Shown here one piece after another: positions 1 to 64,000 of a stretch of 64,000 nt of DNA. The notes beneath the pieces are model-generated. The model did no database searches. It was not told the DNA's origin and worked only from the letters and a program-made list of their open reading frames with translations. A program made the position numbers and the translations under genes. This stretch comes from Octopus sinensis (lineage: Eukaryota), in NCBI RefSeq assembly GCF_006345805.1, contig NC_043008.1, forward strand, positions 50,840,001 to 50,904,000. Direction: 5' to 3'. How positions within the stretch are numbered: position 1 is the stretch's first letter; each line of letters opens with the position of its first letter.

Positions 1-261
1 GCAAACGTTGAAGGGAATAGTTTGACAAAAGCAAACGTTGAAGGAAATAGTTTGACAAAAGCAAACGTTGAAGGGAATAGTTTGACAAAAGCAAACGTTG
101 AAGGGAATAGTGTGACAAAAGCAAACGTTGAAGGGAATAGTTTGACAAAAGCAAACGTTGAAGGAAATAGTTTGACAAAAGCAAACGTTGAAGGGAATAG
201 TGTGACAAAAGCAAACGTTGAAGGGAATAGTTTAACAAAAGCAAACGTTGAAGGGAATAGT
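1..261. repeat. 30-bp minisatellite (gcaaacgttgaagggaatagtttgacaaaa), at least 8.7 copies, truncated by the window edge
   Basis: Head-to-tail units with 1-2 substitutions and no spacers. Confidence 0.97.
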
Positions 262-1284
262 GGTCACTTACTTTGATTTCTAGATAGAAGCAAACAGGAA
301 ATAACACTAACTAAAGACAAAAAAGAAAAAATTAAAACTTTGATGCACACTTATTTTAACTAGAAAAAGGCAGACTCGCATGTTACTTACTGATTAAATG
401 TAATTTGGGAAAATATTAATAGAAAGTTAATTAATTTCTGTGTTAAGTTAGTAATCAATGTTAATATTTTGGCATTATTTGGTAGAACCAGTAGAGCGTC
501 AGACCAATATTCTTTTCGGTATTCTTTTCCGGTTTTTTCTTCTTACGTTCCAAGTTCAAATCCTGCTGAAGTCAATTTTGATTTCACGGTCGATAAATAA
601 AGTACTAGTTAACCACTAGGGAATAGACTTTCCCGCTCCTTACCGCACGAGGTAAGTAAACTGCTGTCTTTGCATGGTGGTGGTGGTAGTGGGATGTTAT
701 GGTGGCGGAGATGGTTGTGGTGGCGGCGGCGGAGGGGCTAGCGAAGAAGGTATCTTTTGTAATAACTTTCCCGCTCCTTACTTGTCTCAATATCTAGTTA
801 ACTTTTCAATGTTTACTGTTGTACAAAGGTAACACTAAAGTTCCTATTTATCTATATATATCTCCCTTTCTTGTTTCTAGTAAATACGCTACAATACTCT
901 ATACATTAACTATGTTAAAAGTGTCTTACCTATTTATCTCTCTATTTGCCTATCATCTATATTGTTTCAACACATATTTTATACTCAACATATCTTTATG
1001 CTTCCAGTATTAGACACGTTAAATACGAGAGAAGCTGAAAATTTCTTAGGCTAACCAGGATACTCTCATGGAATATAACCTAATGGAGTTTACTTTTCAA
1101 CATGGTACCCCTTATGGTACACACACTCCTTCCACCGGTTTATTCTTTATGTGGCCCAATACCAAATGATTCTTTTTGCGTGGCCCGATACCAAATGCTC
1201 CATGGCTCAATACTGGTCTGTGGTCCGATGGCTGAGAACACCAGGTGTAAATTATAGAATTTATCTGTTTCTAAACAGATATTA

Positions 1285-1513
1285 GGCGGCAAGCTGGCAG
1301 AAACGTTAGCGCGCCGTGCGAAATGCTTAGCGGTATTTCGTCTGTCATTACGTTCTGAGTTCAAATTCCGCTGAGGTCGACTTTGCCTTTCATCCTTTCG
1401 GGGTCGATTAAATAAGTACCAGTTACGCACTGGGGTCGATATAATCGACTTAATACGTTTGTCTATCCTTGTTTGTCCCCTCTATGTTTAGCCCCTTGTG
1501 GGCAGTAAAGAAA
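1285..1513 (+). mobile_element. SINE family B (GGCGGCGAGCTGGCAGAA...GTCGACTTTGCCTTTCATCCTTTCGGGGTCGAT); more than 15 copies, e.g. 3295-3512, 5925-6130, 8870-9120, 11825-12059, 14025-14385, 26868-27560, 45495-45715
   Basis: Dispersed high-identity repeat with a degenerate tRNA-like head. Confidence 0.85.
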
Positions 1514-1569
1514 TATATAGAATTTATCTGTTTCTAAGCTGATTAATGACATGTCGCTTCTTGTTCCAG

Positions 1570-1717
1570 TTGACGTATAAACTCCAGGAGATCCTCAGGA
1601 ACAATCATGTCTGCATTGCTGCAAACATCATGATTCCCCCGTTCAGTAACACCTTGGGAAAGAAACAGTCTTACGACATGATTGCTACCCGTCTTCTACG
1701 CCATCCATTGGCACGAG
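1570..1717 (+). CDS. Exon of an mGluR-like class C GPCR / ANF-receptor (Venus-flytrap) domain (LTYKLQEILRNNHVCIAANIMIPP...SYDMIATRLLRHPLAR)
   Basis: ttgttccag acceptor, G|GTAAGT donor; the CIA...SYD.I..LL..P.ARG pattern resembles mGluR ligand-binding domains; splices in phase to 4710. Confidence 0.75.
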
Positions 1718-1817
1718 GTAAGTAGGTTGCTGTCTTTGCATGGTGGTGGAGTGTTATGGTGGAGGAGATGGTTGTGGTGGCGGCGGCGGGGTTGGCGGTG
1801 AAGGTAGCTTTTGCAAT

Positions 1818-2200
1818 GGAAGCACTCCGTCGGTTACGACGACGAGGGTTCCGGTTGATCCGAATCAACGGAACAGCCTGCTCGTGAAATTAACGTGTAA
1901 GTGGCTGAGCACTCCACAGACACGTGTACCCTTAACGTAGTATCTTGGGGATATTCAGCGTGACACAGAGAGTGACAAGGCCGGCCCCTTGAAATACAGG
2001 TACAACAGAAACAGGAAGTAAGAGTGAGAGAATGTTGTGGTGAAAGAGTACAGCAGGGATCACCACCATCCCCTGCCGGAGCCTCGTGGAGCTTTAGGCG
2101 TTTTCGCTCAATAAACACTCACAACGCCCGGTCTGGGAATCGAAACCGCGATCCTATGACCGCGAGTCCGCTGCCCTAACCACTGGGCCATTGCGCCTCC
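1818..2200 (-). mobile_element. tRNA-derived SINE, family A (GGAGGCGCAATGGCCCAGTGGTTAGGGCAGCGGAC head); other copies at 6200-6470, 16764-17146, 20250-20547, 54570-54900
   Basis: A/B-box tRNA-like head; TSD agcttttg(c/t)aat at 1806-1817 and 2201-2212; the 16764 copy has a 13-bp TSD aggtgttattatg. Confidence 0.88.
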
Positions 2201-4140
2201 AGCTTTTGTAATAACGACGTAAGGTCAGAAATCGTTACGGGTTGATTCATTGAATCTACCCCGATTATGTCTGGCATTTACGTTATGTACCCCGCTAATA
2301 CTTTCCACTATAAGCACAAAACCTGGATTTTAGGGAGGGGAATAGACGATTACATCGACCTCGGCGTCCAGATGATACTTATTTTATAGATCGAAATGAT
2401 AAAAGGCAAAGTCGACCTCGGCGGAATTTGAACTCAGAACGTTAAGCCGGAAGAAATGCCGCTAAGCATTTCATCGGGCATGCTAACGAGTCTGACAGCT
2501 CACAGCTTTTAATATATACTAGCAGAACCGGTGAATATTTCAAGGAATTAATGGTAAACTTATTGGGTTATTTCTGAAAACTTTATCCAAAAAAACTGAA
2601 AGCGTAGCCTGTGTTGTGTCTGTATCAAAATATAGTCGCTCATCTGCAAATCATTGAAAAGTGAAAGAAACTGGAATACGATGATTATTTAATGCACTTT
2701 ATATATACACTCTATAGACTTTATGCACAATTTTATAGACTTAATACACAGCACTCATGAAATAAATATTCACTCCAATTTTTCCATTTTTACCATAAGC
2801 AAAAAATATTTCGTACATATGATACAATCTTTAGTTAAATTGCATATGTCTACCGCGTAAATAAGCTTGAATATTAGTTCAATTAAAAAAAATACACTTC
2901 TCACTATCCAATCCCCACCGCCACCTCCACCACCTCCATCTCCACCACCACCACCAGCACCACCATCATCATCATCTCTCTCTCTCTCTCCCCTCTCTCT
3001 TTCCCTCCTCTTTCTCTCCCTTTTTTAACCGCGTAATAAATATTACGTTCCCCTACCACGCTTCTCTCTCCCTCTTTTTCTCTCTCCCACTTTTTCTCTT
3101 ACCCTCTTTTTCTCTCTCCATCTCCTTCTCTCTCTCCCCTCTTTTCTTTCTCCCTCTTTTTCTCTAATCACGTGAATGCGTTAGCGACGGGCTAAGTAAC
3201 GGAACGACAAGCAGAATTATTATAAGACGTGTGTGTGCGTGTGTGTGCGTGTGTACTTATATTTATATACACTAATAATTAGAATATATATTTCTTTACT
3301 ATCCACAAGGGACTAAACACAGAGGGGACAAACAAGGACAAACAAAGCGATAAAGTCGATTATATCGATCCCAGTACGCACTGGTACTTAATTTATCGAC
3401 CCCGAAAGGATGAAAGTCGACCTCGGCGGAATTTGAACTTACAACGTAACGGCAGACGAAATACGGCTACGCATTTCGCCCGGCGTGCTAACGATTCTGC
3501 CAGCTCGCCGCCTTAATAATTAGAATACAATTAACCTGATAGCATAAGCGTTTCGAACTATTAATTAAAATATTCCGACAGTCATTGATACACATCGCAT
3601 AAGTTCCTCAAATTTCGAGAGACTTTCTGTATTCAGCGGCATCAAAGACAATGGTATATCTCAGAAAGGTTTCGAAAGATCTGTAGAACATCTTGTATTC
3701 CAAGACTTCACAGATATGGTACATCTCGAACAAGCTTCTATGGAATATTCTATGAAACATCTTTTATCCTTTGCCATGCTGGGGCAGCGCCATGAATTTT
3801 TAGTCGAATGAAATAACCCAAGGACTTGTGTTTTAAGCCTGGTACTTGTTCTATCGATTTTTTATGTCGAACTGCTAAGTTACGGCGACGTAAACACACC
3901 AACATCTGTTGTCAAGTTAATTTCACAAGCAGGTTGTTTCGTTGATCGGATCAACTGGAGCCCTCGTCGTCATAACCGATGGGGTGCCAGCAAGGAAGGG
4001 ATGGTCCCGACTGGAAGGCCTTATTTCATAAGTTTACTGAATCAAGGCTGGCTGAGGTGTACACATCAACAACAACAACAATCAGTACATGTAAGTCAAC
4101 GTGTATTTATTCTCCGTTCATACACACAGATACACATACT

Positions 4141-4172
<32 letters not shown>

Positions 4173-4604
4173 TACACTCTCTCTCACTTTAACTCTCTCC
4201 CGTTTCTTCTACCCCTCTCTCTCTTACACGCACACACACTCTCACTCTCTCTCTTACACACACACACACTCTCACTCTCTCTCTTACACACACACACACT
4301 CTCACTCTCTCTAACTCTCTCTCCCTTTCTTTCTCTCTCTCTCCCTTACGTACACACGTACTCTCTCTTTAACTCCCTCTTACTCTCCCCCTCTATCTCA
4401 CTCTCTCTTACACACACTCTCTCTCTCTCCTTCTCTTACTCCCCCTCTCTCTCTTACACACACACACACTCTCTCTTACTCTCTAACTCTCTTTTCCTCT
4501 CCCTTTCTTTCTCTCTCTCTCTCTCTCTCTCTTACGCACACACACTCTCTCTCTCCAACTCACTGTCCCTCTCCCCCTCTATCTTACTTATCTTACTCTC
4601 TCCC

Positions 4605-4663
<59 letters not shown>

Positions 4664-4709
4664 AAGTGTTTCCGGTGTTTCTCAATTTGTTTTCTCGTAC
4701 AACCACCAG

Positions 4710-4849
4710 GTGTCCTCATAGTAACGGAATCTGACGAGACTGCGGCGGCGATCATTGCCGGTGTGAAGCGCCAGGGAGGAAGTCGAAGAATCGCGTTTCT
4801 TGGAATTGGTTGGGGAAAGAATATCAAATATTCAGGTATTGAAAACGAG
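4710..4849 (+). CDS. Next exon of the mGluR-like domain (GVLIVTESDETAAAIIAGVKRQGGSRRIAFLGIGWGKNIKYSGIENE)
   Basis: ccaccag acceptor, GAG|GTGAGT donor, 140 nt; resembles the mGluR motif GVV.F...ARRIL.AAKR...W..SDGWGK. Confidence 0.75.
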
Positions 4850-5095
4850 GTGAGTTTGTATTCTGATCCCTTCAGTTCCTCACTTTTCTCCCTCTCTCTC
4901 TTCATCTCTCTATCCCACCCTCCCTCTTTCTCCCTTTTTCTCCTTCCCTCTCTCAATCTCTCTCTCTCTCCCTCTTTCTCTCTCTTTTCTCCCTCTCTCT
5001 CTCTTCATCTCTCTTTCCCTCTTTCCCTCTTTCTCTCTCTCTCTTTTCTCCCTCTCTCTCCCACCCTCCCTTTTTCTCCCTTTTTCTCCTTCCCT

Positions 5096-5129
<34 letters not shown>

Positions 5130-5130
5130 C

Positions 5131-5178
<48 letters not shown>

Positions 5179-5179
5179 A

Positions 5180-5240
<61 letters not shown>

Positions 5241-5424
5241 ACTCACCTGAGAAAAGCATAAAGAGTCAGAAATCCATCTAGGGGTCCAATAGATGGCGCT
5301 CCTATGCTGAAAATGGTACATTTGCACTTTTACCATAAGTGGGAATTTTTTTTCTGCACGACAATCTACAGAAAGATAATTTTTAGAAGTTAAAATATGT
5401 CACAAACATATTTGGACTAACCTA

Positions 5425-5512
<88 letters not shown>

Positions 5513-8500
5513 TGGATTCTTGTCTTGTAGATGACGGATAAGGGTGTCTGCAATTTCTTGCTAAACAGATTATTCGTTTATAGTGATCAAATGTTTGTGC
5601 AAAGCTCACTCCCTCCATCAAAATCGACGTCCCTCGTACGGTGTGGTGCAGGTCAGGGGTCGAAGTGATCGCAAAGTAACGTGAGAGGAAGCGTTTATCT
5701 CAAGAACACAACGCACCACTTGTACCGGGGATCGAATCCCGCAATCGGCAGTACAAAACACACACGCACACACACACACACACATGCTCTCATACACACA
5801 CACGCACATATACAACTCAAAGGTGATAATGCCATATAGACATACAAGTAATATGTGACGTAGGACATCACGTGTTACATGTAAGTAAATATCAGATTAC
5901 CTGAACGAGTCAATTATTCTTTTCTACTCTGGACACAAGGCCCAAAATTTTGGGGGGAGGTGGCCACTCGATTAGATCGACTCCAGTACGCAACTTGTAC
6001 TTAATTTATCGACCCCGAAAGGATGAAAGGCAATGTCGACCTCGGCAGAATTTGAACTCAGAACGTAGAGACAGGCAACATTCCGCTAAGCATTTCACCC
6101 GACCTGTTAACGTTTCTGCCAGCTCGCCACCTTGTTGTTGTTTATTTCATCCTTTAGGAGGAACGGTTGTTTGTTCCTTCTCGAGTCACGCTTGGCTCTT
6201 AAGGGCCGGTTTCCCGGTTTCCTTGGCGTATAGGTTCCCCACCTGGACGGGACGCCAGTCCGTCGCAGGTGAGCTGCAAGATGCAGGAGGAAAGAGTGAG
6301 AGAAAGTTGTGGCGAAAGAGTCAGCAGAAGTTCGCCATTACCTTCTGCCGGAGCCGCGTGGAGCTTAGGTGTTTCGCTCATAAACACACATATCACCCGG
6401 TCTGAGATTCGAAACCGCAATCCCACGACCGCGAGTCCACTGCTCTAACTACTAGGCCATGTGCCTCCACGCTCGCTGCCTTACAAGTCTATGAATAATG
6501 AATGAATAAGATTTAACCAAAGTAGAAAAGACCAGAGAATATCTTTGTTATTTCAATAAAATTCAAATGGAGGCGGTAAGCTAGCAGGAACGGTACCGCA
6601 CTGGGAAAAAATCCTAACCACATTTAGTCCTTCTTTATGCTCGAAGTCCAAATAACCCTGGAGTAGACTTTGTCTTGCATTCATTTTGGGGTCAATAAAA
6701 TAAGTACCTGTTACATATTGGGGTCGTTGTACTCGACTTGGCTGTGTGGTAAGTAGCTTGCTTACCAACTACATGGTTCCGGGTTCAGTCCCACTGCGTG
6801 GCACCTTGGGCAAGTGTGTTCCACTGTAGCTTCTTGCTGACCAAAGCCTTGTGAGTGGATTTGCTAGACGGAAACTGAAAGAAGCCTGTCGTATATATAT
6901 ATATGTGTGTGTGTACGTGTGCGTGTGTACGTGTGTGTGTGGTGTGTGTACGTGTGTGTGTGTGTGTGTCTTTGTCCCCCCAACATCGATTGACAACCGA
7001 TGCTGGTGTGTTTACGTCCCCGTCACTTAGCGGTTCGGCAAGAGAGTCCGATAGAATAAGTACTAGGCTTACAAAGAATAAGTGCTGGTGTCGATTTGCT
7101 CGACTAAAGGCGGTGCTCCAGCATGGCCGCACTCAAATAACTGAAACAAATCAAAGAATATAAGAATACCCTGAAATTTCTGGCATTGTTCCCAAAATTC
7201 TGAATGAAGATAAATCAAAAGAAAGGCGGTCCCGTGAAAGAAATAATAGTTTATTTAAAGCTCTTTTCATTCCGCGTTGAAACGACGTTAACTTTATTTT
7301 TCAGCTTTTGAAGTCGATAGAATTACGGTATTAGTTGAATATTGAAATCGAGATGGTCGATTGTAAATCTCCTCCAAATTTGATGCGTTTTGACAATAAG
7401 TAATCAATACAAACTCAACGTTGATGATGAGATAGAATTTAAAACCAAATTTGTTTGGTTTTTTTTTGCTCGCTTATTTTTTCTTTCTTTTTTTTTCCTT
7501 TGGTTTTGGATAATTATTTTTAACTTCTCTGGGTTTTCTAGTTTTAAAAGCTTAATTGATATAGAAATGTTTTCAAAAAACATGAAATTGGTGAAGATCA
7601 AATTTTAAAAAAATAAAATTTTTTTTACGAAAAAATAAATTTAAATTTATATTTTCAATTTGAATATTTTTATTTTTAAAAACATAATAATTGGAAATAT
7701 TACTTTTAAACAACTTAAATTTGTATTTTATTCAATTAATTTTTATGTTAATTTCAATTTGAGTTAAAATTTACGAAGTTCGATTTCAAAATTGTTTCTC
7801 TTGTTTTCGGAATAATAATTTTTCATTTTCATTTTTTTTTTTGTCAATTTAAAATTTCGAATTAAATTTTAATAAACTGGAAAACACTAAAGAGAAATTT
7901 ATTGAAATTCATCATTCCAAGCGATAACATAAACGCAAATATGACAAAAGCGGTAGAGCAACTTACAAAACTCTATATCAGTCTTTAAACCTTAAACCCA
8001 AACCCTAAACCCTAACACTAAGCCTTGGGACTTAAGCCTAACCCTGACCCTAAAGCCTTATCCATAATCTAGATAAAAAAGAGGACTATGTAAACCAAAG
8101 AGGGGGTGCCTTTGTGTGGTTATTCAAGTTGCTAGGAATAGCAGCTGAATCTTCCTCAACTCACATACTACCATCTTATTACCAGATGCATTGGATAACC
8201 TAGCCTAGTTACATTATGTCTAAAAATAATTTGAGATGGTCACAGCCTTAACGTCTTTTATCATAGTGTTTTCTCAGGCTGATCTTGTGTCGAGCAACAG
8301 TATACCTTTCGCCCTCATCACGAAGTGCTTTCTGATATTTAGTAAGGAATGTTATTTATTCTTAGTTCAAATCCTGCTAGAGTAAATTTTGCTCCTTTCT
8401 CGAGGTCAACCGGTCTTAATATCTTTTTTTTTTCTTCTTTAAGACGAGTGACCTTTTGCTTGTCTTAGATTCTGAGGCCAGTCAATTCTAAGATTGACAG

Positions 8501-9196
8501 AATCGGCAGAGCGTTGGATAAGGTGTCTGACATTATTTAGTCACGTCTTTCTATCTATGTTTCTGAGTTAAAATCACGCAAAGGATAAATTCGCTTTTCA
8601 TCTTTCCAGGACGTACGGTGTTATGCATGATTAAAGGAGACTAGATGCTGTTGAGTAAATCATCTCTGAAAAACAGGAGTGTTTCGTTCATCATCCTTAA
8701 ACAACCCTTATTTAGGAACCTTTTGAGCGGGATGAACTACTCGACCTGAAAAAAGTTCTAACTGGGTCCCACCTACAAGGTCATGCGTTGTTTATCTTTA
8801 TATGAGATCACCATATTGCGCGCATACAGGATGCACGTGCCTTGTACCCTTAACAGATGAGTAGTGTTATTTATTTATTGCCCAAAGGGGGCTAAACATA
8901 GAGGGGACAAACAAGAACAGCCAAAGGGATTAAATCGATTACATAGACCCCAATGCGTAACTAGTACTTATTTAATCAACCACCCCGAAAGGATGAAAGG
9001 CAAAGTCAACCTCGGCGGAATTTGAACTCAGACGAAATACCGGCAGACGAAATACGGTAGGTGAACTACTGCTAAGCATTTCGCCCGACGTGCTAACAAT
9101 TCTGCCAGCTCACCGCCCTGGAGTCTTGATGGGTATATTGATCTTCGTATATTGTTTCTCAGTGTCACTTTGCTGGCATGCACTGCTCTCCCAATC

Positions 9197-9240
<44 letters not shown>

Positions 9241-9243
<3 letters not shown>

Positions 9244-9565
9244 TACCAGCAGATGACAACGTTTCTCTAAAAGAAATGGAGGAACTTTCAAAATACAAAG
9301 ACCTGGAAATAGAAGTAACTCGAATGTGGAATCTAAAAACAAACAATTCCTATCATAGTGGGTGCATTAGGTATGATAAAAAATATTTAGACAATTATAT
9401 ATCAAAAACACCAGGTCTTACAAATGTATATAACAAATAGAAAATTTCACTACTGGGCACTGCACACATCCTATGCAAAACACGTTCAATACCATAAGAG
9501 CATCACAGCAAACCACAGCACATATCCAAGGCACACAGAGCTGCGCTCGGTAGTGCAGTGAAAGA
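9241..9565 (+). mobile_element. R4/Dong-like non-LTR element, 3' fragment (restriction-like endonuclease), inside (AAT)n
   Basis: IPADDNVSLKEMEELSKYKDLEIEVTRMW...GALG...QKISLLGTAHIL; flanked on both sides by (AAT)n. Confidence 0.75.
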
Positions 9566-10295
9566 TAATAATAATAATAATATAATAATAATAATAATAT
9601 AATAATAATAATAATAATAATAGTAGTAATAGTAATAATAAACCTTCATGGGTACAGCCCATATACTACGGAAAGCTCTCTCCATCTAAAATGGAGTAAA
9701 TGTGGTGATTATTTTAGCATGCATAGCAAAACAAAAGTGCCTTTGCTACTCTTGGCCTCTAGAAGATGTCTGGTACTAAGGTAGCTGAAATAAAGTTATA
9801 ATGGAAAGAAACTATTAATATAATAATAATAATAATAATAAGGCGAGCTGACAAATCGTTGGTACGCCGGACAAAACCCTGAGCGGCATTTATTCCGGAT
9901 CTCTCTGTTTAGTGTTAAAATTCCGCAGAGATTGACTTTGCCTTTCATCCTTTCGGGGTCAATTAAATAAGTGTAAGTTGCACACTGGCGTCGATTTAAC
10001 CGACTTAAATCCTCCCCAAAAGTTTCAGCCCTTGTGCCTCTAACAGAATGGACTATTAGAAATATATGTTGTTTTAGTCAGCTAGTACATGGAGTCTCCA
10101 GCAAAATTTGCTGATCAGGCATCTTGTAGCGGAGGGGATAGTGGTGTGGTGGTGGTGGTGATAGGAGGGGAAGGTGTTTTGTGACTTTGGTACAAGGCAT
10201 CAGTAGAGACCTTACACACACACACACACACACACACACAAAACCCTCGGTCAATAGGCTTAGTTGATAATCATTAGCAATTGTCGTAGTTCCTC

Positions 10296-10397
<102 letters not shown>

Positions 10398-10418
10398 TAA
10401 ATATATATATATAGATGT

Positions 10419-10476
<58 letters not shown>

Positions 10477-10585
10477 ATGTATGTATGTATATGTATAAAT
10501 TACATATAATGCACACAGCATTAACAGACACACACATACAACAAAGTTATATGCACTTAGCTATATATGCGCGCGTGCATGTGCG

Positions 10586-10655
<70 letters not shown>

Positions 10656-11364
10656 GTATGTGTGTGTGTAAAAATGACATCAAGCTGTGTTGACAATATG
10701 GTGAGAATCAAAGATAAGAAGTGGGTGAAGAGCTCGCTAAAATGGCGGTCGTTTGATAAACAATGACATAGCTAGGTCAAGGGAACATGGCGGAAGGAGA
10801 AGGGGGAGACAAACTAATTAAGACTAAAAAAATCCTTACACTTTGTCTAATACACCACACACCATATCTTTCCCTCTCTGTCGCTCTCTCTTTCTCTCGC
10901 TATACATAGAAAGACATACATAATTGTACGTATATGTGTGTGTGAGTATGTATGTATATATATATATATATATATGGTTGTGTGTGTGTGTATATGCGTA
11001 TATCTGTATTATGAGAGGTTTAATTATTGGTTCATCCAGTATTTTTTCGTATGCGAGAAACGTATATTAAAATTATTTCATTTCTTTTTCTTTTAGCTCT
11101 TTTGCACACACACGTGTAGACGTACTCATATGTGAATTTATGTGTGTCCGAGTGTACTTGTGTGCGTATGTGTGTATGTGTGTGTATGTATGTGTGAGTG
11201 TATGAATCTGTGTGTGTGTCTGTATGCTTGTCTGTATGTGTTTCCAGGTTTATATCAGACACTGTCACCCTCAGATTTTGGTAACCTGTCCTTGACACTT
11301 ACAAATTTAACTTTACTACTACATATTTATATGCATGTGTATATGTGTGCAACCGATGTGTGTG

Positions 11365-11396
<32 letters not shown>

Positions 11397-11402
11397 ATAT
11401 AT

Positions 11403-11453
<51 letters not shown>

Positions 11454-11522
11454 CTATGTAGGTACTATGTGTATGTATATATATATAAACAATAATAAAT
11501 CTCTAAGCGAAAATACTTCACG

Positions 11523-11561
<39 letters not shown>

Positions 11562-12100
11562 TCAAAAGAAAAACAGGATGCAAAGGATTTAGCGGTACAT
11601 ATGTTTCCGGCTTTATTAGACGGTTTATATCAATGCATAATTGATGTAATATGTATGTCAATAGCCTTCTTCAGCCGCGCACAGTTACCACACCAAAGAC
11701 ATGTATTACATTATAAGTTTGGGAAGCAAATCCTCATAGTCGCATACAGCAGAGCGAGACACCAAAACAAAAAAAAACAAAAACAAAGCGTCCATACCGC
11801 CTTTCACTCGATATATATATATATATTTCTTTACTACCCACAAGGGGCTAAACACAGAGGAGACAAACAAGGACAGACAAACGGATTAAGTCGATTACAT
11901 CGACCCCAGTGCGTAACTGGTACTTAATTTATCGACCCCCGGAAGGATGAAAGGCAAAGTCGACCTCGGCGGAATTTGAACACGGAACGTAAAACGGCAG
12001 ACGAAATACGGCACGCAACGCATTTCGCCCGGCATGCTAACGTTTCTGCCAGCTCGCCGATATATATTATATATATAATATATATATATATATATAATAT

Positions 12101-12251
<151 letters not shown>

Positions 12252-12748
12252 GCACATTATATATATATATGCACATATATTATATATATGCACATATATA
12301 TATATATGCATACACATACATAGATGTAAATATATATATATATATATATATATTCTTTTACTTGGTTCAATCATTTGACTGCGGCCATGCTGGAGCACCG
12401 ACTTTAGTCGAGCAAATCGACCCCAGGACTTAATCTTTGTAAGCCTAGTATTTATTCTATCGGTCTGTTTTGCCGAATATATGTTGGTAAATGCTTAGGT
12501 TTGCGAAAAATCCCAATAAAGACGGTAGTGTTAAAAAACACAATATACCCCATAGCTAGGGGAAATGAAACGGACCCTTAAGGGATCGAGAACAACAGAT
12601 GCCCCTTTTTTTTATTGCTCATCAGTGCTGTATACTCGTCCAGCTTCCGAAGCGAATAGCCAGCTGCTATATGTCTTTAAATAGATCTCTCCTAGATGTA
12701 GTGCTGCAGTGCTTTCATTTTTTTTGTTAATCACTCATTCTCATTTAA

Positions 12749-13146
12749 TCTTTATATATAAAAGTGAGGTTGTGTGCTGTCTGTCTCCTACGATTTAGAT
12801 TCCTAACTACTCCCACAGTTTGCGGTGCAGTTTAACCAGAAGTGGGTATCTTATAGTCGTGATTCATATCGAGCCCTTCTGGGTATTAGCGCGCGTCTAC
12901 GATGAGTCTACGATTTTTAAAAAAAATTTACCATCAATTTTTCCCATTTTTTATGCATTTTTGGCATATATAAGGGAAGTAACTCTCTAAAAATTTATTA
13001 TTAAATCTCAGAACGTAAAAAGCTACAGTAACACCCCTCCCCTTGTGGTTAGACATATTGAGATGGCTATTATACTTTACATCTCTAAAAATGCTTATAT
13101 AGTTATTTCCCTTACAAACCCGAGCAACGCCGGGCGATACTGCTAG
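12749..13146 (+). mobile_element. Non-autonomous Helitron
   Basis: A|TC start, CTAG|T end, subterminal hairpin CCCG-AGCAACGC-CGGG. Confidence 0.85.
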
Positions 13147-13283
13147 TTGTATATATTTTAATCATTTGTTTATTCATACGTTTCGTCTCATTCGATACCC
13201 TGACCCCAATTTGTTTTGTCTGTCCCCGTATTGTCCCCTCTTTTTCTCAACCTTATAGTGAATAAAGAAATTCTCTCTTTTTC

Positions 13284-13422
<139 letters not shown>

Positions 13423-13429
13423 GATCTAG

Positions 13430-13990
13430 TTTCCTTGATCTACACAGACGTTCCTCCAATATTCTCCGTTCTCCAATGCTGACTTCAAAACAGGGTCTAA
13501 CAGACCGCTGTCGATCACTAGTCGGTCAACATATATTGTAGCCGGACGGTCTCTACACCTGTAGCCATGCGTTTGTTACCAAGGAAACACAATCTTGATG
13601 TATTCGTTCTTGGCTCGGTAGTAGTGACCAGCAAAACGACAGCTACAAGCGTCACACATATACGTTAAGCATGCTTACATTACTGAGCTGCTTCTTACTC
13701 AAAGTCTGAATTTTTTTCTGCTTGTGCGATACTGTTGCACATCAGTAAATACATTTTACACAATTTGAACCTACTTCTAGCTGCTGATGCAATTTCGTTT
13801 CGGAAGCGGACGAGTATATGGAACTAATGGGTAGAAAATGTTGCGCATTGCCGATATCTTTTCTGCTCGTTCACTACTGGGGAGGTTTCGTTTCGCCTAT
13901 CTTTGAAATGTATTTAGATTTTCAACGCTGTCTGTCTTTAAGGCGACCTCTCCCAAATGTAATACCACGGTTACAGGCGTTTAAAAACTC
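13430..13990 (-). mobile_element. Degenerate RTE-like LINE 3' end
   Basis: Stop-ridden frame RFAGHYYRAK...GYRCRDRPATIYVDRL..DSGL...ALENGEYWR resembles RTE C-termini. Confidence 0.55.
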
Positions 13991-14806
13991 AACATACATT
14001 AAGCATGTAATATTTGTAATATTTACGCCGGAGCGAAATGCTTAGCGGTATTTCGTCTGCTGCTACATTCTGAGTTCAAATTCCGCCGAGGTCGACTTTG
14101 CCTTTAATCCTTTCGGTGTCGTTTAAATAAGTACCAGTTACGCACTGGGGTCGATATAATCGACTTACTCTATTTATATGTCCTTGTTTGTCCTCTGTGT
14201 TTAGCACCTTGTGGGTAGTAAAGTAATAAGTATTTCTTCTGCCGCTACGTTCTGAGTTCAAATTTCGCCGAGGTCGACTTTGCCTTTCATCCTTTCGGGG
14301 TCGATTTAAAAAGTACCAGTTACGCACTGGCGACGATATAATCGACTTAATCCGTTTGTCTGTCCTTGTTTGTTCTCTCTGTGTTGTATGTATATATTTA
14401 TGCATGTATGTATATGTATACATTTGTGTGTTTTACATATATGTATGTCTGTAAATATACATAAATACATATACACATACATGTGTGCACATGTGTACAT
14501 ACACACACACATATATACATGTATGTATGTATGTATGTATGTGCGTACGTATGTATGTATGTATGTCTTATGTATTTGACTCGCCATTATTTTCACCGTC
14601 GCCTGAAATTAATTTTGAAATGAAGATTATTTAAGTTGTTCCTAATGAGGGTCAAGGCTAAGAGATTTGACAGTGGATTGGGTAGAAAGAGGGTAGAGAG
14701 AGAAGATTGGTTGGTACGGAGGATAGGGGTATAGAGAAAGAGAGAGAGAAATAGGGGGCGGGTGGGCAGAGGACGAGCAAGCGGGGGAAAAAGAAAACTG
14801 GTATGG

Positions 14807-14906
14807 NNNNNNNNNNNNNNNNNNNNNNNNNNNNNNNNNNNNNNNNNNNNNNNNNNNNNNNNNNNNNNNNNNNNNNNNNNNNNNNNNNNNNNNNNNNNNN
14901 NNNNNN
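14807..14906. other. Assembly gap (100 N)
   Basis: Run of n. Confidence 1.
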
Positions 14907-15318
14907 ACTTTCCCCATGTTTAGGTTTGTAACTTGTTGTTGGCAATATATTGTATTTTTTTCATAAAATGTAATGCGATTAAGGCCTTTGTTGTAATAAT
15001 AATAAGAGTCTGCGGAGGTTTGTTTGTTTGAAGTGAGATATATTAAGACATTTTCAGAGTAATTTGAGAGTTTGTGTGAATGTAATATAGAGTTTCATTG
15101 GATTTCTGTGTATGGTGAGAACTGGGACTTGTCTAGATTGAGAGTGGCGTGTAGATGTTTACGAGTTCAGATTAAACTTGATATTCTACATACCTATGTG
15201 TACATGTACACTAACATATATTATATATAATATATATATATAATATATATATATATATTATATATATAGATTGATATATATTATATATTATATATATATA
15301 TATATATATTATATTATA

Positions 15319-15350
<32 letters not shown>

Positions 15351-15851
15351 TATATATACATACATACATATGTATGTATGTGAGTATGTATGTATGTATT
15401 ATGTATTTACGTATATGCATGTGTCTCTATTATATGCATATATATATATTATATATATATATATATGTGTGTGTGGGGGTAAGTATATATACTTCATGTA
15501 TATTATATGTAAGTATATATATGCATATATAATATATATATATATAACATCGGTATTGTTTATACTAACCATGAAACAACAACAGCAACAACAATAATAA
15601 TAATGAATCACATCATACAGATATATGCCTGTGCATATATACTTATATATATGCATATATATATATACTTACAACACACACACACAACACACACACAACA
15701 CCACAATATATATATGTGGTGGTGTGTGTGTGGGGTATATATATACTTACATGTATATGTATATGTAAGTATATATATGCATATATATATATATATATAT
15801 ATGCATATATATACTTACATATACATATACATGTAAGTATATATACTTACC

Positions 15852-15882
<31 letters not shown>

Positions 15883-17245
15883 GTGTGTGTGTGTGTTGTG
15901 TTGTGTGTGTGTGTGTAAGTATATATATATATGCATATATATAAGTATATATGCACAGGCATATATCTGTATGATGTGATATCATTATTATTATTGTTGT
16001 TGCTGTTGTTGTTTCATGGTAGTATAACAATACCGATGTTCACACAATACAGAAAATATAGCAGCACGTTGGTTTTGAGTATTCGGGATTTACCGGGGCA
16101 GCATATCTTTGGGAACGAACACACACAGACAAATACACGCGCGCGTATATTTATGTATGCATGTATGTATGAGGGTGCAGGCTTGGCTGTGTAGTAAAGA
16201 GTTTGCTTCTCAACAACACCGTTCCGGGTTCAATCGGTCTGCATGGCACTTTAGAGAAGTGCTTCCAGCTATAGCCACGGGCCGATCAAGGTCTTGTGAG
16301 TGGATTTGGTAGACCGAAACCGAGGTGTCATTACCGAATGTCCTGTAAAACGGTTAGCCAGGTGTCGATCAGTTTGACCTTCCTGTGTAAGGGGAGAAGG
16401 AAAAAGGGCAGAGGTTACTGGAGGTAGATGTGATGGAGTCGGTGGCATGGAAGTCGCGGTGGGGAGGAACAGTGACAACAGTGATGTTAGGGACGAGTGC
16501 GGCTGCGTGGGTAAGAAGGCAAACAACCAGGCTGAGTGCCGAGAGTAGGGGAAAGAGCTAAGGATCAGTAAGTCCACGAAAGTTGCTGGTACGCTTGAAG
16601 GAAAGGAGGAGAGAAGTATGATTGGAGAAGATGTGGGACTTAGTGGGGGGGGGAGATCGAAATGTCCAGAACACACACACACATACACACATACACACAA
16701 TGAATTGGCAAAAATAAGAAAAGCGCAGCGGGAAGGGCAAGTTTTAACAAAGGTGTTATTATGGATGGAAGCACTCCGTCGGTTACGACGACGAGGGTTC
16801 CGGTTGATCCGATCAACGGAATAGCCTGCTCGTGAAATTAACGTGTAAGTGGCTGAGCACTCCACAGACACGTGCACCCTTAACGTAGTTCTCGGGGATA
16901 TCAGCGTGACACAAGATTGACAAGGCCGGCCCTTTGAATACAGGTACAAACAGAAACAGGAAGTAAGAGTGAGAGAAAGTTGTGGTGAAAGAGTACAGCA
17001 GGGATCACCACCATCCCCTGCCGGAGCCTCGTGGAGCTTTTAGGTGTTTTCGCTCAATAAACACTCACAACGCCCGGTCTGGGAATCGAAACCGCGATCC
17101 TACGACAGCGAGTACGCTGCCCTAACCACCGGGCCATTGCGCCTCCAGGTGTTATTATGACAGTACAAAGGAAAGGATTTTCTTCATGTCCATTATTGTT
17201 GCTTTCGCCCTCCCCACATTATCTTAAATGTGAATCTATTTACAG

Positions 17246-17339
17246 CGATGAATCGAACGATAAAATAACGACACTAAAGGAGAAGATGGATGAAGGAAAA
17301 TGCCGGATGAAAATTCGATATGAAGATTTAAAGGCTAAA
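17246..17339 (+). CDS. Penultimate exon of an unidentified gene (DESNDKITTLKEKMDEGKCRMKIRYEDLKAK)
   Basis: tctatttacag acceptor, AAA|GTAAGT donor; phase 0 matches the exon at 18742; non-repetitive, codon-like composition. Confidence 0.55.
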
Positions 17340-17638
17340 GTAAGTAACCTTTTGCTTATATATATATATATATATCGCCGTGATCACCGTGACCGACCAG
17401 GCTATCAGATGTTGCTACACATCGCTGGTCACAATGCGCTTCGCATTGTTTTTAGCTTTCAAATGACGCCACCCCTCTGGCTAAGCGAGCTGGCCAACAG
17501 AAGAAAGAGTGAGAGAAAGTCGTGGCGAAAGAGTACAGCAGGGATCACCACCATCCCCTGCCGGAGCCTCGTGGAGCTTTTAGGTGTTTTCGCTCAATAA
17601 ACACTCACAAAGCCCGGCCTGGGAATCGAAACCGCGAT

Positions 17639-17671
<33 letters not shown>

Positions 17672-18019
17672 ATATATATATATATATATATATACTCTCC
17701 TTTACTTGTTTCAGTCATTTGACTGTGGGCATATATATGATAGATCGTTAGCCACTACACACATTTTTCCTCTCCTGGTTTTTTCTGTGTATCTTTCTGT
17801 AGAAGAGCGTAGGCCAAACGTAAAAGACTTTTTTTCTATTCATGAGCGTTATACTAATGCATTTGTTTGTTTGTACTCCACTTGCCTTCATCTTTTGTTT
17901 TATTCGTAAACTCTCCCCTATATATATATATATATAATATATATATATTATATATATATTATATATATATAATATAGATATATATATATATTTGAGGGAG
18001 AGAGACACACAAGAGGGTG

Positions 18020-18205
18020 CCAAAATATGAAATGGCTGGTTGGAGGCCTAACACCCCGGGTTCTTTTACAGGGCTTAGAAAAACTGAAGAACCGCTGCAA
18101 TAAGTATATAAATCTGAGAGGGTAATATGTTCAATAAAATCATAATTAACTGATCCACCTGTATTTTCTTTTACCCAAAGATAGGAACTTTTCACCAACC
18201 CCTTG
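18020..18205 (+). mobile_element. Mariner transposase C-terminal remnant
   Basis: WL...FF..GLEKL.NRCNKYINLRG*YVQ* followed by a TIR-like end. Confidence 0.65.
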
Positions 18206-18269
18206 TGTGTATGTATATACTAAAATAGTACGTTGACTTGTATTACTCTCTTTTCTCTTTTACTTGTTT

Positions 18270-18466
18270 CAGTCATTTGACTGCGGCCATGCTGGAGCAC
18301 AGCCTTTAATCGAGCAACTCGACCCCGGGATTTATTCTTTTGTAAGCCCAGTACTTATTCTATCGGTCTCTTTTGCCGAACCGCTAGGTAACGGGGACAT
18401 AAACACACAGCATCGGTTGTCAAGCAATGCTAGGGGGACAAACACAGACACACAAACACCACACGC

Positions 18467-18499
<33 letters not shown>

Positions 18500-18665
18500 T
18501 ACGACGGGCTTCTTTCCAGTTTCCGTCTACCAAATCCACTCACAAGGCTTTGGTCGGCCCGAGGCTATAGTAGAAGACACTCGCCCAAGGTGCCACGCAG
18601 TGGGACTGAACCCAGAACCATGTGGTTGGTAAACAAGCTACTTACCCCACAGCCACTCCTGCGCC
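18270..18665 (-). mobile_element. SINE family C (GGCGTAGGAGTGGCTGTGTGGTAAG...GGCACCTTGGGCAAG); copies at 6740-7160, 30300-30650, 43415-43790, 50690-51000, 56445-56745, 63700-64000
   Basis: Dispersed repeat with a tRNA-like head, a CORE-like block and an internal (CA)/(TA) tract. Confidence 0.85.
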
Positions 18666-18741
18666 TGTGTGTGTATGCCGGAAAGCACAGTAAATGATCG
18701 ATAACATTTGTAAAGGTTTCGTGGTTTTTTTCTATTTGTAG

Positions 18742-18933
18742 ATAGACGAACTTCAAGATCAGGTGAAGAGCGAGAAGGCCCAGCACGACATCACGAAAAA
18801 TGCCTACAACCTTCTTCATGCTGACTGGAACAAACTGTACGAAAAGTTAACTGAAATTCGAACTGCTATAATGTCAATTCCAAGCAACCAATCGAGCTGG
18901 ATAGATGACACGAAATTATCTATATCGGATTAA
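18742..18933 (+). CDS. Terminal coiled-coil-like exon ([63 protein letters not shown])
   Basis: ttttttctatttgtag acceptor; 64 open codons to TAA; heptad-like pattern. Confidence 0.6.
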
Positions 18934-19058
18934 AAAACAAAAAACAACAAAAAAAAAAACCCCCAAAAAATCCAAAATCTAACAATGACATTTGTCGAGA
19001 CCCCACCCCATTACAATACATATACATACACAAATACACACACATATACCGGATGAAG

Positions 19059-19092
<34 letters not shown>

Positions 19093-20811
19093 TATATATA
19101 TATATGTATTTATATATACATACATATATATATATATATGTATATATATATGTATATATATATATACATGCATATATATATATACATAGATTATAGGTAT
19201 ATATATACATACATATATATATGTATATATAATATATATACATATATATAATATATATATGTATATATATACATACAACATATATATATGTATATACATA
19301 TATATATGTTATATATATCTATATATATACATATATATATGTATGTATATATATATATATACATTATATGTATGTATATATATATTATGTATATTATATA
19401 TAATATGTATATATATATACATACATATATATATACATATATATCATACTACATATTATCATACATATATTACATATATATACATACAATATATACATAT
19501 ATATACATACATATATATATATATATTATATATGTGTGTGGCGTGTGCTGTGATGTGTGGGTGTGCGTGTGTATGTGTTGTATATATATATTATGTGTGT
19601 GTGTATATATCTTATATACTTCTTCCGGTATATGTGTGTGTATTTGTGTATGTATATATATTGTGGGCGAAGTTACTTGCTAACTGTATGATGTAATATA
19701 GAAAAGTATACATACATATATAATCCGATTCATCCCTTACTGTGAAATAATGGTAATAATAGCAACGATACCGGCATGGAAGGAACTGGAGTCTCTGGAG
19801 TCTGGCAGAATATCGTGGCGAAGTGGTAAATGTGTGTATGTATGTATTATGTGTGTGTGTCTCTAGAAACTTCTGAAGCAAAAATCGTGTAACAAAAGAG
19901 AGAGAATTCTGTGTATATTCTGCGCTTCACAAAGAACTTAGGCATCTCATCAACCCATTGTTGTTTATTTTACGGAAAGGAAATAAAGAAATATAAAGAA
20001 AAATGATTGGAAAAGTCAAGGAAAAAAAAAAAAATTAGAAAAATTTTAACAACGAAACTAAGGAAGAATAGCAGAAAATTTCCGCAGATTTCTTCAAAAC
20101 GAAAATGGCAAAAACAGAAAAAAAAACAAAAACAAAAAAAAAGAATAATACTTTTTCACAACGAACTGTGTTGTTGTTTGTTTGTTTGTTTGTTGAGCGA
20201 AGCTGTCTTCGTCCTGGGAGAAGTCCGAAACGTGGTCCTTTGCTATTCGTAAGACCTGCAGAAGAGAAAGCAGGTCAACCCCCCGACACCGAGAGCATCG
20301 ACGGATGAATGAATGCGCATCCAGGCTGAGCGGTTGCGTAGGAAGTCGGGGACAAGAAACAGGAAAAAAAGAGTGAGAGAAAGTTGGAGCGAAATAGTAC
20401 AACAGGGGTCGCCACCACCCCTACCGGAGGCTCGTGGAGCTTTAGGTGTTTTCGATCAATAAACACACACAACGCCCGGTCTGGGAATCGAAACCGCGAT
20501 CCTCCGACCAGTCCGCTGCCCTAACCTCTGGGCCATTGCGCCTCCACAGTTGTTGCTGTTGTTTAAGGGTTGGTTAGACTGATGGAGAAGGAATGCTCCA
20601 GGTGTACCCACTTTGGCATATTCTTCGAGCGCTGCGTACCTAGAACTACATTTTTCGATATAGTCTTTCACTTTTAAAAGATTTGAATAATCGTAATTTG
20701 AGGGAGATTCGACGAATATTTCCCAGCAGGTTATACAACCATATAGAGGCTCCCTCGTTTCCCAGTGAAAAGTTGTTGGTTATTGTGTGTGTATGTGTGT
20801 GCACGTACACG

Positions 20812-21003
20812 GTCCTCGGAGCCAATCCTTCTTCCGAAGGTACGGATCCATTTTGCCAACTTCCCTTACCTACATTGGTGCTATCGACGAGAGGGTGTAC
20901 ACCTTGGAGACCTGCTGCTGATGGTTGGCACGGACCGACTCGAGAGATGCGAGTCGTTACGGACTCAGATTTTCCAGGGCCGCCGAGAGCGCACCGGAGT
21001 CTC
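20812..21003 (-). pseudogene. Decayed 28S rRNA fragment
   Basis: Minus strand reads TCCGGTGCGCTCTCGGCGGCCCTGGAAAATC...GCAGCAGGTCTCCAAGGTGTACA...CAATGTAGGTAAGGGAAGTTGGCAAAATGGATCCGTACCTTCGGAAGAAGGATTGGCTC, matching the conserved LSU core as recalled (GCAGCAGGTCTCCAAGGTGAACA...GTAGGTAAGGGAAGTCGGC...GATCCGTAACTTCGGG..AAGGATTGGCTC). Confidence 0.88.
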
Positions 21004-21129
21004 AGAAGGAAACAGTCAGGGAGAATGTCCAGCAACACAGCATTCTGTTTGCTACTGTTGCTAACATAACGCCGACGAGTTTAAGTAGGGTAACAGAGGT
21101 TGTGTAATTGGATGTTTGCCAGACTGTTT

Positions 21130-21414
21130 CCATCCGAGGATGGGCTTTGTGCCTGAAATATAAAGGTTTTTGTATAACTTTCCGCCTTGTCGTCAGCTTT
21201 CTTATTTACCCCTATAAAAGATATATCAGTGCCTTGCGAGATAAATGCCTTTATAGTTCTGGTGGATAAGGCTGAGGAGAATTTTGTCATTCGTAGCAAG
21301 TACGATCTAATGATATTAGGGCATGAATTACGATTGAGAAGTGACTTAAACTTTAAGGGTAATGGTACATATACGATGGTATTTGATAATACGAACGAGA
21401 TAAAAAGGAAATAA
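21130..21414 (+). mobile_element. Penelope-like element fragment (decayed hammerhead plus RT N-terminal region)
   Basis: FIVLVDKAEENFVIRSKY..ILGHEL....GNGTY resembles the PLE VP.DKA.NN motif; hammerhead-like CCGAGGA..GGGC/GCCT..GAAA at 21134-21158. Confidence 0.55.
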
Positions 21415-22055
21415 ACACCTAAGGTGGAAAGTTGAGTAGTTTCAGCATAGAAGAGGGGATTCCAAAATTGGATGAAGTCCTCTATAAGGGTACCGACGAA
21501 CAACTGTGTTTCTCAACGTGGGGTGTGGGAAAATTGGAGTGGGACATACGTTAGCGTGGGTTGTGAAATTTTTTGTGACTTGAGCGCACACTTGTCGACC
21601 CTAAGACTACCTTTGGACATTGAAATGAAAAAAAAAACAAAACATCACCATGCAATAATATTTATACTTAAACCATGGGGATCGGAGTAGGTACGACCAA
21701 TCAGCGTACCGAGGGAGGTATCTTCATTTGTTAGGCGTTTGTTTCTCTGCTTCAATATCGATTGTCCAGTGTCAAGCGTTTACAAAAGCAGTAGTGAACT
21801 TCGCTCACTACTGAAACGAGGTATCCGTCAGCCAGGCAATTGAAGATCGTGTTTCTACATTTTAAAAAATATGTTAATGGGGCACCAGATTTTTTAAAAA
21901 GTGGAGCACCGGAAAATTTTTTATTGAAAAGTGAGGCACCGGGGAAAAAAAGGTTGGGAAACACCGGTCTGTATTTATGATGTATTGCAAAGAAATTGTT
22001 GGCAATTTTGGCATTCGCTTATTTTAGAGTATAAAGTCTAAGGAATTTTTCAACA

Positions 22056-22420
22056 TCATCATCATCATCGTTTAACGTCCGCTTTCCATGCTAGCATGGG
22101 TTGGATGATCTCGACTGAGGGTTGGCGAACCAGATGGCTGCACCAGGCTCCAATCTTGATCTGGCAGAGTTTCTACAGCTGGATGCCATTCCTAACGCCA
22201 ACCACTCCGAGAGTGTAGTGGGTGCTTTTTACGTGCCACTGGCAAGGATGCCAGTCAGGCGGTACTGGCAATGACCTCACTTGAATCTTTTTACACACAG
22301 GTGCCAGTGAAGCGACGTTGGTAACGGTCTCGCTCGAATGGTGCTCTTTTACGTGCCACGGGTACGGAAGCCAGTTGGCTGCTCTGGCAACGATCACGCT
22401 CGGAAGGTGCTCTTGGCACC
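22056..22420 (-). mobile_element. Retroposon family D with a (GAT)n tail (RTE-mobilised SINE or LINE 3' end); copies at 30930-31120, 36170-36470, 43795-44110, 61355-61615, 62648-62945
   Basis: Shared end CCAACCCATGCTAGCATGGAAAGCGGACGTTAAACGATGATGATG. Confidence 0.8.
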
Positions 22421-23018
22421 CTATATTAAAAAAAATATGTTGAAAGGGCACCAGATTTTTCAAAAAGTGGAGCACAGGAAAATTTGTTATTAAAAAGTGA
22501 GGCACCGGGAAAAAAGGTTGGGAAACACCGGTCCAAATTAATGATGTATTGCGAAGAAATTGTTGGCAATTTTGGTATTAGCATATTTTAGAGTATAAAA
22601 TCTAAGGAATTTTTCAACAAGCTATAAAAATTCGATCCGTGCATGTGTATGATTTATATATTAGAGAACGAAATGGAAAATGCTTCAGCGTGGATGTGGC
22701 AGGTGTTCGTTTGAGAAGGCGAAAAGCTCAGAGCAAAGAACAATTCCTTAGTGGACAAAATAATCCCTACATGGTCGGGATGGTTGCAGCTGCACTCAAG
22801 ATTACTGCTGAGGCTGCATCGAGGACAAGGGAGAAATTGCATTACAGTGTAGATCGATATAACTCAGGCATTTTTTTGGGGTAGCATCAATGCTTCTTGG
22901 TGCTGGTAGGAGGAGCGGTTCTGTCGGAAGATCTCGAAGCCATTGTAACCTATTGATGAGAACTGATGCATGGAGTGTTTCACAATACAACCTATATATA
23001 CAGCCACACACACACACA

Positions 23019-23304
23019 TCTTTATATATAAAATTGAAGTTGTGTGTGTGAGACTCTGTCTCTTCCGATTTAGATTCCTAACTACTCCCACATTTTGCGG
23101 TGCAGTTTAACCAAAACCTGGTATCTTATAGTCGTAATTTATATCGAGCCCTTCTGGGTATTAGCGCGCGTCTACAATGAGTCTAAGATTAAAAAAAAAT
23201 TTACCATCATTTTTTTCGCTATTATATAAGGGAAGTAACTCTCTAAAAATGCTTATATAGTTATTTCCCTTACAAACCCGAGCAACGCCGGGCGATACTG
23301 CTAG
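23019..23304 (+). mobile_element. Non-autonomous Helitron, same family, internally deleted
   Basis: A|TC...CCCGAGCAACGCCGGGCGATACTGCTAG|T; homologous to 12749-13146. Confidence 0.85.
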
Positions 23305-23544
23305 TATATTTATATAAATAAAGATAAGATCGTTAATTTAAATACCGGTCATATCAAGTGGCCAGCATGGGAATAAAAACCTTCAAACGTAATAATTATT
23401 ATTAAAATTATAATTTAGGGTATCTAAGAGATACCAACACGCTGGAAACTTGACTCTAAATCCACATTAAATGTTCATATAGCACCAGGAGAGAAGACAA
23501 AAGGACGAGATGAACTAGCAAAAAATTACTGGATAATTCTAGAT

Positions 23545-25330
23545 CCCGGAACCAAGCGTCTTACCATACAGCCTTCCTTGGTGAGGCCTAATGTTCGAAG
23601 ATCGTGCTTCACCATTTCATCCCAGGTCTTCCTCTTCCACAGGTTCCCTCAACCACTAGGGTGTGGCACTTTTTCACGCAGCTATCCTCATCCATTCACA
23701 ACACATGACCATACCAGTGCAGTCGTCTCTCTTGCACACCACATCTGATGCTTCTTAGGTCCAACTTTTCTCTCAGGGCGCTTACACTCTGTCATGTATG
23801 CACACTGACAATACACATCAAGCAGAGCATACTGGTTTCATTCCTTGCAAGCGTACGCATGTCCTCAGTAGTCACGGCTCATGTTTTACTGCCATGTAGC
23901 ATGGCTGTTTGTACACATGCATCATACAATCTACCTTTTACTCTGAGCGAGAGGCCCTTTGTCACCAGCAGAGGTAGGATCTCTCTGAACATTGCCCAGG
24001 CTATTCTTATTCTAGCAGCCACACTTTCAGTGCACTCTCCCCTGCTACTGACTTGGTCACCTAGGTAACGGAAGCTATCAACTACTTCTAGTTTTTCTTC
24101 CTGGAATGTGGCGGAAGTTGGTCTCTGCGCATTTTCAGTGTTTATCGCGCCCGAGCATCTGCCACATACATAAACTATCTTCCCAGTTAGCCTTCCTTTG
24201 ATATCACTGCACCTCTTGTGTCCATAGCTCACACTGGGTACATCTTATAGAGTTTCTACCTAGGCCTCTACTACAGATCGAGCAGGGCCATCTACCTGAA
24301 GAGATTTGTGGTTTGCCTGCCTTCCTACTTATTAGGACTTTGGTTTTAGCTAGGTTGATTTTAAGGCCCTTCGATTTTAATACTTGCTTCCACATTTGAA
24401 ACTTCTCTAGTTCTGATAGTGACTCAGCAATTAGAGCAAGGTCATCAGCATATAGGAGCTCCCAGGTGCATCCTGTCTTGAATTCCTCCGTTATTGCCTG
24501 GAGGACTATGATAAATAGGAGGGGGCTGAGGACTGAATCTTGGTGTATCCCAACCTCCACCTTGAATTCTTCAGTGTACTCGTTGCCAACCCTTACCTTA
24601 CTTACAGCGTCCCTGTACATGGCTTGCACAGCTCTCACTAACCATTCATCTATCTCTAGTTTCTTCATTGACCACCAGATAAGGGATCGGGGGACCCTGT
24701 CAAAGGCTTTCTCCATGTCAACGAAAGCCAGGTACAGGGGCTTATCTTTGGCTAGGTATTTCTCCTGCAGTTGTCTTACCAGAAATATGGCATCAGTCGT
24801 GCTTTTCCCTAGCACAAAACCAAACTGCATCTCATTCAAGTTGACCCTCTCCGTAACCGTCATTACCTGACCCAACAGCTTGATACCTCTGTAATTATTT
24901 GTATCTAGGGCATCACCTTTACCTTTGTAGCAGTTGACTAGTACGCTGCTACACCAGTCATTGGGTATGACTCCTTCGTGTATCACCTGGTTGACTATAC
25001 GGGTGACTAGGTTATAGCCGACACTGCCAGATATTTTGAGCATCTCTGCAGTAATTCCCGATGGGCCTGGGGCTTTCCCTGTCTTCATGCTTCTAATTGC
25101 CTTAACTACCAAAGAACTGTCAACTTGGATAGCTGGTCCCTCAGTTGGGTCGACATTCGGCAGAATCTCTTTATCCCATTCACTTTCTTTATTCGGCAAC
25201 CTTTCATAGTGGCGTCTTCAAGCCTCTCTCTTTGCATCCTCATTTAGCGCAAGAGAACCATCATCCATGCAAACACATTTCTCTCCTACATCACGATTCT
25301 CTCTCACACACTGTCTTGCAACACGAAATA
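23545..25330 (-). mobile_element. RTE-clade LINE, 5'-truncated and frameshifted reverse transcriptase
   Basis: ORFs 24204..25199 and 23879..24232: KAPGPSGI, YRGIKLL, QFGF, FVDMEKAFDRV, SVLSPLLF, LYADD, FRYLG, KGRLYDACV. Confidence 0.93.
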
Positions 25331-25672
25331 CCCAAGTCTATAAAATATATTTATCAATTTTACACAATTTATTTTCCAGCAAGAAAAATAAAATTTCATT
25401 TTCTGTTGAGGAGCCATAATACAAGTTCATGTTCTGGAAATCTTTAGATGAAGAATTTGAATAAATGTTCCTAATATTTTGTTATTTCTGCTGTTTTTTT
25501 CGGATGAATTTCTTCTTAGGACTCTTGAATTTCTTTGCTTGACCAGTCTTCCTTTTCTTCCATTTGTTTCTGTTGTTGTTGTTCTTGTTTTTGTCGTTAC
25601 TTTCTTCATGCTTGCGCTTCGTCCCTCGTGAATTGTAAGGATTCGATTTCGATTGTGCGTGGTTGCCTTTCT

Positions 25673-25773
25673 TTACTTGTTGTTGTTGGGGGTGTTATTC
25701 ACAGGTTTGGTGGTGGCATCTGCTTTGCCATCTTTAGATTTCGGTGTTTCCGTAGACTGTTCCTCATTCTTTG
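25673..25773 (-). CDS. NOP2: NOP2 terminal exon 17 (AKNEEQSTETPK...NNNK*); may extend to 25482 if a frameshift is corrected
   Basis: ttcttgcag acceptor with the required phase 1; minus-strand AATAAA at 25368-25373. Confidence 0.75.
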
Positions 25774-28318
25774 CTGCAAGAATAAACAACAAGTTATTTA
25801 CATATAGATAAATACACAAAACCACACACACAATCATCATTATCATCCTCTTTATCCATGCTTGCATGGGTCAGACAGAATTTGTCGAGGCACATTTTCC
25901 AGACTGGATACCCTTCTATCACCAACCATCACCTGTTTCCAAGTAAGGTAATATCTCTCCATGACCAGATGTGGTTGGCATTATGAAGGACATCCAGCCA
26001 TAGAAATCATGCCGGAGATGATACTGGAGCTCAACACAGCCCTACAGCCTGCTGGTTACCATGCTTACACTTATATATTTTGAGCCTGAATGATTCCAAG
26101 GTGGTACATGGCATGACATGCAAGCCAGTCCAACTACTACACAAACCAACCATAAAACTTACAGTAGCTCACCACCTGCAAATACCAGTATATTAAATAA
26201 TAATTATCTCTTGCTGAATGGAGTACTTTTTTGTTGATCCTTGCAATAATGGAACAAAACACTATACATACATATATATACACACATACATATATATATA
26301 TACACACATACATACACATATATATATATATATATACATACATACATACACACATATATATATATACATACATACACACATATATATATATATATATACA
26401 CATACATACATACACACACACATATATACACACATACATACACATATACACAGACACACACACATACACATATATATATATATCAATCATCATCATCATT
26501 TTGATGTCTATTTTCCCACTCTTGAATGAGTTGGACAGAGATTACTGAGGCAGATATTCTAGGCCAAATGCCCTTCCTGTTGCCAACGCCCATCAGTTTC
26601 TGAGCAAGATATTTCCCCATGGCCAAGCATGTTCTTGCTGGACCCGGTCATGATGGTTATAGCCAATTACCATATTTTAATATGTATAAAGAACCCTTGT
26701 TTATAAGGAACCCCCTAATTTTAGGGGGTTAAAATTTGGAAAAAAAGGTTTTGTAAGGAACTATAATACTATCCATGTATAAGAAACTGGCATATTTTTT
26801 AAACCTAATTTTTGACAATTCTGCCAGCTCACAGATGATGAGATGATGATAATAGTAATAATAATAATCCTTTCTACTAAAGGCACAAGGCTTGAAATTT
26901 GTGGGTGTTGGGACCAGCCAATCACATCGACCCCAGTGTTTCACTGGTACTTAATTCATCAACCCTGAAAGGATGAAAGGCAAAGTTGACCTCAGTGGAA
27001 TTTGAACTCAGAACGTAGTGACAGGCAAAATGCTTCTAAGCATTTCACCTGGTGTGCTAACGATTCTGCCAGCTCACCACCTTAATAATAATGATGATGA
27101 TGATGATGATAATCCTTTCTACTGGAGACACAAGGTCTCAAATTTGTGGGGAGGGGACTAACTGATTACATCAACCCCAGTGTTTCACTGGCACTTGATT
27201 TTTCGACCCTGAAAGGATGAAAGGTAAAGTCAACCTTGGTGAATTTGAACACAGAACATAGCAACAGGTGAAATACCACTAAGCATTTCACCTGGCATGC
27301 TAACAATTCTGCCAGCTCGCCACCTTAATAATAATAATAATAATAATAATTCCTTTCTACTAAAGGACAAGGCTTGAAATTTTGAGGGGAAGGGACAAGT
27401 CAATTACATCGACCCCAGTGTCTCACTGGTATTTATTTTACTGACTCTGAAAGAATTAAAGGAAAAGTTGACCTTGGCGAAATTTGAACTCAGAATGTAA
27501 AGAGCTATGAAATGTTGCTAAGCATTTTAGTCCAGCATGCCAACAACTTTGCAAGCTCGTCAACAACACATTGGCTTACCTGTCCACACAATACACAAAG
27601 CTACAGAGAAACGCAGAGCAGGTGAGTGGAGAGTTAATGGACTGTAAAATAAGGTAGTTGTCTCTTGTAATAAATTACTATCACAGAAACAACAGCAACA
27701 ACAATAACAACAACCACAGCAAGCCAATGGAAACATCTGGGAGAGAGAAAGAGAGCAGGAGAGAGAGAGAGAGAGAGAGAGAGGGGAGGAAGGAGAGAGA
27801 GAGAGAAAGGGGAGTGGAATGTAGGAGGTGATTCAAATGATGACTAAAGCAATGTAATATCAGTGTATGTGTGCTTAGTGGTGGTGGCGGTGGATTGGTG
27901 GATAAGAAGGGGAGGGGGTTAGCTGCAGTGGCGAAGGTGGGTGGTGTGTGTGTGTGTGTATGGAGGGGGGGAGCGTTGACCATGCACTCCTGCTGTTCTG
28001 TCGCCATCACCACCATGGTGAGGATGACAACCACAGTGATGAGTGCTGCCACCAATGGTGCCGCCATCATCATCATCATTGCACAGAATGAAGTTCAGAT
28101 GACTGGCTGCCTCCTCCTCATCATCTCCATCGCTGACCCTAGGCCAGGAAAAAGCAAAAGAAAAAAAAAGACAGAGAGAAAGAAAGACAAAAAGGGAGGA
28201 AAGGTAAGTAAAGACAAAAAGAAAGGAAAAGTAAAGGTAAGAAGTAAAGAAAAAAAGGAAAGAAGGAAAGCAGCAAAGAAAGATGTGCATGCATGTAAAT
28301 ATGTATGTATGCATGCGA

Positions 28319-28361
<43 letters not shown>

Positions 28362-28437
28362 CACACATATATATATATGTATATACATATATAATCATTG
28401 TTTAACACCTGCTTTCCATGCTAGCATGGGTGGGACA

Positions 28438-28473
<36 letters not shown>

Positions 28474-28483
28474 TATATATATA

Positions 28484-28528
<45 letters not shown>

Positions 28529-31289
28529 TAGATAGAAAGGTAGGTAGATAGATAGATATGTAGGTAGATAGATAGATAGGTAGCTTGATAGCTAGGCTGA
28601 CCTGTAGCTATGTCTGTATATATATAAATAAGCAGGTAGGTCAGTAGATAGGAAAGGTAAATCTCATAGGTAGACATCTTGGTACGTAAGGAAGGAGTTA
28701 AGCCCTAAGTCAAACGAATTATCAGGAGAAACGAAGGTCGCTTTTAAAACTAATTAATTACTTCAGTTCGTCAGTGTCTCCATCGCTTTTTGTCATCTAG
28801 TCGTTACTTGCAGCCATCTCCCAGCTGGTTCTAAACTGACCGCTCGCTCACTGCCCAAAGGAACTGACCAAGCATGCTGTAAATGAAGAATATTGTCAGC
28901 TTGTGTCTTGTGTCTTGGAGAATGCTAAAACGGACAATTGCAATCTTGTGGTCGCTTTTCTTCAATTCCATGGAAGTTTCCGCATTGATGCTGATGGAAT
29001 CCTGACTATTGTTGAATAATTAGGAACAAGAGAAGGACATTTGTGGGTTGGTTTGGGGGGTAGGGGGTAGTGTTACATGGTGTGATGAGGGTGATGGTGA
29101 AAATGAGTGATATAATTGCGACAATGGTGGTGGTGGTGTGAGCAGATGATGAAGGTGTGTGACAGTTTTGACACTGGTGATGGTGGTTGTGGCAGTGGTG
29201 GTAGTAGTTGTAATGGTGGTGGTGGTGTTGGTGAACAATGGCAGAAGTACGGTGGATGGGAAACAATGACCAAAATCACTGAAGATTCCCTTTAGCACCA
29301 AAAGATGATTATATGTAACTTAAATGACAAAAGTACATACACCTGTGTATATATACATGTGTGCATGTATATATATATATATATATGTGTATATACATAC
29401 ACACACACACATGTATGTATGCGTATGTGTATATATATATATATATAGCTTATATAGCTGACACTCTATTGGTTACAACAAGGGTTTCAGTTGACCCAAA
29501 ACAAGGGATCAACAGCCAGCTTCTGAAATTAACATGCAGGTGGCTGAGTGCTCCACAGACAAGCATACACTTAGCACAGTCCTTGGGGAGATTCAGCATG
29601 ACACAGAAGGTGACAAGGCTGGCCCTTTTGAAACACAGGCACTATTCATTTTCACCAGCTGAGTGGACGGGAACAATATGAAATAAAGTGTCTTGCTCAA
29701 GGACATAAAGCACTGCCAGGAATTGAACTCATGACTTTATGATCATGAGCCAAACACTCTAACCACTAAGCCATGTGCCTTAACATTCACATGCGCATAT
29801 ATATATATATATATTGTATGTGCATATCTTTTATCTTTTACTTCTTTGACAGACTTGAATGTGGCCATGCTGGGGCACCAACTCGATGGGTTTTAGTTGA
29901 ACAAACCGGACTTTTTTAAAGCCTTGTATTTACTCTATCAGTCTCTTTTGCTGAACTAAGTTACAGGGATGTAAACACACCAACAATGGGTGTCAAGCTA
30001 TGGTAGGAGGACAAACACACACACACACATATAAATATATATACATAAAAACATATATATATATACACACACGACAAGCTTCTTTCAATTTCTGTCTACC
30101 AAATTCACTAACAAGGTTTTGGTTGGCATGAAGTTAAAGTAGAAGAAACTTGCTCAAGGTGTGATGCAGTGGGACTGAACCAGGAACCATGTGGTTGGGA
30201 AGCAAGCTTTGTACCACACAGCCATGCCTCACACACAAAGGTGTATATAAACAGTATTTTTCACTTTGAGTGAAACAAACTGGGAAATGTTTTACCAAGT
30301 ACAACAAATATTCTTTCTTTTATTCTTTTACTTGTTTCAGTTTTTTGACTGCGACCATGCTGGAGCACCGCCTTTATTCTTTGTAAGCCTAGTACTTATT
30401 CTATCAGTCTCTTTTGCCAAACCACTAAGTTACGGGGACATAAACACATCAGCATCGGTTGTCAAGCAATGTTGGGGGGGACAAACACATATATACGACA
30501 GGCTTCTTTCAGTTTCCATCTGTCAAATCCACTCACAAGGCTTTGGTTGGCCTAATGTTATAGTTGAAGACACTTGCCCAAGGTGCCATGCAGTGGGACT
30601 GAACCTAGAACCATGTGGTTGGTAAGCAAGCTACTTACCACATAGCCACATGTACATATGTATATAATTATATTAAGAGAGCAAGGGCAAAAATGACCTG
30701 TCTCCAGCATGCTTGAGGTTCTGAGAGCTTCAAAAAACTACCAAACACTCCAGATAAATATACACATGGCTGGAGTTTTTGGTTGTTTTTTGAAGCTCTC
30801 AGCACTTCAAGCATGCTATATACATATGTATATTATTATTAATTTAATGTATTAACTGCCAATAAATTTTTATAACATGCTGACTGCCTGATAAAAATCA
30901 TTAATGTAATTTTTATCCTTATATTCTATTATCATCATCATCATCATCATCATCGTTTAGCGTCCGTTTTCCATGCTAGCATGGGTTGGACGGGTCAACT
31001 GGGGTCTGGGAAGCTGGAAGGCTTCGTCAGGCCCAGTCAGATCTGGCAGTGTTTCTACGGCTGGATGCCCTTCCTAACGCCAACCACTCCGCGAGTGTAG
31101 TGGGTGCTTTTTACGTGAATTAATAAATATAACTCAGAACATAACAGTAGACAAAATACTGCAAAGCATTTTGCCCAGCATGCTTATGTTTCTGCCAGCT
31201 CACCGCCTTGAATATATACATACATATATATATATATATATATTAGATATTATATATACATATTAGGTAATATATATAACGACCTTAAC

Positions 31290-31740
31290 ATTAGCTTCAA
31301 GGTTCATCCAAGACTGGGACCACGGGCCATACGTCCCCTGCACAATTCAAGATCACAACATACATGTACACTGCAACATAATTTCTTTTCCACAACAGGC
31401 CCTGCCCTATTTAACATTGTCCCGAGGGAGATCAAAGAGGAAAAGGATCCCATCAACTTCAAACAGAGTCTGGATAGATTCCTTCAAAGAATACCAGATA
31501 AGCCACCCATAATTGGATACAACTCACCCAACAAGAACTCACTACTTGAACAAAACTGGATACAACTCACCCAACAAGAACTCACTACTTGAACAAAACT
31601 GGATACAACTCACCCAACAAGAACTCACTACTTGAACAAAACTTGACTTAAACAGGATTCAAATAATCCTATCAGGTGGTGCTGTTAAGTAGATATAGCC
31701 TAGACCAATCTTTGGTCGAAACATATCTAAGTTATCTAAG
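31290..31740 (+). mobile_element. CR1/L2-like LINE 3' end with a 3 x 43-bp internal tandem repeat (31515-31643)
   Basis: FNIVPREIK...FKQSLDRFLQRIPDKP..GY...NKNSLLE; unit ggatacaactcacccaacaagaactcactacttgaacaaaact at 31515, 31558 and 31601. Confidence 0.6.
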
Positions 31741-33050
31741 TTATATATATAATAAATCGTATGGTATATACCTGGAGGCATACTGAGAAAAGAACTTGCA
31801 GAACAGACGTTATTTTAATAAGATACATCTTGTAATCACTTGAAGAGACACATCTACACTGATGGATATGCCTAAGCCGGATTTTCAGTATCCCACACAC
31901 GAGGGATCAATGCTAGATGGATTGAAACAATTGTAGTGATCCATAAACATTCTTTACTTTCTATCTCATTAATCAAATATATATATATATATATATATAA
32001 GCAATATTAAATCTCTGAGCGAGAAGTAAACAGTAGCAGTACAGAATCGTAAAATATAATTGCCAATGAAATGTGGCGGTCCCATAGAGGATGATGCTAC
32101 TGTTGATTTTAGCCCCAGGAGGACATCTCCTCCAGCTGGCTAAGGACACACTGTCTCTCTCTCTCTATATATATATATATAATATAATAAATAAATAAAA
32201 TGTATGCATATATACATACATATATGTACATACTTACATCTACATGTATATATACAGGACATAACAAATAAACATAGAACACGAGAGACGAAAACATAAA
32301 ATCAAACAAGGAAACAGACTTTTTTTAAACAACGAAAAAACAGAGTACAGGACAAACAATACAAGGAAAATTCCCCTTCATCAGCTGTCCCTGGTTCGAC
32401 TCAATGCGTGTTTCAAAGGTAAGGACAGAACACGACCCGTCGAACCAGTCCTTCCAGCAAAAGGAATTACATAAAATTCTTTTGCAGAGGGGTAAAACAA
32501 GTGACAAAAACAGGACGTAAAAGCAATACAAATGAAGAAAAAACAGTACAAAACAGTATAAATATATATATATAAATATATATAAACACACTCTTTTACT
32601 TGCTTCAGTCATTTGACTGTGGCCATGCTGGAGCACTGCCTTAAAATGTAGTGCACATGCACAGCAGAGGTCAAAATCAATCTGTGCCAAGTGGCTTCAC
32701 TCTGTGTGCTTTAGCTTCATTACCATGGCAATGGTCCGGATACATATTCATTAGACCTCATAAATGTGTGTAACCGTCTCCCTGTCTTGACGTCATGTGA
32801 TAGCTGTAAGTGAATGCCATCACCATGCAAGCAGTATCCTTCATTTCCAACTTTCCAGGATAGAACATGTCTGGTTATGGGGAAGTACTTTCCCAGGGCC
32901 AAGGGTTGGTGACAGGAAGGGCATCTGGCCATACAAAATCCCCCTCAACAAATTCTCCAACCCATGAGAGGATGGAAAAGTGGAAGTCAAGACGAGGATG
33001 AGGATGATGATGATGATGATGATGAGGATAACATAAATACATTAACATAC

Positions 33051-33175
33051 CTGCATTAGGGTTTTCATTGGAATATTTTTTCAGCTTTGCCACAAAGAAA
33101 CCATCCAAGTTATGGGTATGTGGGTAGTAGCGCCGCGTCAGGTTCATACTCGGGTGGAACCGATGTCTTTGGAAT
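33051..33175 (-). CDS. NOP2: NOP2 exon 16 ([41 protein letters not shown])
   Basis: Conserved C-terminal catalytic-domain motif; aacag acceptor, GTATG donor. Confidence 0.96.
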
Positions 33176-33804
33176 CTGTTGAAGAGGGAAAACAGAGTAA
33201 GACTAGTTATGGAGACTGAAATGAAATCAGAGGAGTAACAGATAAAAAAATGGGAGTACTTTAAGATATAGTGACATACATATATATATTGTGAAGTATA
33301 TTTGCCACCTAAATGTGTTTAACCCTTAAGGGTCGATGCTACTGTAGCTTGTAGCCCCAAAAAGACATCTCCTCCAACTGGCTATTGACACACTATCTGT
33401 GCTCTATCAGTATTTGCAAAGGGAAGTCATCATTCCCATCTCCAGCCTGACGTGATACACACGGACCTGGGTTTCTGGATATTGACCCGCCACCATAGGG
33501 CACCGAAACTGTGTCAATAAACAGCTGGAGGTGATGTCTTCCTGGAGCTACAAGCTAGAGTACCATTGACCTTTAAGGGTTAGCCATATTTAGGTGACAA
33601 ATATACTTCACGATGTCATGCAGCTACAGGTTATACCTCGCTCAGAGATTTATTATTGCTTATATATATATACATATATATATATATATGTCTGTGTATA
33701 TATATATATACATATAAAACAAGAGAGAAGGATTGAAAGGATAAAAAGGTTCAACTAGCAACAAAAACAGAAAAAAGAAGAAATCAACAAAAGCAAAGAC
33801 TTAC

Positions 33805-33902
33805 TTTGGAAATCCTTTCTCACCAAAATCCAGTCCTGTTGGAACCAGTTTTACAGCGCGTCTCTTCAGAGCATAATCAATAATACATTCATTTTCTTCA
33901 AC
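33805..33902 (-). CDS. NOP2: NOP2 exon 15 ([32 protein letters not shown])
   Basis: Conserved peptide; tgcag acceptor, GTAAG donor. Confidence 0.96.
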
Positions 33903-35065
33903 CTGCAAAGATTAAACATGAAGAGAAATAAAATATAAAGAGAGATCTGTGGTTCTTGACCCATTTTTTTTACCTGGGGACCCCTTGTTTCCTATTTGGC
34001 ATGAACCCTCTTAGTCATTTGAAATTGGAAAAAATCCTATTATATTATTATTGTTCTGAGGTCAACTTTGCCTTTCATCATTTTAGGGTTGATAAAATAA
34101 GTACCAGTGCATTGGGGTCAATGTAATCAACTAGTCCCCTCCCCACAAATTCCAGGCCTTATCCTTTAACAGAAAAAAGGATTATTATTATTATTATCTC
34201 CACCTTAGTGAAGGCGGAGGTATTGTTTTCAGTTGTGTTTGTTTGTTTGTCTGTGGACGAGATATCTCAAGAACTGCTGGATGGATTTGGATGAAACTTT
34301 CAGGGATATTTGGTCTCGTGACTGGCACGAACTGATCAGATTTTGGGATCGATCTGGTACCAGACAAAGATTCCGGATTATTTGTTATATTTACTTTACA
34401 TGAAGTATTACGATCTCTGATTATCTCCCTTGAAAGTACACACCTGGTTTCCATGTAAATTATGATGGCGCTACTGTTTCCAAATTATGATGGCGCTATT
34501 AGCACCACCAAAACAGGATTTGAACTCAGAAAGCAAAGAACCACAATAAATATCATAACTTATTGAATTTGAGGCTCCCTCAATTCCACCAAACTACCTG
34601 TCTGGATTGTTACTTTATTGAGTTCAAAATAATAAATAATAAAGTTGACTTCAGCAGGGATTGAACTCAGAAAGCAAAGAGCCCGAACAGCTGTCACCAA
34701 GCATCTTATCTAACACTCCAAAAATCCCATCAAATCACCTTTTTTCCCTTTCATTTCATGGTTGATAAATACAGCACCAGCCTGAAATGGTGCTTTATTT
34801 ATTGAGCGTGAAATGATAAAATGCAAAAATGACTTCAGCTGGATTAGAACTCAAAGTGCTGTGATCTGGAATGTACACGATGTGGTATATTATCCATTGC
34901 TCTAATCTCTAGTGACTCCACTCCCCTCCACCAATTGACTGCTTTCTGAAGGATGTAGCAGACAATAATCTAGTGAGAAGAGGGTTTAATCTATGAAAGC
35001 TGTATGTATGGAGGTGGTTTTTTGGGGTTTTAAAACAATTAGAATTACGGAGAGAAGGACACTGT

Positions 35066-35490
35066 GTTTGAGTGAGAGAGGAGAGTGAAAGAGAGAGGAG
35101 AGTGAGTGAGTGAGAGAGGAGAGTGAATGAGAGGGGAGTGAGTGAGGGAGGAGAGTGAGTGAGAGTGGAGAGTGAGTGAGGAGAGGAGAGTGAGAGAGGA
35201 GAGTGAGTGAGAGGGGAGTGAGAGAGGAGAGTGAGTGAGGAGTGAGTGAGAGAGGAGTGAGTGAGAGTGGAGAGTGAGTGAGGAGAGGGGAGTGAGAGAG
35301 GAGAGTGAGTGAGAGGGGAGTGAGAGAGGAGAGTGAGTGAGGAGTGAGTGAGAGGAGTGAGTGAGAGTGGAGAGTGAGTGAGGAGAGGGGAGTGAGAGAG
35401 GAGAGTGAGTGAGAGGGGAGTGAGAGAGGAGAGTGAAAGAGGGGAGAGTGAGTGAAGGAGAGGAGAGTAAGTAAGAGAGGAGAGTGAGTG
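35066..35490. repeat. Purine-rich (GAGA/GTGA/GGAG) compound satellite in NOP2 intron 14
   Basis: About 420 nt almost free of C on the plus strand, with recurring gagagaggagagtgagtgagaggggagt units. Confidence 0.9.
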
Positions 35491-35796
35491 TTGTATCTGT
35501 GTATATTATTTTAGATATTAATGTAAATGAAAGTGAAACTTAAGTAACCTGAACAGAATAGGGGCTTGGATAGAGTGTCAAGTCTGTTTACGTGATGTGA
35601 ATGTGCAGGTTTCACACCCAGACATAGGTGCAAAGCTGCATAAACACATCGGCAGATGCATTCATGAGTATTATCACTTACACACACACACACACACAAA
35701 GCAAAACATCAGTCTATTCAACAAAACAAAAAATATAAGTAAAAAAAAACACAAACAAGGTGAAAGAAGAATTGAAGAGAGAGAAAGGAACTTTAC

Positions 35797-35919
35797 CAAA
35801 ACTGAACAAGTTGAGTAGACAATATAGGAACCAGTTTTAGACTTGGCATTGCAACAGTCAATAGCAGATAGTAACAATTCTCTTTGCATATTGGAACATC
35901 GGTTAATTTGGTCTTGGTC
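35797..35919 (-). CDS. NOP2: NOP2 exon 14 (DQDQINRCSNMQRELLLSAIDCC...YIVYSTCSVL), motif VI
   Basis: STC catalytic motif; ttttag acceptor, GTAAA donor. Confidence 0.96.
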
Positions 35920-36087
35920 CTAAAATATAAAAGACAATATGCTATACAATACTATTTAATGGTAAATTCTATGAAATAATGTATGTATGTACGTACATAT
36001 GTATGTATGCATGCATACACACACACATATATATACGCATGTGTGGGTATGTGATTAAGAAGCTTGCGTCCCAACTGTATGCATGCA

Positions 36088-36125
<38 letters not shown>

Positions 36126-37458
36126 CTTGAGGAGACCTATTGAGTCAAGAAAAATCAAACTCAAATCACAATCAAATGGAAATTGTGGCTGTGGCCGATG
36201 CCAGTGCCGCCTGACTGGCTCTTGTTGCTGGTGGCATGCAATAAGCACCATTCATTTGTGGGTTGTTGCCAGTTCCACCTGACTGGCGCCCCGTGCTGGT
36301 GGAATGTAAAAAAGCACCCACTACAGTCTCATAGTGGTTGGTGTTAGGAAGAGCATCCAGCTGTAGATACATTGCCAGATCAGATTGGAGCCTGATGTAG
36401 CCACCTTAGCTTGCCTGTCCCCAACCAAACCGTCCAACCCATGCCGGCATGGAAAACGGATGTTAAACGATTATATATATACGTATACACACACACATAT
36501 GTATCTTCATTATTTAACGTCCATTTTCCATGCTGTCATGGGTTGGACGGTTTGGCAGGAGCTGACCAGCTGAAGGGCTCTTCAGGATCCATGTCTGTTT
36601 TGGCATGGCTTCTACACGGTACCATCACTTATGAGCTCACAAGATTAGGGATGCTCGCTGGAAAAGGTTGCAAGGGACAAGCCTGTATGCAAGAGTAATA
36701 TATATATCAGTCGCCATGATTGATCGCTAAATCCAGAAGTTTTTTTATTCTCTGTTTATTTCCTTGTGTTCTTTTCTGTTGAAGAGCATAGGCTCGAAAC
36801 GTACACTTTTAGGTGCATCAAACTAATAACCTGCTTGTTGTTTAACACCTGTGATTGTTTTTTATTTTTCTGTAAATTTCAACAAATATATATATATATA
36901 TATATATAAAGGGCTTCTTTTCGCACCCATCTATCAAACCTATCCACAAGGCTTTGGTCAGCTTGGGGTCATATTAAAAGACACTTGCCAAAGGTGGCAT
37001 GCAGTGGAGCTGAACCTGGAACCATACGGATGGGAAGCAGGCTTCTAAACCACATGTTTCTAGCACTAGTATAAGTTGGGCAGGTGCATAACATATGTTG
37101 ATCAGATTCTGATATTTACAGTTCAAAGCCACGTTAACATGGGTTTGCGTGGGAATGAAAGGAATCTCCTTATACAAGGTACATAACTCTAGCATAGTTC
37201 CTGGGCGCCCTTCGGCCAAATGAAAAATTGCCTTAAATTTTATTAAGTGTGGCCCCACTCCTCCAAAAAAATAAGGTTGCCCATACATGACTCTCATCAA
37301 TGTTCCTCATATTTGTTTTTAACAGATGTCTTTTTTCTTTTTGCTATCACTTTTTCAAAAACCCCTTATAGCAAGCATAAGGTATCTAAGACTACATTAG
37401 TCAATGTGCCCTAATAGAATGAAAGGTGGAGTTGGTAAGAAACAAACGTAATACTCAC

Positions 37459-37548
37459 TTTGGTGTTTTTCACTGTAGGGTCCTTACAGATAACCCCAGT
37501 ACCACTGCAGGGGGCATCTAGTAACACACGATCAAATGTATTCACTAT
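37459..37548 (-). CDS. NOP2: NOP2 exon 13, duplicate copy
   Basis: Reads identical to 39102-39191 and lies inside the 1.64-kb tandem duplication. Confidence 0.5.
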
Positions 37549-38336
37549 CTGCACAAATAAAAACCAAAATTTAGATAGTTGACTTTTAAAAACAAACTCT
37601 TTAGCATTCAGATTACTGTCAAAACTCATCTTTATTTATTCACATTATTTGGAATTAATCATGGATTATCTTTCAGCTTTGAGATTTCAATGATGTGAGT
37701 GTTGATTTTTAGAAAGACACTGTAACAGAAATGCGAGAGGCAGGAGCTGGCTGGTTGAAGATGCTTAAAGGGTTAAAGTTAGTAAAGCTATATTGTTATT
37801 ATTTCTTTATTGCCCACAAGGGGCTACACACTGAGGGGACAAACAAGGACAGGCAAAGGGATTAAGTCGATTACATCGACCCCAGTGCGTAACTGGTACT
37901 TAATTTATCGACCCCGAAAGGATGAAAGATAAAGTCGACCTCGGTGGAATTTGAACTCAGAACGTAAAGGCAGACGAAATACTGCTAAGCATTTCGCCTG
38001 GCGTGCTAATGATTCTTCCAGCTATATTATGTTTCGGAAGAGTAATAACACTCATCGGTTGTTGTTTTGTATTTACAGCCAAGAAAGGTAGGTCAACTCA
38101 TACACCAACACGATTTTGGAGGATCCAAAATTCCAAGGGAAATGCAGCCGGATTTGGAAAGATAGACACAATGTTCCAATGTTTACATATGTACTGTGTC
38201 AACTCATATGCTGGAAAATACAGTATTTCTTTATGAACATACAAACATATATACAGACACTCACACACAAACATATATATATAGATTACACACACACATG
38301 TAAACATACACACGCAATTAAGAACAAGGGACTTAC

Positions 38337-38476
38337 TTTGTTCATATTGCGACCATCATAGTTGGCTACAACGACATTCATAATCCCCATGCGATGAAGG
38401 TTGGCAATAACTGCATTTAATCGAGTCTTGTTGCTGTCATTGGCAAATAATATACCTGTGTTTTTCATCAGAGCAG
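38337..38476 (-). CDS. NOP2: NOP2 exon 12, duplicate copy
   Basis: Reads identical to 39978-40117 and lies inside the 1.64-kb tandem duplication. Confidence 0.5.
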
Positions 38477-39101
38477 CTGCGCAAGAAAAGCAGAAAAAGG
38501 CATAAGAAAATATATACATCCCTACATATATATATATATATATATATATATAAAGGGCTTCTTTTCGCACCCATCTATCAAACCTATCCACAAGGCTTTG
38601 GTCAGCTTGGGGTCATATTAAAAGACACTTGCCAAAGGTGGCATGCAGTGGAGCTGAACCTGGAACCATACGGATGGGAAGCAGGCTTCTAAACCACATG
38701 TTTCTAGCACTAGTATAGTTGGGCAGGTGCATAACATATGTTGATCAGATTCTGATATTTACAGTTCAAAGCCACGTTAACATGGGTTTGCGTGGGAATG
38801 AAAGGAATCTCCTTATACAAGGTACATAACTCTAGCATAGTTCCTGGGCGCCCTTCGGCCAAATGAAAAATTGCCTTAAATTTTATTAAGTGTGGCCCCA
38901 CTCCTCCAAAAAAATAAGGTTGCCCATACATGACTCTCATCAATGTTCCTCATATTTGTTTTTAACAGATGTCTTTTTTCTTTTTGCTATCACTTTTTCA
39001 AAAACCCCTTATAGCAAGCATAAGGTATCTAAGACTACATTAGTCAATGTGCCCTAATAGAATGAAAGGTGGAGTTGGTAAGAAACAAACGTAATACTCA
39101 C

Positions 39102-39191
39102 TTTGGTGTTTTTCACTGTAGGGTCCTTACAGATAACCCCAGTACCACTGCAGGGGGCATCTAGTAACACACGATCAAATGTATTCACTAT
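39102..39191 (-). CDS. NOP2: NOP2 exon 13, copy 1 ([30 protein letters not shown]), motif IV
   Basis: DAPCSG catalytic motif; tgcag acceptor, GTGAG donor. Confidence 0.95.
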
Positions 39192-39977
39192 CTGCACAAA
39201 TAAAAACCAAAATTTAGATAGTTGACTTTTAAAAACAAACTCTTTAGCATTCAGATTACTGTCAAAACTCATCTTTATTTATTCACATTATTTGGAATTA
39301 ATCATGGATTATCTTTCAGCTTTGAGATTTCAATGATGTGAGTGTTGATTTTTAGAAAGACACTGTAACAGAAATGCGAGAGGCAGGAGCTGGCTGGTTG
39401 AAGATGCTTAAAGGGTTAAAGTTAGTAAAGCTATATTGTTATTATTTCTTTATTGCCCACAAGGGGCTACACACTGAGGGGACAAACAAGGACAGGCAAA
39501 GGGATTAAGTCGATTACATCGACCCCAGTGCGTAACTGGTACTTAATTTATCGACCCCGAAAGGATGAAAGATAAAGTCGACCTCGGTGGAATTTGAACT
39601 CAGAACGTAAAGGCAGACGAAATACTGCTAAGCATTTCGCCTGGCGTGCTAATGATTCTTCCAGCTATATTATGTTTCGGAAGAGTAATAACACTCATCG
39701 GTTGTTGTTTTGTATTTACAGCCAAGAAAGGTAGGTCAACTCATACACCAACACGATTTTGGAGGATCCAAAATTCCAAGGGAAATGCAGCCGGATTTGG
39801 AAAGATAGACACAATGTTCCAATGTTTACATATGTACTGTGTCAACTCATATGCTGGAAAATACAGTATTTCTTTATGAACATACAAACATATATACAGA
39901 CACTCACACACAAACATATATATAGATTACACACACACATGTAAACATACACACGCAATTAAGAACAAGGGACTTAC

Positions 39978-40117
39978 TTTGTTCATATTGCGACCATCAT
40001 AGTTGGCTACAACGACATTCATAATCCCCATGCGATGAAGGTTGGCAATAACTGCATTTAATCGAGTCTTGTTGCTGTCATTGGCAAATAATATACCTGT
40101 GTTTTTCATCAGAGCAG
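39978..40117 (-). CDS. NOP2: NOP2 exon 12, copy 1 (AALMKNTGILFAND...YDGRNMNK)
   Basis: Conserved peptide; gcag acceptor, GTAAG donor. Confidence 0.95.
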
Positions 40118-40430
40118 CTGCGCAAGAAAAGCAGAAAAAGGCATAAGAAAATATATACATCCCTACATATATATATATATATATATATATTGACATAAGA
40201 ATCTTTTGAGTAATAAGATAAAAAACCAAAGCTGTGTAGATATTAGAGCATTTATAGATAAATGCTCTAATATTGATGAGAGGAAAGGCATCCTTCGATA
40301 CAGAAATGTACCACAAGAAATTCCGACTCATGCAAGCATGGAAAAGTAGACATGAAAACAATGATGATGATGATGATGATGATGATGCAATATCATCATA
40401 AAGAAATAATAAAAATACATAATATCATAC

Positions 40431-40571
40431 CAATATGTGTAGTTTTTCCTCCTGGGGCTGAAGCCATGTCTAAAACAAACTCATTCTCTTGTGGCCCCAG
40501 TGCCATGACTGGTAACAGACTTGATCCACCTTGTAATATGTACTGACCCGACAAGTACTCAGGGGTAGCAC
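40431..40571 (-). CDS. NOP2: NOP2 exon 11 (GATPEYLSGQYILQG...DMASAPGGKTTHI), SAM-binding motif I
   Basis: ORF 40396..40593; ttttccag acceptor, GTATG donor. Confidence 0.97.
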
Positions 40572-41577
40572 CTGGAAAATCACCAAAGAACAACGTTTAT
40601 GCAAAAATTACAGGTGTCTCATCACCTTGCCACCCTGTATCGACCTTACTGCCATGAGCTAATGATTGAACATCTATGCTGTTACTCAATCTGCTAGAAA
40701 CAACAGCCAAATCTCTTTCAAAACACAGTTATTGTCTTATATAAAGAAAGAACCCATCATAACATCTTTTACTTGTTTCAGTCACTGGACTGCGGTCATG
40801 CTGGAGCAATTGTCTTGACAGGTTCAGTTGAACAGATCGACCCAGGTACTTTTTTTTTCTAAGCCTGGTGCTTATTCCATCAGTCTCTCTTGCTGAACTG
40901 TTATGTCATGGGGATGTGGAAAAAAAAAAACAACAACAGTTAGTAGTCAAGCAGTGGTCACACATGATGGGCTTCTTTCAGTTTCCATCTGACAAAGCCA
41001 CTAGCAAGACTTAGCTTGGCACAAGGCTACAGAAGACCCTTGTGCAAGGTGCCATGCAATGAGGCTGAAACAGAAACCCTGTGGTTAAGAAGCAAGCTTC
41101 TTCATTATACTAAATTTCAAATTTTAACACAATGCCCCTAATTCTAGTGGTATTTATTTTATCAACCGAGAGAGAACGAAAACTGAAGTTAAGTTTGATG
41201 GAATTTGAACTCAGAATGCAAAAGAACCAGAAATAAATGTTGCTAAGCATCTTGTCTGACATACTAATGATTCTGCTAATTAGCTGCCTCAACAACAACA
41301 ACAAAAGCAGCAGCAGGCGTTCAAGAATTTGGACCTGGAGATCTCAATTTCCAGCGACTTCAAGGGCCACCTCCTAGCGGTGTCGGGCGTCAACTAAGAG
41401 CCCTTGACTACAAGACGACCAAAGTTTTTTTTTTCCCAAGGTCTGGGGTCTCCCGCCCCTAAGCCCTAGACCATCACCCTTACCCGTCTTGTTGTTTAAC
41501 AACAACAACAACAACAGTACTACTACTAATAATAATAATAAATTTTCCAAAAGAAGTATAAATATTGCATCACTTAC

Positions 41578-41665
41578 CAATAGGGACTTGGGAATCATAA
41601 ACAACTAAACCAACTTTTGTCCACTTTCCCAAGGGATCCAAATTCACGCCACGATTGATTAATGC
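41578..41665 (-). CDS. NOP2: NOP2 exon 10 ([29 protein letters not shown])
   Basis: Conserved peptide with canonical splice sites. Confidence 0.96.
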
Positions 41666-42654
41666 CTAAAAGAGGTAAAAACAACAAAGAATCAATAAGT
41701 TTCAAAAAACAAAAAACCCCAAAAGAAATTCCTTCCTTATTCTTCTGTAGAGAAGAAATTGCCTTCTGGAAGTCTAAATTTTGAATACTGAGCACAATAC
41801 AAAACGGTAACGAAATCTCTTGTCTTTAATAAGGGAAGCACACCAATGGAGAAGGGAGTCTTAGAATTACCTGTAAAACAACCAAGTAGACATGGTTGGA
41901 TTACCTTTGATTGTAAGTCTGCAAGATCAAGGTTGACCTGGGGTTAAACAATTTAGCTGAATGGGATAATTAGACAAGAAGAAGTCCTTTGCCCAGAATG
42001 TCATGCAGTGAGACTGAACTCGAAACCACAAGGTCAGGGAGCCAGCTTCTTAACCGCAAAGCCACACCTAAATGTATTTGTGTTCAAGTGTGCTTATTCC
42101 CCCCCCCCTTCATGTTTGTGGAGGCATGTGGCTGAGGGGTTACGGTGTTGGACTCACGGTCGTAAGATTGTGGTTTCAATTCTTGGACCAGACGATGTCT
42201 GGCATTCTTGAGCAAGGCACTTCATTTCACGTTGCTCCAGTTCACTCAGCTGGCAAAAGGGAGTCAACTTGTAATGGACTAGCGTCCTATCCAGGTGGGG
42301 AATATATACACCATGAAACCAAGAAATTGACCCCTGTGAGTTAGTATGACTTGAGAAGGTAACCTTATCCTGTGTGTGCATTTGCTGACTGTAAACAAAA
42401 GACTCCTTCATTTGTTTCTAGTTCTCTGCATTATTCTGTCCAGGCCCTTTGTATTATTACGATACTTAGGTATTATTACGATACTTAGGAACAAGTAAGA
42501 ATTAAAACCAGGGTGGGAAATTGGCAGCAGAAACCCCCACCCCACCCCCAACATGGTCATGTCTGACCCATGGGAACATGGCAAAGTAGATGTAAAGATT
42601 TTTATGATGATGGTCAGGATTGATACAACACGAAGGACATAATGGTTATTAATA

Positions 42655-43000
42655 TTCACAAGTCAAATTCTGCAACACCACTACATCACATTTGAAAAAT
42701 GACATCACTTAAATGGCAACCATTCTTGGCTTCCCGCACACATGCCCTTTCCAAAACTTGCACCATAGCACCTTCAAGAGTTTCAGACCCCACTTCTCTG
42801 ATTTGACTTTTCTATTGATGTTCTCCTTCAGTTGCACCAGGGTCTCTGGTTTATTGATGTAAACCCTCTCTTCCAGGTATCCCCACAAGAAAACTTCCAG
42901 GCTAGTCAAGTCTGCGGAACACGAAGGGCAGTTGACATTGCCGTAGTGGGAAATTATTCTCTCTTCAAAGTACTGATTCCCAGTTTGCAAAAAAGCCTGT
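42655..43000 (-). mobile_element. Tc1/mariner transposase remnant
   Basis: CPSCSADLTSLEVFLWGYLEERVYINKPETLVQLKENI is a degenerate WPPRSPDL..DF.LWGYLK. Confidence 0.8.
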
Positions 43001-43048
43001 TTTTTTTAAAGAACTCAGATTAAATGTGGTACAAAGATTAATGCTGAC

Positions 43049-43138
43049 CTGCGCCAAATTCCTTCTGCGTGTTTTCAGAGTATTGACCCGTATGGTAACT
43101 GGACGTTCCACCTCACTGGCTTCCAAAAATTCAATGAT
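43049..43138 (-). CDS. NOP2: NOP2 exon 9 (IIEFLEASEVERPVTIRVNTLKTRRRNLAQ)
   Basis: Highly conserved NOP2 peptide; tttgtag acceptor, GTCAG donor. Confidence 0.96.
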
Positions 43139-44432
43139 CTACAAAGAAAGATTTCAGTATTGAAACATGGTTATATTTTTTATTTGTTTCAGTCATGAGA
43201 CTGTGGCCATGCTGGGGCATCACCTTGATGAATATTAGTTCAACAAATCAACCCTAGGACTTGTTTTTTAAGCCTAATACTATTGGTCTCTTTTGCTGAA
43301 CTGTCAAGTTTCAGGGATGTAAACACACCAACATCGGTTGTCAAATGGTGGGGGGGGGGACAAACAGACATAAAGATACACACACACACATATATATTTG
43401 TATACTCTTTATTTTTTTACTTGTTTCAGTCATTTGACTGCGGCCATGCTGGGGTACTGACTTTAGGTAAGCAAATTGACTCCAGGACATAGTCTTTGTA
43501 AGCCTAGTACTTATTCTATTGGTCTCTTTTCTCAAACTGCTAAGTTACAGGGATGTAAACACACCAGCATCAGTTATCAAGCAATGTTGGGAGGACAAAA
43601 ATAGACACACAAACAGATATATATATATGACGGTCTTCTTTCAGTTTCCGTCTACCAAATCCACTCACAAGGCTTTGGTCAACTCGAGGCTATAGTAGAA
43701 GGCACTTACCCAACGTGCCACGCAGAGGGACTGAACCCGGAACCATGTGGTTGGTAAGCAAGCTACTTACCACACAGCCACTCCTGCATATATCATCATC
43801 ATTTAACGTCTGTTTTCCATGCTGGCATGGGTTGGACGGTGTGACCAGGGTGGCAAGCTGCACCAGATTCCAGTTCTGTGATTTGGTATGGTTTCTATGG
43901 CGTTAGGAAGGGCATCCAGCCGTAGAAACACTGCTAAATCTGACTGGGCCTGATGAAGCCTCCCGGCTTCACAGACCCCAGTTAAACCGTCCAACCCATG
44001 CCAGCATGGAAAACGGACGCTAAATGATGATGATGATGATGATGCCCTTCCTAATGCCAACCACTCCACAGAGTATGCTGGGTGCTTTTACATGACGCCG
44101 CATGGGCCCTTTTATGTGGCACTGCATTGGCACTTTTCCCATGGCACTCTATGGGTGCTTTTACGTGATGTCATATATATATATATATATGAGAGGGCTT
44201 CTTTCAGTTTCTATCGACCAAATGCACTCACAAAGTTTTGGTTGGCCATGGCCATATTAGGGAACACTTGCCCTAGGTGTCACACGGTGAAATTGAACCT
44301 GGAACCATGTGGTTGGGAAGCAAATTATTTTACCACACACCCACATCTGTGCCTTATTTTTGCACACACACACACATGTACAGATATATATATATATATA
44401 TATATCAGAGAATGCGAGAGAGAGAGAGTTAC

Positions 44433-44535
44433 CTGATAGGGGAAGATCTCCATCAATTTCATCATAAGGTATTCATTATAATTATAATATTTACATAAGT
44501 CTTTCCTCAATCTTGCCACATATTCATATCGAGAC
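44433..44535 (-). CDS. NOP2: NOP2 exon 8 (SRYEYVARLRKDLCKYYNYNEYLMMKLMEIFPYQ)
   Basis: TACTAAC branch point at 44564-44570, polypyrimidine tract, tag acceptor, GTAAC donor. Confidence 0.95.
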
Positions 44536-46571
44536 CTAAAAGGAAAGAGAGAGAATAAAGTAGGTTAGTAACTTGTATATGGACAGAGGTGAGTGATGAC
44601 AGAGACAATGGTGGATGATGGCACAAATAGAGTAGTCACTGTAGGGCAGAGATTCTTAAGAGTAAGACTGAATGCATAGGTTAGTAACTTCAATATGGAC
44701 AGACGGTGAGTGATGATGACAGACAGTGGTGAATGATGATGACAAATGAGTGATGATTTCGACCATTTTATACAATTCCCTCTCTCTCTTTCGGAGAGGC
44801 ACTGAGCACCTACACGCACACATACACACACGGCAGTAACTTCCTCCTACCGAATTCAATCACAAAGCTTCGGTCGACTCCGGGCTATAGCAGAAGACAC
44901 CTGTCCAGAGTGCCGCGCAGTGGGACTGAACCCGAAACCATATAGCCAGGAAGCAAGCTCCCTAACCACACAACCATGCCAGCGTTGTAGCAATTGTTAT
45001 TTCAAGTCACAGACCTCCCAGGTATGAACTAGTACCAGGGGTGGAACCTATTGTCAATCAAGCAGACACGTGTATCTATACCCACAATAAAGTTTAATTT
45101 CTTGACCAAACGGATGTGGCGTATGAGGTGAGGCCATTTCACAGGTGTTGAGTTCAAACCAATTACAGGTGTTGCTTTATTAATTTACCGGAGCAGCAGG
45201 TAGATTATGAAACTGGGAAATGAAAATAGAAAATAAAATATCCCCAATGCTCCGGCTGTATTATGGCACAAGCTGATGAGATATAATTCCCTTCAATTCC
45301 TGGATACGCTGTGTAGGGACTGGCATGTCAAAGAATAGACCCATTTCGTCTGCATGTTGTAAAAGGTAACTAAAAGGGGTTAAGGTAGGATTTGCACTCT
45401 GACCTTAAAAAAAGCCCTCACCAGCAATGACTACCTAAATAGACCAATGGGTTGGAGAATTGTCGCATGAGTGGGTGCAAAGATATCGTCTTATTTCTTT
45501 ATTGCCCACAAGGGTCTAAACATAGAGGGGACAAACAAGGACAGACAAAGGGATTAAGTTGATTACATTGACCTCAGTGCATAACTGGTACTTATGTAAT
45601 CGACCCCGAAAGGATGGAAAGCAAAGTCGACCTCGGCGGAATTTGAACTTAGAATGTAACAGCAGATGAAATACCGCTAAGCACTTCGTCCGGCTTGCTA
45701 ACGTTTCTGCCGGCTTGCAAAGATATCTGCCAGGAATAAGGAATCACCAACAAACGGTGGATGAAGTGATGCATTCTTACATCACATGCTCCCCTAATAC
45801 TACTACTTGCCAGTTCTCAGCCAAACCGAACAACCCATGCCAGCATGGAAAGCGGATGTTCAATGACGACAACTACTACTACCACCACCTGGACGGAACA
45901 CCTGTCTACCATAGTCAACATTCTCTAAGATGATCAACTAATATTTATTCTAAGCAGTCTAGGGATTTGCCACAGGTGTCTACTTCCAAAGATGGAGACT
46001 CTGTGCAGTTACCTGACTTGCAAAAATTATCAGGTAAATCTCAATCACATCAAATGACCTGCCTTGAAACAGGAAGGATGCATTAGATAATGTGGCTTGA
46101 GATATACAAAAGACAGGATGGTCACGGTTGGAACATTTTTGATAGCAAGAAATGGATATACATGATTCCCATGCAGTAAAGATAGCCTTGACTTGAAGTT
46201 AAAGAATAATGATGAAATCCCTATTGTTGTAAAGTGGTCTTTTGCCACTGTTGTATCTGTCTTTTGACAACAGTTGTTATATTCCAAAGTCATCCATAGA
46301 ATGTTCTATCAGGCACTGTATGACCCCCGGTTGTACAGTGTTAGTATCCTCAAAACGTTGGATCATTATAACATCCACTCAGTATCACAGTATAATTACT
46401 ACATCAGCACAAACACAACTATCAACACAGGCTACACACACTCTCGACCTTCTGACCTGCTACTGGTTTATTTATAATGGCTGGCTACTACCACTTCTTA
46501 CCAGGAGGAGTGTACAGTTTCACTATACAACAAAACTAAAAGAATCAACAAAGAAAATAATCTTTACTTAC

Positions 46572-46665
46572 GTGTCTTCCTGTCGTCTCTCTTTGAAATT
46601 TGCCAAAACATGAATAACTTCTCGTATTCTGTGCTGAATGAGTACCAGGTCTGGAACTAATTTTT
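46572..46665 (-). CDS. NOP2: NOP2 exon 7 (EKLVPDLVLIQHRIREVIHVLANFKERRQEDT)
   Basis: Follows the AC acceptor; PDL..RI motif; GTAAG donor. Confidence 0.9.
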
Positions 46666-48734
46666 GTGTGCAAAGTTATGGAAAGTAACCAAAATTTAGA
46701 ACTGATGCCTACAGTCATAGAACACAAAACAGAAGATGAGTCAACAAGGAAACTTCTATGCTAGGCCTCAGAGAAATAGTAGCCAAATGTCCCTCAAACA
46801 CCACACATCTTAACTCTTTAGCATTCAAATTATTCTGTCAAATGCAATGCTTATTTACTCACACTGTTTTAAATTGCATTAACTTATAGATTTGAGATTT
46901 TGGTGAGATAACTGTTATAGTAGGATCGGTATGAGGGGCCAGACACAGCTAGTTTAACCCTTTAGCATTTAAACCGGCCAAAAGTATTCTGCCTGTTTTA
47001 TGTTCAAACTGGCCAGATCTGGTCTCTCACACCAACCCTACAATATCATTTTAAAAATTAACAGCTACCTCATCAAAATCTCATAGCTACAAGATAATGC
47101 ATGATTAGTTCAAAGCAATGTGGATGAAGAAGCATTAATTGTGGCAGAATAATGTGAACACTAAAGGGTTAAACATCAAACAGGTAGAATATTTCGGTCA
47201 GATATGGCCAGTTTAAATAAAATCTACATTGGCCAATGTAATCACTTATATACACATTATCAATATCTGAAGCATCTTATCAAATATAATTGGCTTCAAG
47301 AATATGGCTTAGATTCAGGAAGATGCTGGATGAAATGGTGAGAAAGAATCTTTGGATGCTGGGCCCCATTGAAGAAATGACTAGGGACCAGAAGATGTGG
47401 CGATTTGCTGTACTTGATAAAAAATGTCAAGCTAAGTAAAAATGTTGTCTTCCACATATACGGGCTTGTCCTTTCAGGTACGTCTTATTTTCCCCAGCTG
47501 AGTGGACTGGAGCTACATGAAATAAACTGTCTGGCTCAAGGATACAACGTGCCGCCGGGAATTGAACTCACAATCTTACGATCGTCAGCCTAATGCCCTA
47601 ACCACCAAGCTACGCGCCTTCACTGATGGCTACCAAATGGAGAGGTGAATGAAGTTGGGGTGGGCGATGGACGTTTTTAGCAATTACATTAAAAAGGGAA
47701 GTAATAAGAAAACAAGGGAGGCTACTCAACACAGCCATTACTCTAAAAACGTTTTTTCTGTTGAAATACAGGGCATCGGTTTTAATTTTGAAAATAATGA
47801 ATTTAATTAGCATTATCAAGCTTGGGTTCGGGAGGAACCGTGTGGTAAGAAGCTTGTTTACCAGCCACATGGCTCTGGAAACTGAAAGAAACCTGTCGTA
47901 CGTATGTGTGTGTTTGTGTTTGTACCCCACTACTGCATGTGACAACTTGTGTTGGTGTGTTTATGTTCCCATAACTTAGCGGTTCAGCAAAATAAACTGA
48001 TGGAATAAATACCAGGCTTGAAAAGTAAGTTCTAGAGTCAATTTATTTGACTAAAATCCTTCAAGGCAGTGCCCCAGTATGGCCGCAGTCTAATGACTGA
48101 CACAAGTAAAAGATAAAAGACATCAAATTCAATGGAAAATTTTCGTTAAAATTCCTTTAAAAGAGAAAGCTTTTGCATCACAGAACCAGAGACAATTTCT
48201 GGCAGGTTGGCATCAAAAGTATTAACACAAATACAAGTGTGCCACTGGTTTTCCAGCAACTGATGGTTTGGCACCTCCTTAACCCTTTCGTTACTGTATT
48301 TATTTTGAGATGTTCTGTGTTTCTTTCAATTATTTTAAATATAACAAAGAATTTAGTAAAATAACTTTGCTATCATTAAGTTAGTGTTAGAAACATAAAT
48401 TGTGACTAAGGTTTGGTGGAAGATTTTAATTCAAAACTTATGAAAACAAGATATTTGTACTAGAGAGCTGGGTTGGTACCGAAAGGGCTAAATCTACATA
48501 AATTATGAGCAGGAACATCATGCATGAGAAGACCCAGCAAGCCAAGTGAGACCAGTCTCCTGTCAAAACGTCCAACCCATGCCAGCATGGAAAGTGGAAG
48601 TTAAACAATGATGATGATTATGATGCATTACCTCATAGCTTTGAGATTGATTTGTAGTGTAGGTGTAAAAAGCTGTCAAGGTTTGGAATGAAGTATATTG
48701 GTAAAATATGAACATAGAAGAAAAAAAAGGATAT
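46666..48734 (-). other. U12-type (minor spliceosome) AT-AC intron, NOP2 intron 6
   Basis: 5' end ATATCCTTTT; branch-site-like TTTCCATAAC at 46675-46684; 3' end TTTGCACAC|. No GT donor or in-frame AG acceptor lies nearby, and this boundary restores the frame EIEAE-E-KLVPDL. Confidence 0.9.
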
Positions 48735-48820
48735 CTTCAGCTTCAATTTCTTGACCAGAGGGCAGAACAAACTTTTCGGTTTTTTTGATGCTGGACATCA
48801 ATTCCTCTTCCCCGAGTTCA
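48735..48820 (-). CDS. NOP2: NOP2 exon 6 (ELGEEELMSSIKKTEKFVLPSGQEIEAE)
   Basis: ttttcag acceptor; conserved FVLP; ends at a U12-type donor G|ATATCCTTTT. Confidence 0.92.
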
Positions 48821-49934
48821 CTGAAAAGAAAATACGTTTACACAATAAGAAATCTAAGCATTGACATTAACATCCTTCTTCCATGCTGGCATGGGTTGGA
48901 AGGGTTTGACAGGATCTAATGGGCCCAAGGATGGTATTGTGCACTGATGTCTACTTTGGGATGGTTTCTATGGCTAGATGCCTCAGTGGTTACAGCCTAA
49001 GGCTCACAATCATGAGGTCATGAGTTCAATTCCTGGACCAAGTGTTCTTGAGCGAGACACTTTATTTTCAAGTTGTTCCAATTCACTCAGCTGTAGAAAT
49101 GAGTTGTGACGTCACAAGTGCCAAGCTTTATCGACCTTTACCTTTCCTTTGGATAACATCAGTGGCATGGAGAGGCAAGGCTCATATGCATGGGCGACTG
49201 CTGGTCTTCTATAAACAGCCTTGCCCTGACTTGTGCCTCAGAGAATAACTTTCTAGGTGCAATCCAATGGTCATTCATGACCAAAAGGGGTCTTTACCTT
49301 TTTTTTGCTATGGCTGGATGCCCTTCCTAATGCCAACCTCTTTACATGTGCTGGGTGCTCATTATGGTCACAAAGTAGCTGTATTCTTGAAAATGAGGGT
49401 AGAAATAAGGGACAAGAGGGTGGGGCAGAGCAGGTTCTTGCATTAGGAGCGACATGGCTACTCACATGTAGGGAAGAGAGTATGAAAAAATCAGTCGTGG
49501 GTGTGGAGAGATAAATAGTGGTGCCACACAAAAAGCACGTGTGATGGTGCCATGCAAAAAGCATTGGTGATGGCACCATGTAAAAAGCACTGGTGACGGT
49601 GCCACATAAAACACATTGGTAATTGTGCCATGTAAAAAAAGCATTGTTAATGGTCTCACGTAAAAAGCACTGAGTAAAATCAGTAAAGTGGTTGGTGACA
49701 TTAGGAAGGGTATCCAGCTGTAGAAACCCTGCCAAAACAGCCCATAGAACCTGGGACAGATCCTGGCCTTGCTAGCTCTTGTCAAGCTGCCCAACCCATG
49801 CCCGCTTGAAAAATGGAAAAACGAAAAGGGAAAAGATTTTGTTTTACATCTTCTCTCCATTCAATATTTCAAGAATTCTCCTCTCACCAATTATGATAAA
49901 CAAAGAACCACAAGACAAAAGCAAATAAACTTAC

Positions 49935-49990
49935 GCATCTCGCTTCTCTTTCTTCCGTATCTTTGCAGATTTCTTCTCTATGGGAAGCAA
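49935..49990 (-). CDS. NOP2: NOP2 exon 5 (LLPIEKKSAKIRKKEKRD)
   Basis: ccag acceptor, GTAAG donor; conserved LLPIE motif. Confidence 0.92.
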
Positions 49991-50180
49991 CTGGTGTTTT
50001 AAATAACAAATAAATAAACAAAAACGAACAATTAATTAAATGTAAGATTCGTTAGATGTCAGGTCAAACAATTGAAGTGCTATGCACTTGCATACAACAT
50101 CAAATCATTCTAATGGTTTCTATGGCTGGATGCCCTTCCTAACGCCAGCCCCTTCACAACATGTACAGAATGCACATTAA

Positions 50181-50390
50181 CCCTTTCATTACCAACCCGG
50201 CTCTGGCTCTGAGTACAAATGTCTTGTTTTCATAAGTTTTGAATAAAAATCTTCCACCAAATCTTAGTCACAATTAATGTTCCTAACATTAACTTAATGA
50301 TAACTAAGTTGTTTTACTAAATTTTTTGTTATATTTTAAGTAATTGAAAGAAACACAGAGCATCTCAACAGAAATACAGTAATGAAAGGG
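50181..50390. mobile_element. piggyBac-type MITE (related copies at 48283-48487, 55182-55395 and 55549-55705; second family at 46958-47168)
   Basis: TTAA|CCCTTT...AAAGGG|TTAA termini and a shared internal sequence. Confidence 0.85.
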
Positions 50391-51253
50391 TTAAGGTCTG
50401 AAGCACTAGTAAAGTTGCCATTACAGCGCTAGTGCCTGTATACAACATCGGATCATTTTGATATGGGAGTCTGAGACGTTATGGCACAGCTGTTTTGGCA
50501 CTGCCTAACTGGCATGACTCATTTGACGCGGATTTATTTGACATCAGACATTTTCATGCTTTTCTCATTCTCTCCCTCTTTGGTTCTGCGTGAGCATATC
50601 AACACAAACTGGGAACAAACCTGTATTTATACACCTCAATGCTTAGCACATCAACACCATATTTTACTCATGGTGAGCCACCGATTAGCGCAACCAGTTA
50701 CAGCAAGTGTCTTCTACTATGCCTCAGGCTGACCAAAGCCTTGTGAGTGGATTTGGTCAACGGAAACCGAAAGAAGCCCATCATATATATATATGTGTGT
50801 GTGTGTGTTTGTCCCCCCACCATCGCTTGGCAACTGATGCTGGTGTGTTTACGTCCCTGTAACTTAGTGGTTCAGCAAAAGAGGCCAATAGATAGATTAA
50901 GTACTAGGCTTACAGTGAATAAGTCCTGGGGTCAATTTGTTTGACTAAAGACGGTGCTCCAGCATGGCTGCAGTCAAATGACTGAAACAAGTAGAAGAGT
51001 ATATATAAATATCATCATCATCATTAACCATCCCACCTTTCACGCAGGCAGGGGTCAGACAGTTTGACAGGGGTGCTGGCCAGGCAGAAGACTCCCCTAA
51101 GCTACTGTGTCTGTTTTTGGCAGGATTTTTACAGCCGAATGCCCTTCCTAACGCCAACCACCCAGCAGGGTGGACTGCATATCTATCAAATCTCCTTCAT
51201 CAGATTACAACAAAAACAAAATAAAGAAGCAGAGACTGTAAATACAAACTTAC

Positions 51254-51538
51254 ATCGTCATCATCATCACCAGTATCATCATCGTCTTCATCACTTGTAC
51301 TATCAGCCTCTTCTGCATCACCATCGTCTTCCTCATCATCCTCCTCCTCATCATCATCATCTGCCTTATCCCCGCCTTCTTCTTCTTCCTCATCATCATC
51401 ACTGCTGATACCAGGAATCTCGTCATCTGGGAGTTCACTATCATCACTGTCAGCTTCAAAAAGGGGTTTGCGCTCAGGTTTGGGACTAAGGGTTTCCTCA
51501 GCCTTGTCTTCTGAAGAGGATTCCTCAGAGGATTCCTC
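51254..51538 (-). CDS. NOP2: NOP2 exon 4, acidic region (EESSEESSSEDK...DDDDD)
   Basis: ttcag acceptor, GTAAG donor, 285 nt in frame; lies within ORF 51200..51673. Confidence 0.92.
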
Positions 51539-51807
51539 CTGAATTACAGAATAAAATAAGACAAATAAAGAAAGGAAGACAAAGAAAAACATTGTATCTA
51601 AATTAAAACGAAAAAAAAAAATTTGATTACACACACACACACACATATATATATAAGTACACACATAAATCACCTTTACAATTTGAAAAATGAAAAATAA
51701 GGATAATTCACAAGAATTTATAAGAAAAAATAGGTAATTAAATTAAAACTTTAATTCTTATATATATATATAGGTGAGAAAGTTGGTGTGTGAAAGCATG
51801 TGGTTGA

Positions 51808-52210
51808 ATATATAGAAAATAGTAAAAAGTGAAAAAACTACAGAAGGCTTGTTTTAAAAGGTTAAAAAATATATATTTGAGTCATTATGTCAGAAGAATG
51901 TTGTAAAGTTTTTTCATACAGTGACATAGTTTTTGAAGAAATTCCCGGTTTCGTGTTTAACTTTTCAAATTTCTCAAAACATTGCGTTATGACTTCGGGA
52001 ACTCTTCTTTACACTTCTTAACGAAGTCATAACGCAATGTTTTGAGAAATTTGAAAAGTTAAACACGAAACTGGTAATTTCTTCAAAAACTATGTCACTG
52101 TATGAAAAAAATTTATAACATTCTTCTGACATAATGACTCAAATATATATTTTTGAACCTTTTAAAACAAACCTTCTGTAGTTTTTTCACTTTTTACTAT
52201 TTTCTATATA
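51808..52210. repeat. Inverted repeat, arms of about 185 bp and a spacer of about 25 bp, NOP2 intron 3
   Basis: About 6 mismatches between the arms by eye. Confidence 0.93.
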
Positions 52211-52437
52211 TATATATATCACCGTGACCAACCAGGCTATCAGATGTTGCTACACATCGCTGGTCACAATGCGCTTCGCATTGTTTTAGCCTTCAAATGT
52301 TGCCACCCCGCTGGCTAAGCGAGCAGGCCAATATATATCTATATCTATATATATATATATATATATATATGTAGGTCCCGGGTTGATTCGGGGTTAACCA
52401 CAGTAAATAAGGTACTCAATACATAGCAGAGTAAAAT

Positions 52438-52573
52438 TAATTTATTATATAGAAGGAGCTTCTACAGGACTAGAACTGTTTCATTCAAGAGAAATCTTCA
52501 GGAAGCTTCCTGAAGATTTCTCTTGAATGAAACAGTTCTAGTCCTGTAGAAGCTCCTTCTATATAATAAATTA
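52438..52573. repeat. Perfect 136-bp spacerless palindrome in NOP2 intron 3
   Basis: Centred on AAGCTT (52503-52508); arms match base for base as read. Confidence 0.95.
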
Positions 52574-52892
52574 TATATATATATATAGATATATATATAC
52601 ATATGTGTGTGTGTACATATATGTACATTATAATATATATGAAAAACAGGCAAAAACTGATGAGAGATCCTTTTCTTTATGTTGCTTGTCTTGGTTTCCA
52701 CCTGTTTCTTTCATTGTTCGCAAAAAAAGTCCACATTCCATGTTTTTGTATTTCGTATGTTGTTTATGTTCTGTGGTGTCCTTTGCCCATATATGCATGT
52801 GTATATACATATATATGTATGTATGCACATATGTATGTGTTTATATGTATATATATTTATATATTATTCATATTATTATATGAGTGAACGCC

Positions 52893-52925
<33 letters not shown>

Positions 52926-53653
52926 TCGCCATGATAGATCGTTAGCCACTACACACATTTTTTTCTCTCCTTGTTTTTTTCTGTGTCCCTTTCTGTAGAA
53001 GAGCGTAGGCTCGAAACGTAGAAGACATTTTATATTCCTGAGTGTTATACTAATACATCTGTTTGTTTTGTACACCACCTGTCTTCGTCTTGTTTTTTTC
53101 GTAAACTGTCCCTATATATATGTACATATATGTATATACACACACACATATATGTATATATATACACACACACACTTATATCCAGAATGTAGCAAAACCA
53201 TAAGTATGGCACTAGTGTTAAACAGTTGATAAGAGTGTCTTCATGGAGCTAATCTTTTACAATATTTCTTCCCAGTTACCATCATGATTTTGCTACGCCT
53301 CTTTCAGTTTCTGTCCATCAAATCCACTCACAAGCCTTTGTGGTCAGCTTCGGGGCTATTAGAATGGAAGACGTTTGCCCAAGGTGCTTTCTAGTGAAAC
53401 TGCACCTGGAACAACATGATTAGGTGAGCAAGGTACTTAGTCACACAGCCATGCTTGATCTTCAGTGAACCATGAAATCAAGAAGCCTGAAAACCACAGA
53501 CCTCCCTCTTGTCTTGGCTTTGCAAGCAAAGATTTACAAAGAGAAGACATCCACATTTGTTGTGGACTCACCGACGTCCCATAAGTCCAATTTAGGACAA
53601 ATATACATGACTGCACTGATAATAACCAATTAAACAACGAACCCAGAACTTAC

Positions 53654-53771
53654 ATCAGATTCGCTGGAGATTTTCTTCTCTTTCTTCTTTTCTTTAAGCT
53701 TCTGTTTAGCTTCTTCTTTTAGAGTTGATTTTTCTTCACGATTTCTCTTTTTTTCAATTCTTTTCTTCAAT
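53654..53771 (-). CDS. NOP2: NOP2 exon 3 (LKKRIEKKRNREEK...ISSESD)
   Basis: tttaag acceptor, GTAAG donor, 118 nt, phase 2 to 0, basic low-complexity sequence. Confidence 0.88.
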
Positions 53772-54125
53772 CTTAAACATAATAAATGATAAATTATGTT
53801 AAACACAGAGCAAATAAGTATGCATGTATATTAAAATTCTAGATTTTCTGTCATACAAGTCAACATTAATATACAGTGTAAATATGTAGTGTGAACATTC
53901 AAACATCATCGCTATCTGTGCAAATTTGAAAGCATTTCACATAGAATTTTTGCTTCTACAAAGTCATGTTAGTATCTAAGTCGACCGAACTATTTTTGGC
54001 TGTAAATTTTGGTCTGAAAAATCTGACTTTATATACCAGAGAATATGGTATGTAGAACTATATATGAATATACAGTTCTATAAAGTATATATGTTTCTAG
54101 TGTAAATATCCTACATACCAATATA

Positions 54126-54266
54126 TAAGGTTGTCCCAAAAGTTCGTAGAAAGTCTTGGAAAATAATGGTCTTTATTTTGAGGAATAATTTTTGTTGTTT
54201 TTGTTAGTACTTGGCGAGTAAAAATTCAATTTTCGCAAGTGTTTACAAACTTTTGGGACAACCTAA
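54126..54266. mobile_element. Mariner-type MITE
   Basis: TIR AGGTTGTCCCAAAAGT / ACTTTTGGGACAACCT with TA flanks. Confidence 0.8.
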
Positions 54267-56226
54267 TATATAGGCGTAGGAGTGGCTATGTGGTAAGTAG
54301 CTTGCTTACCAACCACATGGTTCTGGGTTCAGTCCCACTAAACACTAAAGGTTGAGAAGTATATTAGATATGAGGAAACGGGGAATGATTTTCCACAAGT
54401 GTTTAGACAATGTGAGTGAAAGAGGTCCAGACAGACATGTTGTTGTCTTTCTTTTGTTCTGGGATCTGAATAAAAATACTGGTTTTGTTCAGTTTCCATA
54501 CATGACAGATGCTTGAGATTAAGGAATTGTTTTTGTGTCATAAAAGAGAAAAATGCTTGCTGTGAACCAAGGCACATGGCTCAGTGGTTAGAGCTTCGGG
54601 CTCACAATTATGAGGTAGTGAGTTCGATTCTCAGACCGGGCTGTGTGTTGTGTTCTTGAGCAAGACACTTTATTTCACGTTGCTCCTGTTCACTCAGCCG
54701 TAGAAATGAGTTGTGACGTCACTGGTGTCAAGCTGTATTGGCCCCTTTGCCTTTCCCTTCGATAACATCGGTGGCATGAAGAGGGGAGGCTGGTATGCAT
54801 GGGTGAATTGTGGTCTTCCATAAACAACCTTGCCTGGACTTGTGCCTCAGACAGGAAATTTCTAGGTGCAATCCCATATTCATTCATGACCAAAGGGGGG
54901 AGGGACCTTCACCCTTTTTTACACCATAAATACTACACATAGTTGTTTAATAATTAGTTGATAAACCTTTAAGCATTTAAACTGGCCATATTTGGCTCAA
55001 ATATTCTACTTGTTTTATGTTTAAACCAGCCAAATCTGGCCTCTCCCACCTACCCTACAATGTCATTCTAAAGTGAAAACAATCCCATCATCGAAATATT
55101 GGAGTCAGGATAATGCATGATTAATTCAAAACAAAGTGGATTAATAAAGATTAGATATGATAGAGCAAATCTGAATGTTAACCCTTTCGTTACTGTATTT
55201 ATTTTAAGATGTTCTGTGTTTCTTTCAATTACTTTAAATATTTAGTAAAATAACTTAGTTATTATCATTCAGCTAGTGTTAGGAACATAAATTGTGACTA
55301 AGGTTTGGTGGAAGATTTTAATTCAAAACTTATGAAAGCAAGACTTTTGTACTACAAAGCCAGAGGCAGTTTCAGCTGGGTTGGTATCAAAAGGGTTAAA
55401 CACACTTCTACATTTGGGCAGATAGACATTAGAAGCAGTTGGAAGGGTGTGGATTGAAGGAAATTTAGGCTATTATTTCTAGCATATAGAGTGACCACAC
55501 TGAGGTCTCCTTTTTTTTATGTCTTCTGCTGATTATTTTTCTTATCAACCCTTTTGTTACTATATTTCTTTATTATCATTAAGCTAGTGTTAGGAACATA
55601 AACTGTGACTAAGGTTTGGTGGAAGATTTTAATTCAAAACTTATGTAAACAAGACTTTTGTATTTAGAGCCAGAGGCGGTTTCAGCCGGGTTGGTAATGA
55701 AAGGGTTAAAGGATTAACATGTATATACACACATGATCATAACATAAGCAGCAGAATTGTTGCATAGATATCTTGCAAACAACTTGCACAACTATTCTCA
55801 ACTGGTAGCAAGCAAGTGTATGGGGTCATCAGGAGAGAATGCGTGCCGTTTCGGGGCCTGCATCTCAATGGCATCACTGCGCACCGGCCCCACTTGCTAG
55901 ATCAACTGGTTATTAAATAAAGCTCAATATTTCTCTAGCCATCGCTCATCATCTCTTTTTAACCAAATCCAGTGGCTAGCCTTCTCCACTGTAGTTTGGA
56001 TATCGGTCATGGTGGTATTGTCTTTACGATGAGTTAGGCCTAACGATAACAGTCGTCTCACACTGTGTCCAACGAACCTTCTACATCCGACTTCGATTGG
56101 AAAATGTTCTGCTTTCCAGCCTGCGTTTTCACATTCCATTGAATTATGATCGCAAATATATATATAAAAAAAAAACATAAAACAGACAAACACAGACACA
56201 CATACAAAACAACATTGTCTGCTTAC

Positions 56227-56269
56227 CTCTGTTTCTGACGATGACTTAATTCATTGAAGTCTTTTTTCT
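56227..56269 (-). CDS. NOP2: NOP2 exon 2 (EKKDFNELSHRQKQR)
   Basis: ttttccag acceptor, GTAAG donor, 43 nt; phases 1 to 2 fit the neighbouring exons. Confidence 0.88.
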
Positions 56270-58913
56270 CTGGAAAATTACAGAAAACAAAACAATCTTT
56301 TAGAAAAGTTGGACATCAAATACAGAAGCTTTTGAAAAATGTGTGTGAAGAGAGAGAAGAAACGAAGCTGTTTGGTTATGATGTTCACCTCTCTAATATA
56401 TGATTTTAGCTTCAGCCCAGTGTGTGTGTGTGTGTACATATATACTCTTCTACTCGTTTCAGTCATTTGACTGCAGCCATGCTGGAGCACCGCCTTTAAT
56501 CGAGCAAATCGACCCCGGGACTTATTCTTTGTAAGCCCAGTACTTATTCTATCGGTCTCTTTTGCCGAACTGCTAGATTACGGGGACATAAACACACCAG
56601 CATCGGTTGTCAAGCAATGCTAGGAGGACAAACAGACACATAAACACGCATATATATACATATATACGACGAGCTTCTTTCAGTTTCCGTCTACCAAATC
56701 CACTCACAAGGCATTGGTCGGCCCGAGGCTATAGTAGAAGACACTTGTCGTGCTTGAGAAGACCCATGAAGCCAAGTGAAATGATAGTCATGGCAGATAC
56801 TGGTGTCACACAACTGGCACATAAAAGCATTCATTACACTCTTGGAGTGGTTGGTGATAGGAAAGGCATCCAGTTGTGGAAACCATGCCGAATCAGACTG
56901 GAGTCTAGTGCAGCCCCTCTGTTTACTGGCCCTGGTCAAACTGTCCAACCCATGCCAACATGGACAATGAACATTAAATGATGATGATGAACAAATATTG
57001 ATATTTTGTACATTGAGAAGACTCGTTAAGCCAAGTGAAAACTGTAATTGTGACTGTTGTTGGTTAAGCCACGTGAAATCGTAACCATGGCCGTTGCCAG
57101 TGCCCTGTAAATGGCACATGTGCCAGTGGTACGTAAAAAGCACCCATTACACTCTCAGAGTGGTTGGTGTTAGGAAGGGTGCCCAGCTGTAGAAATTATG
57201 CCGGTATGGAAACTGGATGTTAAATGATGATATAAATGTTGCTATTCAATAGAAAGATGGCCTTGCTCCCTTACTCTATCTTTGGTATTCGAGTACTATT
57301 TTTACCAAAGTGCTCATTTGTGTAATATAACATTGGAACTAAAGACAGATACAAAAGGTTTGTTCATTATTTGTTGGCGTTTTGGCTGATATACCCTCCA
57401 GCCTTGGGAAAATTTCGAACCTGGGTTCTCATTCCTAAGGTATTTTTCGATGTTATTATTACTATTATTATTCAGGTCACTGCCTGGAATCGAACTTGGA
57501 ATCTTGGGGTTAGCAGCCTGCACTCTTAACCACTACGTCACATACCTGTAGACAATTATGGAGTGAATTTTAGGGCTTATAAATCTAATATTTTCCTATC
57601 CTTCAAGGCGATGCCCCAGCATGACAAGTGAAAGATAAAAGGTTTGTTAATTAAAATAACAATATATTAAGTATAACAGTATTTTAACATCAACGAATAT
57701 CAAATAATGGCATTTGTGTATTTTAACTAAAAAAAATAATGTTGCTAGTAAATGCATACATAAATATACAAGTTGACAAACACCCATCTAATCTTTTCTT
57801 AAATGATTTAATTCTGTTTGAAGACACTACAGTATGACTGTGTGGTTAGAGGGCTGCTTCCTACCACATGATTCCAAGTACCCGAAGGGAAATGTTTTGA
57901 TTCTGTTGAGTTATATCGAAAGAATAAGTACTGGGGTCGATTCATTTGACTAAAAATTCTTCACAGCATGGACGCAGTCTTATGACTGAAACAAGTAAAA
58001 GATAAAGAATGCCCCGAGATTTATAAACCCACACAACTACAACAACGATTTTCTGGAACTTCCGAATCTTTTTCCGATTACTGATTATTCCAAACGAGAG
58101 GTGATCGCTTTGGCCGACACAGCCTAAATTAAACAAATGTTAAATTTCCTTACAGGCAACAGATACAAGTTTGTTAATACTGTGCTGCGCTAGGTACCAG
58201 TAAACTAGTCTGGCAGTTGCGAAAATTTGAAATTCTTGCGATAAATTAGTGCAAATTATAAGAGAGAGGTTCCGGATCTTAAGTGTCCGGAATGTTGGGT
58301 ATATTTGTATATTATTATTTTCACGAATCATAACTTTAGATGGTCGTTATAAAGATCTGCACCGGGGGGGGGGGGGGAAAGACCCCAGCCTGATGGGTGT
58401 TAACAAGTATGTAGGAAACGAATAAGAAAAAAAAAAAGCGTGCTGACGACCCGGGTGAAGGGGGGACTTTCGGAAAATTCACAAAATACGATATTTCCGT
58501 CATAACTTTCGGTAAAATGGATATATATATTGAACCCTTTAGATCGCGTGTCCCATAACTAAATGATCCAACAAAAAAATATGGGTAAAATCAGTACTAG
58601 ACCGAAATGAATAAAATGGGGTCGATTATAAACCTGAGAATGCTGTGATGCTCCAGCATGGCCACAATCCAGACTAAAACCAGTAAAAAAAATATAAGTA
58701 CCAATTATGTGAGTGAGATAAAACGATTTAAAATAAGCGCCGGGCAATATAAGACTTAACTTTGCAATCATTTTGTGCTTTTTCTTCATATCGAATAAAA
58801 CATCAATTTAAAATAATGACAATTAAAAGTAATTTTAAAGAAGAACAATAAATAATAATAATAATGTACGAAGGGGATATCTTGAGGATGATCTGGAGAC
58901 TTTTAAACAGAAA

Positions 58914-59146
58914 CACGTGGTGAAATGCGACAAGCACCTTGGGTCAGTGTTTAATTCTTACCTTGTAAAGATCTCGGAAGCTTTGGCTCTGATTGTTTTT
59001 TAGTTTTTCTGCCAGGTCCTGGTTTGGGCCGTTCCAAATCTCTTTTCCGTCCCATGTCTGTGTGTGTTTTAATTAATTTGATTTAAAAATGGAATTAAAA
59101 TAAATAAAATAATTGCTGAGAATAAACTGCGAGCAATCAACACGTG
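58914..59146. promoter_or_regulatory. Candidate NOP2 promoter-proximal E-boxes (AACACGTG at 59139-59146 and 58912-58919)
   Basis: Two CACGTG hexamers flank exon 1: one about 90 nt upstream of the ATG, one about 45 nt into intron 1. Confidence 0.4.
58962..59055 (-). CDS. NOP2: NOP2 coding exon 1 (MGRKRDLERPKPGPGRKTKKQSEPKLPRSLQ)
   Basis: ATG at 59055; typical NOP2 N-terminus; donor G|GTAAG, phase 1. Confidence 0.93.
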
Positions 59147-59455
59147 TAGAGACGTGTTGAGATTAAAGAGTTACTTCCTAGTGAAGCCGGATATCACAAG
59201 GGGGAGGTTACTTCCCTTAGACGAACCAAACCTAGGGGACCTTTAAACCGGGTTTGGGTAACCTGCGGCCCTTAGCCCTTTCTGAATGGCACACCCAACG
59301 AAAAATCTGTAATTTTCTTAGTAGTTCTACCCTCTCCTCGGGAAAGGTTGCCCATACCTGCTTTACATGGGCGATCGACCAGCTAGAAATAGCACATTTT
59401 CCCCTCAAATTATATACAGCTGTCAGCTGTCTTTGAAGAGTGCAGTTCACATTTG

Positions 59456-59730
59456 TTAATATATTTCTGTATCGACCAGGCTTTTTACAAGTTGTTGTAC
59501 ACCACTGGTCACAATGCGCTTCCAACTCATTCTTCGTTGCCCTATTGTTTTGCATATTAGCCAAAATCGTTTAACTAAATCGTCTTCCCATTGTCGTGGA
59601 AGCTTTCCGAGTAGTCTTTTGTGATGTCTTGATGCTACTCGGAAACTGCACGGGTCCCATCTGTTGTCTGTGAGCCTTGCAACAAGTCCAACCCAGCAGA
59701 ACTTGTAATTTTTGTTAACATAGTCTAAGA
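59456..59730 (-). mobile_element. RTE LINE C-terminal remnant
   Basis: WVGLVARLTDNRW...KRLLGKLPRQWEDDL...QRRMSWK..VQQ resembles RTE 3' ends. Confidence 0.6.
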
Positions 59731-59947
59731 CAGTGGTTGTCAACCAGGGTTCCGCGGAACCTTAGGGTTCTGCCAGTACAGTGCAGGGGTTCCGCAAGAA
59801 GTTACAAAACTGCTAAAATCGGCAGTAATTTTTAATTCTCCTGTGCAGATATGTGTACATAAGACTTAAATTATAGCACAGGGGTTCCTCGAGCCAGTGG
59901 AATGTTTCCTTGGGGTTCCGCTCCAGCAAAATGTTTGAAAAGCACTG
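59731..59947. mobile_element. hAT-type MITE with an 8-bp TSD, inserted into an RTE remnant
   Basis: CAGTG...CACTG termini; GTCTAAGA duplicated at 59723-59730 and 59948-59955. Confidence 0.88.
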
Positions 59948-61260
59948 GTCTAAGATATGGGGTGGGGCAAAATGAGTAATTTTTGATATATTTTTTTATT
60001 TTTTATTTTCTTTCTCTTTTTTTGGAATCATTACGTTCCAAATATTGCATCCTTCGTTTTGTGTTACTGCTTGATCTTTAGGAGTAAAAGTTGGTCACCG
60101 TAGTTGCTGTACAAGTTGGAAGCGTCAGGGACATAGTCTGGTGACAGGCATTTATTATTTTTTTCCAAGACATTTTTCCTCAACTTTAACACCATTGTAA
60201 TTGAGATTGCTAATAAAATGTCTGGATAGTTTTTACTGTTTATAAATATTTTTTTTCTCTGTTGGATTCCAACTTAGTTGTTTCCCACACTAATGTCTAA
60301 TTTAATAATTTTCACGTTTCAAAAAATAATGTCTAAAAGAAACATGGAAAATGAGTTGTCTAATTTCAATGATTACTTCCCTTTAACTGCCTGGTGTGTA
60401 AGTACATCGCGAAGACACTCCGGCAGATAATGGAAAAACTATAAAGAATATTTTATGTTGTGTCTTTTTTATTTAGTCGAGTTTCGTTAATTTCATATCA
60501 TGTTCAATTTTCCTGTGATCTACTTGCAATTAACCGAGATATTTAATTTTGTTCCCCATTCAGACATAGGAATGGATATTGATGTGTATGGGTCTGTTTT
60601 TAAAGGTGATCCTGGAGAATAGAATTAGCAAATTTACCTTAGCTTGGCTTGCACGTTTTGTCCTACCACACAGTGGGACTGAATCTAGGACCATGTGTTT
60701 TGGAACCAAGTTTGTTTACACACAGCCACACCTGCACTTGTGTGTGTGTGTGTGTATAGATGTATATATGTATGCATGTATATATGTGTATATATATGTG
60801 TACATACTACATGTACATCTATATATATCTATACATCTACACATATACATGTATACATATACATCTATATCTATAGAAATACATCTATACATATATATAC
60901 ATCTCTATATATACATTTGTGTGCAGATGTATACATACATACATATATATGTGTATGGATATATATATATACAAAGTGAGATAGGGGTTATGAGTGTAAC
61001 CCACTATGGGATATCAGTTATCCAATATACTGCTAGTGAGGTACCCAAAAGGCTAATACATAAATGCTTATAATTGCAATGCAATTAGTTCATTTATTGT
61101 ATTAGATGGGCGAAGGTAAAATGTTTTACCTCAAAATCATAGTAGTTAATAAATAATTTGAATTGGTATTATCTGTAAGTTGATGATTGAAAGGAATCTG
61201 TTCCTCCATTTTCTTATTTATATATATATACATACACACATATATATATAGATATATGTA

Positions 61261-61322
<62 letters not shown>

Positions 61323-61679
61323 CACATATATATGTATGTATATATATATATATATCATCATCATCATCGTTTAACGTCCGCTTTCCATGCTAGCATGGGT
61401 TGGACGGTTCAACTGGGGTCTGGGGAGCCCGAAGGCTGCACCAGGCCAGTCAGATCTGGCAGTGTTTCTACAGCTGGATGCCCTTCCTAACGCCAACCAC
61501 TCTAAGAGTGTAGTGGGTGATTTTATGTGCCACCGACACAGGTGCCAGACGAGGCTGGCGAACGGCCACGCTCGGATGGTGTTTTTTATGTCCCACCGAC
61601 ACAGGTGCCAGATGGTGTGTATGTATACATCTGCGCATAAATGTATATATATATATATATACATGTATATGTATTGATG

Positions 61680-61717
<38 letters not shown>

Positions 61718-62084
61718 ATATATTATGCATATGTATGCCTGTATATACGAGATAATAGTTTCAGTATTAAAGTGAAAGTATCTGACATTATAATAGAGAG
61801 ATGTTATCGTTTCACTTTTGACACGTAATACTGAAATAGTGGAGAGGATATGATATTGCACTAGGCAAGAAGTTAAAATTTCTTTTGGCTTATGATACTA
61901 CATGGACCCCAAGTAAGACATGTGTAAAATTTGAATGAAATTGGTTCTGCAGTTTTCAAGGTTTAGGGATTCACATTCTCATCTTTATATATATATAGAT
62001 AGATAGATATTGTTGTATATATAATGCATATGTAGATGTGTGTATGTATATATATACATATACATACATCTACGTTTATATACA

Positions 62085-62167
<83 letters not shown>

Positions 62168-62204
62168 GAAAAGAATGGAGTCGAACGAAGATTTTAACAA
62201 AATT

Positions 62205-62299
62205 CCTTTACTTTCGACATATGTTTCGAAGACTGCATGCTCTTAATTCCAAAGGAATGAAGGTTGCATTATGCCATCTTCTCATCAGGAAATACAAGG
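62205..62299 (-). ncRNA. Type I minimal hammerhead ribozyme, mirror copy
   Basis: Reverse-complement arm with the core intact; two substitutions, both giving wobble pairs in stem II. Confidence 0.7.
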
Positions 62300-62340
62300 A
62301 ACCTCTATCAGCCTCAAGACAAACAAGGCTGATAGAGGTT

Positions 62341-62435
62341 CCTTGTATTTCCTGATGAGAAGACGGCATAATGCAACCTTCATTCCTTTGGAATTAAGAG
62401 TATGCAGTCTTCGAAACATATGTCGAAAGTAAAGG
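62341..62435 (+). ncRNA. Type I minimal hammerhead ribozyme (Penelope-like-element type)
   Basis: CTGATGA 62352-62358; stem II GAAGAC/GTCTTC plus GCATA/TATGC; GAAA 62413-62416; palindromic CATATG; GTC cleavage triplet ending 62424; stem I CTTTC.../GAAAG... pairing. Confidence 0.75.
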
Positions 62436-64000
62436 AATTTTGTTAAAATCTTCGTTCGACTCCATTCTTTTCATTTATTCATATAAAAAAACACACAAAT
62501 TTCCACACACGAACACGGGGTTCAGCCCTTGGCATGTAACTTCAACCGTGTTTTACTGACGTGAATCTGCCACCCAGGTATTGATTAACTGAATTATCCA
62601 TACTAGGATAATTCATTCATCTACTTAAATATATATATGTATATATATCATCATCATCGTTTAACGTCTGCTTTCCATGCTACCATGGGTTGGACGATTT
62701 TAACCAGATGGCTGCACCAGGCTCCAATCTTGATCTGGCAGAGTTTCTACAGCTGGATGCATTCCTAACGCGAACAATTCCAAGAATGGTGTGGGTGCTT
62801 TTTACATGCCACCGGCACGGGGGCCAGTCAAGCGGTACTGGCAACGACCTCGCTCGAATCTTTTTACAAATGCCACCGGCACAGGTACCAGTAAGGCAAC
62901 GCTGGTAACGATCACGCTCAAATGGTGCCTTTTACGTGTCACCATATATATATATATATATACTAGAAGCTAAGCTCAATTTCACCGGTCTGTTTGGATG
63001 ATGTGGCTGTAAAACCTGCTGTGTGTAAGCATTTGACTTGTTTGGGCACGCTTATGTTAAAAAACAATTTTAGAATGACTTTTTCCTGTCAAAACGCTAA
63101 AAATAACTTACCCCCGCCCCCAAAAGACCGGCCAAGATTTAACCAAATCGAAAAATAAGCTGAAATACTAAGGAAAGATGAATCATCCCACTTCTATTGT
63201 GCGCGCACACCCACACATACACAAGCACACACACATACGCATGCACACACACAAGCATTCAGATACCTCCCTTTTACATACATACACATATATTCACACA
63301 GAGTTGAAATGCTGTTTGATTTATTTTTCAGCGTACAATTTTCACCATCCCACTACCAAGTATAACATCACTCCTTACTTCCTTATTCATCTATCACCCT
63401 TTCCTTTCTCATTCATAAACACAAGGGTATTATTACAGTAGACTATCTTGGTAACCATGGGAGCTATGAAAAAAATACAAAGCCCGGCAACACCACTGGA
63501 TCATTCTACACATCGGTGTAATTTTCCACGCAGTTCCACCCGCCCGTTTGACCGTGAATCCCAAGACAAGAAAGAATCGCCCATGTCAAATTTATATGTA
63601 TCCATCCATCCATCCATCCAGCCATACATACATACCTAACCCCCTCTCTCTGTCTGTTTCTTTTTCTCTGTCAATCTCTCACACTATCACTCACTACAAA
63701 TGGCTGTGTGGTAAAAAGCTTGCTTCCCAACCACATGGTTCTGGGTTCAGTCCCACTGCGTGGCACCTTGGGCAAGTGTCTTCTACTATAGCCTCAGGTC
63801 GACCAAAGCCTTGTGAGTGGATTTGGTAGACGGAAACTGAAAGAAGCCCGTCATATATATGTATGTGTGTGTATGTTTGTGTGTGTGTTTGTCCCCCAAC
63901 ATCACTTGACAACCGATGGTGGTATGTTTACGTCCCCGTAACTTAGCGGTTCGGCAAAAGAGCCCGATAGAACAAGTACTATGCTTCCAGAGAATAAGTC

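What the first reader, a model, noticed from the sequence alone, without database searches (positions are those of the whole stretch)
46666..48734. NOP2 intron 6 is a U12-type AT-AC intron, apparently the counterpart of the classic human P120 minor intron
Seen in sequence: the donor is G|ATATCCTTTT, a branch-like TTTCCATAAC lies about 10 nt from the 3' end, and the intron ends in AC. Of the two adjacent ACs (GCAC/AC) only the distal one keeps the frame; the proximal one gives GAC AAA AAT TAG. Established: the human NOP2/NOL1 (P120) gene has an AT-AC intron that was the model substrate for discovering the minor spliceosome. Inference: the position looks conserved (four residues before PDL, phase 1, as I recall for human EQ-D-AQA-PDL). 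This would put a 2-kb, TE-filled minor intron with a variant branch site (CCATAAC versus CCTTAAC) at a rate-limiting point in a ribosome-biogenesis gene. GT-AG-only annotators would mis-model this gene.
Basis: partly seen in the sequence, partly recalled or inferred. Interest (0 to 1): 0.75.

Follow-up and report, generated by a model that had tools for sequence, protein, structure and literature searches.

The report
Octopus NOP2 minor-spliceosome AT-AC intron
The sixth intron of the octopus NOP2 gene is a rare minor-spliceosome (U12-type, AT-AC) intron at the same spot as the classic human P120 intron, which is an expected case of deep conservation and not a surprise.

Summary
The window is Octopus sinensis chromosome CM016870.1, and NOP2 lies on the minus strand. 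The RefSeq protein needs 16 coding introns. Fifteen have a GT-AG solution. Intron 6 (48734..46666, 2069 nt, phase 1) can only be AT-AC. It starts ATATCCTTT and has TTTCCATAAC ending 9 nt before the terminal AC, which puts the branch A's at -11/-12. The proximal AC gives a frameshift and a stop.

An AT-AC intron with the same signals sits in the same alignment column and phase in O. vulgaris, O. bimaculoides, Sepia, Mytilus, Pomacea, amphioxus and a mammal (shrew intron 6). Papers name the human U12 intron as intron 6/F. A cuttlefish-like transcript contig joins the exons exactly at the AT-AC boundaries. Nematostella has a U2-type GT-AG intron at the same position.

The branch-site T-to-A change is found only in the octopuses. 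About half the intron is dispersed repeats. The "rate-limiting" idea is untested. No octopus RNA reads were available.

This is a new member of a well-known kind, already implicit in RefSeq models, and of low interest.

The parts
48735..48820 (-). NOP2 coding exon 6 (86 nt), ending ...GAAGCTGAAG; its last base is the first base of a split codon (phase 1)
   Evidence: Exact reconstruction of RefSeq protein P0001 on the window
46666..48734 (-). NOP2 intron 6, 2069 nt, AT-AC termini, U12-type
   Evidence: The only junction that reproduces the annotated protein; no GT-AG option exists. Orthologous AT-AC introns in 7 other bilaterian loci
48726..48734 (-). U12-type 5' splice site ATATCCTTT (9/9 to consensus)
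   Evidence: consensus as stated in PMC2831892
46675..46684 (-). Branch-point sequence TTTCCATAAC. It matches TCCTTAAC at 7 of 8 positions. The mismatch A is at 46679. Candidate branch adenosines are at 46677 and 46676 (-12/-11)
   Evidence: The motif has the same 9-nt spacing as Sepia and Mytilus. Rough U12 duplex estimate
46666..46667 (-). Used 3' splice-site dinucleotide AC (distal)
   Evidence: Keeps the frame and reproduces EIEAEEKLVPDL
46668..46669 (-). Proximal AC, 2 nt upstream; its use would shift the frame to GAC AAA AAT TAG
   Evidence: EAEDKN*
46572..46665 (-). NOP2 coding exon 7 (94 nt), beginning AAAAATTAGTTCCAGACCTG (..KLVPDL..)
46812..48626 (-). Span that holds seven blocks of dispersed-repeat (TE/SINE-like) sequence: 48552-48626, 48277-48492, 47840-48133, 47487-47623, 47166-47218, 46950-47137 and 46812-46900. 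Together they cover 51% of the intron
   Evidence: blastn of the intron against the rest of the window gave 40 non-self hits, with up to 14 copies per block

Best explanation
Window 48734..46666 (minus strand) is a U12-type, AT-AC-subtype intron of the Octopus sinensis NOP2 gene, which encodes the nucleolar 28S rRNA m5C methyltransferase.

The mechanism below is inferred from the established minor-spliceosome pathway and was not shown here. The U11/U12 di-snRNP recognises the 5' splice site ATATCCTTT and the branch sequence UUUCCAUAAC together. U12 nt 18-24 (GUAAGGA) pair with the branch sequence and bulge one of the two adenosines at -11/-12. U6atac then replaces U11, and the 3' AC is chosen by its short distance from the branch point. 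The proximal AC lies 2 nt closer to the branch point and would be out of frame.

The intron is the positional ortholog of the mammalian NOP2/P120 intron 6 ("intron F") and has kept its AT-AC U12 character in molluscs, amphioxus and mammals. Two changes are seen only in the three Octopus species:
- A T-to-A substitution at a base-pairing position of the branch sequence.
- Expansion of the intron to 2-3 kb by repeat insertions.
For: Shown here:
1. The window is 100% identical to O. sinensis CM016870.1, and the gene encodes NOP2.
2. The exact RefSeq protein requires 16 coding introns. Fifteen are GT-AG, and intron 6 can only be AT-AC at these bases.
3. The 5' splice site matches 9/9. The branch site matches 7/8 with 9 nt to the 3' end, so the A's are at -11/-12. 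The cited review gives an optimum of 11-13 nt.
4. The same column and phase 1 carry an ATATCCTT.. donor and a TCCTTRAC-like branch site 8-11 nt from the end in these species:
   - O. bimaculoides (3266 nt), O. vulgaris, Sepia pharaonis (815 nt)
   - Mytilus (546 nt), Pomacea (478 nt)
   - Branchiostoma (6980 nt), Suncus etruscus (303 nt)
.
5. None of the other 115 NOP2 introns has fewer than 2 mismatches to the U12 5' splice-site consensus.
6. A 2151-nt transcript contig (Logan SRR8281663, about 96% identical to S. pharaonis) joins ...GAAGCAGAAT|CTAAACTTCC exactly at the Sepia AT-AC boundaries.
7. The RefSeq models of O. sinensis and O. bimaculoides both contain EIEAEEKLVPDL.

From the literature:
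- The human P120/NOP2 U12 intron is intron F, flanked by exons 6 and 7, also called intron 6.
Against: - No octopus RNA reads or lariat data were available. Use of the junction in Octopus rests on predicted RefSeq proteins, on conservation, and on a transcript from a decapodiform relative.
- The branch sequence has an A opposite U12 A21. A rough duplex calculation gives -6.2 kcal/mol, against -10.0 kcal/mol if the T were present. This is weaker than in every ortholog examined.
- No U12 position-weight-matrix tool (intronIC) was run.
- The octopus U12 snRNA was not examined.
- The human genomic sequence was not examined directly. A shrew stands in for mammals.
Confidence: 0.93

Rival explanations
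1. The real intron is a U2-type GT-AG intron with nearby boundaries, as in the O. vulgaris model. That model uses donor tat|GTTCAT at window 48713 and acceptor TTCCAG|acct, which starts the exon at 46650. On this view the ATATCC/AC match is coincidental.
For: - Fifteen frame-preserving GT/GC-AG combinations exist within about 100 nt of the boundaries.
- One of them is used in the public O. vulgaris protein CAI9731367.1.
Against: - Every such combination deletes conserved residues (GQEIEAE or PDL) or inserts non-homologous DILFFLL.
- None of their donors matches the GTRAGT consensus (GTTCAT, GTCAAG, GTTTGT, GTTCTG; the rest are GC).
- The AT-AC junction alone gives a gap-free alignment with 7 other species.
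- The RefSeq models of two octopuses use the AT-AC junction.
- A Sepia-like transcript uses the orthologous AT-AC junction.
Confidence: 0.02
2. It is an AT-AC intron removed by the major (U2-dependent) spliceosome, like the AT-AC U2-type introns of the sodium-channel genes.
For: - AT-AC termini are not exclusive to U12-type introns.
- The branch sequence deviates from the consensus at one pairing position.
Against: - AT-AC U2-type introns have G at +5 and an ATAAGT-like 5' splice site. Here +4 to +9 is TCCTTT, the U11/U6atac-binding consensus.
- The branch motif is 9 nt from the 3' end, which leaves no room for a polypyrimidine tract.
- Orthologs carry perfect U12 branch sites.
Confidence: 0.03
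3. The intron is U12-type, but the weakened branch site and the adjacent out-of-frame AC make it inefficiently or erroneously spliced in octopuses. It would then act as a regulated or rate-limiting step for NOP2 expression.
For: - The estimated loss in U12:branch-site pairing is about 3.8 kcal/mol.
- U12 3' splice-site choice is described as error-prone.
- The variant is identical in three Octopus species.
Against: - No expression data were available.
- The three-species identity is not informative. The last 200 nt of intron 6 are 95% identical between O. sinensis and O. bimaculoides, the same as in intron 5.
- One study reports that retention is lower for longer minor introns and that the slow-splicing model was generalised from a few short introns.
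- Three U's upstream of the CC can add U-A pairs with U12 A24-A26.
Confidence: 0.15

Closest known systems
Human NOP2 (P120/NOL1) intron F (intron 6), the model substrate of the minor spliceosome
   Same: - Same gene family, and also the 6th coding intron.
- Same alignment column and phase 1, shown through the shrew ortholog (EQ[D]AQAPDL against AE[E]KLVPDL).
- AT-AC termini and an ATATCCTT 5' splice site.
- A branch motif about 8-9 nt from the terminal CAC.

   Different: - The human intron is about 100 nt and the shrew intron is 303 nt. The octopus intron is 2069 nt and half of it is repeats.
- The human and shrew branch site is the full consensus UUCCUUAAC. The octopus has UUUCCAUAAC.
- Human genomic sequence was not examined here.
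U12-type introns, AT-AC subtype (general class)
   Same: - An extended, invariant 5' splice site.
- A branch sequence close to the 3' end.
- An AC acceptor.
- Phase 1, consistent with the reported bias of minor introns against phase 0.
- A host gene with an information-processing function.

   Different: One non-consensus base sits at a U12-pairing position of the branch site. Dependence on the minor spliceosome was not demonstrated experimentally.
U2-type intron at the same position in Nematostella vectensis NOP2
   Same: Same codon position and phase 1 (EIEKE[A]NEPPEL)
   Different: It has a GTGAGA donor, a strong polypyrimidine tract and a TAG acceptor, so it is a major-spliceosome intron. 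This implies a change of intron type in one lineage. AT-AC to U2 conversions are reported as rare.
AT-AC U2-type introns (sodium-channel genes)
   Same: AT-AC terminal dinucleotides
   Different: Those introns have G at +5 and an ATAAGT-like 5' splice site. This intron has C at +5 and the full U12 consensus.

Membership tests
U12-type intron (AT-AC subtype) | 5' splice site ATATCCTT at +1..+8 | tested here: met
   ATATCCTTT at 48734-48726, 9/9; consensus as in PMC2831892
U12-type intron (AT-AC subtype) | Branch-point sequence matching TCCTTAAC | tested here: met
   TCCATAAC matches at 7 of 8 positions. The mismatch is at a U12-pairing position. The amphioxus ortholog also has one mismatch (ACCTTGAC). 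No PWM or intronIC score was computed
U12-type intron (AT-AC subtype) | Short branch-point to 3' splice-site distance (optimum 11-13 nt) | tested here: met
   Adenosines at -11/-12; optimum quoted from PMC3584512; same spacing in Sepia and Mytilus
U12-type intron (AT-AC subtype) | Terminal dinucleotides AT...AC (or GT...AG) | tested here: met
   This is the only frame-exact junction for the annotated protein
U12-type intron (AT-AC subtype) | No distinct polypyrimidine tract | tested here: inconclusive
   Pyrimidine fraction of the 20 nt that end 3 nt before the 3' end is 0.70, within the range of the U2-type introns of this AT-rich gene. Only 9 nt separate the branch motif from the 3' end
U12-type intron (AT-AC subtype) | Junction actually used in mRNA | tested here: inconclusive
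   Octopus: only predicted RefSeq proteins contain the junction. Sepia-like transcript contig L010 uses the orthologous AT-AC junction exactly
U12-type intron (AT-AC subtype) | Excision depends on U11/U12/U4atac/U6atac snRNPs | not testable with these tools
   Needs experiments. Molluscs are reported to carry minor introns (PMC11347168)
Ortholog of human NOP2/P120 intron F | Host gene is the NOP2 ortholog | tested here: met
   99% identical to O. sinensis NOP2 RefSeq; 52-90% identity per aligned exon to human-like NOP2 across the methyltransferase domain; Pfam Methyltr_RsmB-F 3.9e-68
Ortholog of human NOP2/P120 intron F | Same codon position and phase as the mammalian AT-AC intron | tested here: met
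   Suncus etruscus intron 6 is AT-AC, phase 1, and splits the codon 4 residues before PDL. The alignment is gap-free around it
Ortholog of human NOP2/P120 intron F | The human intron itself lies at that codon | not testable with these tools
   No human genomic sequence was reachable. Papers give intron F between exons 6 and 7, or intron 6, which agrees with the shrew
AT-AC U2-type intron | G at +5 / ATAAGT-like 5' splice site | tested here: not met
   +5 is C (ATATCC); criterion from PMC2831892

The most novel reading that the evidence does not exclude
The branch-site substitution seen only in the octopuses (UCCUUAAC to UCCAUAAC) places an A opposite U12 A21. Together with a 3- to 4-fold TE-driven expansion of the intron and an out-of-frame AC 2 nt upstream, it may have turned the ancient NOP2 minor intron into a weak, regulated (detained or NMD-coupled) splicing step. 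That step would tune ribosome biogenesis in octopuses. It might be rescued by extended U-A pairing or, more speculatively, by cephalopod A-to-I editing of the mismatched A.
Probability: 0.08. Interest if true: 0.45.

Novelty: new member of a known kind. Interest (0 to 1): 0.2.

Why it matters
- It shows that the founding example of minor-spliceosome introns has kept its position, phase, AT-AC subtype and signals from mammals to cephalopods. This fits published surveys and adds little that is new.
- The practical value is for annotation. The public O. vulgaris NOP2 protein is wrong at this junction because a GT-AG intron was forced. The same error is likely for other U12 AT-AC introns in that gene set.
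- The octopus branch-site variant is a small natural experiment on how much mismatch U12 pairing tolerates.

Tried and rejected
- GT/GC-AG alternatives. I enumerated every pair within about 100 nt of the boundaries. Fifteen preserve the frame, but all damage conserved residues, so I rejected them.
- RNA genes hosted in the intron. I scanned for snoRNAs and other RNAs, since ribosome-biogenesis genes often host them. Rfam gave no match at gathering threshold anywhere in the window, and there are no tRNA genes.
- Selection on the variant branch site. The last 200 nt of intron 6 are 95% identical between O. sinensis and O. bimaculoides, but intron 5 is equally conserved. I dropped this argument.
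- The 9-mer alone as evidence. It occurs once where 1.23 are expected, so it is not significant by itself. Only its position matters.
- Literature that could not be used. The mutational study of the P120 branch site (Brock et al. 2008) is not held. The minor-intron taxonomy paper has no supplementary tables held.
- Failed locus look-ups. O. bimaculoides isoform X2 and the aye-aye NOP2 were not on record. I used isoform X1 and the shrew instead.
- The free duplexfold energies pick different registers in some species and are only rough.

Full report
**Identity of the locus**

The window is 100% identical to Octopus sinensis assembly GCA_006345805.1, chromosome CM016870.1. Window base x corresponds to record base x + 50,840,000. 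A tblastn bait located a NOP2-like gene on the minus strand. A search with the joined exons returned O. sinensis NOP2 isoform X1 (P0001, XP_029643554.1) at 99% and O. bimaculoides NOP2 at 96%. Pfam confirms the RsmB/F methyltransferase domain at 3.9e-68.

**Checking the observation**

On the minus strand, exon 6 ends ...GAAATTGAAGCTGAAG at 48735. The next bases are ATATCCTTTTTTTT. The intron ends ...GGTTACTTTCCATAACTTTGCACAC at 46666, and exon 7 starts AAAAATTAGTTCCAGACCTG.

I rebuilt the whole gene model by requiring the exact RefSeq protein. It has 16 coding introns. Fifteen have an unambiguous GT-AG solution. Intron 6 has none. Its only sensible boundaries are AT at 48734-48733 and AC at 46667-46666, giving 2069 nt in phase 1.

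- Joining at the distal AC gives ...GQEIEAE-E-KLVPDLVLIQ.
- Joining at the proximal AC (46669-46668) gives EAEDKN followed by a stop.

The 9-mer ATATCCTTT occurs once in the window, where 1.23 are expected by chance. Its mere presence proves nothing. The evidence is that it lies on the one base where a junction is required.

**Is it U12-type?**

The defining features, as given in the review and the evolutionary study I read, are these:
- An extended 5' splice site ATATCCTT.
- A branch sequence TCCTTAAC.
- A short branch-to-3' distance, with an optimum of 11-13 nt.
- No polypyrimidine tract.

Here the 5' splice site matches 9/9. The branch sequence TCCATAAC matches 7/8. Its two adenosines lie at -12 and -11 (46677, 46676).

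As a control I scored all 122 introns of eight NOP2 genes. Only the seven orthologous bilaterian introns have 0-1 mismatch to RTATCCTTT, and every other intron has at least 2. The same seven have 0-1 mismatch to TCCTTRAC placed 8-11 nt from the 3' end. A branch-site-like match alone is not specific, because several U2-type introns reach one mismatch. The combination is specific.

The AT-AC U2-type class is excluded by C at +5.

**Orthologs**

I fetched the gene loci of annotated NOP2 proteins and rebuilt their exon models. An AT-AC intron sits in the same alignment column and in phase 1 in all of these:

| Species | Intron length | 5' end | 3' end |
|---|---|---|---|
| Mytilus trossulus | 546 nt | ATATCCTTTT | TTCCTTAACATATTTCAC |
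| Pomacea canaliculata | 478 nt | ATATCCTTTT | TCCTTGAC |
| Branchiostoma | 6980 nt | ATATCCTTTT | ACCTTGAC |
| Suncus etruscus (shrew) | 303 nt | ATATCCTTCC | TTCCTTAACTGGCCCAC |
| O. bimaculoides | 3266 nt | ATATCCTTTT | identical to O. sinensis over the last 40 nt |
| Sepia pharaonis | 815 nt | ATATCCTTTT | AATCCTTAACTTTCTCCAC |
| O. vulgaris | same signals as O. sinensis | ATATCCTTTT | TTTCCATAACTTTGCACAC |

Anchored on the split codon, the eight proteins align without gaps on both sides: FVLPSGQEIE.E[x]...PDL.

In the shrew this is coding intron 6 and splits ENEQ[D]AQAPDL. The octopus intron splits EIEAE[E]KLVPDL. Papers state that the human U12-dependent intron is intron F, in a minigene of exons 5-8 with introns E, F and G. 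They also call it "intron 6 of NOL1" and give its length as about 100 nt. Orthology with the classic P120 intron is therefore well supported. I could not read the human genomic sequence itself.

Nematostella has an intron at the same codon and phase, but it is clearly U2-type, with a GTGAGA donor, a long pyrimidine tract and a TAG acceptor. The position therefore predates Bilateria, and one lineage changed intron type.

**Transcript evidence**

No octopus transcript was reachable. A 2151-nt Logan contig from run SRR8281663 is about 96% identical to the S. pharaonis exons. It reads ...GAAATTGAAGCAGAAT|CTAAACTTCCTCC. That matches the Sepia genomic exon ends flanking ATATCC...CCAC exactly. This is RNA-level proof for a cephalopod ortholog, not for Octopus.

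**The branch-site variant**

Sepia, Mytilus and the shrew have TCCTTAAC, Pomacea has TCCTTGAC and amphioxus has ACCTTGAC. All three Octopus species have TCCATAAC. With U12 nt 18-24 GUAAGGA, the changed base would face A21. A rough duplex calculation with the human U12 segment gives -6.2 kcal/mol for the octopus sequence. It gives -10.0 kcal/mol if T is restored. The orthologs fall between -7.3 and -9.4, although some of those values come from different pairing registers.

The identity of the variant in three octopuses is not evidence of selection. The last 200 nt of intron 6 are 95% identical between O. sinensis and O. bimaculoides, and intron 5 is just as conserved.

**Repeat content**

A blastn search of the intron against the rest of the window gives 40 hits in seven blocks that cover 51% of the intron. 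One block has 14 copies and another has 12. Comparison with O. bimaculoides shows lineage-specific insertions on both sides. "TE-filled" is a fair description.

**Annotation consequence**

The O. vulgaris protein CAI9731367.1 reads EAEDILFFLLYLVLIQ at this point. Its model uses GTTCAT...TTCCAG. It reads 21 nt into the intron and skips the first 15 nt of exon 7, although the genome carries the same U12 signals. The RefSeq models of O. sinensis and O. bimaculoides have the correct junction. The statement that the gene "would be" mis-modelled does not apply to RefSeq.

**What remains inference**

- Dependence on the minor spliceosome, the choice of branch adenosine and the efficiency of splicing in octopus were not measured.
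- The "rate-limiting" suggestion has no support here. One study reports lower retention for longer minor introns and warns that the slow-splicing model came from a few short introns, including P120.

**Verdict**

[quoted passage not shown] The intron is also implicit in RefSeq. I rate it a new member of a known kind and of low interest. Two side points have some value: the octopus branch-site variant and the O. vulgaris annotation error.

Noticed in passing
L009 (O. vulgaris OX597825.1) 9172-11279; corresponds to window 48744-46651: The public O. vulgaris NOP2 protein CAI9731367.1 forces a GT-AG intron (GTTCAT..TTCCAG) in place of the AT-AC intron. This replaces the conserved EEKLVPDL with DILFFLLY. 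The genome has the same U12 signals as O. sinensis.
   Followed up: yes
window 40190-38530 and 38549-36886 (minus-strand gene): A tandem direct duplication of about 1.64 kb (99.8% identical over 1664 nt) carries complete copies of NOP2 exons 12 (141 nt) and 13 (90 nt) with their splice sites. The RefSeq model skips the second copies. The duplication is absent from O. vulgaris (intron 13 = 1744 nt) and O. bimaculoides (681 nt). It is either an assembly artefact or a very recent duplication. Inclusion of the second copies would add 77 aa in frame.
   Followed up: partly
window 25691-25682 (last NOP2 exon, minus strand): The O. sinensis reference changes reading frame within or next to an AAC-repeat (CAACAACAACAAG) relative to O. 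vulgaris, which creates a stop. The ~70-aa lysine-rich C-terminal tail present in O. vulgaris and O. bimaculoides is still encoded downstream, 96% identical, in another frame. This is probably an assembly indel or a real truncating variant.
   Followed up: partly
L004 (Nematostella vectensis DS469585.1) 576-798: The cnidarian NOP2 has a clear U2-type GT-AG intron at exactly the codon and phase of the bilaterian AT-AC U12 intron. This implies a change of intron type. The literature says conversions of AT-AC U12 introns to U2-type are rare.
   Followed up: partly
window 51808-52211 (NOP2 intron 3): A foldback (palindromic) element of about 400 nt whose two arms are 93% complementary, flanked by (TA)n runs. 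It looks like a MITE or foldback transposon.
   Followed up: no
window 24204-25199, minus strand: A 331-aa ORF with a reverse-transcriptase domain (Pfam RVT_1, 1.9e-24; YADD motif). It is a retroelement (reverse-transcriptase-bearing) fragment about 0.5 kb downstream of the NOP2 stop codon.
   Followed up: partly
window 46666-46865 and 48821-49020 (3' ends of introns 6 and 5): The last 200 nt of introns 5 and 6 are 95% identical between O. sinensis and O. bimaculoides. That is as conserved as the exons and higher than most other intron ends of the gene (52-91%).
   Followed up: partly
window 48552-48626 and 13 or more other sites (e.g. 44045-43972, 61354-61423): A short repeat unit (CATCATAATCATCATCATTGTTTAAC...CCATGCTGGCATGGGTTGG) recurs at least 14 times in the 64-kb window in both orientations. 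It is probably the end of an abundant octopus SINE.
   Followed up: no
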